Program-made: the position numbers and the translations under genes
Shown here: piece by piece, positions 1 to 64,000 of the stretch
Numbering within the stretch: the first letter of the stretch is position 1
Layout of the letters: every line of letters starts with the position of its first letter
The notes under the pieces: generated by a model
Told to the model about the DNA's origin: nothing
Database searches by the model: none
The model's input: only the letters and a program-made list of their open reading frames with translations
Assembly (NCBI GenBank): GCA_044892505.1
Contig: CM097882.1
Coordinates: forward strand, 407,092,001-407,156,000
Direction of reading: 5' to 3'
Origin: Schmidtea nova
Taxonomy: Eukaryota
Length of the DNA: 64,000 nt

Positions 1-94
1 CACCTTTAATTATCAACTCTTATTCTGTGAATCAAATAGGTACAGGTCTTTTAACTGTTGACTCTGACCTCAATAATCGCACATTATCGTTAAG

Positions 95-3000
95 ATGGAT
101 GCTGCCCATTTAAATTTAAATACTCTTTCAGTTCCTTCTCTTTTGCTTAGTAAATTAAATTCTATTATTTCTCAAATGAAATCTGTTAAAATTCAATTTT
201 GTATTATGGTGGAATTTGAAAAAGATGACGAATATCAGTCTTTTGTTATTTCAAATTCCGCCCGTTTTTGGAGTAATACCTTTGTTGATGAAGGTATTAC
301 TATACTAAATGAAAAAATATCACAAATGAACGAGAAGGGTTCGAATTGGAAAATAAATAAAATCGAATACATAAGTTTTGTATTGACCAAATATTCTGAG
401 ATAAGCAGGTTAAGCGGTAAACAATTTATTGAGACTCCTAAATCTCTTATTCATAAGAATTGTGTAATCAATGTCATCAACACCGACAATCTTTGTTTTC
501 TATATAGTGTTTTAGCAGCTAAACATTTCAATGAAGTTCCTGAAAATATTAGAAATCTACCTTCTTCTTACGATGTTTCATCACTTAGATATGACATTAA
601 TGACATGCCAATGAAGCTAAGTAACATTAGCCGATTTGAATTGTTAAATCCAGGATTATCAATTAATGTGTTATCTTACGACGAAAACGCATTAATTGAC
701 ATCAGTAATAATAGTGAAGTGATGAAACATCCGTATATAGATATTATTTATAAAAGCAAAATAGTTGGACAAACAGTGATAAACTTACTTTTGCTTGAAT
801 TTAAAAAAACATATAATTACATAGCTATTTATGATTTAAATAGATTTCTTAATTGCCGAAATAGTTCAATAACCCCAGTGAGAATTTATAATAAATGGTG
901 CCCTAGGTGTTTACATGGCTTTCGTAATACTGACACATTTAACCGTCATCGAGGTCTTTGTGATGCCAATCAAATAGGTACGACATTATACACTCTGCCT
1001 AAGAATAAATTATTGGAATTCACTGATTGGAAAAAGACTGTAACACCACCTTTTGTCATTTATGCCGATTTTGAGGCAATCTTACCTAGGGACACCAAGT
1101 ACTTTCAAAAACACTTGCCCATTTCAGCAGGACTTTTATGTATCAATAATTTCACTGGGGAGAAGTTTTATAAATCATTTTTTGGTACTGAATGTGTTGA
1201 CCGGTTTCTATACGAAATAGAACAAATTAGTAGAAAAATTGTAACACCTTATTATTATAAAAATTATGATAAGAAGATTATTTTAACTTATGCTGATATA
1301 ATAAATTTCCAAGCTGCGACACACTGCTACTTGTGTGAAAAAGTAATAGAAAATCCTGTTAAAGATCACGATCACTTTACAGGTGCTTATCTTGGAGCAG
1401 TGTGCAAAAAATGTAACATCTCTCGGCAAATTAGACACACTTTGCCTATAGTATTTCATAATTTAAGGGGATATGACTTGCATCATATCCTCAAATTCGG
1501 ATTATCAAAGTATGAATCTTGGAACATTAGTTGTGTTCCTGTCACTAGTGAAAAGTTTCTAGCACTTTTTGCGAGAATCGGATCACTCACAGTGAAGTTC
1601 ATAGATTCATACCAATTTGCAAGTGAATCTCTAAATAGTCTTGTTAAAACTTTATCATCTTTCCCACTTACTTCTTCGGAATTTATTGGGACAATTATCA
1701 CTAGTAAGGGAATTTTTCCATATGACGTAGCTACATCTTTAGAAGTCTTGAGGTCTACTCATGAATTGCCACCGATTTGGGAAGGTGTCGATATTGCTGA
1801 TTATGAAAAGGCAAAAGAAATATGGAGAGAAAATTCATGTACCTCATTATTTGTTTATATGATGGTTTACATGAAACTTGACATATTTCTGTTGACTGAT
1901 TATTTTCAACAATTTCGAGCAAAAAGTATAGCTCACAACAGACTTGAGCCTTTGAATTTTTTAGGCATACCAGGCATGAGCTGGTGTTCTGCTTTAATGA
2001 CCTTGGAATCTCCTATCGAGCTTTTGACCGATATGGAGATGTACAACTTTTTTGAAGGTGGAATCAGGGGCGGCCTCACTTTTGTCAATAAACATCATGT
2101 GCAAACGAGCTCAGATACAGAGTTGCTGTACATAGATATTAATAATCTGTATGGCTGGGCTCTTTCACAAAACTTACCGGACGGAGACTTTGTTTGGGTC
2201 ACGGATGACCACTTGCTTGAAAATATCTTGTTTGAATGCACTACAGTTTATTTATGTCAGCTTAGCTATGGTTATACCATAGAAGTTGATTTAGAAATAC
2301 CGGCATCTATTCACGACTTACTGGATGATTTGCCAGTAGCCGCTGAAAAGATGTGTGAGCCAGGCTCGAAGGTGCAAAAGCTTCTTTTGACGCATTTACC
2401 AAAGAAAAATTATGTGCTTCATTGGCGGCTTTTGCAGATGTTTTTGAAGTTAGGGGTTGTTGTGACCAAAATTCATCGTGCTATAAGATTTAGGAAAACT
2501 ACTTTATTTAAAAAATACGTGGACACGAATACTGCTTTGCGAGCTTCTTCCACCACGAAGCTGGATAAGAATTACTTTAAACTTTTTAATAACAGTCTCT
2601 ACGGCATACACCGTAGAGAATCTTAAAAAACGTATTAATTTAAGACTTTGCAATTCTGCACGTAAGTTAATTACCTATAGCAGTAGTCCATATTTTAGGA
2701 AAACCACAAAAATAGACGATAACCTTATCTCTGTGCTTTTAAGAAAGGAATCAGTATGTTTAGATAGGCCTAGTTACATAGGTCAAACGGTACTAGACCT
2801 ATCTAAACTTAGAATGTATGAATTACAGTATGTTGAGCTTCAAAAATATAGAAATGAATTTAATTGTAAAATAAATATAGTCGCAGGAGATACTGATTCC
2901 TTCTTCCTTGAAATCATTAATTGTAAACTGTCTGTTCTTTTGCCTGCTATGGTTAGGGATCAACTCTTGGATACATCAAATTATAATCCTAACCATCCCT

Positions 3001-3509
3001 TATTTTCGCATAATCTGGATTCTGTTATAGGTAAATTTAAGGACGAAAATAAGGGCTTCAAATATGAAGAGTGGGTTTTTCTTCGACCCAAATGTTATAG
3101 TTTACTTGGCGATGAAGAGAGTATGAAAGCCAAGGGTATATGTTTAGCTACTGCGGGGCTTCACCATTCAAATTACTTTGATTGTTTTAATAACAATAAG
3201 ATATACCAAGTCCCGCCGTTTCGAATATGTTCGAAAAATCACCAACTATATAGTATAAAAAATATAAAAACGGCACTCAATTGCAACGACGACAAACGCA
3301 ATTGGGTGTCTAAAAACAAAAGCTATGCATATGGGAATTATCGGGGAGAAAACACAATAATAAATGAAGTGCACAATAATGATGTTGATGATGATGATGA
3401 TGTTTGGGAGGATCGAGAATCAACAGAAGCGGTCAGAATTAATGCATACATTAGACGTATACATGAAGAATTAGCGGATCGGCCGTCTACATCAAATGGA
3501 ATATTTTAA
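95..3509 (+). pseudogene. pPolB: Protein-primed family B DNA polymerase (Polinton type), broken by a 1-nt insertion at about 2607
   Basis: Motifs YADFEA (ExoI), DHDHFTG..C..CN (EndoVII-like insert), FHNLRGYD (ExoII), YIDINNLYG (A), KLFNNSLYG (B), AGDTDS (C), RPKCYS. After NSLYG the expected TVENLKKRI continues in the frame of ORF 2733-3509. Frame 3 is open from the window start, so the gene probably begins upstream. Confidence 0.95.
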
Positions 3510-3515
3510 AGTAAC

Positions 3516-3552
<37 letters not shown>

Positions 3553-4203
3553 TTAGATATTTATAAAAGAAAAGAAAATAAAAGATAGTAAAAGAAAATT
3601 GGACAAACATTATTTGAATAATTTTATTTTCTCATTTAAAAAATAAATATTTTATTTTTTATTTGTTGTTATTTTTATATTGTGTACTTTTATCGATAAT
3701 TGCATGTGTTAGTTTTTGATTGTTCTATTTTTTATAAGGTTTTTTATAAAATTTTTTATAAGTTATATAAGTTGGTATATTNNNNNNNNNNNNNNNNNNN
3801 NNNNNNNNNNNNNNNNNNNNNNNNNNNNNNNNNNNNNNNNNNNNNNNNNNNNNNNNNNNNNNNNNNNNNNNNNNNNNNNNNNNNNNNNNNNNNNNNNNNN
3901 NNNNNNNNNNNNNNNNNNNNNNNNNNNNNNNNNNNNNNNNNNNNNNNNNNNNNNNNNNNNNNNNNNNNNNNNNNNNNNNNNNNNNNNNNNNNNNNNNNNN
4001 NAGAACGCGCGTTCAATGAGTACAGTAATTTGTCTTAAACACACACACACACACAAGTTATCTGTGTACAAAAAATTATTATTATTAAAAGTTATATTTC
4101 ATAAGTCTTTGTTTCTTTGCATTCACCTTGCAAAGTCTTTGTTAATTTGCACTTGCATTGCAATGTCTTTGTTAATATTTGTTTTTATTGATGCGTCATA
4201 CCA

Positions 4204-4342
4204 ATGAGTCATGCCGATGAGTTATGTAGATGAGTCATACTGATGAGTCATGTAGATGAGTCATACTGATGAGTCATGAAGATGAGTCATGTAGATGAGT
4301 CATCCCAATGAGTCATCCAAATAAATCATACCGATGAGTCAT
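4204..4342. promoter_or_regulatory. 13-bp tandem array of ATGAGTCAT (AP-1/TRE) sites in the Polinton terminal region
   Basis: 11 units at an exact 13-bp period (4205-4335); 9 are perfect TGAGTCA and 2 are variants. Confidence 0.8.
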
Positions 4343-4360
4343 TAGGAAAACAATTTAATC

Positions 4361-4760
4361 TTCAATGGTATGACCATTATACTCACCCTTCAATTACCTT
4401 TTGTTTGATGTACATATTATAAGGATTAAAAAAGGTTGAAGGTTTTTGACCCTTTCAAGGTTCAGGACCCCCCATACACCTTCGAAGGTATGACCATCAT
4501 ACTTACCTCTCAATTACCTTTTGTTTGATATATAACTTGTAAGGATTGTAAAATGTTAAAGGTTTTTGACCCCTTGAAGGTTAAGGACCCACCATAGACC
4601 TTCGAGGGTATGGCCATCATACTAACCTCTCAATTACCTTTTGTTTGATTTATAACTTGTAAGGATTGTAAAAGGTTAAAGGTTTTTGACCCCTTGAAGG
4701 TTAATGACCCTCCATAGACCTTCGAGGGTATGACCATTGGATAGACCTCTCCAAGACCTT
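4361..4760 (+). repeat. 120-bp tandem repeat, 3 copies plus a partial, in the Polinton terminal region
   Basis: Units start at 4361, 4481, 4601 and 4721; shared core CAATTACCTTTTGTTTGAT...AAGGTTTTTGACCC. Confidence 0.95.
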
Positions 4761-4822
4761 TCGAATGATACCCCTGTTTGAAGGTTTGACCTTATTTGAC
4801 CTTTGGAAATTTAAATTATGAA

Positions 4823-4985
4823 ATGAGTCATCAATGACGTCATAAAATTCAAATTTGAAATGAGTCATCGATGACGTCACCAATGAGTCATGTGATGAGT
4901 CATCCCGGTGGCGGGGGGTAGGGTACTCATTGTCTTTGTTATGAGTCATCGATGACGTCATTGTCTTTGTTTAACGATGAGTCAT
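4823..4985. promoter_or_regulatory. Subterminal TRE/CRE cluster
   Basis: 6 TGAGTCA and 3 TGACGTCA, plus 2 ATTGTCTTTGTT, within about 160 bp of the terminus. Confidence 0.75.
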
Positions 4986-5698
4986 GGAGCACACTTCTGT
5001 CTACTAAAGCCATATTGGCCTTATTATGTCATTACAGCATAAATAATAACATTAGCAGTTTTAGCTTTAATAACTAGCGTACAAATTTATAAAAAGTACA
5101 AATGGAAAAGACAGCGGTATCGGAGCCGACTGGTCAGAAATGTACCAGGGCATTTCTATTTGGGCAAATATATACCAGGTGAATATACAAAATCCACATT
5201 GGTATGATATGTATTAGTCAATAATAATAATTAAAATCATATATATCCATATTTATATAGCGTATAAGGTTAAACCGACAATTCGCTCTAAACATAAAAA
5301 TTTATTTTTATTTATTCTTTTATTTTAATTTAATTTATTCTTTTTAGAAAAGAATACAAGAGCAAAACAAAGCAAGTTCCAACAAATTCAAAAAACCCAA
5401 TCAATCTCGTCAATTCTATAGACCAATCAAATCTTTGCGACAACTATTCAAAAATCTCAATAAATTCAATCATCTCTTTTTTAAACCGTCATAACAAACA
5501 ATCAAAAGACCCTATTAATTATTTCTATTCAAAAACCCCCATCAATCTCGTCAATTCTATAGACCAATCGAAACTTTGCGACAACTACTCAAAAATCTCA
5601 ATACATTCAATCATCTCCTTGTCAAACCGTCATAACCCTATTAATTATCTCTCAAATCAATCTATCAAGAACCCAAATCGATACCAATAAAAACAAAT

Positions 5699-7800
5699 AT
5701 GAATCAAAATCAACCTCATTTCAATCAATTAAGAACCTACCAGAAATACACATGTTTTATAAACAAACTCAACATGAGTTTTTACAAAAATCTACAGAAC
5801 AAGATATGTACTGATGGAACCCCAATTACAATTCGCAGTTTCCCAAATCAAATATGCATCCCAAACGACATGAAAGTCGAAATAGAAGAACGTGAAATGC
5901 ATCTGATAAAATTCAATGAGGCCCGAAGAGTCAAACTCAAAGAGCTTATTGGAACCTTCAACAAACACCAAAACGTCGACAAAGAAGTTGCAGAAAACAA
6001 GAGAATTCCTCACAGATTAGTATTCCATATGACAAAAACAGAAGTTGCAATATGTCAGAATAAAATCCCGTTAATTGTCACAAGCAACTGTTCAGCAGTT
6101 ATCAAATTAATAAGAAAAGACAGAAGCATGTCAAATGATTTCAATGAGCTGACAGTGCAGATGAATAATCTACCATGTGTAATAGCAATCGAAGTGCTAT
6201 ATATCCCGACAATCCCAAATCCGTTTACAAAATTGAACCCAATACAATCAATCCTACAAATAAATGAAGATATGATCAACCAGAAAATATCATTCACGCA
6301 TCAAGAATTATCGACAGAAGAAAAACATTCATTAACTGTATTTGTGGATATAAAATTAATTCAAGATATAAACAAAAATCTTAGACCAGTGGAGGTCTGT
6401 ATCAGAAGCAGAAAAGGAGCGATTCTATATAACAAGTTTATCACCCCAAGAACGAAGGAAGAAAGATTCTACACGGAAAAAAACTAAAGCTACAAAAGAA
6501 AACATAACTGGAAATGAGGATGAATATAAAGCCTTGAATAAAATTCGAAACATTCTCTATGGAAAGGTTATAGTCGGATTCAACATCATAGATAAGTTAA
6601 AACTATTGACAATTGATCTGGACAACATTATGGGCATAAGAGAAATGGCACAAGATAGATTCATGTGTTCTTTTGTAAAAAACGTGGCCCCACCAAAAAT
6701 AAAAATATCAAATTTGGCTTACCAGGTAATCAATTACCATAAAAGTTGGCATAAAGATAAAAAGTTAAATGATATATTGAGACAACCAGAACAACAAAGA
6801 TCACCACAATACTATTAAAAGTTATCTACGATATTACAGAAAATAAATGGGAAGAAGTTGTCAAATGGGATTCCGTAATACTTCTTAAAAGAAAACAAGT
6901 TGATAGAGAAGAACAACTAGAAACAATATTTGAAAGCAAAGCAGAGAGCGAAGAAGAGAGTGAAGCAGAGAGTGAAGCAGAAAGTGAATATGAAGATGGA
7001 GAATGCATGGAGCCGTCCCATGGGAAGTCAAAAACTAATCATGAACAATCAAAAAAATCATTCATGGAGGAGCTCATGGACAGTGACGACGATGAACTCA
7101 TCATCATAAAAGAAGAAATACCACTTATAGCTCAAACTAAAGAAGTCAAAGCAGAACCCAAGATACAAAATATTCTACATGAAAGAATGGATGAATGTGA
7201 TATAGATGATGAATATTTCTCCGCAGATGAAAACATGGAAGAACCCTCAACCAGCGATAACAACATCAAAATAGAAGAAGATAGTGAAGAACCATCAACA
7301 AGTAATAAATACAACATAATTGAAGAGGATATCGGACCAGAACCAAACGTTGAAATGTTAGCCGACTGGACAGAACCGGAAGAATCAGATTTCATAATAG
7401 ACAAAGACAAGAAATATATCTCAGAAAAAGATCTCTGCACTCATTTTGAAGACAAATTGAGCACGACGAGACGATTAACCTTGCAATAAAAAATGGATTT
7501 CGAAAAACAACAATTCAAATAAAAGAGAAAGAAATCGACTTAATATTGTGCGACAAAGGTAATGAGGACATTACTTTGACGGCCCGGGGAGGAATGTTGG
7601 ATGTTGAAGATGCACCCATCAATACATTCCTCCTATCAGAAAATTATAGTGTGGGGGGCAACAAATACAGAGTGAATGTTTATGCAGAGCCTGTCGATAC
7701 AACTAATATTCAAGAAGAAGCAAACCCCAATATCAATCAGTACCTAATTCAAAATCAATCCCAATACCGATCAGGATATCAATATCCATTTGACATTTAG
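5699..7800 (+). pseudogene. Frameshifted gene with a REXO4/ISG20-like DEDDh exonuclease fold (catalytic residues degenerate), an acidic linker and a conserved C-terminal domain; copy 1
   Basis: ORFs 5699-6487, 6534-6818, 7007-7489 and 7546-7800 join through frameshifts. VFVDIK..VCIRSRKGAILYNKFITP..ILYGKVIVGFN..IRE..IY....KWE parallels the REXO4/ISG20 pattern from memory. Confidence 0.6.
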
Positions 7801-10800
7801 TTTTGATATTTGACATTTGACATTGTTCTTGATGTAAATATTTGATATTATTATGACAATTTATGTTTATTATGAATGTGAATAATTTATATCTAATATG
7901 AATGTGTTTGTATGAATGTGTTTTTATTAATGTGATTTATTATAAGTTTTTATGAATTTTTATTAATGTGATTTATTATAAATATATATATTTTATAAAT
8001 TTATTATTAACATGTACTTGTTAATGAATTATTTTATTTTAATATTAACATTAGAATAATTAAAATAATTGATATAATAATCGGAACAAATAAATAATTA
8101 TAGCCGGAGCAAATTAATTGGAATTATACGGCCGCAGGGATAATAGGGGGAAATAGAAAATTAAAATTATTTAAATTATCATACGAATTTTGGTATATAA
8201 AGAAACCAAAATTTCGAAAAGTTGACCACAATTTTCTGAAATTTGATTTCAGTGTAAAATTTGCGACATAAATTTTCTCAAAGGGTAATCCTGCAAGAAT
8301 TGAAAATTCACGGACAACACAGAAACGTCCAACACAAAATTTTTGTAAATAAAATAAACATAACACATTCACGTAGATAACAAACACACAGTAGGACACG
8401 CACAAAATAACTTTTAAATAAAATTTCTAAAACAGTTTGTAAAGATTTGAAAGCGTGCTTGATAAACTTTGATTTTGGAAGAGTGTCAATTCGGTAAATT
8501 TTGTTATTAAATAAATTTTTCAAAACTTGATTTTATTATTATATACTACACCATTATTATAGTCTACACCAGTGCACGTTGAGAACTAAAAATCTTGGAC
8601 CTCAACAATTATTTTACTACGATGAGGATATGTAAGGAAACAAAGTAAAGACTGTCAAAAAAAGTGATGTTTATGTGCATATTTTTATTTTGGAGGTTTT
8701 CGCGTGATTTAAAAATTTTTTAACTAATTTTTGTTTTTGCCCATCCGTAGACATCTCAGACACACCATATTGTAGAAAAATAATATTTAGGTGCACCAAT
8801 AAAAAATTATTCACAATCAAGCCTACAAAATAATTGCGAAACAATCAAACGCTTATTATTTTTTTCGCCAATCCAACCGGCACTACCTTTGAAATTTTCA
8901 AGAAGACATAACGGAGTTAAACTTTACAGTAATTAAATATTATATTACATTCAAGTTGATAATATGGAAAAGCCCGTGAGATAGTTTATTTATTTCAGGA
9001 ACTACCCGAATTAGTATGAGTACTAATGTCAATTATGAAGGAGCTACTTCTCACTAGGAAGGTCAGAAAAATGTTAATTGAAAGAAGCTATAAAGTGGAC
9101 ATAAAAAGAGACAGTACTGACCAATTTTAGTATAAGAATATGGTAAAAATTGGAATCCGCAGATCGTGATTATTAAAAAGGAGCCGCAGGAAGAACAGAA
9201 AATTGTAATTTTTATGGACTAATCGCGGTATTCTTAATCGCGTTATAGGAGGGTTTACTGTAATTAGAATCTATGAGAACCAATCTTAGAATGTTCTGTT
9301 CTTATGATCTGCATCTGACCAGGACATCGATCCGATCAAGCTCAAGACAAAGTACCAGTCAGATAGAAACCTCCAACGACTCGGAAAGCCACAAGAACTT
9401 TCCCCTTATTCAAAATAAAGATGATAGAGGTTAAAATTTTTATTATACAATTAAAAATTGACTAACAACTTTATTAGTATAGGTACAATTCAAATGTTTC
9501 ATCTGTATCAGATTTATCATGGAATAGTTTTGAAATTTCTTTAGAAGTTTAAGAAAACTTTTAATAAGTAGTTGATTAAAGGTATTGGTCAAAATAAAAC
9601 TTTTTTGTAAAAATGTCTTTATCTAACGTATACTAATTATTTCTGTGTTAATTCACTATCTCTTTATATATAATCTTTGAGATAGAGGAATCAATCAATC
9701 AGAGTTGATTCAATCACTCAATATTTCCATTGAAAAATTTTTGTTTATCCAATTAAATTATTTTCATTTCATAATGTTTTTTCTCCTATTTAATTCTAAA
9801 TTAATTTCATCAATCATAGTCGCTATTATAGATTTTGGACGGGCTAAAAATATTTAATAGATTTTATTATTTTCGGTTATTGTTATTTACTTATTTGTTT
9901 CCTATTCGGTAATTTTTATTAATGTATAATGTTTCTTATTTAACTTTTATACTTAATTCTATTTATTATTGCCCTTTCTCTTTAACATTTGGCGCAAGTT
10001 TCTTATTTTTAATTAATTATTGGTTTAAACGCTTTGGGTTCAAACCCCAAGACGTTAAAAATTAAATTAATGAGGAACAAGTTAAAACGAAATTTTAGAT
10101 TAATGCATGATTTATAAAATTCTTTGTAAGAATCTTATTTGTATGAATTTTTATAGAGTTATTTCTGCATGTTGGATAAACACAGGACCCCACTGATTTT
10201 TGTTTAATCGTAACAGAAACACAACAAAGAGAGAATGCACACGAAATGGATTTAAATTTATAAAGAAAAAACATAAAACAAACAAAATTAATAAGAGGGA
10301 TATACAAAAAATATTTAAAAGATGTATAAAAATGAACATGAAAGAACGAAGTAAGCACGTTATTTGATTTTTAAAAAAATAAGTGAAATATGTAAAAGAA
10401 ATAATTTAAATACTAAATTTAAATTGGTAAAATTAGAAAAAACTTTAATTAATATCAAAAATTTTATATTAAAATAAATTTATTTGGAATTTACATAAAA
10501 TTATAAATTTTATTTAAATTAAAATTGAAAATCTTTTTTTGAAAAAATAGAAAAATTTAACCTTAAAAGTTTGTTTAAATGAATCAACGAATATACGTAG
10601 CGGAAAGTGGTATATAAACCGCTCCTATTTTACTAAAAACACTACTAAAACTCTCCTAAAATACTACTATACAACATCAACTCGTATTCTTTAATCACAG
10701 TTAAAAATATATTTTAATCTAATTTCAACGTCACTCATACTCCCGGAAACTCAAGTTTTTATTCGACTCCCAAGAAAAAGAATTTTTACTATGAATAATC

Positions 10801-11642
10801 ATTGCTGACCATTTAAACACTACGTAAGCCATTTTTCAGTTTTGACTATTAATTTACGTCGTGCGACGGATTATGCCACGGACGATAACGCGTCCGGTTA
10901 TTCATTGATTACCTTAACCAATTATTATTTTTAAAAATTTTTATTTATTTATTATGTTATATTTTTATATTATTGCAAATTGAATTCGTTAATAAAATTA
11001 TTATTGTTCATGACTATTATTGTGACAGGGTTACCACTAATAGCGCAAATTTCAAAAGGAAGAAAATAAATTTGAATCTTCATTTCATCATTTATGAAAT
11101 AAAATCACATTAAACACAAAAATTTCTAAAATAGATTTACATAATTGCCGACAAAAATGGTTTTGAAAAATTCACTACAAAATTTCATTATAACTAACCT
11201 GGAAATTAGTTTTAAAACATTTAATTTAAATTTAATACCAATAGAGTTACACAAAATTTAACAACATTGGATCGTTTCTAACACTTAATCCAACAACTGG
11301 GAAAATCAAACATAGCGGTGGAAGGAGTCGTATTATTGGGAGAATAAAAATTTATTGATTAAATAATTTTTGATCGAGATTCACCTTGTGGTAAAGTACG
11401 ATAAAATGTGAATTTCAGTGAAAATTAAAAAGGAACTATGAACTTGGGACTATGATTATTATAAATGGATAAGGGTTTCAATGATTTAGAGATTTGAATG
11501 ATTATTTGTTTGAATTGATTGCGCAGGATGTGCAATTATTATTGAGATAAACCATTTTATTTAGTAATTATCATTATATTTTTCTTTATGCAATAATATC
11601 AAGCATTAAACATATTTGTTCATTTGGATATCAATCAATACA

Positions 11643-12030
11643 TGGCTGACTAGTATGGAAGATAGATAAATTCTTAGACCAGCGACTCGGAGAATTTATC
11701 AAAAATGCAGAACCATGGAAACTACATGGTTTAGCCCTCAGAAGATGGAAAATTTCCAGAAGCAGATTAATATGTTGTTAAGGCAAGCTGAGGAAGATGC
11801 GGTAGAAAACCATGCACTTAAGTTAATGGTAAGAGAACGCGATGCAACACTTGCGAAATATAAAATCGAGTACGCCATCATCATGGCTTTGAACCCATCT
11901 GAATCTGCTGTCGTGTTCCCCCGTGATGAAATAAAACCGGCGCAGGATCGGCGAAGAAATATAAACCCAGTAAATTCGCGAGGGCAAGGTGACGACGCCA
12001 CCAAGAGCGACTAATATGACAATTTAATTC
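11643..12030 (+). pseudogene. Unnamed coiled-coil/basic-tail ORF family, copy A
   Basis: ETTWFSPQKM..KQINML..AEEDA..KLMVRERD, then a shifted-frame tail KKYKPSKFARAR*RRHQERL; aligns with the copy at 15640-16103. Confidence 0.6.
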
Positions 12031-12268
12031 TAAAAAACCCTCCGACACAAACATTGACCTAAATATTGAATAAATTGTGATTCTGATGTATGAATGTATT
12101 GATTGTGTAATAATTTTGTGATGAATTCCATTTTTATTGTATCATCATTATTGAGTGTATATGTAAGGTGCGATTCTAAATTTCAGTTTATTTTAATTAT
12201 ACTTTTATTATATTAGTTTTCCTTTATTTTAATTTCACAGATTTAAAATACTATTATATAAAATAGTA

Positions 12269-13300
12269 CCGTCTTAACCCGAAAATAACACCATGGTGTT
12301 ATGTTTGAATATAAGACCACTCTGGTGTTTTATTCAAATATAACACCATGGTGTTTTAAAATACTTTAATGTAATAAATTTTTTTAATATATTTTTAATA
12401 TTAAAATAATAAATAATAAAAAAAGTATTTCTTAAAATTTTATTATTATATATTCTTTTTTTTTATAAAATATCTATTATAATTTTAAATTTTAAGTACT
12501 TTTAAAATTTTTCTTAATATAAGTTTTTATAAGTATTTATATTATTACAAATCTTTTTGTTTATTTAATATTATTTTTTATTTAATTTCTTGGTTTTAAA
12601 TAAAAACCTTCTAAGGATTAATGTCACCAAAACGTAAGAGTTATAGTATCAAAACAAAGTTAGATATAATTCGCTCATACGAGAAGGGTAAAAGTGGAAA
12701 AGGGCTCCCATCTATTGCTAAAGAACATGGCATAAGTAGAGACACTCTTCGCGGATGGATTACTAAGAAAGATGAGCTTGAAGCTGCAATAAATAATCCA
12801 AATATAGAAACTCGAAAGGTTAGAAGACTTGCTGGTGGAAAAAGAAAACCATACTTTGAATCTTTGGAGCATGAATTAATAGCTTGGATCAAAGAAAAAA
12901 ATAATAAAGGGCTCAGGGTGAAGGATCAGTATATTGGGCAAAAAGCACTAAACTTTTTTAGAAAAATGATAATGGATGGATTATTAGACAGTGTAACACA
13001 GTTTATAGCATCACCAGGTTGGATTTCAAAAGTTAAAGCACGTCATAATCTTGTTTCGTGTCGACAAACTACTTCTAGATCTCTTCCAATTGGTGCTGAT
13101 GATATTTGTCGAAAATTTATTCAATCAATTCATCAACTTATTGAAAAATATGGAATCAAACAAAAAACACATTCAATATGGATCAAGTTCCTAGATATTA
13201 TGAAACAGAACCAAAGACAACCATAATTGAAAACGGTAGTAGAGATGTATTGATGAGAAAAGGGGGCACTTATCATAAACGATTCACAGCTACATTTGCA
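12269..13300 (+). mobile_element. pogo-family DNA transposon, 5' part (3'-truncated)
   Basis: TA followed by CCGTCTTAACCCGAAAATAA terminal sequence. ORF 12621-13226 has a CENP-B/psq HTH and a Tc5 HTH (FIASPGW); a frameshifted NMDQVP DDE start follows. Confidence 0.85.
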
Positions 13301-14237
13301 CATGTTTTATTTAGCTGTTTTATTTTCTGTCTTAAAAAATAAGCCAACTATTCACAAAGTTAGTACATAATTATATAAATTTATTTAAACGGTTAAAATT
13401 AAATGAATAGATTATTTATATTCCACTTCATAAAAAGTTTTTCCAACAAATTATTTGCTATATAAATGCGATTTTCTTAAACAATATTAAATGTAATAGG
13501 ATATATTAGTTTGCGGTTAAAGATTATATTACTAATTTAATTTTGTTGACCAACGCTGATATTAGCCGGGTAACATATGGTTACACAAAATTAACATGAT
13601 GGTTACTAAGGATAAGTATGAATATAGTTTACCATGAATATAATATGAACATAGTAACTCATCATTCATAAAAATGTTTTACTCAACTTGATGATCTATA
13701 TAAATAATATGATAATCACTGTTTCGAGAAAATTTATTAAACAAAAAAATTACATGAACAAATAAATATTTACTGTGACCAAATAATTAGAGAGATTTTA
13801 TATAGTTTTTCTACATTATGTGTCCTTTTATTTATATCCTGTTTGAAGTTACGTGAGTTCGATTATGTAATCTGTATGCTCGAAATACTGCTTGCGAAGT
13901 TAAGATATTGACTTGAAGATATTTTAAAGCAAAGATTTTACAGGTTGTTAGATTCAAAATTATTTATACATTTTCTTGTTATTTTTAAGGATTTAAAGGT
14001 TTTTATTTTTGTCAAAATCTTTGTTTTTTGCAAATAACTTAAAAATAAGTTATACTTTTTTTCGTAATTTATATATTGTTATTTTTATCTCCATCCCTAT
14101 TATTAATATTATTGATTTATCATCAAATATAATCATTATTATAAACAATGAATGTTGATACAATTTGAAGATGATTGTTATTGATTTATCTGTTTGAATA
14201 TTTCTTATTCCATAGATATGCTAGTTATGGTGATTAG

Positions 14238-14275
14238 TGGCCCGAAGAAGACTGATATTCGGTCAAAATACATTA
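14238..14275 (+). ncRNA. Decayed hammerhead-ribozyme-like remnant (Penelope type)
   Basis: CCCGAAGAAGACTGATATTCGGTCAAAA resembles CTGANGA-stem II-GAAA, with both conserved boxes mutated. Confidence 0.3.
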
Positions 14276-15111
14276 TACTAAATATTGGGTTTTCCCCAGT
14301 TTTATTATTATTATTATTATTATTTTCACTGCTATTATTACTATCACTTGTTCTTTGTTTTTAAGGAACTTATGTGCCATTATTTCACCTGCGACTTACA
14401 TTACGTAAGTCTTATTTCTTTATTTAATTTGATTTTAGATTTCCTTCAATACACCCAAAGGGAACCAACACAAACCATCCAACAACCACTCAATAAACCA
14501 CAATTGTGACCCAAACTAAATGTCAGCCTGATAATGATTCTCATCAGAACCATATCNNNNNNNNNNNNNNNNNNNNNNNNNNNNNNNNNNNNNNNNNNNN
14601 NNNNNNNNNNNNNNNNNNNNNNNNNNNNNNNNNNNNNNNNNNNNNNNNNNNNNNNNNNNNNNNNNNNNNNNNNNNNNNNNNNNNNNNNNNNNNNNNNNNN
14701 NNNNNNNNNNNNNNNNNNNNNNNNNNNNNNNNNNNNNNNNNNNNNNNNNNNNTATTTTTAACATTAATTTGTAATATCTACTTACGCAGCTTGTCATCTA
14801 TCACACTTAAATCATCAAATCTCAATTTGTAAAATTTTCTAAAAAATTATTAATATAATGTTGTTACAATAACTTTAAACTATCACTATCAACATTTTGT
14901 CAAAATTAAAATAACAAATACAATTAACCCAATAAATAAGAAACCGAAAGAAAAATTATTCATATGCAAATAAATGATATTAGAATATTTTTAAACTACC
15001 ACCGTCAAAAATAAAAACAATTTTGTCTAAGTTAAAATAACAAATGTTTATATAAAAAATTTTATCACTGTTTGTCTAGTTACTAGAACGCATTTCATAA
15101 GACATGTAGGT

Positions 15112-16103
15112 TGTTGACCTTGATGTTGTTATGGCTCACATCAACAACTCAATATACAAAACATTAGTTTAACCATCTTGTTGCCCGTCAAAATGTGGCG
15201 TTGATAATGCAACAAATGGGTGGATGTCCGAAATCAATGAATGTCGAAAAATTCGAAACTGTGATTGACCAAACATTTCCTGGGTTCAAGGGCTACCAAT
15301 TTTCGCGCCCATTTTGTCCCTTATTCGACATTAATTCTATGATTAACCGTAGAAGCTTTAAGCGACGATTGCAAGAAAGAAAATCACTTCTCGGTGGGTT
15401 GACTTAAGATCTTTACCAAGGTATTACTAAGCAGTTTAACTAGAAGTAAACAAAGTAAAATGTCTAGATTATTTAATAAGTATTCCGTTGGTTACCGATT
15501 TCGGTGCAACATCATTCAAACAGTCACGATATCAATCAATCCATTGATTCAACTTGGAAATAACTCGTTATATACAATACATGTAATCAAATTGAGACAA
15601 AAATACAAACTATATACAAAGATTGTTCGCATTGTAAGTCGGTAATCGATAAGTCAATTGTTTCGACCGACACTTTGCGGAGCTGCCCCAGGAGTCGAGT
15701 CTCCTGACGTCACTTTCGACGAGCACGAACTCCTTTACTGGGTCGCCATTTCTTTGGGCGATCAATAATTGAATTTGCAATTGGCCCTTGTGTCGGCATT
15801 TTTTCTCCAGCCCGTACTGAAAACAACTCCAGGGCGGGGAATTCAACTATTAGTTGCAGCGCCAAGTCGATTCCGGCATAGATCTTCAGCTGGGCGATTT
15901 CCACATCCCGATTTCTTATTGTCATCTTTACGGAGCGCATCTTCGGCGGCCTGATCTTGCAACATCTTGATTTGTTTTCGCATCTTCTCAGTGCCTTCTA
16001 CATTTGTCCACGTAGACCTCACTTTCCGGTACCGAGAGCGAAAATTTTCCACTCGCTCCGTCATCACTCGGAGGTCTCCCCAGAGGAGCTTCTTTTCTTT
16101 CAA
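15112..16103 (-). mobile_element. Unnamed module, copy B: coiled-coil ORF, conserved downstream segment, terminal TGTTGA...TCAACA unit
   Basis: Frameshifted ORF 15640-16103 is homologous to copy A. 15175-15300 is a nucleotide-level match to 53700-53830. Inverted repeat at 15112-15146. Confidence 0.55.
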
Positions 16104-16304
16104 TTCGGGGATCTAGTTCTCAGTAAAATCATGCACATTCGGGGATATTTGATCGCTATTATTTTTGTTATAATGAACGCACAAAACTCTTTATGATTCA
16201 AATTATATTTATTATAAAATGATTAGATATTAAAACAAAATATTAAAACGATGATTAACACGATTATTGTTAATCATCATTGACAATATTATGATATCCT
16301 TTCA

Positions 16305-17450
16305 TCAGCAGCACCCACATCTATGTTTCGATCGATGTCTCCCACTGCGTCTAATGTCGGATTCGGCTGGTATTTTCTCTTGCGTAAGTTGTGCGTCTTT
16401 GACTTCCTGGATCTGCCGGCGGTCTGAGATTTGGTTATTGCTAACCAACGTCACATTGTCGTTCTGACTCTCGATGGTGATGTATGAAGTGTTGTTTCCC
16501 TTAGTCATGATAAATTCGCCCTCTTTTGGTTCCACGTCCTCACTGGCTTTGTGCCAGATGTCCTGGCCTTGTTGAAATTTAGACATTATCGGAGCTCTAT
16601 GCTGTCGCCCGAAAATAATCTCTGCGGGTGATTTCTCCCTCGATGTCGATGAAATTCTGTGGTGGAATAGGATTTTCTGTAGGAAGGTATTGAAATCACA
16701 ATGTATCCGAAGCTCGTTCCATCCTTTGAGAGCTTTCTTGACAGTTTGTACAGTCCTTTCTGCTGATCGGTTTGATCTAGGGAAGTATGCTGGCGATTCT
16801 AGTTTCATTGCTCCTTGGCTGTTGATCCACGCGTTTAGCTCATGCGAAGTGAATTCCTGGGCATTATCCGAGACGAGGCATTCCGGGACTCCAAACCTGG
16901 TGAAAACAGTTCGTAAACACTTGATCACTGACTTACTCGTTTTATCGGATGTCTTGAAGGCTTCAATCCATCCCGAACCAGCGTCTACAATAATGAGCAC
17001 GTCGCCCACCTCTTTGATGTGGGCCCAATCCATATGTACTCTTTGGAATGGTTTCGCTTCTGGCCATTTGTGAATGCTCTTCTCTGGGCGAGGATGTATG
17101 TACTTGCAAATTGCGCATAACCTAAAGAAGTTGTCGATGTCTCCGTGGATTCCAGGCCATCAAGATGATGCCTTTAGCCGGTAAAATGTTGATTGTAGAC
17201 CAGAATGTGTCTCATTGTGTGCTATGTCAATGCATTTCTTCCTTAGTTTTGGTGGAATGAATAGACGTGACCCGTGGTAAAGCAGTCCATCTTCAATTGT
17301 TAGTTGGTCTGATATTTTCTTGAATGGCATTTCTGATTGTGAGCACTTCGACCAATTGCATTTCTTGATGCGACGCATGATATCTCTGGCCAACTCGTTA
17401 AGCGATGTTTCCAATCTGACCTCTGAGGCATTTAATAAGCCCTCGCTAAA
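16305..17450 (-). pseudogene. Ty3/Gypsy integrase fragment
   Basis: H..H...C..C zinc finger, then MDWA/IVDAGS, VSDNAQEF and SAERTVQTVK (DDE core); 5'-truncated at a (TA)n tract. Confidence 0.92.
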
Positions 17451-17467
17451 CTGGACCGTGAAATTTG

Positions 17468-17498
<31 letters not shown>

Positions 17499-18774
17499 AT
17501 GAATTGTTAATTTTTGTTATTTTGGAATTGTGTCTGTGTTGTTATCTGTTATGGTTATTATTATTGCGAAGGTGTTGTACCCCCCCTTGGTATATTTTGA
17601 TAGTTTTAATTGTTTTGAGTATTTTAATTATTATAATTTAATTATGATAATTAAAATTAAAATTTTAAATGTTGGATTTAAAATTAGCAATATATAGAAA
17701 TAAACTATAGAAATTGCTAAGACACAAAAAAAATATTTATTAAAAAAATTAAAAATAATGAGAATTATTAAAAGAAGCTACTAAACTAAATTAATGGAGA
17801 AATTAATAATTGAATCTCTTTACCTGTTATCCAGTTACCAAATTACCTAACGATTTTCTTTTTATCAAGTGATCAAGTAATCAAACGAATTTCTTTTTAT
17901 CAAGTGATCAAGTTATCGATTGAATTCCTTACCAAGTAATCAAACGAATTCCTTGCAAGATTATCAAGTTAACAATTGAATCCCTTTTACCAAGCTATCA
18001 AGTTATCAATTGAATTCCTTTTAAGTTACCCAGATATCAACGAGCGAGTTATCACTACCGAAGTTATAACGTCACTGCGTATAAAAGTAACATTTAATTA
18101 ATATATTTCGGAAAATTATTAGTTTGGTTATTTGTTTTCTAATTCTTAAATTCGATAAATTGTATTCCGGCAATACATACACAGGCACCCCGATTGTCTC
18201 CACACGATTTGTTTTTTGGAAGACTCTATCGGGCTCTTCAATAACTTCCTTTTATACATACAAAATAAATAACATTATCTAATAAAAGCTATCAACATTG
18301 GTAAATTGTAAATTTCGTTTAAATGTTAACCTCCGGTTTTAAAGGGGGAAGCTATGTAATGAGTTGTGAATTTTTGTTATCTTGTTATTATTATTTATTT
18401 TTTATTATTATCTTTATTGTTGTCATTATTGCTATTGAAATCGCAGTGATCTCGGTACGTGTCCCTGCGGACACCGGATAACCCCCTGGTGTTTTTTGCA
18501 AAAATGTTAAAATTATAATTAAAAAATTAAAAATTCACATTTAAAGCAAAAAAAAATCAATAACGACAGAATTAATATTTCTATAGAAACAAATAAGCAA
18601 CCTAAACAAATTTGGATTTTATAATTATAAATTGAAACGAAGGAAACTAAGGACAAAGAAAGAATAACGATTATTTTAAATCAAAATCAACTCTTTATCA
18701 AACTATTTAACAACATTTTATCTCAACAATTTATCAACATTTTATCTCAACATTTTATCTCAACAACTTATCAA

Positions 18775-19045
18775 CATTATCCTATTACCGAAGAATTACA
18801 GAAAACAACTAACTATAAAAGGAAAATCATATAACGTGATCATTATCCTATTACCGAAAAATTACAGAAAACAAATAAATATAAAAAGAAAATCCTATAA
18901 CGTGATCATTATCCTATTACCGAAAAATTACAGAAAACAAATAAATATAAAAAGAAAATCCTATAACGTCATCATTATCCTATTACCGAAAATTTAAAGA
19001 AAACAAATAACTATAGAAGAAAATCCTATTGCGTCATCATTATCC
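18775..19045 (+). repeat. 66-bp tandem repeat, 4 copies
   Basis: CATTATCCTATTACCG starts at 18775, 18841, 18907 and 18973, with a partial copy at 19038. Confidence 0.95.
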
Positions 19046-19355
19046 GTAGTGATCCAACAACTTACTAGAGTACGTATTATTATAATTGTTAATATTTAAT
19101 AAAAACGTTATTCTATTGTAAGTTATTGTTGTTTTGTTATTTTGACATAAATCGCATACAATTTATATACTCGCACCAAATCACGCATACAGGCACTTAC
19201 ATAACCCGCACCCCAATTGTCTCCGCAATAAGTTTCGGAAGACTCTTTTGGGCTATTACAAATCCCTAAACACACAACTATTACAAGTCACAAATAACTA
19301 AGTCAGAAACAATTAACCCAAATAACCAACCATAACATACTATAAATAAACATAC

Positions 19356-19394
<39 letters not shown>

Positions 19395-20109
19395 TATGGT
19401 GGGCGTCATTGGGGACACCGAATAACCTCCCCAATTATTGGTGTGTATTATGCTTATAAAATTTATAATTTTATGCTTATTATTTAAAGTAAATTTGAAT
19501 TTGGCTTGCTATAGCAAATTGCTATAGTAAGCCAAATTACAAATTGGTGATATTGATTTTTTTATTTTGAAAAATAATTAAAGTAATAATTACTAAACAA
19601 AAATTATTCCAGTGATAACAAATAATATTAAGAAAATTGACAAATTGTCAAGACAAATAAAATATAACGAAAATCCTGATGGTCATATAAACTTGATTTA
19701 TTTCTAGCGTTTTAGAAAAACTTTATTATTATTCCATTTGAAAAACTTTCAGAACTCATTCTGAACTCCTATACCAAATCAACTAGAAAGGATATATTAC
19801 AAGTAATTGTTTGTGGTTGTTAGTGTTTGATATAGTACCTTTTATTTACTAAATATAACTTTTGTATAATAATTCGTTTGCTGTTCGTTCTTTGTTGAAT
19901 TTTATTAATATTTTTATTCATTGTTTATTAGTTACATACTTTCAATCGCATACACACACTCATTTAAACAACACGCACCCCAACAGTCCCGACACAAGTT
20001 TTACTGGTGACTCTGTTGGGATCTTCAGTCTCCTACAATACACTTTGCCTACATCCAATCTCAACAAACTAACAAAATACTAACAATAATTGTCTCGCAT
20101 TAGTAAAAT

Positions 20110-20150
<41 letters not shown>

Positions 20151-20389
20151 CTAATTAAAGTAAAAGCCAATGGCACAAATTAGAATGCTCGAAGTTTTAT
20201 AATGATTGAAATATTGACACTTTTATGATTATAAACAAATACTAGCATAGGCTAGGCTAATTTACGATAGGATACAAAAGTCTTGACTTCTAAATTCACA
20301 CTTTTATGAATTTGATTCAATTTAAAAATAAATTACGTACTGAAGGGCAAATAAAATAAAACATTTTAGCTTTAAAAAATTTATTAATA

Positions 20390-22188
20390 TTATTGAAGGA
20401 AGGCTGAAGGAGATAGCGGACACTCATCATCTGACCCTTCAATGAATCTTATTCTTTTGCTAGGCTGAGAGTCTAGCGTCGATGTTGATGGTTGGGTAGG
20501 TGATGTTGGCTTTTGAATGATAGGAGCTAAAGGTTGCGCTACTGGCTTAAAATACGATGTCAATGATGTTTACTTCATTGAGCTTCTCTTTCTCTCTCGA
20601 AGAATTTCTGTGTAGCATGCGATGTCATTTAACAATGTTTTTCCCACTTTCGAACTTCTTTCAAAATAGTTGCCAATCTTTTCAAACCCCTCCACAACCG
20701 TATGCAGTAGGCCTACATAGCGTTCTAAATCTTTTGTTGCTATTTCTGATAATACGGACTCATCGTCGTCATCAACTGCTGATTCAGCTTCTAATTATAG
20801 CCTATGTTGTTCATCTAGCAAAAGTAAATCCTCATCTGTTAAAGGTTCCTCGTGAAATGCCAGCAATTGCGTTACATATTCACTAGCAACTTCAAGATCT
20901 AAATCTCTTGTCATATCTACCACCTCTGTTATTATATTAAGCTCTTCGACTTCAAAGTCATCCATAAGGGTTGGAATCAATTTTTTTCAAACTCCTTTGA
21001 GAGTTGGATCTTTGACTTCCTCCCATGAATCGCGAATGTTTTAATGGCATCTAAAATATTGAATGCTTTCCAGAAGGCTTTCATTTTATTTTTCTTTGGC
21101 TCATTGGGATTCTTGGAACTATCGATTGCGTGAATAGCCTTAGCAAATGTTCGGCGTGTATAATAGGCTTTAAAAGTTGAGATCACTCCTTGGTTAATGG
21201 GCTGCAGAATATATGTAGTATTAAGAGCAAGAAAAATAACTTTAATATCTTTGTACATTTCCATTATAACTCTTTGGTGGCCGGGAGCATTATCACTTAG
21301 TGTCAGAATTTTAAATGGAATTTTTTGCTCTTAACAGTATGCCTGGATGGTAAGCTTAAAATATTCCGTGAACCACTTCGCAAATAGATTGGCAGTCATC
21401 CAGGCTTTATTGTTTGCTTGAAAGTAAACAGGTAGGCTAATTTTGGAAATATATTTCAAGGCCCTAAGATTTTGCGAATGGAATATTAACATGGACTTTA
21501 ATTTTAAATCACCAGACGCATTCGCTCCTAAAATAAGAGTCAGCCTATCCTTGCTAGCTTTAAAACCTGGCATTGATTTTTCCTCTTTAGCCATGAAGGT
21601 TCTAATCGGTAGCTTCTTCCAGAATAGGGCCGTTTCATCAACGTTAAAAATTTGTTGCTTGGTGTAGCCTCCTTCAATTATTTCCGCTAGCTTAGCTGGA
21701 TATCGTTCTGCAGCTTCCATATCAGAACTAGCAGCTTCACCTTGCACCTTAATATTGGGTAGTTGGCTTCGTTCTTTAAATCTCAAACCAGCCTCTGCTA
21801 GCTTCAAACTTTTCGTCTTTAGCTTCGTCCCCTTTGCTAGCCTTCATTGAGTTAAATAGTGTTAGGGCCTTGGATTGAATTGGACCTTGACTTAATAGAA
21901 TGTTTTGACTAGTTTGATCATCAATCCACAAGACTAACGCTTTCACCATTTCAATTATACTGTTATCACGTTTTCTAATCATTGTTGTGTTCACTGGAGT
22001 AACACTTTTAATTTCTTTTTAAAATTCATCTTTAGAGTTAATAACGGTACTCACTGTTTGCCGAGCTAGGCCTAGCCTACGGCTTATATCAGTGTTCGAA
22101 AGACCTTGCTCATGCAATGTTATCATTTCTAACTTTTCAGCCAAAGTAATTTGCTTCCTACTTTTCTTTTCCTAGGTTTAGGGGACAT
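20390..22188 (-). pseudogene. Tigger1/TIGD1-like pogo transposase, near full length with stops and frameshifts
   Basis: [75 protein letters not shown] and IPTLMDDFE, ending in a KRIRFIEGSDD tail. Confidence 0.92.
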
Positions 22189-23816
22189 GGCTATATGAGT
22201 ACGCATATTAATATAGATAACAATACGTAATAAATTTAACGTAACATTAAATACAGCAGCGAAGTTAAGAGCGATGAACAAACGCGTGCTAACACGATTG
22301 AAATAAGCTGTTGAATGCTGCGTGGTGGCGGAGTGTAGAACAACGACGTATTGTTATTTTTGTTACGCATTAGCGAAACGCTATAAAATATTTTTTTTGG
22401 CAGTGGTGCATTGAGCCATGGGCTTTTCATGTATTTTCATGTATACTGGAAGAACCCCAACTAACTAATGATTTACCAAAGCGACTAAAGATGGTACGGC
22501 GACTAGGTGGACCATCATCAGACGTATGGAAGAATTATTAATAAAAAAATAATAAATTCTCATATTTATATAATTTATATGGTGCATTGTGACCGTAGTT
22601 TCGATAAAATTTAAAAATTCATGAATAACATAATAATAATAAAGGTAAAAGGTTAATAATAAATAAATTCAATAATAATAATACGATAATACGATATACC
22701 TAACAAAAAAACTAAAATACACATGGGCAGTGAGGGCATGACTCACTAGCCATGTTCAACGAGAAATATGCTTACATCAAATATCTTGGTTCTGGCTTCA
22801 ACGTTTCCTGGCTCGATTCGACTAGATAGGATTTCAAAATTTTCAGCAAATTCTCTTGCGAGTTCTTTTTAATATTATTTTTTGGTAGGGTTCCTCGGAA
22901 GTGGAGTGTTTGTAGTTGTCTGTACGAAATTCTTAAAACTTCTCTGACAAAGATTTTTCAAATTTTTTTAGCAAATTCTGGTGATTTCGATTTTGATGGC
23001 GGTATATAGTGTTCTGTGTGTTGTTTTCATTGATGCAGTAAAACAAATTGTTCTAGAAAGAATTTTTGATTCTTTCAAAACTAATTTTAATAATTTTAAA
23101 CAAAATTGAATTATTATTTTTGTATTAAGTTTCAATAAAACTCTAAATAATTTATTTTTGATCTAAAATTTTATTTTTAAATAAAAGTTTTTTCTAATAT
23201 AATTCAAATTGTCAAATATTCTCAAACAATTTTCTTTTATATTTTTCCGAGTTTTTAAGGTAAAAATAAAAAATTTCCCCCAGAAAATATGTTAATTTTT
23301 CTTAATCTGCAATTTTATTCCATAATTGATGTTTTTATGTTATACATGTGTATATTTGATGCGTATTTGTTTAGTTTTATTTTAAACGTGTTTTAATTAA
23401 TTATATGTGTTTTATTGTTACTTTGTTTTAATCGGTGTTTTTCTCAGTCATATTTTAAGTTTACTTCGTGCGCGCTCTACATGCTATATTACCACGTTAT
23501 TTAAACAAAATTCAATTTTTGCCCAACAAGTCGGTCTAGGTAAGGACAAAAAGATAGAAAAAGAGGCATCTCAAAAAGAGCTCATAATTTGATTGAAGGT
23601 CAAATTTCCACACGAAGAACCGCAAGAAATGGGTTATGATCATGGCTAGTATAAATATGAAAAATTATGATCAATATATCACAATAAAGACAATAATTTA
23701 TTAAAAATTGTAGTAAAAATCCCCATTAAAATATTTTTCAAATCAGAGATAAGAATAAAAATAGAATTAAATTAAATTTTATTGTTTTAACCAATCAGTA
23801 AGTGCAATAACATATA

Positions 23817-24011
23817 CCGTATTTACCGTCGTATAAGTCGCTACTTTTTTTCGTTAAAAATACAAGTGCGACTAATATAAAGAAGCGACTTAAATGATAA
23901 TTTTTATTTTTTTTCTAACCAAACCAACAAATATCCAGCCAGTAGAAAAAATCGAAAAATTAGGTTGGTGCGACTAATACCACGGTGCGACTTATACCCA
24001 GGAAAATACGA
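23817..24011. mobile_element. pogo-type MITE
   Basis: Imperfect 25-bp TIR (CCGTATTTACCGTCGTATAAGTCGC / GCGACTTATACCCAGGAAAATACGA) flanked by TA on both sides. Confidence 0.85.
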
Positions 24012-24415
24012 TAATAAGACGAAATGATGAAAGGACAACTCGTTTTAGCAAATTAAATAGAAATAATTAATTAAATTAATTAAAATTAAAATTAATCTCA
24101 TCGAGTAAATTGTAAAATAAATCACTTATTGAGTAAGCATGCACAGTTAAAATATAATTATACGCTGACAAATCATAACTAAACTTTAATTTTGCTAACA
24201 GACGTGTGTAAAGTTGTTGTTCGAATGCGTTTGATTAACTTTGAGGGCGGGGAGAATGTTTAACTTTAAGTTTTAGAATTTTAATGTTAATTTTGGGGTT
24301 ATGGTAATATAAAAAATATGTAATTTTAATTTTGTAATTTTTTAATTTTGTAATAATAAATTATGATTAGAAAACAAAAGTAGTTGTTTTAATAAGATTT
24401 GTAATTTAGGTTTTT

Positions 24416-24985
24416 TTGAAATTTGCATGTTGTTGTTCTGAATTTGTCTTACTCGCGAATCTTGTTGAATTATTGGAAATACAATCGAAATTGGTTCTAC
24501 GCATTGGGGATCCTATTTTTGTGCAATGTTGGATGAAACATGTGTCTTGTGATACTATTTTTCTTCGAAGTCGCCAAGGCCAATATCATTGTATTGGATG
24601 TCTAGATGCAGATAATGATACTGCCAAAGATGATCCTGCTGTTAATGCTCAAGCTGCAATTTCTCAAAACCAAGATCTTAAATCCACGTGCGCAAAAGAC
24701 ATGGTTATTGATAATATGACAGCTACTTTTCAAAAAGTGGAACAGAAATTAAAAGATAAATTCCTGTTCACTTCAATTTTACTAGTTCAAATTCTAATTG
24801 AAACGATTGGCCATATCAATAAAAATGAACATTTCAATGACATTGTTGAATTGAGTTCACTGATGCTGCTTCCTTGTACCCGTCCTATATCACGGAACGA
24901 TGTATTGAACCATAACATGATTGTGTCAAATGAATTACAGTTATATGATTTTGCTTTTCATTCGCTGTTTAACCAGTTGTTCTAA
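24416..24985 (+). CDS. Unidentified open frame, possibly a host exon
   Basis: 189 open codons, more GC-rich than the flanks, no ATG start and no recognised motif. Confidence 0.3.
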   Translation: MKFACCCSEFVLLANLVELLEIQSKLVLRIGDPIFVQCWMKHVSCDTIFLRSRQGQYHCIGCLDADNDTAKDDPAVNAQAAISQNQDLKSTCAKDMVIDNMTATFQKVEQKLKDKFLFTSILLVQILIETIGHINKNEHFNDIVELSSLMLLPCTRPISRNDVLNHNMIVSNELQLYDFAFHSLFNQLF

Positions 24986-25439
24986 TTACTCTACCAGCCA
25001 GCATCAGCGTTCATTCAGTTTATTCACTCTAGTGGAACATATTGTGTAGAAACTTGACAGGAGCAAACAAACATATTATGTTATTTTTGCATATTGTAAT
25101 ATGGTAATTTTAACGTTGTGATTGTATGTCTAAGAAATATGTGGAAGTTAAGTTTTAGTTAATGCTCTGTCTTAATTGATTTTACCGATTTTAAACTGAT
25201 TTAGGAGCTCTGTTGGCCCACCGGTCACGAGTTCCCGGTTGGTTGAAGGATCTTCAACCGAACAATCGAGTCGAGTCTTCTGACCATCGCTCAAAATATA
25301 TAGATTGAATAATTCTGAAAGTAAATTAGGAGGGGAGAAATCAAGTTATCAAAGTATAGGAAATATAAGATTGAAAAATAAAGACAGAACCCAGCAAAGA
25401 TTTTCGAATAAGTAAATAAAGATGGGAGAATTCAAATTA

Positions 25440-26456
25440 AAAGAGGAAGTATTAGCGGGAGGCTATTTTAAAGATTTTAATAATTTTGTCGCAATCTAAC
25501 ATCAATCCCTGGCCGTAACAGTTATGTCCTCGTAACCTGTATCAACTATAAATATTTATTACATTTTCTTCCAAAATAATTGTACATTTTTAATGTTCCT
25601 TCTGACTTTTAGGCTCGTAATTTGGTTATAAATTGAATTTTTATAAAAATGTTCTTCTAATTCATTTTCTGTTATTTCATTTCTTTCTGCAAAAAATAAA
25701 CCAATTAAAGGTTATGGTCCTAAATCATCATCAATTTAAATTTTTAAATTTTATTATTTTTAATATCACAATTTCAGTACATTGTATTTTTATATTTTTT
25801 CAAGTTTAAATATTTTTATACTCCTTTTTTCTTCACCAATGATATTGGCATCATGTAATTTTGTTTTGTAATTTACAAATATTGATTTTTTATTATTTTA
25901 TTTTTTTACATGTTTCATATTTTTTAAATATATTTTTCCAAATTTCTCTAAACTATTAAATAAATGATTTTTACTATTAAACATATATCTCCTGCTTCAA
26001 ATGGTTCTAACTTCATAATGATATCTTTTAGTTGTTAACTTCTATTTAAATCTTTAATATTTTATAATTTGTAATATTAAATTAGAAAGTTTAATTCTTT
26101 CTCCAGATACGTTCTTCACAAATGTTTTCATGAAATCTTCATTGGATTCTTCTTTTATTCTTATTACATCATCTAAACTGATTGCTATGCTTTTTTAATT
26201 TTTTCATAATATCAAAACCAATTATTATTTTATCATATACATGTTTTTTTTAATTTCTAATAAAAATAGCATCTATATAATCTACTATATAATCTTTAAT
26301 TGTCTTTGTTGATTCTGTATAAAACTGTCGAATCTTTGCCCTAGGAATAATTTTACTTCTCAATAAACTATCTCCTTTGTAATTCCTAATACAAACATTT
26401 ATTGACCTAAGATTCCGGAAGATGGGAATTATACTAACACATTCGCCTACGACCAA
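25440..26456 (-). pseudogene. Exonuclease-like family, copy 2 (decayed)
   Basis: RNLRSINVCIRNYKG..KIIPR..FYTE, DKIIIGFD, FVKNVS..IKLSNL and GYEDITVTARG.MLD all align with 5699-7800. Confidence 0.7.
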
Positions 26457-26823
26457 GAATGTTTCGGAAGATTGAGTTCTGAGTAGATTTTGAGGGACAT
26501 GAAATGTGAATGATTCGTGCTATGTAAAAAATGAAGTAAACGTTTATTTCTTTGAAAATTGATATTGTCTAAAGTTGTCTGCAGTGTGATAAATTTAGTT
26601 GTAAAGAGCAGTCACGTATATAAGTAACGAAGGGGTAATGATAAGTGTATACCCATGTATTAGTAAATGAGTATAGCGCAAGAGACGTGCAGGACATGAC
26701 GAATGATGACTGACTTGATGTGTAAATGTAATTTATGTATAAACTTTTTAATGTTTAGAACCTATAAACGCAGTGAAGAATCTGATCACCTGTAAATGTT
26801 TGCGGCAGGAGTAAGTTAGACTC

Positions 26824-27180
26824 AGCAGGAGGAAGGTCACCTAAAGAAACGAATCTACGAGCTAGAGTCCTCATATTTTTCATTCAACAAGATGGTTAGA
26901 ATGAAGAAAGCGAAAGAATCGATGCAAATTGAATTGCGAAGCTGTAAAGCACTAATGACCAAGAACTTCGTAGATCAGGAAATATCAAGTCAAATCTGAC
27001 CACTGAAAGATGACATTCGACCGATTCGATACCTAAATCTATCGAGGTATCTACACCACAACAAGAGTGGAATTAAAAGCCACCAAGAAGACGAGAGTCA
27101 TTCCGATAGAGGAAGAAACTACAGTAATTGACGCAACACTTAGAATATTAGAACGGTTTATCGGAACTAGAGTTGTTGGA
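26824..27180 (+). pseudogene. Coiled-coil ORF family, copy F
   Basis: ELESSYFSFNKM and IELRSCKALMTKNFVDQEISSQI align with VELNRCLRTVSSQFVAEHLKDQV of copy C; the RFIG motif is shared with copy D. Confidence 0.5.
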
Positions 27181-27582
27181 TGTGGTCATCGTATTATGAA
27201 TTTCATAATTTTGTTAAATAAAAGTGTTAGATGATTAGGTTAGACACATCGGCGACATTCATTCTCTTGAAATACTATAGAACAGGGTTCAATAAGTACA
27301 TTGTAAATATATACCCAGAAAAGAAATAGCCACATCATAATTTAAAGTCTCAATCAATCTAATAACAACATCCAGTCAAACCCCAATCAATAATCCAACC
27401 AGTTACCAGTTCAAAAATTCTGATATCAATTCTGATTTATTCATCGTTTAAACATTTGTAAAACTTTGATACTGTGACTATTAATACAATTGATTTTATT
27501 TAACTATTATTTATTTTTAATGGATAGAATTATTATTTTATTTTTGTAAGGTAATGGGTTGAATTGTTATTTTAATTTTGTA

Positions 27583-28450
27583 CATAATGACAGCTGTTAT
27601 AATTCTCTCAAAAAATAATCAATTTAATTCTTTATACATAATTCAATAAATTAGCAGCTGTTATATTATAATCAACTTAATTTCAGTAGTTGCGTGCGGG
27701 CGAATAACTATATAAAAAAGCGAGATAGCTTAAAAATTGCCATAAAGTCGATAGTAGCAAAATTAACGTTANNNNNNNNNNNNNNNNNNNNNNNNNNNNN
27801 NNNNNNNNNNNNNNNNNNNNNNNNNNNNNNNNNNNNNNNNNNNNNNNNNNNNNNNNNNNNNNNNNNNNNNNNNNNNNNNNNNNNNNNNNNNNNNNNNNNN
27901 NNNNNNNNNNNNNNNTTGCATTCTAATTAAAAAGAGTTTTAATGCTAGCAACTTAGATTTTCTATTTACATAATGACAGCTGTTATAATTCTCTCAACAA
28001 AATAATCAATTAAATTCTTTATACATAGTTCAATAAATTAGCAGCTATTATATTATAATCAACTTAATTTCAGTAGTTGATTGCGGGCGAATAACTATAT
28101 AAAAAAGCGAGATAGCTTAAAAATTGCCATAAAATCGACAGTAGCAAAATTAACGTTANNNNNNNNNNNNNNNNNNNNNNNNNNNNNNNNNNNNNNNNNN
28201 NNNNNNNNNNNNNNNNNNNNNNNNNNNNNNNNNNNNNNNNNNNNNNNNNNNNNNNNNNNNNNNNNNNNNNNNNNNNNNNNNNNNNNNNNNNNNNNNNNNN
28301 NNNNNNNNNNNNNNNNNNNNNNNNNNNNNNNNNNNNNNNNNNNNNNNNNNNNNNNNNNNNNNNNNNNNNNNNNNNNNNNNNNNNNNNNNNNNNNNNNTTG
28401 CATTCCAATTAAAAAAAGTTTTAATGCTAGCAACTTAGATTTTCAATTCA
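27583..28450 (+). repeat. Near-identical tandem duplication of about 390 bp spanning two gaps
   Basis: ACATAATGACAGCTG...AAATTAACGTTA occurs twice, each time followed by an N-run; may be an assembly artefact. Confidence 0.7.
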
Positions 28451-28649
28451 CATAATACAGATGACATTCTGATATATTAATGCAAATAAATTTACCGCAA
28501 AAACGGTCAAAATCACTTTTTCACTTCTGAAATTTGACTTTCTATATATATATTTCTGCTGAAACTGCGCTGTTCACCAGTGAATGATTGATTGAAACCA
28601 AATTTTTGATTATCTGATTTGAAATTGGCAGCTTGTTTACTGAAAAATT

Positions 28650-30083
28650 CTGGAATATCTATCCAAGTCCGGCGCATCATACTCACAAATCCCTCACAAA
28701 TGTAGCTAATATCGAAAATGAAGTTGAACTAGTATCAGAATCTGGGAATCTAATGGTGCATCAGAGGATCAATTTGAAGATGAAGATATTGAAAATTATA
28801 ACGGTTTAACAATTGAATTGCAGCAAAATGATATATTAGAAATAAATCATTATGAGCTGGCTCCACTAATTAAAAAGGTCCGAAAAATTGTAAAAATATT
28901 TCATCGTTCTCCAACAAAGAACGATAAAGTATTGCAACATTATGTAAAAGCTGAACTTGGCAAGGAACTGGTAATATTTTTAGATTGTAAAAGACGCTGG
29001 AATAGTTTATTTACCATGTTAGAACGATTTTATATGCTAAAGAGTTGTATACAAAAATTTATTATAGATTTAAAATTAAATTCTTTTAGTGACAAAGAAT
29101 TTAAAGCAATATATGTAGCTTTTTCTGCACTCCATCCCGTGAAACTTGCCGTCAAAGCTTTGTGTCAGAAAGATTCAAATTTAATTTCAGCAGACACGAC
29201 TTTTAAGTTTTTATTTGACGAGCTGGGTAAAATAAATTCAACACTAAGCAATGAACTTTTAATTGCTTTAAAGGAACGGATCTATGAAAGACGACCAGAA
29301 TTATCTGGAGTTATACATTATTTGCATAATGCATTCGAAGAAGAAGTTTCTACAACAGTTCAATCAAATGTATAATTTAATTTTTCAAAACTTAATAAGA
29401 CCGCTATTTTAAAATCTTAAGTAAGCATAGCAACCAGAATGCAATTATTTAAACAAAAATATATACAGAAAATTAATGATGATTCTGACACTGATCAAGA
29501 TGAAGTTGTAGAAATAGATAATGAATGCGGCAACATCATGACAATGAAACAAAATTAGACGAAGCCATTTCAAAACAAGCAAACTATATTACAGCTGGAA
29601 AAATAACGCATACTTTTCAAGACTATGTCAAACTAATAAAAAGAGAAATGACATTATTCGAAGACGAGGGTACTAGGGGGATATATATTCAGCAAATATA
29701 TGATCTCCTTCTTACAATACGTCCAACAAACGCAGAATCTGAGGGAGCATTTTCTGCTGCGGGACAAATATGCACAAAAATCCGCTCCAACTTAAATGAC
29801 AAAAGCCCTGATGCATTATGCTTTTTAAGAGCATATTTCCAGTCTTTAAAATAATAATTAAGTTATTATATGAAACATGAACTAATTTGTAATGAACTAA
29901 GTAATTATAGTTTTGTTTTTATTTTATTATAATATTAAAAAATGATTTGTTTTTATTAATTTCTTACACAACAAGTGTTTTTTCTTATATGTTGGTTCCG
30001 GTATTGAATACCGGGATTCCGGTATCAAATTTTTCAGTACCGAAATACCGGTATTAATTTTTCACTCCGGTATTGACTCCCTA
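28650..30083 (+). mobile_element. hobo-like hAT transposon, 3' part
   Basis: LDCKRRWNSLFTML, a hATC domain (PTNAESEGAFS..R..L), subterminal ATACCGG repeats and terminus ...GGTATTGACTCCCTA. Confidence 0.88.
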
Positions 30084-31587
30084 AATAATAATAATTGTTG
30101 TTGTAATNNNNNNNNNNNNNNNNNNNNNNNNNNNNNNNNNNNNNNNNNNNNNNNNNNNNNNNNNNNNNNNNNNNNNNNNNNNNNNNNNNNNNNNNNNNNN
30201 NNNNNNNNNNNNNNNNNNNNNNNNNNNNNNNNNNNNNNNNNNNNNNNNNNNNNNNNNNNNNNNNNNNGATTTGAATTTAATTTTAAAAACGCAGAAGAAT
30301 TGAAATTTACAACGCAGAAGAATTGAAATTTATAACGCAGAAAATTTCAACAAGCAGAATTCTAACCAACGAAAGATATCTTTTAAATAAATGTTTATTT
30401 TTGAATTTCTTTTATCAACTTTTGTTTTAGGGGTATCAGCAATGAAAGTTGCAACCCCCATAATTGGTGTCAATTTCGTCTCATTTCCTAAACAATATCT
30501 TATTGGTCACAAATTTACTATACAATGCAACCCCGATAAATATTATCGTTTTTATTTTTATAACTTAAATAATAAAATGTTTCTAGATAAAATTTTAAAG
30601 AAATAAAATATGATATACTTAAAAATAATGATAAATTAAATTTAAACTACATGGTAAGATGACATTTTCTTGAAACTTGCAACATTTGTTAAATTATACT
30701 TGATTTATTCGTTTTTTTCTTCAAGTTTAATTTTAATTTTGAATCTAAAATGTTGATTTTAAGAATTTTTTGCATGAAAATTCTTTTATATATTTTAAAA
30801 ATTATTTTAAAGCTGAATATTATTTTTACCATTTATAATTTTTCGATAAATTATTTACTTTTGAGTAATTTTTAATACACGAGTATTTTCACAAATAAAT
30901 TTTACATTATAAATGTTAGAAGATGGGCGAACCATAAAAATTTTGAAATAAAAACATTATACAATACGGGGTAATAGATACAGACTAAACATCAACATAC
31001 AAGAATGATGCAAGATGCCAGAAATTCAGTCTACTCATCAACAATTATCTAACAACAATTTATGATATTGATAAACTTGATTACTTTAGTAATTATTTGA
31101 ATTTATCTTTATTTGTCTTATTTTATTATTATTATTTGGATTCATATGATGATTCTTTAAGTGAATTTGACAATTTATCAACATGACAATTTATTTTATT
31201 TTTATGTGTTAATAATTGTTTGGTTATTTTATAATATTGTGATTTTAATTATTAATTTTCGCATCTTTATTTTTTATGTTCAACAATATAAACATAACTA
31301 CGATTTAATTGAAAAAATAAAAGGTTATCCCCGGTCAGGACCACCCATATATATATATATATATACATATATTTTTTTATTATTATAAAATTATAATTAA
31401 TTAATGCCATCTCGGGGCTAATCAATATCATTTTTGTTAGATGTTAGGCGTCGTTTTTTATTTTTCATTTTAATCGACGCTAGGCGTTGTTGTTTATTTT
31501 CTATTTCGATCGACGCTAGGCGTCGTAAATTGAAAAAAATATTAATTGCACTTGAAATAATAATCGAAATAATAATAATAATATCTA

Positions 31588-31636
<49 letters not shown>

Positions 31637-31682
31637 TATTAAATAAATTTATTCATATAAATAAGAGAACACCATTTTTTTA

Positions 31683-31737
31683 AATATATTATTGCAATAT
31701 ATTTCAACAGCTTAGCTGTCATCATCAGGCTTTCCAC
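31683..31737 (-). ncRNA. Hammerhead ribozyme core of the Penelope 3' pseudo-LTR
   Basis: CTGATGA-T-GACAGC/TAA/GCTGTT-GAAA, then stem III TATATT/AATATA. The 3' strand of stem I is not evident. Confidence 0.7.
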
Positions 31738-31841
31738 AATCTCAATAAAATAAAAATTGATCTTAATTATACGCTTAATAGTGATTACATAATTACATGT
31801 GCATAATCCAATAAAACTTTTATTTACCCTAATAAAATTAA

Positions 31842-32267
31842 TTAAACACTCAAAATGCATGTAGATATTGCATTTTGTATATTTATTTTTGGATTAAATG
31901 ATTTTATCATCAAAGCCTCACAATTCACACGTTCATAATAATTTTTAAAACCCCTAGAAAGTATTTTGAAATTAGAAATATCAATGCTCTTCTTGCAAGT
32001 CTTATTATGCTCAATAATGTTACTCTTTCCGCTCTTTCTGGCATGTTCTTGAACTCGAGTACAGAGATGACGGACAGTCTCTCCAATGTATGTGGCATTA
32101 CACCCATTACAAGTAAAACGATATACGAGATCAGAACACAGACCAAATGGCGTCACAGATTTATTACTGAACATGTCCCGAACTTTGCAAGACTTAGAAA
32201 TCATTTTAACATTAGTATTTCCAATATATTTTATAATAGATTTTTTAAAATTTACAAATCCCTCAGA
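31842..32267 (-). pseudogene. Penelope linker and GIY-YIG endonuclease (3' half of the ORF)
   Basis: VYRFTCNGCNATYIGETVRHLCTRVQEH...EALMIK..NPKIN. Confidence 0.92.
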
Positions 32268-32725
32268 AATAGGTAGATGTGTGGAGCCGGGAACAAAGAC
32301 ATTATGACTCATTGCGTGGGTGGCGTGGGCAAAAAAAGAACAAAGACCCGGGGGGCAGAATTTTTATGACTCATCGATGACTCATAAAAAAAAATTTCAA
32401 ATTTTTTTTCGCGCCAAAATTTTTTTCAAATTTTTTTTCGCGCCAAAAATTTTTTTCAAAATTTTTTTTAACACAAATTTTTTAACACAAATTTTTTTAA
32501 CACAAATTTTTTTAACACAAATTTTTTTAACACAAATATGAGTCATCGAAAACATTGCAATACATGTGCAACGTAAACAAAGACTTTGCAATACATATGC
32601 TATTGATATGCAACGTGAACAAAGACTTTGCAATACATGTGCAATTGATATGCATCGTGAACAAAGACTTTGCAATTCATGTGCAAGATAAACAAAGACT
32701 TTGCAATCTATGTGCAAGTGAAATT
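32268..32725 (+). repeat. Left TIR of Polinton 2
   Basis: Inverted match to about 44255-44606; contains TGA(C/G)TCA sites and about 45-bp ACAAAGACTTTGCAA subrepeats. Confidence 0.92.
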
Positions 32726-33404
32726 TAATAATAATAATAATAATAATTTATAATATTAATAATAATTATAATAATAATAATAACTTATANNNNNNNNNNN
32801 NNNNNNNNNNNNNNNNNNNNNNNNNNNNNNNNNNNNNNNNNNNNNNNNNNNNNNNNNNNNNNNNNNNNNNNNNNNNNNNNNNNNNNNNNNNNNNNNNNNN
32901 NNNNNNNNNNNNNNNNNNNNNNNNNNNNNNNNNNNNNNNNNNNNNNNNNNNNNNNNNNNNNNNNNNNNNNNNNNNNNNNNNNNNNNNNTAATAATAATAA
33001 CTTTAAAAAAATGATAATAAACTTATAAAAATTTTTAAAAAATAACTAAAACAAAAAATAATTCCATAGTTTTAATTGTTTGCGCAATTTATTACAATCA
33101 AAATTTAAAGGCCCTAAAGAGGACCGTTATTTCTTTCTCAATCTGTTATCTTTTCGGATTTCTTTTCGGTTTTCTTTTCGGTTTCTGTTTTTACTTTTTT
33201 CTTTTCGGTTTTTATTTCTGATTTCTAAATAACTTTTTATATTTTTACAATCATAAATTGTGGCCCTGAAGAGGGCCGATTGTACATTCTCATATCTTTT
33301 TTTGTTGGTTTTTTCGGCTATTTCTTTTTGATTTTTTTTAATATATCTTTTTTTTAATATATCTTTTCTTTGGTTTTCTTTTTTTTATTTCATCATCATT
33401 CTCT

Positions 33405-34256
33405 TCATCCAAAGTAATCGAGAGCTGTAGGATCATGGAAATCGTAAGGATCTTGTTGATATTGCTGTTCTTGCTCTTGTTGTTGGTGTTCTTGCTGGCC
33501 ATCTCGATCACCTACAAATATAGTGGTGTCACCCCCCCCCATGTAATGCCCATACGCGAGACTTTTATTTTTATCTACCCAGTTCCTCTTATCATCCCTA
33601 CAAGACAAGGCCCTCTTATTACTTTTTACACTAAAAAGTTGATGATTTTTAGATGTAATTCGGAATTGGGGGACATTATATATTTTATCATTTCGGTAAC
33701 AGTCAAGATAAGACTGGTGTGTAAGACCAGCATCTTTCAAGCAGATCCCCTTAGCTTTCATGCAGGCCTCGTCTCCCATCAAGCTATAACACTTAGGTCT
33801 CAAGAAAACCCACTCATCATACAGTAGACCCTTGTTCTCATCCTTAAATTTACCAATCACAGAATCAAGGCTCCTACTATACAATGCATGATGAGTGTCA
33901 TAATTAGATGTGTCCAAAAGCCTATCTCTAATCATTGCAGATAAAAGAGTGTTGAGGTCAAGATTTTTTATTTCGATTGCATCTCCTTTGGACTTTTGTT
34001 TACTCTTAATTATGTAATATTTTAAACTTTCATAAGACATTTCCGACGTTATTTCTTCTGGGATCGACGTGGCTACGTCCTCTGGTAGTACTGCCCACGC
34101 GTGATGGAATTTGGTTACGTCGTTGCTGATGGACGCAATGCAAAATTGAGATTCCATTTGTAGGAACCACGTTGAAGACTGTGAGTAGTAGAACGTCAGA
34201 GCCTTTATTCCGATTCGTGAAATCGCGTGGTTGCCATTGTTGTGAATTTCTGACAT
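33405..34256 (-). pseudogene. Chimeric ORF: Gypsy gag N-terminus fused in frame to the pPolB C-terminus
   Basis: First ~85 aa (STWFLQMESQF..ISNDVTKFHH..VLPEDVA..YESLK) are gag-like; the remainder aligns with 2900-3380 (LLDTSNY..VIGKFKDE..RPKCYS..KAKG). Motif C is absent. Confidence 0.85.
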
Positions 34257-34294
34257 ATTAAAACTAAAATAATACGATAATCAAATTATATTAA

Positions 34295-34508
34295 CCTTCC
34301 TCGGTTCCTAGAAAAATGGTAAAATTTTCAAACTCAAATATCTCGAAAAATACATGTCAGATTAATCTGAAAATTAAAATCTTTGGCAAACTTGACATTC
34401 TGAATAATATTTTACAATAAAATTTTTTTTGTAAAAAATTTCAAAAATAATGTTATGAGCAAAATTAATTCATTTTTGGGTTAAAATGACCCGAAGAGCT
34501 GAGGAAGG
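34295..34508. mobile_element. piggyBac-type MITE
   Basis: TTAA-CCTTCCTC ... GAGGAAGG-TTAA. Confidence 0.8.
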
Positions 34509-35411
34509 TTAATATTCAAATTTTCTGTCAATCGTTTATTCTTCTTATTTAAACAATTTTTTTATAAAATGTTTTATTTTACAATTTAAACATCTTATCA
34601 AATATTTAAATTGTATTATAAACATTACATTAAGAGTAAAATATTATTTAACTTATTCTTTAATAGATATTTTAAAGAAAATAATAATATATTTTCATAA
34701 TAATAACTTTAATTTTTTTCTTTTGACAAGTATTTATATTTAAAATAATAGGTAATTGTTTAAAAACATTTACATATTATATTAAATATAAATTTTTAAT
34801 ATCTATGCATAATATATTTTCATAATAATAACTTTTATTTTTTTTTCTTTTGACAAGTATTTATATTTAAAATAATAGGTAATTGTTTAAAAAACATTTA
34901 CATATTATATTAAATATAAATTTTAATATCTATGCATAAAAAATATTCAAAGTTTTCTATATTAATATTAAAAATAATCTAATTTTTATAATTCATAATA
35001 AAATCATCATTAAAAATTCATTAAAATTCATTAAAATTGATCTTCATTATTAAAATATAAAAATATCATCATCATCATCATCTTCTTCATAAAAAATAAA
35101 TCTTCATATCATCTTCTTTTTAATTATAAAATTTATTCTTCATTTCATCGTAATATCATCTTCTTTTTAATTATTCTTCATTTCATCATAATATCATCTT
35201 TTTAATTATTCTTCATTTCATAATAATATCATCTTCTTTTTAATTATTCTTCATTTCATAATAATATCATCTTCTTTTTTTATCATAAAAATTAAACTTT
35301 ATCATAAAAATAAAAAAAAATAATTATATAAAACCATTCCCGTAGGAATTAATTAAAAATAATAAAAATATTATTATTATTATTATATAAAAAAATAAAA
35401 ATAAAAATTAC

Positions 35412-35753
35412 ATTTCTTTGAGTTTTTAAAACCCTGACCATTGAAATTCGGGACATCATTCATATCAGTCGGAACATCATTCATATCAGTCGGGGCATCG
35501 AAAGTTATGTCATCATCATTCAGCGCATCCATATCAACATTATTTTCTACAAATTTAATAATAAATTTAAAATAAATTAAATGATATTAATTTTACCAAT
35601 AACTCTATTTTGTTTTCCGAGTCCGTTTCTCGATTGTCCGGCCATACTATTTGCTAAATTAATAACTGAAATAAATAAATAAATAATATAATAAAATAAA
35701 ATTTTACCATTAAGTCCTCCAGCGATCCTTTCCGATACATTTAAATTGTTCAT
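35412..35753 (-). CDS. Small spliced Polinton gene of unknown function (first three exons)
   Basis: Exons 35753-35708, 35665-35597 and 35546-35412. The 42- and 50-nt GT-AG introns are both phase 1 and restore one frame: MNNLNVSERIAGGLNVINLANSMAGQ...PTDMNDVPTDMNDVP. Confidence 0.6.
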
Positions 35754-36003
35754 TTTGCATATTCGGTGAAAATTGTTTGAAATTGTTTAAAAAATTTGTA
35801 AGTAAAAAGTGACGAAATAATGCAAGTATATACTATATAAAGATGAATTTTATTAACCATCCAATCACAATCGATATAGGATAGGTAAATACATACTGCA
35901 CACTCAATATACTTTGATTATGTGTTTGACGTCACGATACTTGCTTTGTATCGTGACAAAGACATGATATCACGCGTTTATCACGCACTGATCATGCACC
36001 TAG

Positions 36004-36114
36004 TATGTGTGTTAAAATTCACTCACTAAGTATGTGTGTTAAAATTCACTCACCAAGTATGTGTGTTAAAATTCACTCACCAAGTATGGGTGTTAAAATT
36101 CACTCAATAAGTAT
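36004..36114 (+). repeat. 27-bp tandem repeat, 4 copies, in a Polinton intergenic region
   Basis: TATGTGTGTTAAAATTCACTCAC(T/C)AAG starts at 36004, 36031, 36058 and 36085. Confidence 0.95.
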
Positions 36115-36379
36115 GATTCATGTCTTTGTTATATTGCACGATGCATGTCGGATGCATCGTTACAAAGACACTACGTGACTAAAATGTATATGAAATAATT
36201 GATGGGTGTAGATGCAGATGTCGATACACCCAAATAAATTTACATGTGAAATATTGAGTGTATGCATGCGTGTCTGCATGCAATTTCTTTATGATTATCG
36301 AAAGATGGATGTTAATCTGCAAATTGGATGTGAATTCTGCAAGTTTATAAAAATAATAATAAAACACAAAATAATACAT

Positions 36380-36790
36380 TTATTGTTTTAAATAATCTAC
36401 AACAGCAGACAAGCACCCTTTATAGGCACACATACAATGATCTTTATAGGGACATGAGATGTTTTCTGGAACATATTCAACTTCTTTAAAATTATATTTA
36501 ATTAATCTTAATTTCGGGAAATACTTCTTCAAAACATGCAACTTTTCATTATCTGTAACATAGAAAATAGCTCCTTTATCTGTAATATCATCCATAATAC
36601 ATTTTGGGCAAAAATAATCTTGTCCTTCAAACGATTCTATACGATCAGGCCAGAAAGATAAATCACTGTATATATAATACTGAGGTCTGAAAATATTATT
36701 GACATTCATAATACATAATTCCTTAATTGTTGTTCCACCCATTTCATTATAATCATAAATATCGATAAAATAACAAGACATTTTTTTCAA
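36380..36790 (-). CDS. Polinton accessory protein, possibly DEDD/RNase H-fold-like with a C-terminal Cys/His cluster
   Basis: Intact 136-aa ORF: FIDI...IKELCI...FYV...EK...L...CP..DHC.CA. Confidence 0.55.
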   Translation of the reverse strand: MKKMSCYFIDIYDYNEMGGTTIKELCIMNVNNIFRPQYYIYSDLSFWPDRIESFEGQDYFCPKCIMDDITDKGAIFYVTDNEKLHVLKKYFPKLRLIKYNFKEVEYVPENISCPYKDHCMCAYKGCLSAVVDYLKQ

Positions 36791-36814
36791 ATAAAATTTA
36801 TTAAAATAAATTTT

Positions 36815-37150
36815 TTATAACATTGATTTTAGCCATGCAAGGCAATGTTCACCACAAGTGATTGTTAAAGGATGTTGATACCGAATTCTATTATACACAA
36901 TAGGTTTACCAATAGTTTGAAGTTTTCGAACAAGTAAATTCGGATAATAATATCCAAAGGGATCAAATACATGTATTCGAACTGGTTTCACGTAAACTGC
37001 AATCCAATGTTCACCGCCCAAAGTAGATGTCTGAGTATTTACAATGATGGCTTGATTCATTTTCAAATAACGTATTTTATCTATTTACTCCAATAAATTG
37101 ATTTCCCAATAGTTTTTTACCTTGTTGTAATACCTGAATAGAACTAATTA
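36815..37150 (-). pseudogene. PRO: Adenain-like cysteine protease
   Basis: IVNT...GEHW, FDPFG, YQ....TCGEHC; frameshift near the N-terminus (FIGV / IDK). Confidence 0.92.
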
Positions 37151-37182
37151 AATATAAATAATTAAAAATAAATAAGCTCAGC

Positions 37183-38330
37183 TCAAACCAGTACTGTTCG
37201 ATTGGAAGTAATTTGTACTTCATTTTCAAAAACTCCATATATAATTACATGAACCGGTTCATCAATGGGTTTTGCAAACTTTATATCAAGTCGTAAATTT
37301 CCGTTTTGAGGGATTTGACTTTGATTCAAATCAAAATCGGTAGCGAGCACAAATGTAAAGAATGGATATTTAGTTTTAAATTCATCCAGACTTATACCAC
37401 AATTTAAGTTTTTATCCAAATATTCTAGATTTCTGACAAGACTTTGCATATATGTGGCACTAAAATTATCATTTTCAAAATCTTGAGTTTAAGTTTTTCG
37501 AAAATCGGTATTTTTCGATAACGATAATGAAGTCACATTGAAATGTTTGAATGTAGGTGCAGATTCAGCATATGATCTGTTATATTGATTTTCAGTTTGA
37601 AAAGCCACAAGAATGAAATTAGGCATTCTTCTATCTCCAAATATTTGCTCCTTGTAAAATGACGATGCCCTTTTACCGATTGCAAACGAGACGATTTCTT
37701 TGGATTTTAGTGGATAAATTGCATGTTTGTTAAATCAATTTGATGACCGGCCAAAACTGAAGATTCACATCGAACTCTTCGAACCATTAATTTAGCATCT
37801 ACTAATTGGATTATTGGTTTCCCAGCTGCAGATTTCAATGATAATGAAGATTCAGATCTCTTCAATCTAATATGTACATTAACTCCGGGAAGTAAATATT
37901 TAGGTTGATCCATAAAATCGAGTTGTAATGATGAACACATGTTGAAAAGTTTAGATCCCTTGATCCACTTTTTCCTATCATCAGATGAACCATATCCCAT
38001 TGGAGTAAGACATGTTTCTTTTGTATCGCTAGTATAATTTAAAACAGTTACGATTATGGCCTTGTGTGCATATGTATTGTTTCCACCCTCAATTTTTATA
38101 TTATTAAATCCAAGAATCGCATCTTTGAAGAGTATGAAACAGCTAATTATTAGGCACTACATCACTCGCATCAACTAATTAATTTTTATCTTTATCTAGA
38201 ACCTTGACAGTAACGGATAATAAAGTATCGTTCAAATCCAAATATTCGGTTGCCGATCCATTAATGTAAAATTCAACATCATTTCTACTATCTGTAATAG
38301 AATTAATTGGAAAAACATCTTCGATAATCC
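37183..38330 (-). pseudogene. MCP: Double jelly-roll major capsid protein (N-terminus missing, stops and frameshifts)
   Basis: FPINSIT..VEFYINGS..EYLDLNDTLL, QPKYLLPGVNVHIRLKR, MPNFILVAF, TFKHFNV, GNLRLDIKFAKP...IIYGVFENEVQI...R.V. Confidence 0.9.
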
Positions 38331-39009
38331 CAATGTTTTAACTAGGTTATTGTCAAAGGTTATTTCGCTAACATCTGCATTCAAACTGAATTTGAAGTAA
38401 GTATCATCTACCAATTCCAACGATTTAAAAATACTTGCACAATTTAGAATAAAATATGATTGCATTTCATCCAGTTTCGATATGTATAAATTATCGGCAA
38501 ATGTATGTATAAATGCAGTATCAGCCTTGTACTCGATCTTTATTCTAATTTTTTCAGTAACTGGACCATCTATACCATATGACGGTAACGGTATCTTGTA
38601 TGTATCTGTAGGACTTACAATACTCTGTTTCGTTAATCCCATTCTTTTTGCCATTGCCAAAGTATCAAATGTTATAGTGAAGGAAAAATAATCACAGGTA
38701 AAATAAATAGATTGCCTATCGCTACTCATTTGAGCAATATCATCGGCAGGATTAGATATATCAATTTCACAAAATTGATTGTTAATAATCAAATTTTTAT
38801 ATTTTGTATGTATAGTTTTCTTTTTGTACCGAATTTCTGATTTACTGTAAAATGGAAATGGATTATACACAAATGTAGTCTAAGAGAGCGACTTCCCAAA
38901 TCCCGTCTAAATATATCGGATTTTGGAGATTGACCATGAAATTACTGGAAGTATTATCTGGATGTATATCTGGACAACTGTTGCTAGGTAGAATCATATA
39001 AAAATTCAT
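38330..39009 (-). pseudogene. Minor capsid (penton) protein, C-terminus lost
   Basis: MNFYMILPSNS...PDNTSSNF.V.LQNPIYLDGIWEVAL; its ATG overlaps the integrase TGA (ATGA). Confidence 0.85.
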
Positions 39010-40050
39010 TTTACTAGGTTTTTTGATGATATCCATGATGGTTCTTTATATCCATGCAACTTGACATAGTATTGTTTATCCTTACCCACCATTTTAGATT
39101 TCAGGATTTTTTGAATTCTAAATATTGTCGGCGGGGGAATAACTTGTAATTCATGTTCGTAGAATTTTCCGCTGATTATATTGTTATCAGAGTCAGAAAT
39201 AGTATACATGACAGGATTCTGGACTGTGTTGACTTTCGATATTTAATATACCTCATCACTCCAATTATTATCAAAATTTTTAATGAATGGCGATGCACTA
39301 ATTTTGCTAATTCGAACATGATCACCAATTTTATATTTTGGTTTCTTTATTTTCGTATCACTCAAAATATTTTCAGTATCAACTACTTCTGCCGGTTTCC
39401 TACCATTTATACCCGGATGAGCACTATGATTATAACTATGAATCATTTGAGGTAAAAAATTAATCCAGGTTTTATTGCCTTTAAAAACAAAGTATTTTTT
39501 CAATCGATCACGCAAAGTTCGATTAAATCTCTCGACATGAGCTGCTTTGAATTGCGAGAATACCGAATAATGATTTATTCCCTTGATAACTTCCTTGACT
39601 TTACTGTTGTAAAATTCCTTTCCTAAAAATTATTAAATATATAAATTTATATTTAAATTTACCCAAATCGGTTTGTAAATTAGTTGGCCGATCCTTTTTC
39701 ATCATTGTCTTGATAGCGATTGCCCTGTCATTAGCTGATTTAGATTTGACTGCAATTGCTCGAGCAAATCTACTGTAAACATCAATACATGTTAAAATAT
39801 ACTTGTATCCCTTGTTAAAAGCAGAATACGGAATCATTTCCATCAAGTCCATTTGCCACAAATCATTGATTCTATATGTTTTATATGCTCGAGTTGGAAA
39901 CCGTTTCAACATCGGTTTGTTTAGACTGTATGCAAGTTGCCCCGATAACCAACTTTGTGTCTGTTGTTTCTACTTCTGTACTTTTTTCCTTAGCTTTTCG
40001 ACTCCACCGAAACCGGCGTCGTCTTTTAGGTTCGTCCAGATCTTCTCCAT
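39006..40050 (-). pseudogene. INT: Retroviral-like DDE integrase with a C-terminal chromodomain; one 40-nt intron; frameshifted
   Basis: GFGGVEKL, WQMDL, QTDLG^KEF (after splicing out 39623-39662), AAHVERFNRTL, YKIGDHVRI, GKFYEHELQ, FRIQKIL...YYVK..GY..SW. Confidence 0.93.
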
Positions 40051-40105
40051 TACAACAAGAAGATTTAAAGTTTAAATTTAAATTAGGTAATGATTGACCC
40101 ATTGT

Positions 40106-40645
40106 TTATGACCTTTGTCCTAATAAACCAGCACCTCCCAATAATGATAAAGCTAGTGGTAACAATGCGGCAATAAATCCTCCTTGTTGTTTATATATTA
40201 TTTTGCGAATAAGTTTTCGATTTTTTGTTTTTACAAGCGACAACAATGGTTTTTTATGCTTGTTCAAAACACGTCGATTAGATGGACTTAGATGCATTTT
40301 ACCTCTCACTACTTTAATCAAAATAGCGAGTAAATCATCGATAACGTAATTAGGAAACGATTGAAGAATACCCATAGCGGAAGGGGCTTTAAGCAATGCA
40401 TTAAAAAACGGTAAACTCCGATGATGTATTTGTTTAGCATTAGATTTCAAATTAATTGGAATTAGATTTTGTTTGGGAAAATTATCCATAATTAGTTTTT
40501 TCGATGGCGTATAACTTGTTTTCGAAACTGATTTTGAAACGGATTTCTTTGACAATTTCTTTTTTCGACCTGCTTTCTTACCTATTTTCATTGATTTTCG
40601 AGCTTTTATCAATCGTTCAAACTTTACTCGAGATTTCATTAACAT
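40106..40645 (-). CDS. Conserved basic Polinton protein with an adenovirus pX-like C-terminus (putative core protein)
   Basis: Lys-rich N-terminus, then VRGKMHL..L.KHK..L..L...KQQGGFIAALLPLALSLLGG. Confidence 0.7.
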   Translation of the reverse strand: MLMKSRVKFERLIKARKSMKIGKKAGRKKKLSKKSVSKSVSKTSYTPSKKLIMDNFPKQNLIPINLKSNAKQIHHRSLPFFNALLKAPSAMGILQSFPNYVIDDLLAILIKVVRGKMHLSPSNRRVLNKHKKPLLSLVKTKNRKLIRKIIYKQQGGFIAALLPLALSLLGGAGLLGQRS

Positions 40646-40665
40646 TATTATTACTGTAAATCAAT

Positions 40666-41268
40666 TTAACTTTGTTTATAAAACATTGCTCCTTCCTTGT
40701 TAAAAATATCAGTTCTAACTCTTAAATCATCACTACATTGTTGAGTAAAATCCAGGAAAATATATCCATGAGGAGATTTTGTAGCATCTTGAAAGGCCTC
40801 CATCAAAAAGTTACGATTTGAAGGATAAGCTTGTCTTGCCAGAAAATCAATAACTGTTGCATCTCTAGGATTTTTAAACACAACAAGATATTGAACATTT
40901 AAATTACGGGTTCGATGACTACCGCCCTGATGAAATAAATTCTGAGTTATAAAAATAACAGTAACACCTTTATGTCTACTGATTTTCGTAAATAAATTAT
41001 TGAAATCCTTTTCTTTATTTGCTTCTTGATACAAGTCATCAATGATAATCACATCACCTTGAAGCAATCTAGATGACCAGTTTTTATCGAAACCTTTTAT
41101 GATTGTCATTTTTATTTTACAAAACTGATCTTGAGTCATTCCGCTTTCGTCGTCAGCTCCCCTATGCCAATAAATTTTATTGAATTTTGATTTAAATAAT
41201 TTCGATTGCAATAATTTACAAACAAATAAAGTTTTTCCACTCCCGCTCGGACCAACAATTTGAAACAC
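40666..41268 (-). CDS. ATPase: A32/FtsK-like genome packaging ATPase
   Basis: GPSGSGKT (Walker A), IIIDDL (Walker B), SRH...FITQNLF, FKNPRD, HGYIFLD; start codon not resolved. Confidence 0.95.
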   Translation of the reverse strand: MFQIVGPSGSGKTLFVCKLLQSKLFKSKFNKIYWHRGADDESGMTQDQFCKIKMTIIKGFDKNWSSRLLQGDVIIIDDLYQEANKEKDFNNLFTKISRHKGVTVIFITQNLFHQGGSHRTRNLNVQYLVVFKNPRDATVIDFLARQAYPSNRNFLMEAFQDATKSPHGYIFLDFTQQCSDDLRVRTDIFNKEGAMFYKQS

Positions 41269-41388
41269 TGCATCATTTCCTAATTCCTTATTTAAAAATT
41301 ATATTAAATTATTATTATTATTATTGTTTATATTTGTTTTAAATACTCGTTCTCAAAGTAATTGTTTCATTTAAAAATATTTTCAGTA

Positions 41389-41818
41389 ATGATTAGAAAC
41401 ATTAATTACAAGGGTAAGACAGATGTATCACACATGAAATTAAAAATACTTTAAAAAATACTTTAAAACAGGAAGATATAGAATAATGGGATGCAGGGAA
41501 TTTATTAGTGACGAATAAGTTGAGTTTTACGATTTAACAATACAATCGATAACTGTAACTGCGGATTTAGGATTTATTTGTAATTTAAATGAATTATCTA
41601 AATTGATACCGTGTGTTTACAAGCCAGAATTATTTCCAGCTTTGAGATATATCAAATATAATCCCATGTGTGTAAATATATTTGCAAGTGGGAAATTAGT
41701 CATATTAGAATTAAAAAACAAAGACTATTCAACTATAGTTGATGATATTATTAACGATATAAAATCAATTATAGAAGATAAAGCCTTTGTTGATTTCATA
41801 CTAACATGTGAATCATGA
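41389..41818 (+). pseudogene. TATA-binding-protein-like gene
   Basis: MIRNINYKGK...YFKTGRYRIMGC (repeat 1) and IQSITVTADLGF..NLNEL....YKPELFPAL.....NIFASGKLVI (repeat 2). In-frame TAA at 41516 and a disruption near 41445. Confidence 0.8.
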
Positions 41819-41844
41819 CTGCAATATTGATGCACTCTAAATGC

Positions 41845-41975
41845 ACGATTCTGATTGGTTCTGTGTGTATTTCGAGAATAAAGAAATGTTGTGCATGCTT
41901 GAATCTGATTGGTTCAGTATGTATCATTTTGCAAATCATGTGTGTTTCTTTCATATGTATATATACTATGAACAA
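41845..41975 (+). promoter_or_regulatory. Probable promoter: two CCAAT boxes and a TATA-like run
   Basis: CTGATTGGTTC occurs twice and TATATATA once, upstream of the ATG at 42001. Confidence 0.45.
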
Positions 41976-42000
41976 ACTGACATAGTTTATATCTACAATT

Positions 42001-42592
42001 ATGTCATTAACACAAACTTTGATTAAAAGCCGTAAGGATTTTAATTATTTATTTATCATATTTAATATTATTTCTTTTTTTAGAAAAATTAATGAATGTG
42101 ATATACAGGAAGTTGGAGGAGCTATTTCCGAACCTGATGCCGGCTCTGGTTTACACCGCTCTAGAAATTTTCCCCTATAAGATAATGGTCCTCACTGATA
42201 TCGACATCAACCAGATCGTGCTGGACCACATGACGGATCAGAATACCGATCTACCCATTGTGACAGAGCACATTCTCTGTGCTTACCAATGTGGTAGCTG
42301 TGTTGAACGCATCCGGCAGTTCAACATCTGGGTTTTGAGGAACTCCCTCAAATTATTCGATACACGACAATTGGAAAAAGTTGAGGAGGAGGAAGAGCAA
42401 ATAAAAGAAACATGGCCCAACTCTACTCCAGAACCGATTGATAATTCAATCAATATGGAAGCACCAACAATAGATGGACCGTTTCCATTAGAATCACCAC
42501 AATCACCTGATTGTGTGGAATGTCATCGAAAGATAGATGATAATGAAGGAAAAGAAGAACAAGAAGAAGAAGAACAACAACAACAACAATGA
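42001..42592 (+). CDS. Spliced Polinton accessory gene (Cys pairs, acidic/Gln-rich tail)
   Basis: Exon 1 is 42001-42031. The GTAAGG...TTTAG intron (42032-42083, 52 nt, phase 1) joins in frame to ORF 42092-42592. Confidence 0.65.
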
Positions 42593-43071
42593 TCAATTTG
42601 GTGTGTGTTTATTATTATCAGTTACTTTTTATGTAATAACTTTTTAGTTTTAGTTTTTTGTCATTTTAGTTTAGTTAAATAAAAGTTTTTTCATTTTAGT
42701 TTTTGTTTTCAGTTATTTAAATAATAATAATAATAATAATAATAGTAATAGGTTTTTTATTAAACATTTAAAAATTTTTAGTAGTAGTAGTTTTTATTAA
42801 CTATATATAAAAAAAGTAAATAGTTTTTATTAATTATTAATTAATTAGTAAGAAAGTGTTTTTTATGAAAGATAATAATTGTGAAATAAATAAATAAATA
42901 CATAACAACATTAGTATCAGAACATTGCGATCAGAACCCTGGAAGCAGAACCTATTCTGTGATGGTTTTTTTATGTGCAAAAGCTTCATACTTGAACATA
43001 TACATAATTATTAAACATGCATGCATACAACAAAGACATTGCAATACAAATGCATAGTGTGTGCAACATAA

Positions 43072-43572
43072 ATGCGTGAATATGATTGGACAAAGACATC
43101 CAGTCATCAGTATAAATACAAAGTCATTTTTTCAAATATTGTCACAATCTACAACATGCAATCACGAAAACAAAATTTAGATATCAGCGAAGAAAAAATA
43201 ATTCAGACTGAGGTAAAACCAATTCAGATGTACTATGACAGCCGAATTTATTTTTTGGTTAATGAAATACCGTTTCGATTATCTTATCCGGTAAAGTTAA
43301 CAAAGTCTTTATATGATAGTCTTGCTGTAATTATTGATAAACAAGATATTATAGCATTAAATCAATTATTTTCAAAAATCAATGTTAATTTAACTTGTAA
43401 AGAAACCATGTACATCAATAACAGAAAAACTCGGTTCCATGATGCTTTTCAAACTATCGAATTCGTGGATCAAGAACACTGGTTCGTTACAATAATTATT
43501 CAAGGGTACAAGATTGGTAAAAAGGATGTTTTTACTCCAATTTGGAGAGTTGACAATGCAAGATACGCATAA
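43072..43572 (+). CDS. Polinton accessory protein, weak OB-fold/SSB resemblance
   Basis: Intact ORF with beta-rich C-terminus FVTIIIQGYKIG...TPIWRVDNAR. Confidence 0.5.
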   Translation: MREYDWTKTSSHQYKYKVIFSNIVTIYNMQSRKQNLDISEEKIIQTEVKPIQMYYDSRIYFLVNEIPFRLSYPVKLTKSLYDSLAVIIDKQDIIALNQLFSKINVNLTCKETMYINNRKTRFHDAFQTIEFVDQEHWFVTIIIQGYKIGKKDVFTPIWRVDNARYA

Positions 43573-43637
43573 TTGTTATTTAATAAATATTTTAGTATGA
43601 ACAATTTTAGTTTTTATATTAGTTTTTTGTTTTTAAA

Positions 43638-44237
43638 ATGAAATTAAATATGGTTATTTTATTGTTATTATGTGTTCACAATACTGAAGGAGAACAATCT
43701 TTGGAAGATTGTCAATCATCCCATCCGTTTAGAAGACAAGATAGTACTTGCGCGAGTTATAATGAAATATGTGTTTACTCAAACATTGAATGCAGTCAAA
43801 TAAAATTACAATGTGATCAATGTCCTTCGAAAAATAATTTAATTAATAATGATATTGAAAAAATGATTACCAAAATAATGATGAAAATAGTTGAAAGATT
43901 AAAATCTACAAATCAAACTTTTCTTAAAAAACAATATGAAGTCAGATACCAAAATCAAACAGTTGAAAACGAAATAACAACCATTGTATTACATTATATA
44001 AGTATATTTATATTAATAATTATACTGATATTAGCGACATCGATACGGTTAGAGAAAATATCTAATATTCCAAAGAATAATATTCCGAAAAATAATAATA
44101 ATAATAATAATAATATTCCGATGAATAATATTACAATGAATAATATTCCTATGAATAATATTCCGAGTAATAATTTAGATGTAAATAATTTTGAAACGAA
44201 ATTTTGTACACGCACACAACAATATATTTATAAATAA
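43638..44237 (+). CDS. Type I membrane protein with a Cys-rich ectodomain
   Basis: Signal peptide MKLNMVILLLLCV, six Cys in about 40 aa, a transmembrane stretch IVLHYISIFILIIILILATSI and an NNIP-repeat tail. Confidence 0.65.
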   Translation: MKLNMVILLLLCVHNTEGEQSLEDCQSSHPFRRQDSTCASYNEICVYSNIECSQIKLQCDQCPSKNNLINNDIEKMITKIMMKIVERLKSTNQTFLKKQYEVRYQNQTVENEITTIVLHYISIFILIIILILATSIRLEKISNIPKNNIPKNNNNNNNNIPMNNITMNNIPMNNIPSNNLDVNNFETKFCTRTQQYIYK

Positions 44238-44254
44238 ATTTTATTTTGTCTTTG

Positions 44255-44606
44255 TCTTTGTATTTTCAATGTCTTTGTTAATATTGCACATGAATTGCAA
44301 AGTCTTTGTTCACGTTGCATATCAATTGCACATGTATTGCAAAGTCTTTGTTTACGTTGCACATGTCTTGCAATGTTTTCGATGACTCATATTTGTATTA
44401 AAAAAAAAATTTTGAAAAAAAAATTTAAAAATTTTTGGCGCGAAAAAAAAATTTGCAAAAAAAATTTTGGCGCGAAAAAAAATTTTTATGAGTCATCAAA
44501 AAAATTCTACCCCCCGGGGGAGGGGGTCTTTGTTCTTTTTTTCCGCCCACGCCACTACTCAATGAGTCATAATGTCTTTGTTCCCGGCTCCACACATCTA
44601 CCTACT
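44255..44606 (-). repeat. Right TIR of Polinton 2
   Basis: Inverted match to 32268-32725, with fewer subrepeat units; ends ...CATCTACCTACT. Confidence 0.92.
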
Positions 44607-45300
44607 CTCAGAAAACGGTAAAACTATAACAGAACCAATGCAATCATTCAAGTTACTTTTATTTATTTCATTATTATTATTACAATCAACACCATTATTC
44701 ATTCCCATAACAACATCACTTGCTTCAATCAAAGAAGCACTATCAAAAGTATTAAACGGATCAACACCAGGAGAAATTTTTTCATCAATCACATTCAACT
44801 TATTAATACATTTATCAACAGTTTCACTCACCATTCGTTGCAAGATACATTTTGAATATCCATTATTCTGTAGTAATTTAAGTAATTTATCAATATTATT
44901 TACAGATTTAGAATAAGTTGACGGCAATGTCCAAGAACGATAAACCAATCCCCTTATCATATTTCTTTTATATTTAAAATCACAAAAACTTTCCGGTGAT
45001 GTATACAAACCAGTATCTGTTGTTTTCCTATAAATTTCGGTTTCAAAATGTTTCTCTTTCTTTTCAATCAACAAATCAAGAAAAGATATTTTAGAATTAA
45101 TTTCTTCTTCAAAAGTAAATTTAATATTTTTATGCAAATTATTCATATAATAGAAAAAAGGCTCAACATGTTCTTTATTCTTAAATACAAGAAAAATATC
45201 ATCAACATAACGTTTATATACTAAGGGTTTATTCACACTACAATTTATAAATTCATTTTCTAAACTTGACATAAAAATAGATGCCAGTGTAGGAGCTAAA
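44607..45300 (-). pseudogene. Penelope reverse transcriptase, C-terminal part
   Basis: LAPTLASIFM, RYVDDIF, NIKFTFEEE, ISFLDL, YRKTTDTGLY, NGY. Confidence 0.93.
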
Positions 45301-45836
45301 GAAATTAATTCTAAAATATCATTTCTTGATTTGTTGATTGAAAAGAAAGAAACATTTTGAAACCGAAATTTATAGAATCAAAAATTAATTACCACAACCA
45401 TATGGATAATCTACTGAACTAACAAGAGCAAATTTATATACTTTCTCTCATGGGTTCGGACTATTTCTCTGAAATTGCTTAATTACTGTTTTTCAATTGG
45501 TTCGTGATTTACATCTTCTTTAGGTGAAAATAATTCCTTTAAATATTTTCTACTGTTCTTTATTTGTAATTCCTTATCCATTTGATTTCTGTTCTAGTTA
45601 TTTCCTTAGTTTTTATTGTTTTTCAATAATTTTCTTTCGTCATTGTTCGGTTACAATTTTTTTTCAGATATTGTTATTTGAATTTTTTCTATAGCAATTT
45701 TTTAAATTTGTTAATCTGTTTTGTGTTTTGTGTTTGATTTTATATTTTCTTTCATTTTCGTTTGATAATGTTTAATTATAATTTAATATAAAAAATAACA
45801 ATCATACAATAGAAAAGGGGGTCGCTATGCGCCTAA

Positions 45837-45879
<43 letters not shown>

Positions 45880-47389
45880 TAATAATAATAATAATAAATA
45901 ATAATAATAATTTTTTTATTATTATTATCAATAATTCTCATAATGATGACTATAGATCAAAATTTCTTTTTATAAACAATATATATTTTTATAAACAANN
46001 NNNNNNNNNNNNNNNNNNNNNNNNNNNNNNNNNNNNNNNNNNNNNNNNNNNNNNNNNNNNNNNNNNNNNNNNNNNNNNNNNNNNNNNNNNNNNNNNNNNN
46101 NNNNNNNNNNNNNNNNNNNNNNNNNNNNNNNNNNNNNNAATAATAATCACAATAATACAAATAATTCAACATTTACAGAAAGTAATAAATACTATATAAT
46201 GTATATATCACGCACAGAATAATATCTTACTTTACAAATGTTTCTAACCACATCATTATCTGTGGTTCGGAATATCGTGAGCAATGAGAATGATTGTTAT
46301 TTTTGTACGTATTTGAAATAATAATAATGTAGATACGCACAATACTGTTTGAAACTGTCATGATCACACATATGAGAAATATATCCACGTGGTTGAGAAT
46401 AGCTAAGTTTTTTAAGTTTATTGATAGACTGACGTTTTTTATCGATGAGAAAGTTAATGTTAAATTTTATTATTTCTTTTTTTTCTTTATTATTTTCATT
46501 ATTTGTTTTGCGAATTTATTGTTAGACAAATAAACATTTATTTTCGCTGAATATAACTTGCCATCGGTCTGGAGAATTTTTCCGTTCGCAATATTAAAAT
46601 TTTTATTACGAATTTTCTTGATGTGAGTTCGGTTTCCGAGTTTTGAGGACTGAGTTGTGCTCTTGGTTGATATTTATTCAGTACTACCTGAATTTTATTA
46701 TTTATAAAAATGTTTACTCTTTCCCGGATTTTAGCTCTGCGTGAAATAATTATTTCGTTATTATTGAATTCTATTTGAACTCAATCCGTTTTAATACTGA
46801 GATTTATCATTTCTTATTGAGCTTTTACTTTTGTCCATCGATTATTCATATATGTCACATTATCATAAAGGAGCTTCCCGTAAAATATTGAAAGACTGTA
46901 AATGAGATTTACTTCTAAGTTTTCGTATTTGACAAAAGATTTTCTTTTATTCAATGCCTCGATTGTATAGTTTTGAAAAATAACTTGAACTTTCTGTTGT
47001 TCTTCTGCTTTCCAAAATACTTTGATTTCATTTATCAATCGGTTCAATTTCAACAAAGTTTCTTTACTTATTTGTCCAATTGCGAATTTGTATTAAATTA
47101 TATTTTACTCAATCTTTCTTTTTAAATATCAAAATAAAATTTGATCCTTTGTACCTAAGGAACTTTGGAACTTTACTCGTCTTATTTTCCTTCCATTACG
47201 ATCCCAAAAGATTTAACATTAAAATTTACAAAACAAGTATTTTTGTTTAATACTGCTGCAAAATTTGGAATGTAATTAAATTTATTGTTCGAAACATTTT
47301 CAAATTAAACACTACCAATAACTAAAATTATTTCATTTTTCAAAGAGTTTAATTTCTTTAAATTTACATTTTACAGCATAAAATAATAG

Positions 47390-50240
47390 CTTTTGCTGGT
47401 TTGTTGGTGTGATTGTTCAACGGATGTTATTGGTCAGGGTAATCTCACCAACATAAACGCGCTTCCCCCGCTGATACTCATGATGTGTCCCTAACTACTC
47501 ATCATGTTGGAAATGCATCAACGTTGTGAAATGAAAAGGCAGGTGAGCAACCTTGTGGCTACTATTCCCTTATTTATTCACGGGTCCACCACTACCGATA
47601 GAAGGTCTGTGTGGTTTTATTCCGGTCCCACTTTACTTACGACTAGGGTTGATTTATCATTTCTCCAGCAATCTCCGAAAAAAATGAATTGCGTTTGTTC
47701 CGTTCACTCAAACATTCTTTTACCCTATTATACGTCATTCAATCATTTACACAACAAAGTCATTTAACGATACATTTATTTGAAATTTAGTAACACATTC
47801 GGATTGATCACCTTTATCAACTGTCTCTCGCTAAGTCCACTAAGAAGATCCACTTCGATCCCCATCCGCTCAGCAAAAGCCCTTCGCTCACGTCGTCGTT
47901 TCGCACCCAGTCGGTTTCTCTTTTTCATTCTCATGTTTATGACAATGGATACTGGCTTGTTTCCCTCGCTTCCATTGGGTGTAGGGTTTGATCGTGATAC
48001 GTCATCCGTTTGGGTCTCTATGGTTGCGTTCCGTGATGGTACCCATCGATCGAAGGTAGTCATTCGTACCTGGTCCTTTAGATGTTCAGCGACGAATTGC
48101 GATGAAACTGTTCGCAAGCATCGGTTTAATTCTACATTCACTGCGGCTAATTCGGAGGTTTGGTCGTCGAGCGCTCTTTGTATTCTATCTTTACCCTTCA
48201 GGATATCTTTTACCGCGGTCGGGCAAAACCAATTTCGGCGAGGTTCGTCGTTCTCTGCCCTCAACTTATTTATCATGCCTTCCAATTTCGCCTTCGGATT
48301 TGGTTGTATTCCTCGGGGTCTAATGATTTGGGTCGTCGTTCCATCTACAACGAAATATAGTTTTACCCTTAAATTCATCGACACGTTTCGTCGCTCCCCC
48401 GTTAATCTAACCCTTGGTGCAATTTTTGTTCAAGGTTTACAATATCCTGCACAATGCTTACAACAACCTTTGGTCGTTCCAATCATTCTTTCATTCAAAC
48501 GCTTCAAACCAACTCAATTAATATCGAACAACAAGCATTTATTTTTCATGACAATGCATCACTTCACCCCCTGGTCCTCGAATTGCAGACTCCATTCCTG
48601 AGCATACGCACTCTCCTCCTTCCGGATACCATTGGCATGATAATGGGCTGGATTCGGCTGCCAACTCAACCGCCGATTGTGCATGAATATTTCCTGCCAT
48701 TGGAGATTACGCATCCACGGCGAATCTTGATAGTTGGGTATCGGTACTCCACTCGGCAGATTCGAGTAAGGGATCTGCTCTCTGGTACGTAGATGCATCG
48801 GGCTTTCTAGCAAGATGTACCCTAGGTGATGAATGATTCGTAACGCTATCGGCTGGAATTGCAATATTCATCGTGGCGTTCCGTCCCTGTCCCGCAACTC
48901 TAAAAACCATTCTAGCCCACGACGTTGCGGACTATTATTGATCTGGGGCCAGTGTTCGTCTCCCGTCCATCTTATAGAGGGTGTCATCGATTCGGCGTTT
49001 ACAAAGGGTTTCAGGGAGCCAGTCTCCCTTCGCCAATGCCGTAGGTTTCTTTCGATGGTTTGCCTTAATCCTTTAGGCACGGTACTATCCAAATCCACTC
49101 TAGGTGAGATTCGCTGCCATCGCTTCGACTTAGGTGCTCTTGAGATTTTTGGCATAATATGATTTACCTAAATTTTAGCATTAATTTCCGTTGGTTTCTC
49201 ATACACTCTGACCATCATTCAACTGCATCTACTGGGATTTTCCTTTCCTCTCGTATCGCTTACTTCATCACCAACCCTATTCATCATCAGTGTATCATAC
49301 ATAGAGTTTATTAATGAATGGTACTAGTGTTGGTCTATTTACCAATCGTCACTACGACTTTTATGGATGAGCTACGCTTTGTTAGTTGCTTATTACCACA
49401 CATTTGTAACGCGATGGTCATCATATCGATCAGGCTCATTCGTTCGTAATTGCAATATGAACATTCACTACATATAAAGATTTTCTTCAGTCATTCGTTT
49501 GATAGACTCATTTATTTAACGTATCGTCAAGCAAGCTTCTATCTAATTCAATCTCAACAAACTCAATACTCCCATCCTCGATATTGTCCTTTGTCAACCT
49601 GATCCATCGCATTTATTCTAGGTCAGGACGTTTGGCTCTCATTAGAAACATTTCATCATGACCACACATTCTCGGGCGGAATTAATATCTGGGCCCTTGA
49701 GTGGTTGTATCGTCTTAACATTCCGGTGGTGGGTATCTCACAGGCTCGTGCCGTACATTGTCTTGGTACAGTTGTAGGTAAATGACTTTCCTAGCCTCAA
49801 GTACTAGTCAAAATTACATTGATATCGATCTGATCAATGATTCTTTTCAACCGGACATCTCGTATATTTTTTCCATTTACGATATCTCATGTGCAACCCC
49901 CTTTTCTCCCGTTCTATTAGCGCTACAACGCCGCATCAGCCATCCCCGCCAGGTGATGAGAAGCCCGTTTTTCGCCCTTCAGATTCTACGATCTCCGGGA
50001 CGCGACCTTATAGTTTTTCAATATGAGAAAATGCATGAGGGTTTATTACAGATATAATATCAAAACAACAAGTCACCAACGTACCTTTTATTCTGTTTGA
50101 TTCTACAGATGTCACAAAATTTTTGTTCAAGTCTCACGTCTGTATATAGGTAGATAGACAGATACTGAACTTATATACCACTACTTATATACTGTTTTGG
50201 CTTCGCCTTCTGACCAATCAGAATTCAGCACGGTAGCTTA
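47390..50240 (-). mobile_element. Unnamed module, copy C (longest): promoter-like head, long decayed frame, conserved segment, terminal unit
   Basis: GC-richer block. ORFs 49155-48868, 48864-48559 and 48384-47776 share one frame. 47400-47630 matches 57935-58175 at the nucleotide level. CCAAT box and TATATAA motifs at 50165-50222. Confidence 0.55.
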
Positions 50241-50561
50241 TTTGTCAATCATTTATTTTTATTGTTTGTTTTTCTTTCATTAAATCGGTGAGTTTTGGTG
50301 ATTACTCATTTGTTTATGATTTATTGATTCTATTTCTATTTTAGTTCTTTACAAACTATCCGAGCGGTTCACCCCCACATTTGCTGTGTTCAGTAATTTC
50401 ATTTCGCTCCGGTAATTCTATTGATAATTTTTATTGTTCATTACTTTTCTGTTTCAGTCCGCGGTGGTTTTCAATTACTCAATGGTAATTTATTATATAT
50501 TGTGCTATATACACAGCCATCTTCGATAAGAAACTAAACATAGCAATATCTTCAACTAATT

Positions 50562-50900
50562 TTACTCTAAATGCCTTTTATCTAATGAAATTAAATCATA
50601 CCCATATTCAAGAACAGATTCGTCAAATTTTTGTTTTCTTTCATAAAGGTTACTTCTCCTAATTCTTTTAACTACTTTGCATACCAATTTATTTTCCATC
50701 GCATCATTTAATTTTGGCCCCTCATCTGTAATTTTTATTTTGTCAATCAAACACCGTGTATCACGAGGAACTCCAGTTAAATATACCGGAAATATCCGTA
50801 TAGTAATCTTTGCATCTGTCCAATCAGAAGCTGTAGCATACATATGGTATTCATTCATAAAATAGAAAAATGCAAGTTGATCTCCAAGCGGAAATCCAAT
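50562..50900 (-). pseudogene. Ty3/Gypsy gag fragment
   Basis: F..Y..ASDW......FPVYLTG...L...R.Q...ESV.EY...L pattern. Confidence 0.55.
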
Positions 50901-51158
50901 ATTTCTTTTGACTATTGCATTGCATGAAAAATACTATAGTGTCATTAGTGTCATCTTATGGTAAAAATGGAGGGGTCGTTGAAATCTTAAATCGAAATAT
51001 ATATTAGGACAATAATACATTTCATGAGCTTAAATGAGGGAGAAATGGAAAACCAAGGTCCTAAATTGCCAAATTCACTGTATATTAACCGTCGCAGTTG
51101 CTAAGGCCTCAGCAAAAATTTTAAATTTTAAAATAAACTTCAATTTAAATTTATATAA

Positions 51159-52760
51159 CATGCATGGCCAAACGATGGCTTGCGAGCCGCATGCGGCTCC
51201 AGAGAAATATTGTTAAAATTAAATTTAAATTATTTTTTAGAAAATTTTTCATAAAAAATAAATACACATAAATTTTAACCGAATTTCAAGTGAATTTTTT
51301 TATGTTACGATAGTAAAGTTTTATTTGAGTTTTTTAAAGTATAAAGTTGTTATTTATATAAAGTTATTATTTTTGTTTATTTTTAAAAATAATTATAAAA
51401 ATAAAGCAAATATTCAAGGTAATTTTATTAAAATTTTAAATTAATTATTTCTTATTTACAAAATATTCTTTGACTTGTAGAATCTTACTATTTTATGAAT
51501 ATGCAGCGAACATATAAAGAAGAAAATCGAAGCTTCAAATCTGAATGGGAAGAAGATTATGGCTTCATTGACAAGAATGGAAAACCATTGTGTCTTATCT
51601 GAAAGCAATCGCTCGCTCAATATAAAGCCAGCAACTTCAAACGGCATTACGAGCAAAACCATGGTAAGTTTATATCTACATATCCACAAAAATCTAACTT
51701 AAGGACAAAGAAATTAAGTGATTTAAAATCTGAGCTATGTAATAAGCAGACAGTATTGTTGTCGTTCTTTATAGAAGCTAAAAGTTCGACCGAGGCTAGT
51801 TTTGCTATATCTTGGAATATTGCTCGTGCAAAACGTCCATATACCGAAGGTGAATTTATTAAGAAAAATATACAGGAAGTTGTAAAGATTTATTCGTTAT
51901 GTGTCTGCAGATGTTACAGTAAAAGAAGAATTACTTGATTTATTAGCACTTAAAGACACAACTCGCGGGATCGATATTAAGAATGCACTTGATATAATAT
52001 TAGCAAATACTGGTATACCTCTAAAAAATCTTGTCAGTGTAGCAACCGATGGAGCAGCTGTAATGTTAGGTAAAAATATAGGTCTTATCGGTCTTTTAAG
52101 AAGAGATCCAAAAATTCCAGATTTCCTATCAATTCATTGTATTATTCACCGCGAACATTTGGTAGCAAAATATTTTAAATATGAAAATGTAATGAAAATT
52201 GTTCTACAAATTGTCAATTATATCCGAACAAGCTCAAAGAACCATCGCCAATTCAAAAGCTTTCTTGAAGAGCTGGATCTGGAAGACCATCCCAATGACT
52301 TATCTTTTTATTGCCTTGTAAGATGGTTTTAAGCCGTTTCGTAGATTTAATCGGCCCTGTTACTGATTTCCTTAAAGAAAAGAAAGTCTTATCCACAATT
52401 AGAAGATGATAATTGGTTACATGATAAAATGTTTTTAACTGACATAATGCAACATTTACAATTGCTCAACTTACAATTACAGGGAAAGCAGAAAACTATT
52501 GCTGATCTTACTTAAACAATTTTCAGTTTTAAAAAAATTGATGCTATTTAAAAATGATTTAACTACAAGAAACCTTACTGAAAAGTAAATCTTCACAAAT
52601 CGAAGATCCAAAACTTGAATAATATCAAGAAAAATTACAGGAATTGATAAACGATTTCCAATTACGGTTTGGAGATTTAGAAATTTTTAAGACTTGCATC
52701 AATACGCAAATAATTGAAATTGTTTTTTTAAAAGAAATTTATTACCAAATTTATAATCAA
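51159..52760 (+). mobile_element. hAT transposon of the SPIN/Charlie (GTF2IRD2-like) group, internally deleted
   Basis: GAGCCGCATGCGGCTC subterminal palindrome, R.FK.EWE..Y.F....KPLCLI...KRHY, TDGAAVM, HCIIHRE.L and VRW. Confidence 0.88.
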
Positions 52761-53399
52761 CTTTATTGTCAAAGAAAAGTTAAAGAAGTTATCCTGATAA
52801 TTAGTCAAAAACAAAATATTAAACAGCCGAACCACCTATGTAGAAGAATTATAAAGTAACTTTTCGTAGTTTTGTCTATTAATGTAATAAAAGTTTATTA
52901 TAATTTGTTGGTTACATATTTTTCTTATCTTAAACTTGTATCGTTTAGTGGCAATACAGGCACGCAAGTATAAGCACACACTTCGAGTGTCCCAACAAAT
53001 AATAGTCGACGATCTCGGGCACTACAACATTTCTTACTATACACAAGATACATAGCATTGTACATAAATATTATATACCTTACCAATCAAACACATTCAT
53101 AAAATATATTATCACGTATTATCACGAGTATTTTACCTCGACGAGGCCCATATTGGAATCAAGATTTTCTTAGAATATTAAAATTAAAGAATGGGAAAAG
53201 TTTTTGAAGAATATTTGAAAAAGCGCTATTCAAATTAGGATTTTAATAATAAAAAACCTCCGAACCTCGAATAAGTGCCCCAACTTGAGTTGTGATAATA
53301 CGTTTGAGTATGATTTTGTGAATGAAATGAATACACGGACAATGTTTTGCGTATATGTGATATAACGCTTACCAATTGAATGGAATATTTAATTTTTAG

Positions 53400-54984
53400 A
53401 CATTACAAATCGGTTTATTCGATATCTAACTCGAAATTGAGACAGTCAACGCCGATGGCAAGAACACCTTACCAGGACTCTTCAAAATCTTAACATTTCC
53501 CGAGAATGTTCGAACTAATTTTATTTTGTCTGTGGATAGTATATATGTACCTAGATATAATTCTGGATTGATTTTCTCATTTGGATGTTCATGATGATTG
53601 ATTTAATAGTAATAAATTCTAATTGATGTGATTATTTATTTCTAATTGCCAATTTATAGATTATTTGTTAAATTAGGGACTCAAATGGACACTAAACCTT
53701 TTATCGGTAGCCCTTGAACCCACTGAAATTTTCGGTCAATCATAGTTCGATTTTTCGACGCTGACTGCTTGCAGACATCCACCATTTGTTGCATTACCAA
53801 CGTTACTTTGTGACGAGCAACAATATGGTTCGAGAATTGATGAATGAAGGAGAAATAGTAACTGAAGTTGAATGATTATTGATGATGGAAAATCTCGTAA
53901 TAAAAATAAGCTTTATTGTCTTTATTTTAAGTTTTTCTAATCGCTTTACGGTTGTTATGGCATAGAAAAGGAAAGGTCAGTCAGTGTGAATTTTGTTTGG
54001 CAGAGATTTAATGATAATGGAGTCAATAAGATAAAAGTTGTAAAATTAATTATTTCTGTTATAGATGCACAGCCACAGTAAAGCAGAAAAGGAGAAATTT
54101 AGAGAGGCCGACAGATTAAGATTGGAAGCAGAACGTTGTGCAAATAATTTGTTGCAAAGATTCCAGAATTTTGAACACACGCGGTTTGGCCCGGAGAAAA
54201 GCCCAGCAGCAAATAGAGACCTTAGAGAACAATTGATACAACGAGAGACCGAAATACGAGCATCGAAAGTAAGACGTTTTTGCAGAAAATCAAGACCTGG
54301 TTCACGAAGCCATTACCATAGCCATAAAACCTATAACAGATGTTGAAAACATGTTATTCCCAAGTGATGATTTACCAACTCTAGAAAACGCAATCAAGGT
54401 AATCCAATTGAAATGAGCTAGCAGAGTGCAAACGGCGTCAATTAATAAATATGGTTCGTATCACCGAGTACATTAGTTTGGATAGTTTACCGTAATTCAA
54501 CGTTTTAGGAAATAAACTTTTCTTGTGTTGTGTCCTGATTTTTGTTGTTATGAAGTTTTCTTTTTTGTTTTGGTCCTTAAATTATAAGCATTAAGAGGAG
54601 CGATGATGTTGGAGATGATTAAGCTGCGAAGGAATGTAAATAAAAGTAGAAAAGTATAGAAAGTAACAAGGAATAAAGATATGGGACCAGAAAAAATTAC
54701 CATAACCTTTTATCGGTGTTAAACGAAGCGAATGGATTTCCTGGGTATTAGCTTCGTGAAGACACAGGTTACCTTTTGCAGCATATTTAACCACTTGGAA
54801 CAGTACCAACTTTGTCTAGCGACGTGTGCCAAGCCAGAGGGATAAGTTATTTTTATGTTGGAGTATTGTAGGTTAGGTGTAAAGCAAGAATCTATAATAT
54901 AGATAATAAATATGTGGTTAAACGTTTACGTGACTATATAGATTCTATATAGTCACGTAAACGTTTAACCACCATAATCCAACA
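53400..54984 (+). mobile_element. Unnamed module, copy E (tandem remnants)
   Basis: Conserved segment at 53700-53830, coiled-coil ORF 54065-54346 (EHTRFGPEK..RETEI), a second diverged segment at 54590-54830, then TGTTGG (54856)...CCAACA (54984). Confidence 0.5.
54914..54972. repeat. Perfect 59-bp palindrome
   Basis: GTGGTTAAACGTTTACGTGACTATATAGA-T-TCTATATAGTCACGTAAACGTTTAACCAC. Confidence 0.97.
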
Positions 54985-55152
54985 ATTGTTAAAAATAGTG
55001 AAAATGTTATTTCAACTTATGAAATTTGTTCAGCATTTAATTAAATTAATGCACTAAAACAAAAGCTTTTATTAAGTTTTTTTGTTTAATTTGTTTTATT
55101 TAAAACAAGAATTATTTTATTTTTATTTTAACTTTTTATTTAAAATAACATA

Positions 55153-55462
55153 TTAGGTAATCCGGAATGAAATGTCCGAAAAATATATAATAATTTTAAA
55201 TCATCATAACTTTTTTATACAAAACGTATTTCTTTATTTTAAAGTTAAAATTTTAAGTAAGATTTATAATAATTTAGTTACTATAAATTTCATGTTCAAA
55301 TAGAAATGTAAAAGATAAGGTATAAAAAAGCTCCCGCAACGATGGCAAGAGTGTATTTATGTTGATTGGTCATATTTTGAATAAATAATAAATGTTTGAA
55401 TATATTTGTACGTCTTTTGATTTATAATCCATTTAGCGGACATTTCATTCTGGACAACCTAA
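55153..55462 (+). mobile_element. Internally deleted mariner element
   Basis: TA-flanked TIR TTAGGT..TCC(G/A)GAATGAAATGTCCG; the interior retains the mariner C-terminus KLPQRWQECI....YFE*. Confidence 0.88.
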
Positions 55463-56162
55463 TATTTAAAATAATTAATTATAAAATTCTTTGACTTTTT
55501 CTGTTTACCTAATTCTTTTTTGTATTTTTATTAATTTGTTATATTTATTTTTTTTCGTGGTTACTTTTTGCTCTTGCTCAAGTTAATTCTTATTTGTTTT
55601 AATAATTTTTTTTCCAGTGTTTCCTATTACTTTTGTTTATTTTGTGTTTGCTCAGATATTTGAGTATACTTCTTGTGCGGACTCTACATGCTACATTATC
55701 GAACACTCTCAAATTTATTTGATTTAGTTTTTTGCCCAATAATAGTGTTGTTATACAAGCCGAAAATCGATCTTTTAATAATTTTTAATTAAAAATTATG
55801 GTTAGTTACACCTTATAATGCAATATAGAGCGGTTGTTTAATATTATACGTAAGATCAACTGCATCCATGTCCGGAACGTAACTCTGATTAAAGGGTAAC
55901 TCGTACCTTAATCAGCCCATTAAGACAAAATTAACAACGAAAACAAAAACAACTAAATCATAAAGGTCGCTGATAAGGAAAAATGTTGACAGTTAGGAAC
56001 GTTTTCATTAAAGTAATGTTCAGCGTATTTGCGAATCTACAGAAGAATATTGAATAAGGTCAAATAATGATTTAACCCTTTCAGTACTATTGGTGCTTAT
56101 ACTATCTCCAAGGAATGATCAGATTATTGAGTTTTTATTTAAAATAGTAACAAAACTATTTT

Positions 56163-56486
56163 TTGATTTACACTGACTCTAATCGTGTTCTTGGTATCAA
56201 ATTCACAACAAAAAAATCAGTTAATTCAAATTCAACAATATTCTTAGATGATGAGGGTAAAACCATCAAGACATTTCTTTTATCAGAAAACTACAGTGTA
56301 GGACTCAAAAAATCCAGGGTAAATGTTTATGCAGAACCCGCCTGTGCAATAAATAACAATCAACCCAACATTCTATCAACCATATATACCACCTCAATCG
56401 ATCAATCCAAACATATAACTCCAGCAAGCCTCCCAATCAATCCAACCAAAATCCATACAATTAACTCAGGCATGATCATTGTATAA
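56163..56486 (+). pseudogene. Exonuclease-like family, copy 3 (C-terminal domain only)
   Basis: LD.E...I.TFLLSENYSVG..K.RVNVYAEP matches 7546-7800. Confidence 0.7.
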
Positions 56487-56897
56487 TTTGACAATTGAAT
56501 GATATAACTAACCTTAATATTGTGACTATTATCCCTTATATCTTTTTATTATCTTTGTATGGATCTTGATTTTTTATGTTATTTTTTTAATTGTACAATA
56601 AATAATATAATTGAATAAGTAATGATATTGCATTAGAGGCCAAAGACCAAATGTGAAGCAGTTCACAGTATATTGCGTAATTCAATATAATGTGTTAGTT
56701 ATTGCGCAATATACATGACTATTTAAGAGTGATCACTCTGTGTTTATATTAAATAAATCTTTAGATGGAACTGGTTGTTGTAACTGAATAACAGCTGAAT
56801 AATTTTTGTAATTTAATAACAGTTGAATTATTTCTAGATATAATCAATAACTATTCAACTTAGCAAAATACACGAAATATTAACAAATATTATTTAA

Positions 56898-57137
56898 CTC
56901 TTTGGGGCATGGCGGGATTAAAAGTGACCAACATTTTTGTTACTTGAATTTGCAGAGTGGGATTAATTAAGTCCCACCCTATAATTAAAAACCTAATGTA
57001 TTTTTATTTTTTAAATATTTTTTTTGTAGTTTTATTTCTTTATTAATAATAATAAATCAAAATTGTTAAAATTTTAATAAAAAATTTTTTGTGCAACACG
57101 AGCTTTTTTATTTGTCAAAATTCCATGCCTCAAAGAG
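56898..57137. mobile_element. piggyBac-type MITE
   Basis: TTAA-CTCTTTGGGGCATGG ... CCATGCCTCAAAGAG-TTAA. Confidence 0.85.
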
Positions 57138-57519
57138 TTAATATTATTTAAAAATATTATTTAATATACACAAAATATTTTATTAGCAGCTGAAATTGGA
57201 CAATAGACACTTAAAAAGAATTTTTATAATTAAGTAGTAAAAATTAGGTAACGAAAGGATTGTAAAATTGCCATAAAAACGTTATATTCATAAAATTAGC
57301 GTTTTTTAAAAAAAAACTTTGTTCTCAAAGGGTAATCCGGAGACATGTAAATTCGAGCAGACAAATACTCAACATATTTCAGTAAATCGCATTTGAAATA
57401 TAACATAAATTACATATTAGGGTATACATAACACGCGTACACACGCGCACAAATTTATTATTAATTATTGGAAATAATTAATTTAAAGCATAGTTAAGGA
57501 AAATTTCAACTCACAGGAG

Positions 57520-58175
57520 TCTGGAGACGCAAACCGAAGAAATCTCTACGCCGTCCAAGGAGGGAGAGGTACCGACATCGCAGCGGGTATACGAACTACC
57601 ATCAAAGACGAAAAAGAGGAATCGATTGGGAGCTAAGCGACGCAGAGAAAGGAGGGCATACGCGGAAAGGCTAGGGAGAGGCGGACTTGCTAAGCGGTTT
57701 ATCGGAGAAGTAGCTCTTGAATGTCATAAATACGAATGTGTTTTTAGGGTAAATATGTATTGTGGACACGGTGTCTTGTTTTTGTTTGATGAGTGATGAA
57801 TGTTGAATGGATTTATAAATAAGGGATAACGTCACATAAAGAAAATTTAAAAATTCCAGATGACCGGGAACCGAAACAAAATACATGTGAAATGTAGAAG
57901 TAATTAGATATCACGAACGTATAAAATTGGGACAGTAACAAATCCACACAGGCCTTCTATCGGCAGTGGTGAACCCGTAGCTCTAACAAGGGAATAGTAA
58001 CCGCCCAAGTTGCTCACCTGCTTTGTTAGTCTACAACGCTGGATGCAGTATTAACATGACGAGCAATCAGGGGCGAGTCATGGGCATCAACGGGGAGAAT
58101 ATTTTTATGTTGGTGGGATTGCCCTAATCTTTTAACATCAAATAAAATCCCATGTTAAACATCAACCAACAAACC
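57520..58175 (+). mobile_element. Unnamed module, copy D (3' part)
   Basis: ETQT..KRNRLGAKRRRERRAYAERLG matches copy C; the downstream segment and terminal unit match 47400-47630. Confidence 0.65.
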
Positions 58176-59399
58176 AGCAAAATAATTAGAGCTTTTTTGA
58201 AATCTGAGGATTTTTTGCAATTTCGTTTCAAAAAAATGTTATTGTAAGGCAAAGAAAGCCTCGGTGGGCCGCAAAAAAATGAAATTGGCCGCGGGTTGAT
58301 CATCCCTGCTCTTGTTTATCATAAAAAATACAACAAAAATAAGAGTTAACAGTAAGAGTGAATTTTGACCTTTTAATTGAAAATATCTTCAAAGATTTAG
58401 CGAATCCGGTGAAAAATATTGAATAAAATTAAATAAAAGTTATTTGCGAGTATTTTATTTGATTTTTGTCATTGTGACATTAATTGATATTAAATTTTTA
58501 CAATAAGATAATTTTGAGCGTATCTGTTTCCACAAATCTAAACAAGAAATAAGTATTTGTAAAATGTTAAACAAAGTCACAAATATAATAATGTAAAACT
58601 ACTAATCCTAATGATTGAGAAGATTTTAAATTCATAGCCCAATCCTTAAATTTGTTTCTATCAGTAGCAAACTAAACGTAAAAGGTAAAAATTATTTTAT
58701 TTTAATTTTTATTATTGCTTGCATTTGAAACTATATGAAGGGTTTTTACACTTTGTTGCTGTGAACAGCAATATAAAATCTTCTGATCATTTACTGCTCG
58801 CATTATATCACATCTAAAAACTTTACAATCGTTATCAAGCAGTAGTAAAATCAATTTTAAAACGTTTAATAGCAAATAAAATTTCAAAATAAGTTAGTTA
58901 AAAATTTTAATTCACTAAATTTTGTAAAAATTAAACAAAATGAATCATATAAAGCTAATAAAATAAATTTTCACCTGATAAGTCGACCAATAATTCATTA
59001 CTCAAAAGTAACATTTAGAATTGTAACAATTACATCTTTATTTTAACAAATTTAAAATTTTATAAATTTATTTTAAACTTCGATGTTGTTTAAGATAATT
59101 AAAACAATTTTCAATTTTTCACTTAATTTAGCAAATATCATAGTATTAAAATCTTTAAATAGACGGTTATATATGGTTATGTCGATTATTTAAATGTATA
59201 GTATTTAAATACTTTGATTTAAATAAATATTTAAATAAGTATTATTGAAGTTAAATGTTTTTTTCAAAGTAAATCTGATTCAACTGACGACCAGGCCTGA
59301 ATTTACTCTTAGGCTGACTAGGTTGAAGCCTATGGTCCCGAATGGGGGCCCAAATTTTGTATTATTATAAAAAATTAATCCATCTTTTAATTATTTGCG

Positions 59400-59516
59400 A
59401 CCAACTGTGAGGATGAAAAATCATTTTTAACATTATCTCGTGTTAAAAATCATATACGAAGCTGCACTGGACAAGACCGATGTAATGCTTTATCATTAAT
59501 GGCTGTAGTGCCTCCG

Positions 59517-59556
<40 letters not shown>

Positions 59557-59787
59557 GTATCAATGGCGGATTCAACAGGGGCGTGGGGGGCGGGTCGCCC
59601 CCCCCCCGCTCCTGTTGAATCTTAATTGGCGCCCCCCAAAGATAATTTTTATGAATGTGTACAAGCATTAAGATTAATCCGATCACTGACACTGACAATT
59701 TAATATATCTTTGATTTGGAAGAGCTAAATGGATTGAAATGTTTTCTACTATCACTGCAGCATACAGCTGCTCAGAGTCACCGTTTA

Positions 59788-59824
<37 letters not shown>

Positions 59825-60150
59825 GATAGTACCTATTACTCAGCTATGTTGTTAAACATAGTTGATGCAGCACAGCAGCAGGCATATTCTTCAGTAGTGT
59901 AGATTACAGCTTACTCAGCAGTGCTGAGACTGCCACTAGCCAGACGGCCTGGCCTTTCTCTTATTACAGTTTTGTCTGTACAAAGTTCAACTGGATTTAA
60001 GCAACTCCAGCTGTTATGCTGCATCATATTATTAATATTACATAGCTCCTGTGAAGAGCGACAGTCTGACTTTTTTAAGCTTGTATAGTGTTTGTACATA
60101 AATCTAACCATAATAATTATTGTCAATTTGGACAGTAGAGTAGGGGGAGC
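59400..60150. pseudogene. Scrambled hAT transposase fragments with small MITE and (TA)n insertions
   Basis: hATC-like TNCEDEKSF..LSRVKNHIRS...QDR and LMLVHIHK on opposite strands. Confidence 0.45.
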
Positions 60151-60674
60151 GCCCAAGAACAGGAACAGACCCCCCTAAAAAATTTTTTTTAACCCCCCCT
60201 AAAAAATTTTTTTTTTAACCCCCCTAAAAATTTTTTTATTTTTTAATTTTGTTTAAATGAAGTGAATTTTTAAATTTAAATTTTTTGTTTAAATGAAGTC
60301 AATTTAATTTTATTATTTTNNNNNNNNNNNNNNNNNNNNNNNNNNNNNNNNNNNNNNNNNNNNNNNNNNNNNNNNNNNNNNNNNNNNNNNNNNNNNNNNN
60401 NNNNNNNNNNNNNNNNNNNNNNNNNNNNNNNNNNNNNNNNNNNNNNNNNNNNNNNNNNNNNNNNNNNNNNNNNNNNNNNNNNNNNNNNNNNNNNNNNNNN
60501 NNNNNNNNNNNNNNNNNNNNNNNNNNNNNNNNNNNNNNNNNNNNNNNNNNNNNNNNNNNNNNNNNNNNNNNNNNNNNNNNNNNNNNNNNNNNNNNNNNNN
60601 NNNNNNNNNNNNNNNNNNNNNNNNNNNNNNNNNNNNNNNNNNNNNNNNNNNNNNNNNNNNNNNNNNNNNNNNNN

Positions 60675-61740
60675 TTTGATCTGGATTTTTGAATACAATA
60701 TTTTGATCCGGTTATTTTTGTAAAGGAATTTTACTCTGGTTATTTTTGTAAAGGAATTTTACTCTGGTTATTTTGTATAGGATTTTATACTCCGAGATTT
60801 TCTAGGGCAAAAAGGAACTCTGGGTTTTTTGTACAGGAATTTTTGTATAGGATTTTTGATCTGGATTTTTGAATACAATATTTTGGTCTGGTATTTTTTG
60901 TATAGGATTTTTAGTCCTATTATTTTGAATAGGATTTTCAACTCCCATATTTTTCTCAGGCAAAAAGGGACTCTGGTAATTTTGAACTGTAATTTTATTG
61001 CTAAATAAAAGACACGTGTAAATTTTTTAAACAAGTAAATTATCGTTAAAGTATTTTGAATAGGATTTTCTACTCCCAGATATTTTCTAGGGTAAAAATA
61101 GACTCTGATAATTTTGAACTGAAATTTTAATGGTAAATAAAAAACACGTGTAAATTTTTTAAACAAGTAAATTATCATTAAAGTATTTTGAATAGGATTT
61201 TCTACTCCCATATATTTTCTAGGGCAAAAATAGACTCTGGTAATTTTGAACTGAAATATATATTTTAATGCTAAATAAAAGACACGTGTAAATTTTTTAA
61301 ACAAGTAAATTATCATTAAAGTATTTTGTATATGATTTTCAACTCCCAGATATTTTCTAGGACAAAAAATAGACTCTGATAATTTTGAACTGAAATTTTA
61401 TTGGTAAATAAAAAACACGTGTAAATTTTTTAAACTAGTAAAATACATTGAAATTATTTTGAATAGGATTTTCAATTCCCACATTTTTCTCGGGCAAAAA
61501 GGGACTCTGGGTTTTTTAAACATGAATTTTTGATCAGGATTTTTGATCTGGATTTTTGAATACAATATTTTGGTCTGATATTTTGTAGTGTTTTAAGTCT
61601 GGTTATTTTGTATAGGATTTTCTACTCCGAGATTTTTCTCGGGCAAAAAGGGACTCTGGTAATTTTGAATATGATTTTTGATCTTGATTTTGTATAGGAT
61701 TTTTAGTCTGGTATTTTTTAATATAATATTTTGGTCGGGG
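60675..61740 (+). repeat. Complex satellite with an approximately 120-bp core unit (about 4 copies)
   Basis: Recurrent GACTCTG(G/A)TAATTTTGAACTG...ACACGTGTAAATTTTTTAAAC. Confidence 0.85.
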
Positions 61741-61744
61741 AAAA

Positions 61745-62160
61745 TCAAAAAATTAAAAAGTGGTCAGAATTCAATAATTTTTATATCAATCTACTGAGAA
61801 TTGAAAGACAAACAATAATGGTCAAAAATTTAAAAACATGAAAAATTGATTTTTTCCGATCCAATTTTTACACGTAAAAGGTCAACTCGGGGAATTTCCA
61901 AAAATCAAAAATGATCAGAATCAAATAATTTTTATACCAATCTACTGAGAATCGAATGGCGAACAAAAAAGGAACAAAAAGTAAAAACATGAAAATTTTG
62001 ACTTTTCCGACTCAATTTTTACACGTAAAAAGGGTCAACTAGGGGAAATTCCAAAAATTAAAAAGTGGTCAGAATTCAATAATTTTTATATCAATCTACT
62101 GAGAATTGAAAAGCGATTAATAAAGGTCAAAAAATTAAAATCATGAAAAATCAAAATTTT
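61745..62160 (+). repeat. Approximately 155-bp tandem repeat, 2-3 copies
   Basis: AAAAGTGGTCAGAATTCAATAATTTTTATATCAATCTACTGAGAATTG recurs. Confidence 0.85.
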
Positions 62161-63720
62161 ATAAGGGAAATGACAGTCTCAGTAAAAAAGGGTAAAGTAC
62201 ATAAAAACGTAGAAATATTTAAAATAAAAATTTTTAAACTAAATAATTAAATCTAAATAAATTTATGATAATTAAATAAAAAAGTAAATAATTCACTCAT
62301 TATTTTGTATTGAATTTATCAAGTAAAATGGTACATTAAATAAAAGCATGGAAATAATAAGTAAATTAAAGTTAGAATTTTAAAATAATTTGTACTGGAT
62401 TTATGAAAAATGGCAAAGTAAATAAATTAAAGATAGAATTTTAAAAATAATTATGAATTTAATGATAAATAGAATTATAAGTAAATTAAGAATAAAAAAG
62501 TAAATTAAGAAAGACGTGAGTTTTAATGTCATAATTTTAAAATGAACTGGTTTTAAAGGAACTTTTTAAGGTAATATTTGAAAAATGTGAGAATAATTAA
62601 TTATTTTTGAAATTTTTTAAAGTAAAAATTTTTTAACAATAAAGTCAATGTAGAAATTTTTAACAATAAAATCAATGTAAAATTTTTTAATTAATAAATA
62701 CAAAGTAAATATTTTTTCGCAAGTAAATATTTTTCACAAGTAAAATTTTTAACTAATAAATACAAATCTAATTGTTTTTCAATATGATGTTTTTTAAGGA
62801 AATGATCAAATAACAACAAATAAATGTAGTAAATAAAACACATGTAAATATTGAATTTATTTAGAATAAAAATAGTTATTAAACAAGAGTTGTTACAATT
62901 TTGTATACTAAGTTAAAAAATATCGATTAATGACATAAATTTTTAAAAATAAACGTAATAATTNNNNNNNNNNNNNNNNNNNNNNNNNNNNNNNNNNNNN
63001 NNNNNNNNNNNNNNNNNNNNNNNNNNNNNNNNNNNNNNNNNNNNNNNNNNNNNNNNNNNNNNNNNNNNNNNNNNNNNNNNNNNNNNNNNNNNNNNNNNNN
63101 NNNNNNNNNNNNNNNNNNNNNNNNNNNNNNNNNNNNNNNNNNNNNNNNNNNNNNNNNNNNNNNNNNNNNNNNNNNNNNNNNNNNNNNNNNNNNNNNNNNN
63201 NNNNNNNNNNNNNNNNNNNNNNNNNCTAAGTACCAACAATAAACCGATCAACTAACTAATAATCTCATTACACACACAAATAAACCACTGACTAGTAACT
63301 GATCAAATGTCAACTGACTCTATCCACAAATCAACAATCGACTAGTTACTTACAAGTTACCAACTGACTCTATATATTAACCAACTATGAAATTGTTCCA
63401 TGTGTCAATCACTTCCTATTGCCTATATATAAAATAATCCAATCCCCTTAGTTAAAAATAGTACAATTCCTTACTTACTAACTTTATCTATACTAACCAA
63501 CTAACTAACTATATATACTAACCAGCAACCAATACCTTACTAACCAACAATACATCAACCAACCAACTACACTAACCAACTAACTAACTAAACACTCTAA
63601 CTATCAACCAATTCCTTACTTCCCAACTAACTCTTCTCATTAACCAACTAGTTCTATACTAATCCTATACTAACCAACCAACCACTCACTCTTTACACAC
63701 TAACCATCAACTAATCTCTT

Positions 63721-64000
63721 ACTAACCAACTAGTTCTATACATCAACCAACTAACTCTTCACATTAACCAAGTAACTAACTAACTATACATACTAACCAG
63801 CAACCACTTCCTTACTAACCAATTAGTTCTATACATCAACCAACTACCTCTTCACATTAACCAAGTAACTAACTAACTATACATACTAACCAGCAGCCAC
63901 TTCCTTACTAACCAACTAGTTCTATACATCAACCAACTAACTCTTCACATTAACCAAGTAACTAACTAACTATACATACTAACCAGCAACCACTTCCTTA
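63721..64000 (+). repeat. 93-bp tandem repeat, 3 copies (ACTAAC-rich), continuing past the window end
   Basis: Units start at 63721, 63814 and 63907; degenerate versions extend back to about 63480. Confidence 0.95.

Follow-up and report, generated by a model that had tools for sequence, protein, structure and literature searches.

Can the integrase gene of a Polinton be broken inside its catalytic motif by a spliceosomal intron, and would integration of the element then depend on its host? This question is raised by a 40-nt segment (5% G+C) on the minus strand of the 64,000-nucleotide stretch of Schmidtea nova DNA analysed here, referred to below as the window. The segment starts with 5'-GTAAAT, ends with TTTTAG-3' and enters the integrase motif QTDxGKEF after the first base of the Gly codon (phase 1), two residues past the second catalytic Asp. 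Translation of its flanks gives ...NLQTDL at the end of exon 1 and KEFYNSKV at the start of exon 2, the frame of which is open through VERFNRTL. The preliminary description had claimed a 40-nt GT..AG segment splitting this motif, and its position, ends and frame after removal are confirmed. When one homologue (P0005) is aligned to retroviral integrase cores of solved structure, its QTD and ER motifs fall on the second Asp and the Glu. Among at least 120 full-length homologues, 116 are matched by both exons, and in all of these a single residue separates the exon ends; removal of the segment restores colinearity with these intronless proteins in every case. Since the search for full-length homologues is biased toward uninterrupted genes, the comparison speaks to colinearity and not to frequency.

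The interrupted gene lies in a whole but decayed Polinton copy (Table 1), flanked by a 6-bp target duplication, CTCAGA (32262-32267 and 44607-44612). In keeping with Polintons/Mavericks, the element combines this duplication and terminal inverted repeats with a retrovirus-like DDE integrase (PF00665), an ATPase and an adenovirus-type protease. The capsid-candidate ORF of a related family (family C) gave a sub-threshold Pfam match to DJR-like_dom (E 0.0057). Most of the likely polymerase is absent from the window copy, only the C-terminal remnant being left; the long ORF of the sister families, which we take to be the polymerase from its motifs, gave no naming match in Pfam, PHROGs or PDB.

Table 1. 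Predicted features of the Polinton copy that carries the interrupted integrase gene (window coordinates).
Feature	Position	Strand	Basis
Whole Polinton copy, 12.3 kb, decayed, with terminal inverted repeats	32268..44606	-	Repeats and target duplication
Likely protein-primed polymerase, C-terminal remnant	33537..33977	-	69% to ORF of neighbouring element
Adenovirus-type cysteine protease, part	36815..37084	-	Peptidase_C5, E 3e-6
Likely major capsid protein, 5'-deleted, frameshifted	37183..38331	-	67-76% to family-C ORF
Conserved ORF 3' of integrase, frameshifted and truncated	38319..39075	-	Homologue of 362-aa ORF of family C
Integrase exon 2, catalytic Glu in VERFNRTL and C-terminal part	39006..39622	-	rve_3, E 0.0068 (under cut-off)
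Putative intron, phase-1 GT..AG, 40 nt	39623..39662	-	Sequence, homologue colinearity, genome junction patterns
Integrase exon 1, predicted start ATG 40050, first and second Asp	39663..40050	-	PF00665, E 1.3e-8
Small Met-Gly ORF, 73 aa, other frame, overlaps integrase start	39881..40102	-	Conserved across families
Conserved basic ORF, between ATPase and integrase	40106..40660	-	ORF conservation
A32-type packaging ATPase, without intron-like break	40666..41298	-	Pox_A32, E 1.3e-6

The small Met-Gly ORF occurs with a length of 59-96 aa in 11 of 11 genome copies tested, from the family of the window copy (family A) and from families B, C, D and E, and also in four of five metagenome relatives. 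It has no match in Pfam and one faint match in PHROGs; as a guess, it could encode a myristoylated peptide that is part of the virion or serves in entry. The ORF begins upstream of the integrase start and could damp integrase translation. The Polinton itself sits within a retroelement (flanks 31842-32267 and 44607-45377), with an RVT_1 reverse transcriptase on one side. The opposite flank holds a stretch that appears GIY-YIG-like by its motif, and the retroelement is presumably of the Penelope type. Elsewhere in the window, unrelated DDE elements (16305-17159 and 21331-21843, both minus strand) contribute an rve/DDE_3 integrase and a piece of a DDE_1 transposase.

The window copy is itself no longer functional. 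In-frame stops at 39972-39970 in exon 1 and at 39245-39243 in exon 2 mean that its integrase is dead with or without splicing. Both stops were considered as tiny introns and rejected, the closest GT..AG spans measuring 12 and 28 nt. The breaks in its capsid, protease and polymerase ORFs were also considered as introns, yet they look like decay, and the sister copies align across them unbroken. With these stops, the capsid frameshifts and a polymerase that is mostly missing, the copy is decayed, and the finding therefore concerns the family rather than this copy. The warning that ORF-based annotation would call the integrase dead stands in part: such a call is misleading for the dominant clade described below, but correct for the window copy because of its two other stops.

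In order to place the segment in its family, the genome (1.25 Gb in 283 contigs) was searched for further copies. Family-A loci were collected by a DNA search (30) and by a protein search with exon 2 only (30), and three duplicates were removed. Sibling copies lacking the 40 nt, which the preliminary description had named as the observation that would speak against an intron, were not found: all 57 distinct family-A loci carry the segment, in lengths of 40-46 nt that fall into all three frame classes. The ends are GT..AG in 54 of the 57, and the three exceptions are single-copy changes. Both exons are free of stops and frameshifts in 29 of the 54 loci that are fully covered.

Genome-wide junction patterns extend this result beyond family A. 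A pattern with splice signals gave 9,510 matches, against none in the reversed control, and is therefore not a chance occurrence. When any insert of 30-60 nt was allowed, 10,573 matches were obtained, while the intronless junction gave 175, again with no match to either in the reversed controls. Among the matches listed for the any-insert pattern, read by eye, 100 of 100 inserts start with GT and end with AG and are 40-48 nt long; also among these, the donor bases at +3/+4 differ between subfamilies. Intron-bearing junctions thus outnumber intronless ones by about 60:1 and make up about 98% of matched junctions, for patterns of slightly unequal length that leave decayed copies uncounted. At roughly one integrase junction per 120 kb (about 10,000 in 1.25 Gb), the genome has an exceptionally large Polinton load.

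Selection on the two exons was assessed from variants shared by three or more copies, which were taken to have arisen in multiplying lineages. In family A, shared variants gave a pN/pS of 0.06 in exon 1 (5 non-synonymous, 22 synonymous) and of 0.08 in exon 2 (20 non-synonymous, 58 synonymous), compared with 0.50 and 0.79, respectively, for single-copy variants. Omission of 63 query codons gave 0.13 (39 gap-free loci of 48 matched), and in family B values of 0.07 (27 of 29 loci) and 0.06 (17 of 29 loci) were obtained. Across both exons the range for shared variants is 0.04-0.13, which corresponds to strong purifying selection. Because these values are low on both sides of the insert, selection must have maintained the protein sequence of both integrase halves at a time when the insert was already there.

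Thirty loci from the beginning of contig C1 were also translated without splicing. In 28 of them a stop follows the second Asp after 3-20 residues; in the other two no stop occurs within 100 codons, and the motif would carry an insertion. Among the family-A loci, two with long open frames were considered as intron losses, a reading that was rejected, as the segment is there in stop-free versions of 42 and 45 nt. Splicing would be a simple way to reconcile constraint on both exons with the stops of the unspliced reading. In the ten codons before the donor, synonymous sites are invariant in 5 of 7 cases, compared with 29 of 88 elsewhere (Fisher p 0.09, post hoc); this extra conservation would fit an exonic splicing element of either sign.

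At least four families (A, B, D and E) carry an intron at the same position of the integrase, with differing lengths. In family B, represented by the neighbouring element upstream, it is 43 nt long and present in 30 of 30 loci, recovered with a query that included the intron; in family D it measures 42 nt and contains an in-frame stop, and in family E it measures 44 nt. The flanking exons are 80-93% identical in protein among these four families. The intron interiors, on the other hand, are no more similar than shuffled sequences in any of nine between-family pairs (lowest, 14 of 200 shuffles). A position and ends that are kept around an interior that is free is what selection for splicing gives. 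Introners would place one sequence at many sites, and at the one position compared here the interiors are unrelated between families. Also, when core genes were compared in families B and D, an intron-type break was seen in the integrase only.

Several other properties of these families were recorded. The family-B Polinton, recorded at window positions 77-3509 and at locus L061, ends at the window start; an endonuclease VII domain of the HNH type is present in its likely polymerase and recalls the HNH-bearing pPolB2 of nematodes and oomycetes in the part of the source available (bioRxiv 10.1101/2023.08.22.554363). Family D (locus L152) has two tandem paralogues of the ORF 3' of the integrase, as do the metagenome loci L185, L186 and L192. 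The intronless family C is often found in mirror pairs about 5-7 kb apart (for example L150 and L151, at 17.33-17.35 Mb of contig C2), in which the block of ATPase, integrase and capsid occurs twice, inverted, with 99-100% identity. Within the 15.5 kb examined for such a pair a polymerase match was absent, and these pairs are apparently a palindromic Polinton derivative without polymerase.

The distribution of the intron was then compared with integrase phylogeny, in trees rooted at the midpoint. In a quick tree of 64 rows, in which the break was read through as X and 10 of 41 genome rows (6 of them intronless) were dropped as too decayed, 28 intron-bearing rows fall on one side of a branch with an SH-aLRT of 97. 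A more careful tree of 33 rows places 11 intron-bearing rows in one clade with support of 94/94, just short of the starred threshold. The intronless families of the genome form a separate group in the trees. One intron-bearing clade among intronless relatives points to a single gain, which is the simplest reading of these sequence comparisons. The same intron was not met in other sources: the 18 metagenome loci recovered by the exon-2-only search, on multi-gene contigs or fragments, are all intronless, and a search of viral contigs returned no relative. Fifteen intronless junctions that depart from the main family-C pattern were checked for precise removal of the intron from family A, B, D or E, and no such case was found; one is a family-D copy with a partial deletion, two belong to family C, and the others represent older lineages that are at most about 83% alike, one of them having no flank match.

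As for the origin of the intron, the proto-splice site TTAG|GTAA is found at the intron position in 5 of the 18 metagenome loci, and duplication of such sites is a route of intron gain described in the portion of the literature source consulted (PMC2891723). The intron may have been born when the Leu-Gly-Lys codons, which are able to spell both an acceptor and a donor, underwent a short tandem duplication, with subsequent drift of the interior. Inspection of the intron interior revealed no visible remnant of a duplication, and this origin is therefore put forward as a hypothesis.

Taken together, sibling copies, selection and the comparison of families support the two main claims of the preliminary description, that the segment is a spliceosomal intron and that the integrase of the family depends on host splicing, the splicing itself being deduced from these comparisons. 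A working spliceosomal intron in the dominant Polinton clade is very likely. As the intron lies inside the active-site motif of the integrase, the element likely needs the host splicing machinery in order to integrate. Most probably it is an ordinary U2-type intron, gained once in the ancestor of the dominant clade and removed more or less constitutively. The host spliceosome would remove it whenever the element is transcribed, and the integrase of active copies would be translated from a spliced nuclear Pol II mRNA; unspliced RNA would yield a product lacking the catalytic Glu and would be a substrate for decay. Contigs from four sequencing runs of one study, of unrecorded kind, cover the whole stretch in a DNA-like manner; none of the 15 joints listed, of 113, spans the intron, and these contigs speak neither for nor against splicing. 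Myosin VIIa of the host has its best hits, at about 55-64%, in many animals, which marks the host as an animal. A heuristic homology search of host myosin genes gave 42 short candidate introns, of which 37 are 42-62 nt long, AT-rich and bounded by GT..AG. The minimum among the host candidates is 42 nt, while element introns measure 40-48 nt, with family A at or just under the lower edge. The family-A introns of 40-41 nt are shorter than all 42 of these heuristic host candidates, which could make their splicing inefficient.

The preliminary description had further proposed a tissue or stage switch as in the P element. In such a reading a real intron would stay in the transcript in most cells and be removed only in the germ line, in stem cells or at a particular stage, so that capsid and ATPase would be made broadly and integrase only where an insertion is heritable. 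A precedent is IVS3 of the Drosophila P element, for which tissue-regulated retention through an exonic silencer, leading to a defined 66-kDa repressor, is reported in the part of the source available (PMC7776569). The two systems are alike in that the recombinase requires removal of an intron, as would be the case for the Polinton, but tissue regulation and a defined repressor are features shown for IVS3 and not for the Polinton intron. Besides the short family-A intron, three observations are consistent with regulation: the comparison of core genes in families B and D showed an intron-type break in the integrase alone, the intron has been kept through four families, and synonymous sites preceding the donor are slightly more conserved (p 0.09). 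Against this, the interior is unconserved between families, the donors are ordinary GTAA types, and the product of retention would end variably or, in two of the 30 loci, not within 100 codons, unlike a defined repressor; also, no function is required to explain an intron that was acquired a single time and then kept. Regulated retention is therefore considered unlikely. The further proposal that the intron is a lifestyle switch, licensing integration only in germ line or stem cells with the virion genes left free of introns, and that it helped the clade to reach about 10,000 copies and its 60:1 predominance, is doubtful.

Alternatively, the segment could be an unspliced, inactivating insertion in non-autonomous copies that are mobilised in trans by the intronless integrases of family C. 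Such integrases exist in the same genome (the 175 intronless junctions), and the window copy is deleted and probably a non-autonomous derivative. However, a passenger gene would drift, while the low shared-variant pN/pS holds on both sides of the insert, the GT..AG ends are kept as the interior is randomised, and intron-bearing junctions are in large excess, all of which makes this explanation very improbable. An assembly artefact, for which the AT-rich sequence with its short, error-prone runs might speak, is hardly credible, and neither is a ribosome that bypasses the segment or shifts frame over it: about 10,000 independent places are involved, the four interiors are unrelated, the inserts fall into every frame class and include in-frame stops, and the GT..AG ends do not vary.

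An ordinary intron at this site would depart from the published picture of Polintons. The earlier claim that their core genes are described as intronless is borne out by the parts of the literature consulted (PMC8097293; Widen et al. preprint). Vertebrate Mavericks are reported there as intronless, citing Kapitonov and Jurka 2006 (PMC8097293), and the core genes of nematode Mavericks are called intronless, with introns in cargo genes only (bioRxiv 10.1101/2022.07.12.499685). The element described here resembles these animal Polintons/Mavericks in its terminal inverted repeats, 6-bp duplication, rve integrase, A32 ATPase, adenovirus-type protease and likely capsid and polymerase, but differs from them, as portrayed in the sections of the two sources seen, in a core-gene intron fixed across a clade. 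In the portions available, four further articles (PMC6431247, PMC11296320, PMC12220804, PMC8502044) and two preprints (bioRxiv 10.1101/2023.08.22.554363 and 10.64898/2025.12.11.693146) report no spliceosomal intron in a Polinton core gene, and a search of the openly readable literature, supplements and Repbase aside, found no inherited spliceosomal intron in a Polinton integrase.

Two other systems are comparable. Polinton-like proviruses of dinoflagellates hold spliceosomal-intron-type sequences, namely mobile introners that, according to the text available, were mostly gained after integration (PMC11957031, PMC12166617); in contrast to these, the present intron occupies one position, appears to have been inherited vertically through amplification and involves no mobile sequence common to the families. 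Ginger1 transposons, as described in the accessible part of the source, have Gypsy-like DDE integrase/transposase genes with 1-4 GT-AG introns (PMC2836005), and are thus similar in having a DDE integrase-type gene broken in this way; they differ in being cut-and-paste elements without capsid, ATPase or polymerase genes.

The finding matters for how these elements are counted. Descriptions of Polintons, and screens for them, treat the core genes as ORFs free of introns. A census built on ORFs would take the dominant clade, with about 98% of matched junctions, for integrase-dead and would see just the rare intronless family. Intron gain in a mobile element is also sampled unusually well here, with thousands of copies and four diverged families. 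Moreover, a conserved spliceosomal intron implies that the integrase is expressed from nuclear transcripts of a host polymerase, which bears on the debate over a nuclear-transposon or a helper-dependent viral way of life of Polintons, and the exon-exon junction would show, as a simple assay on RNA, where the element can integrate.
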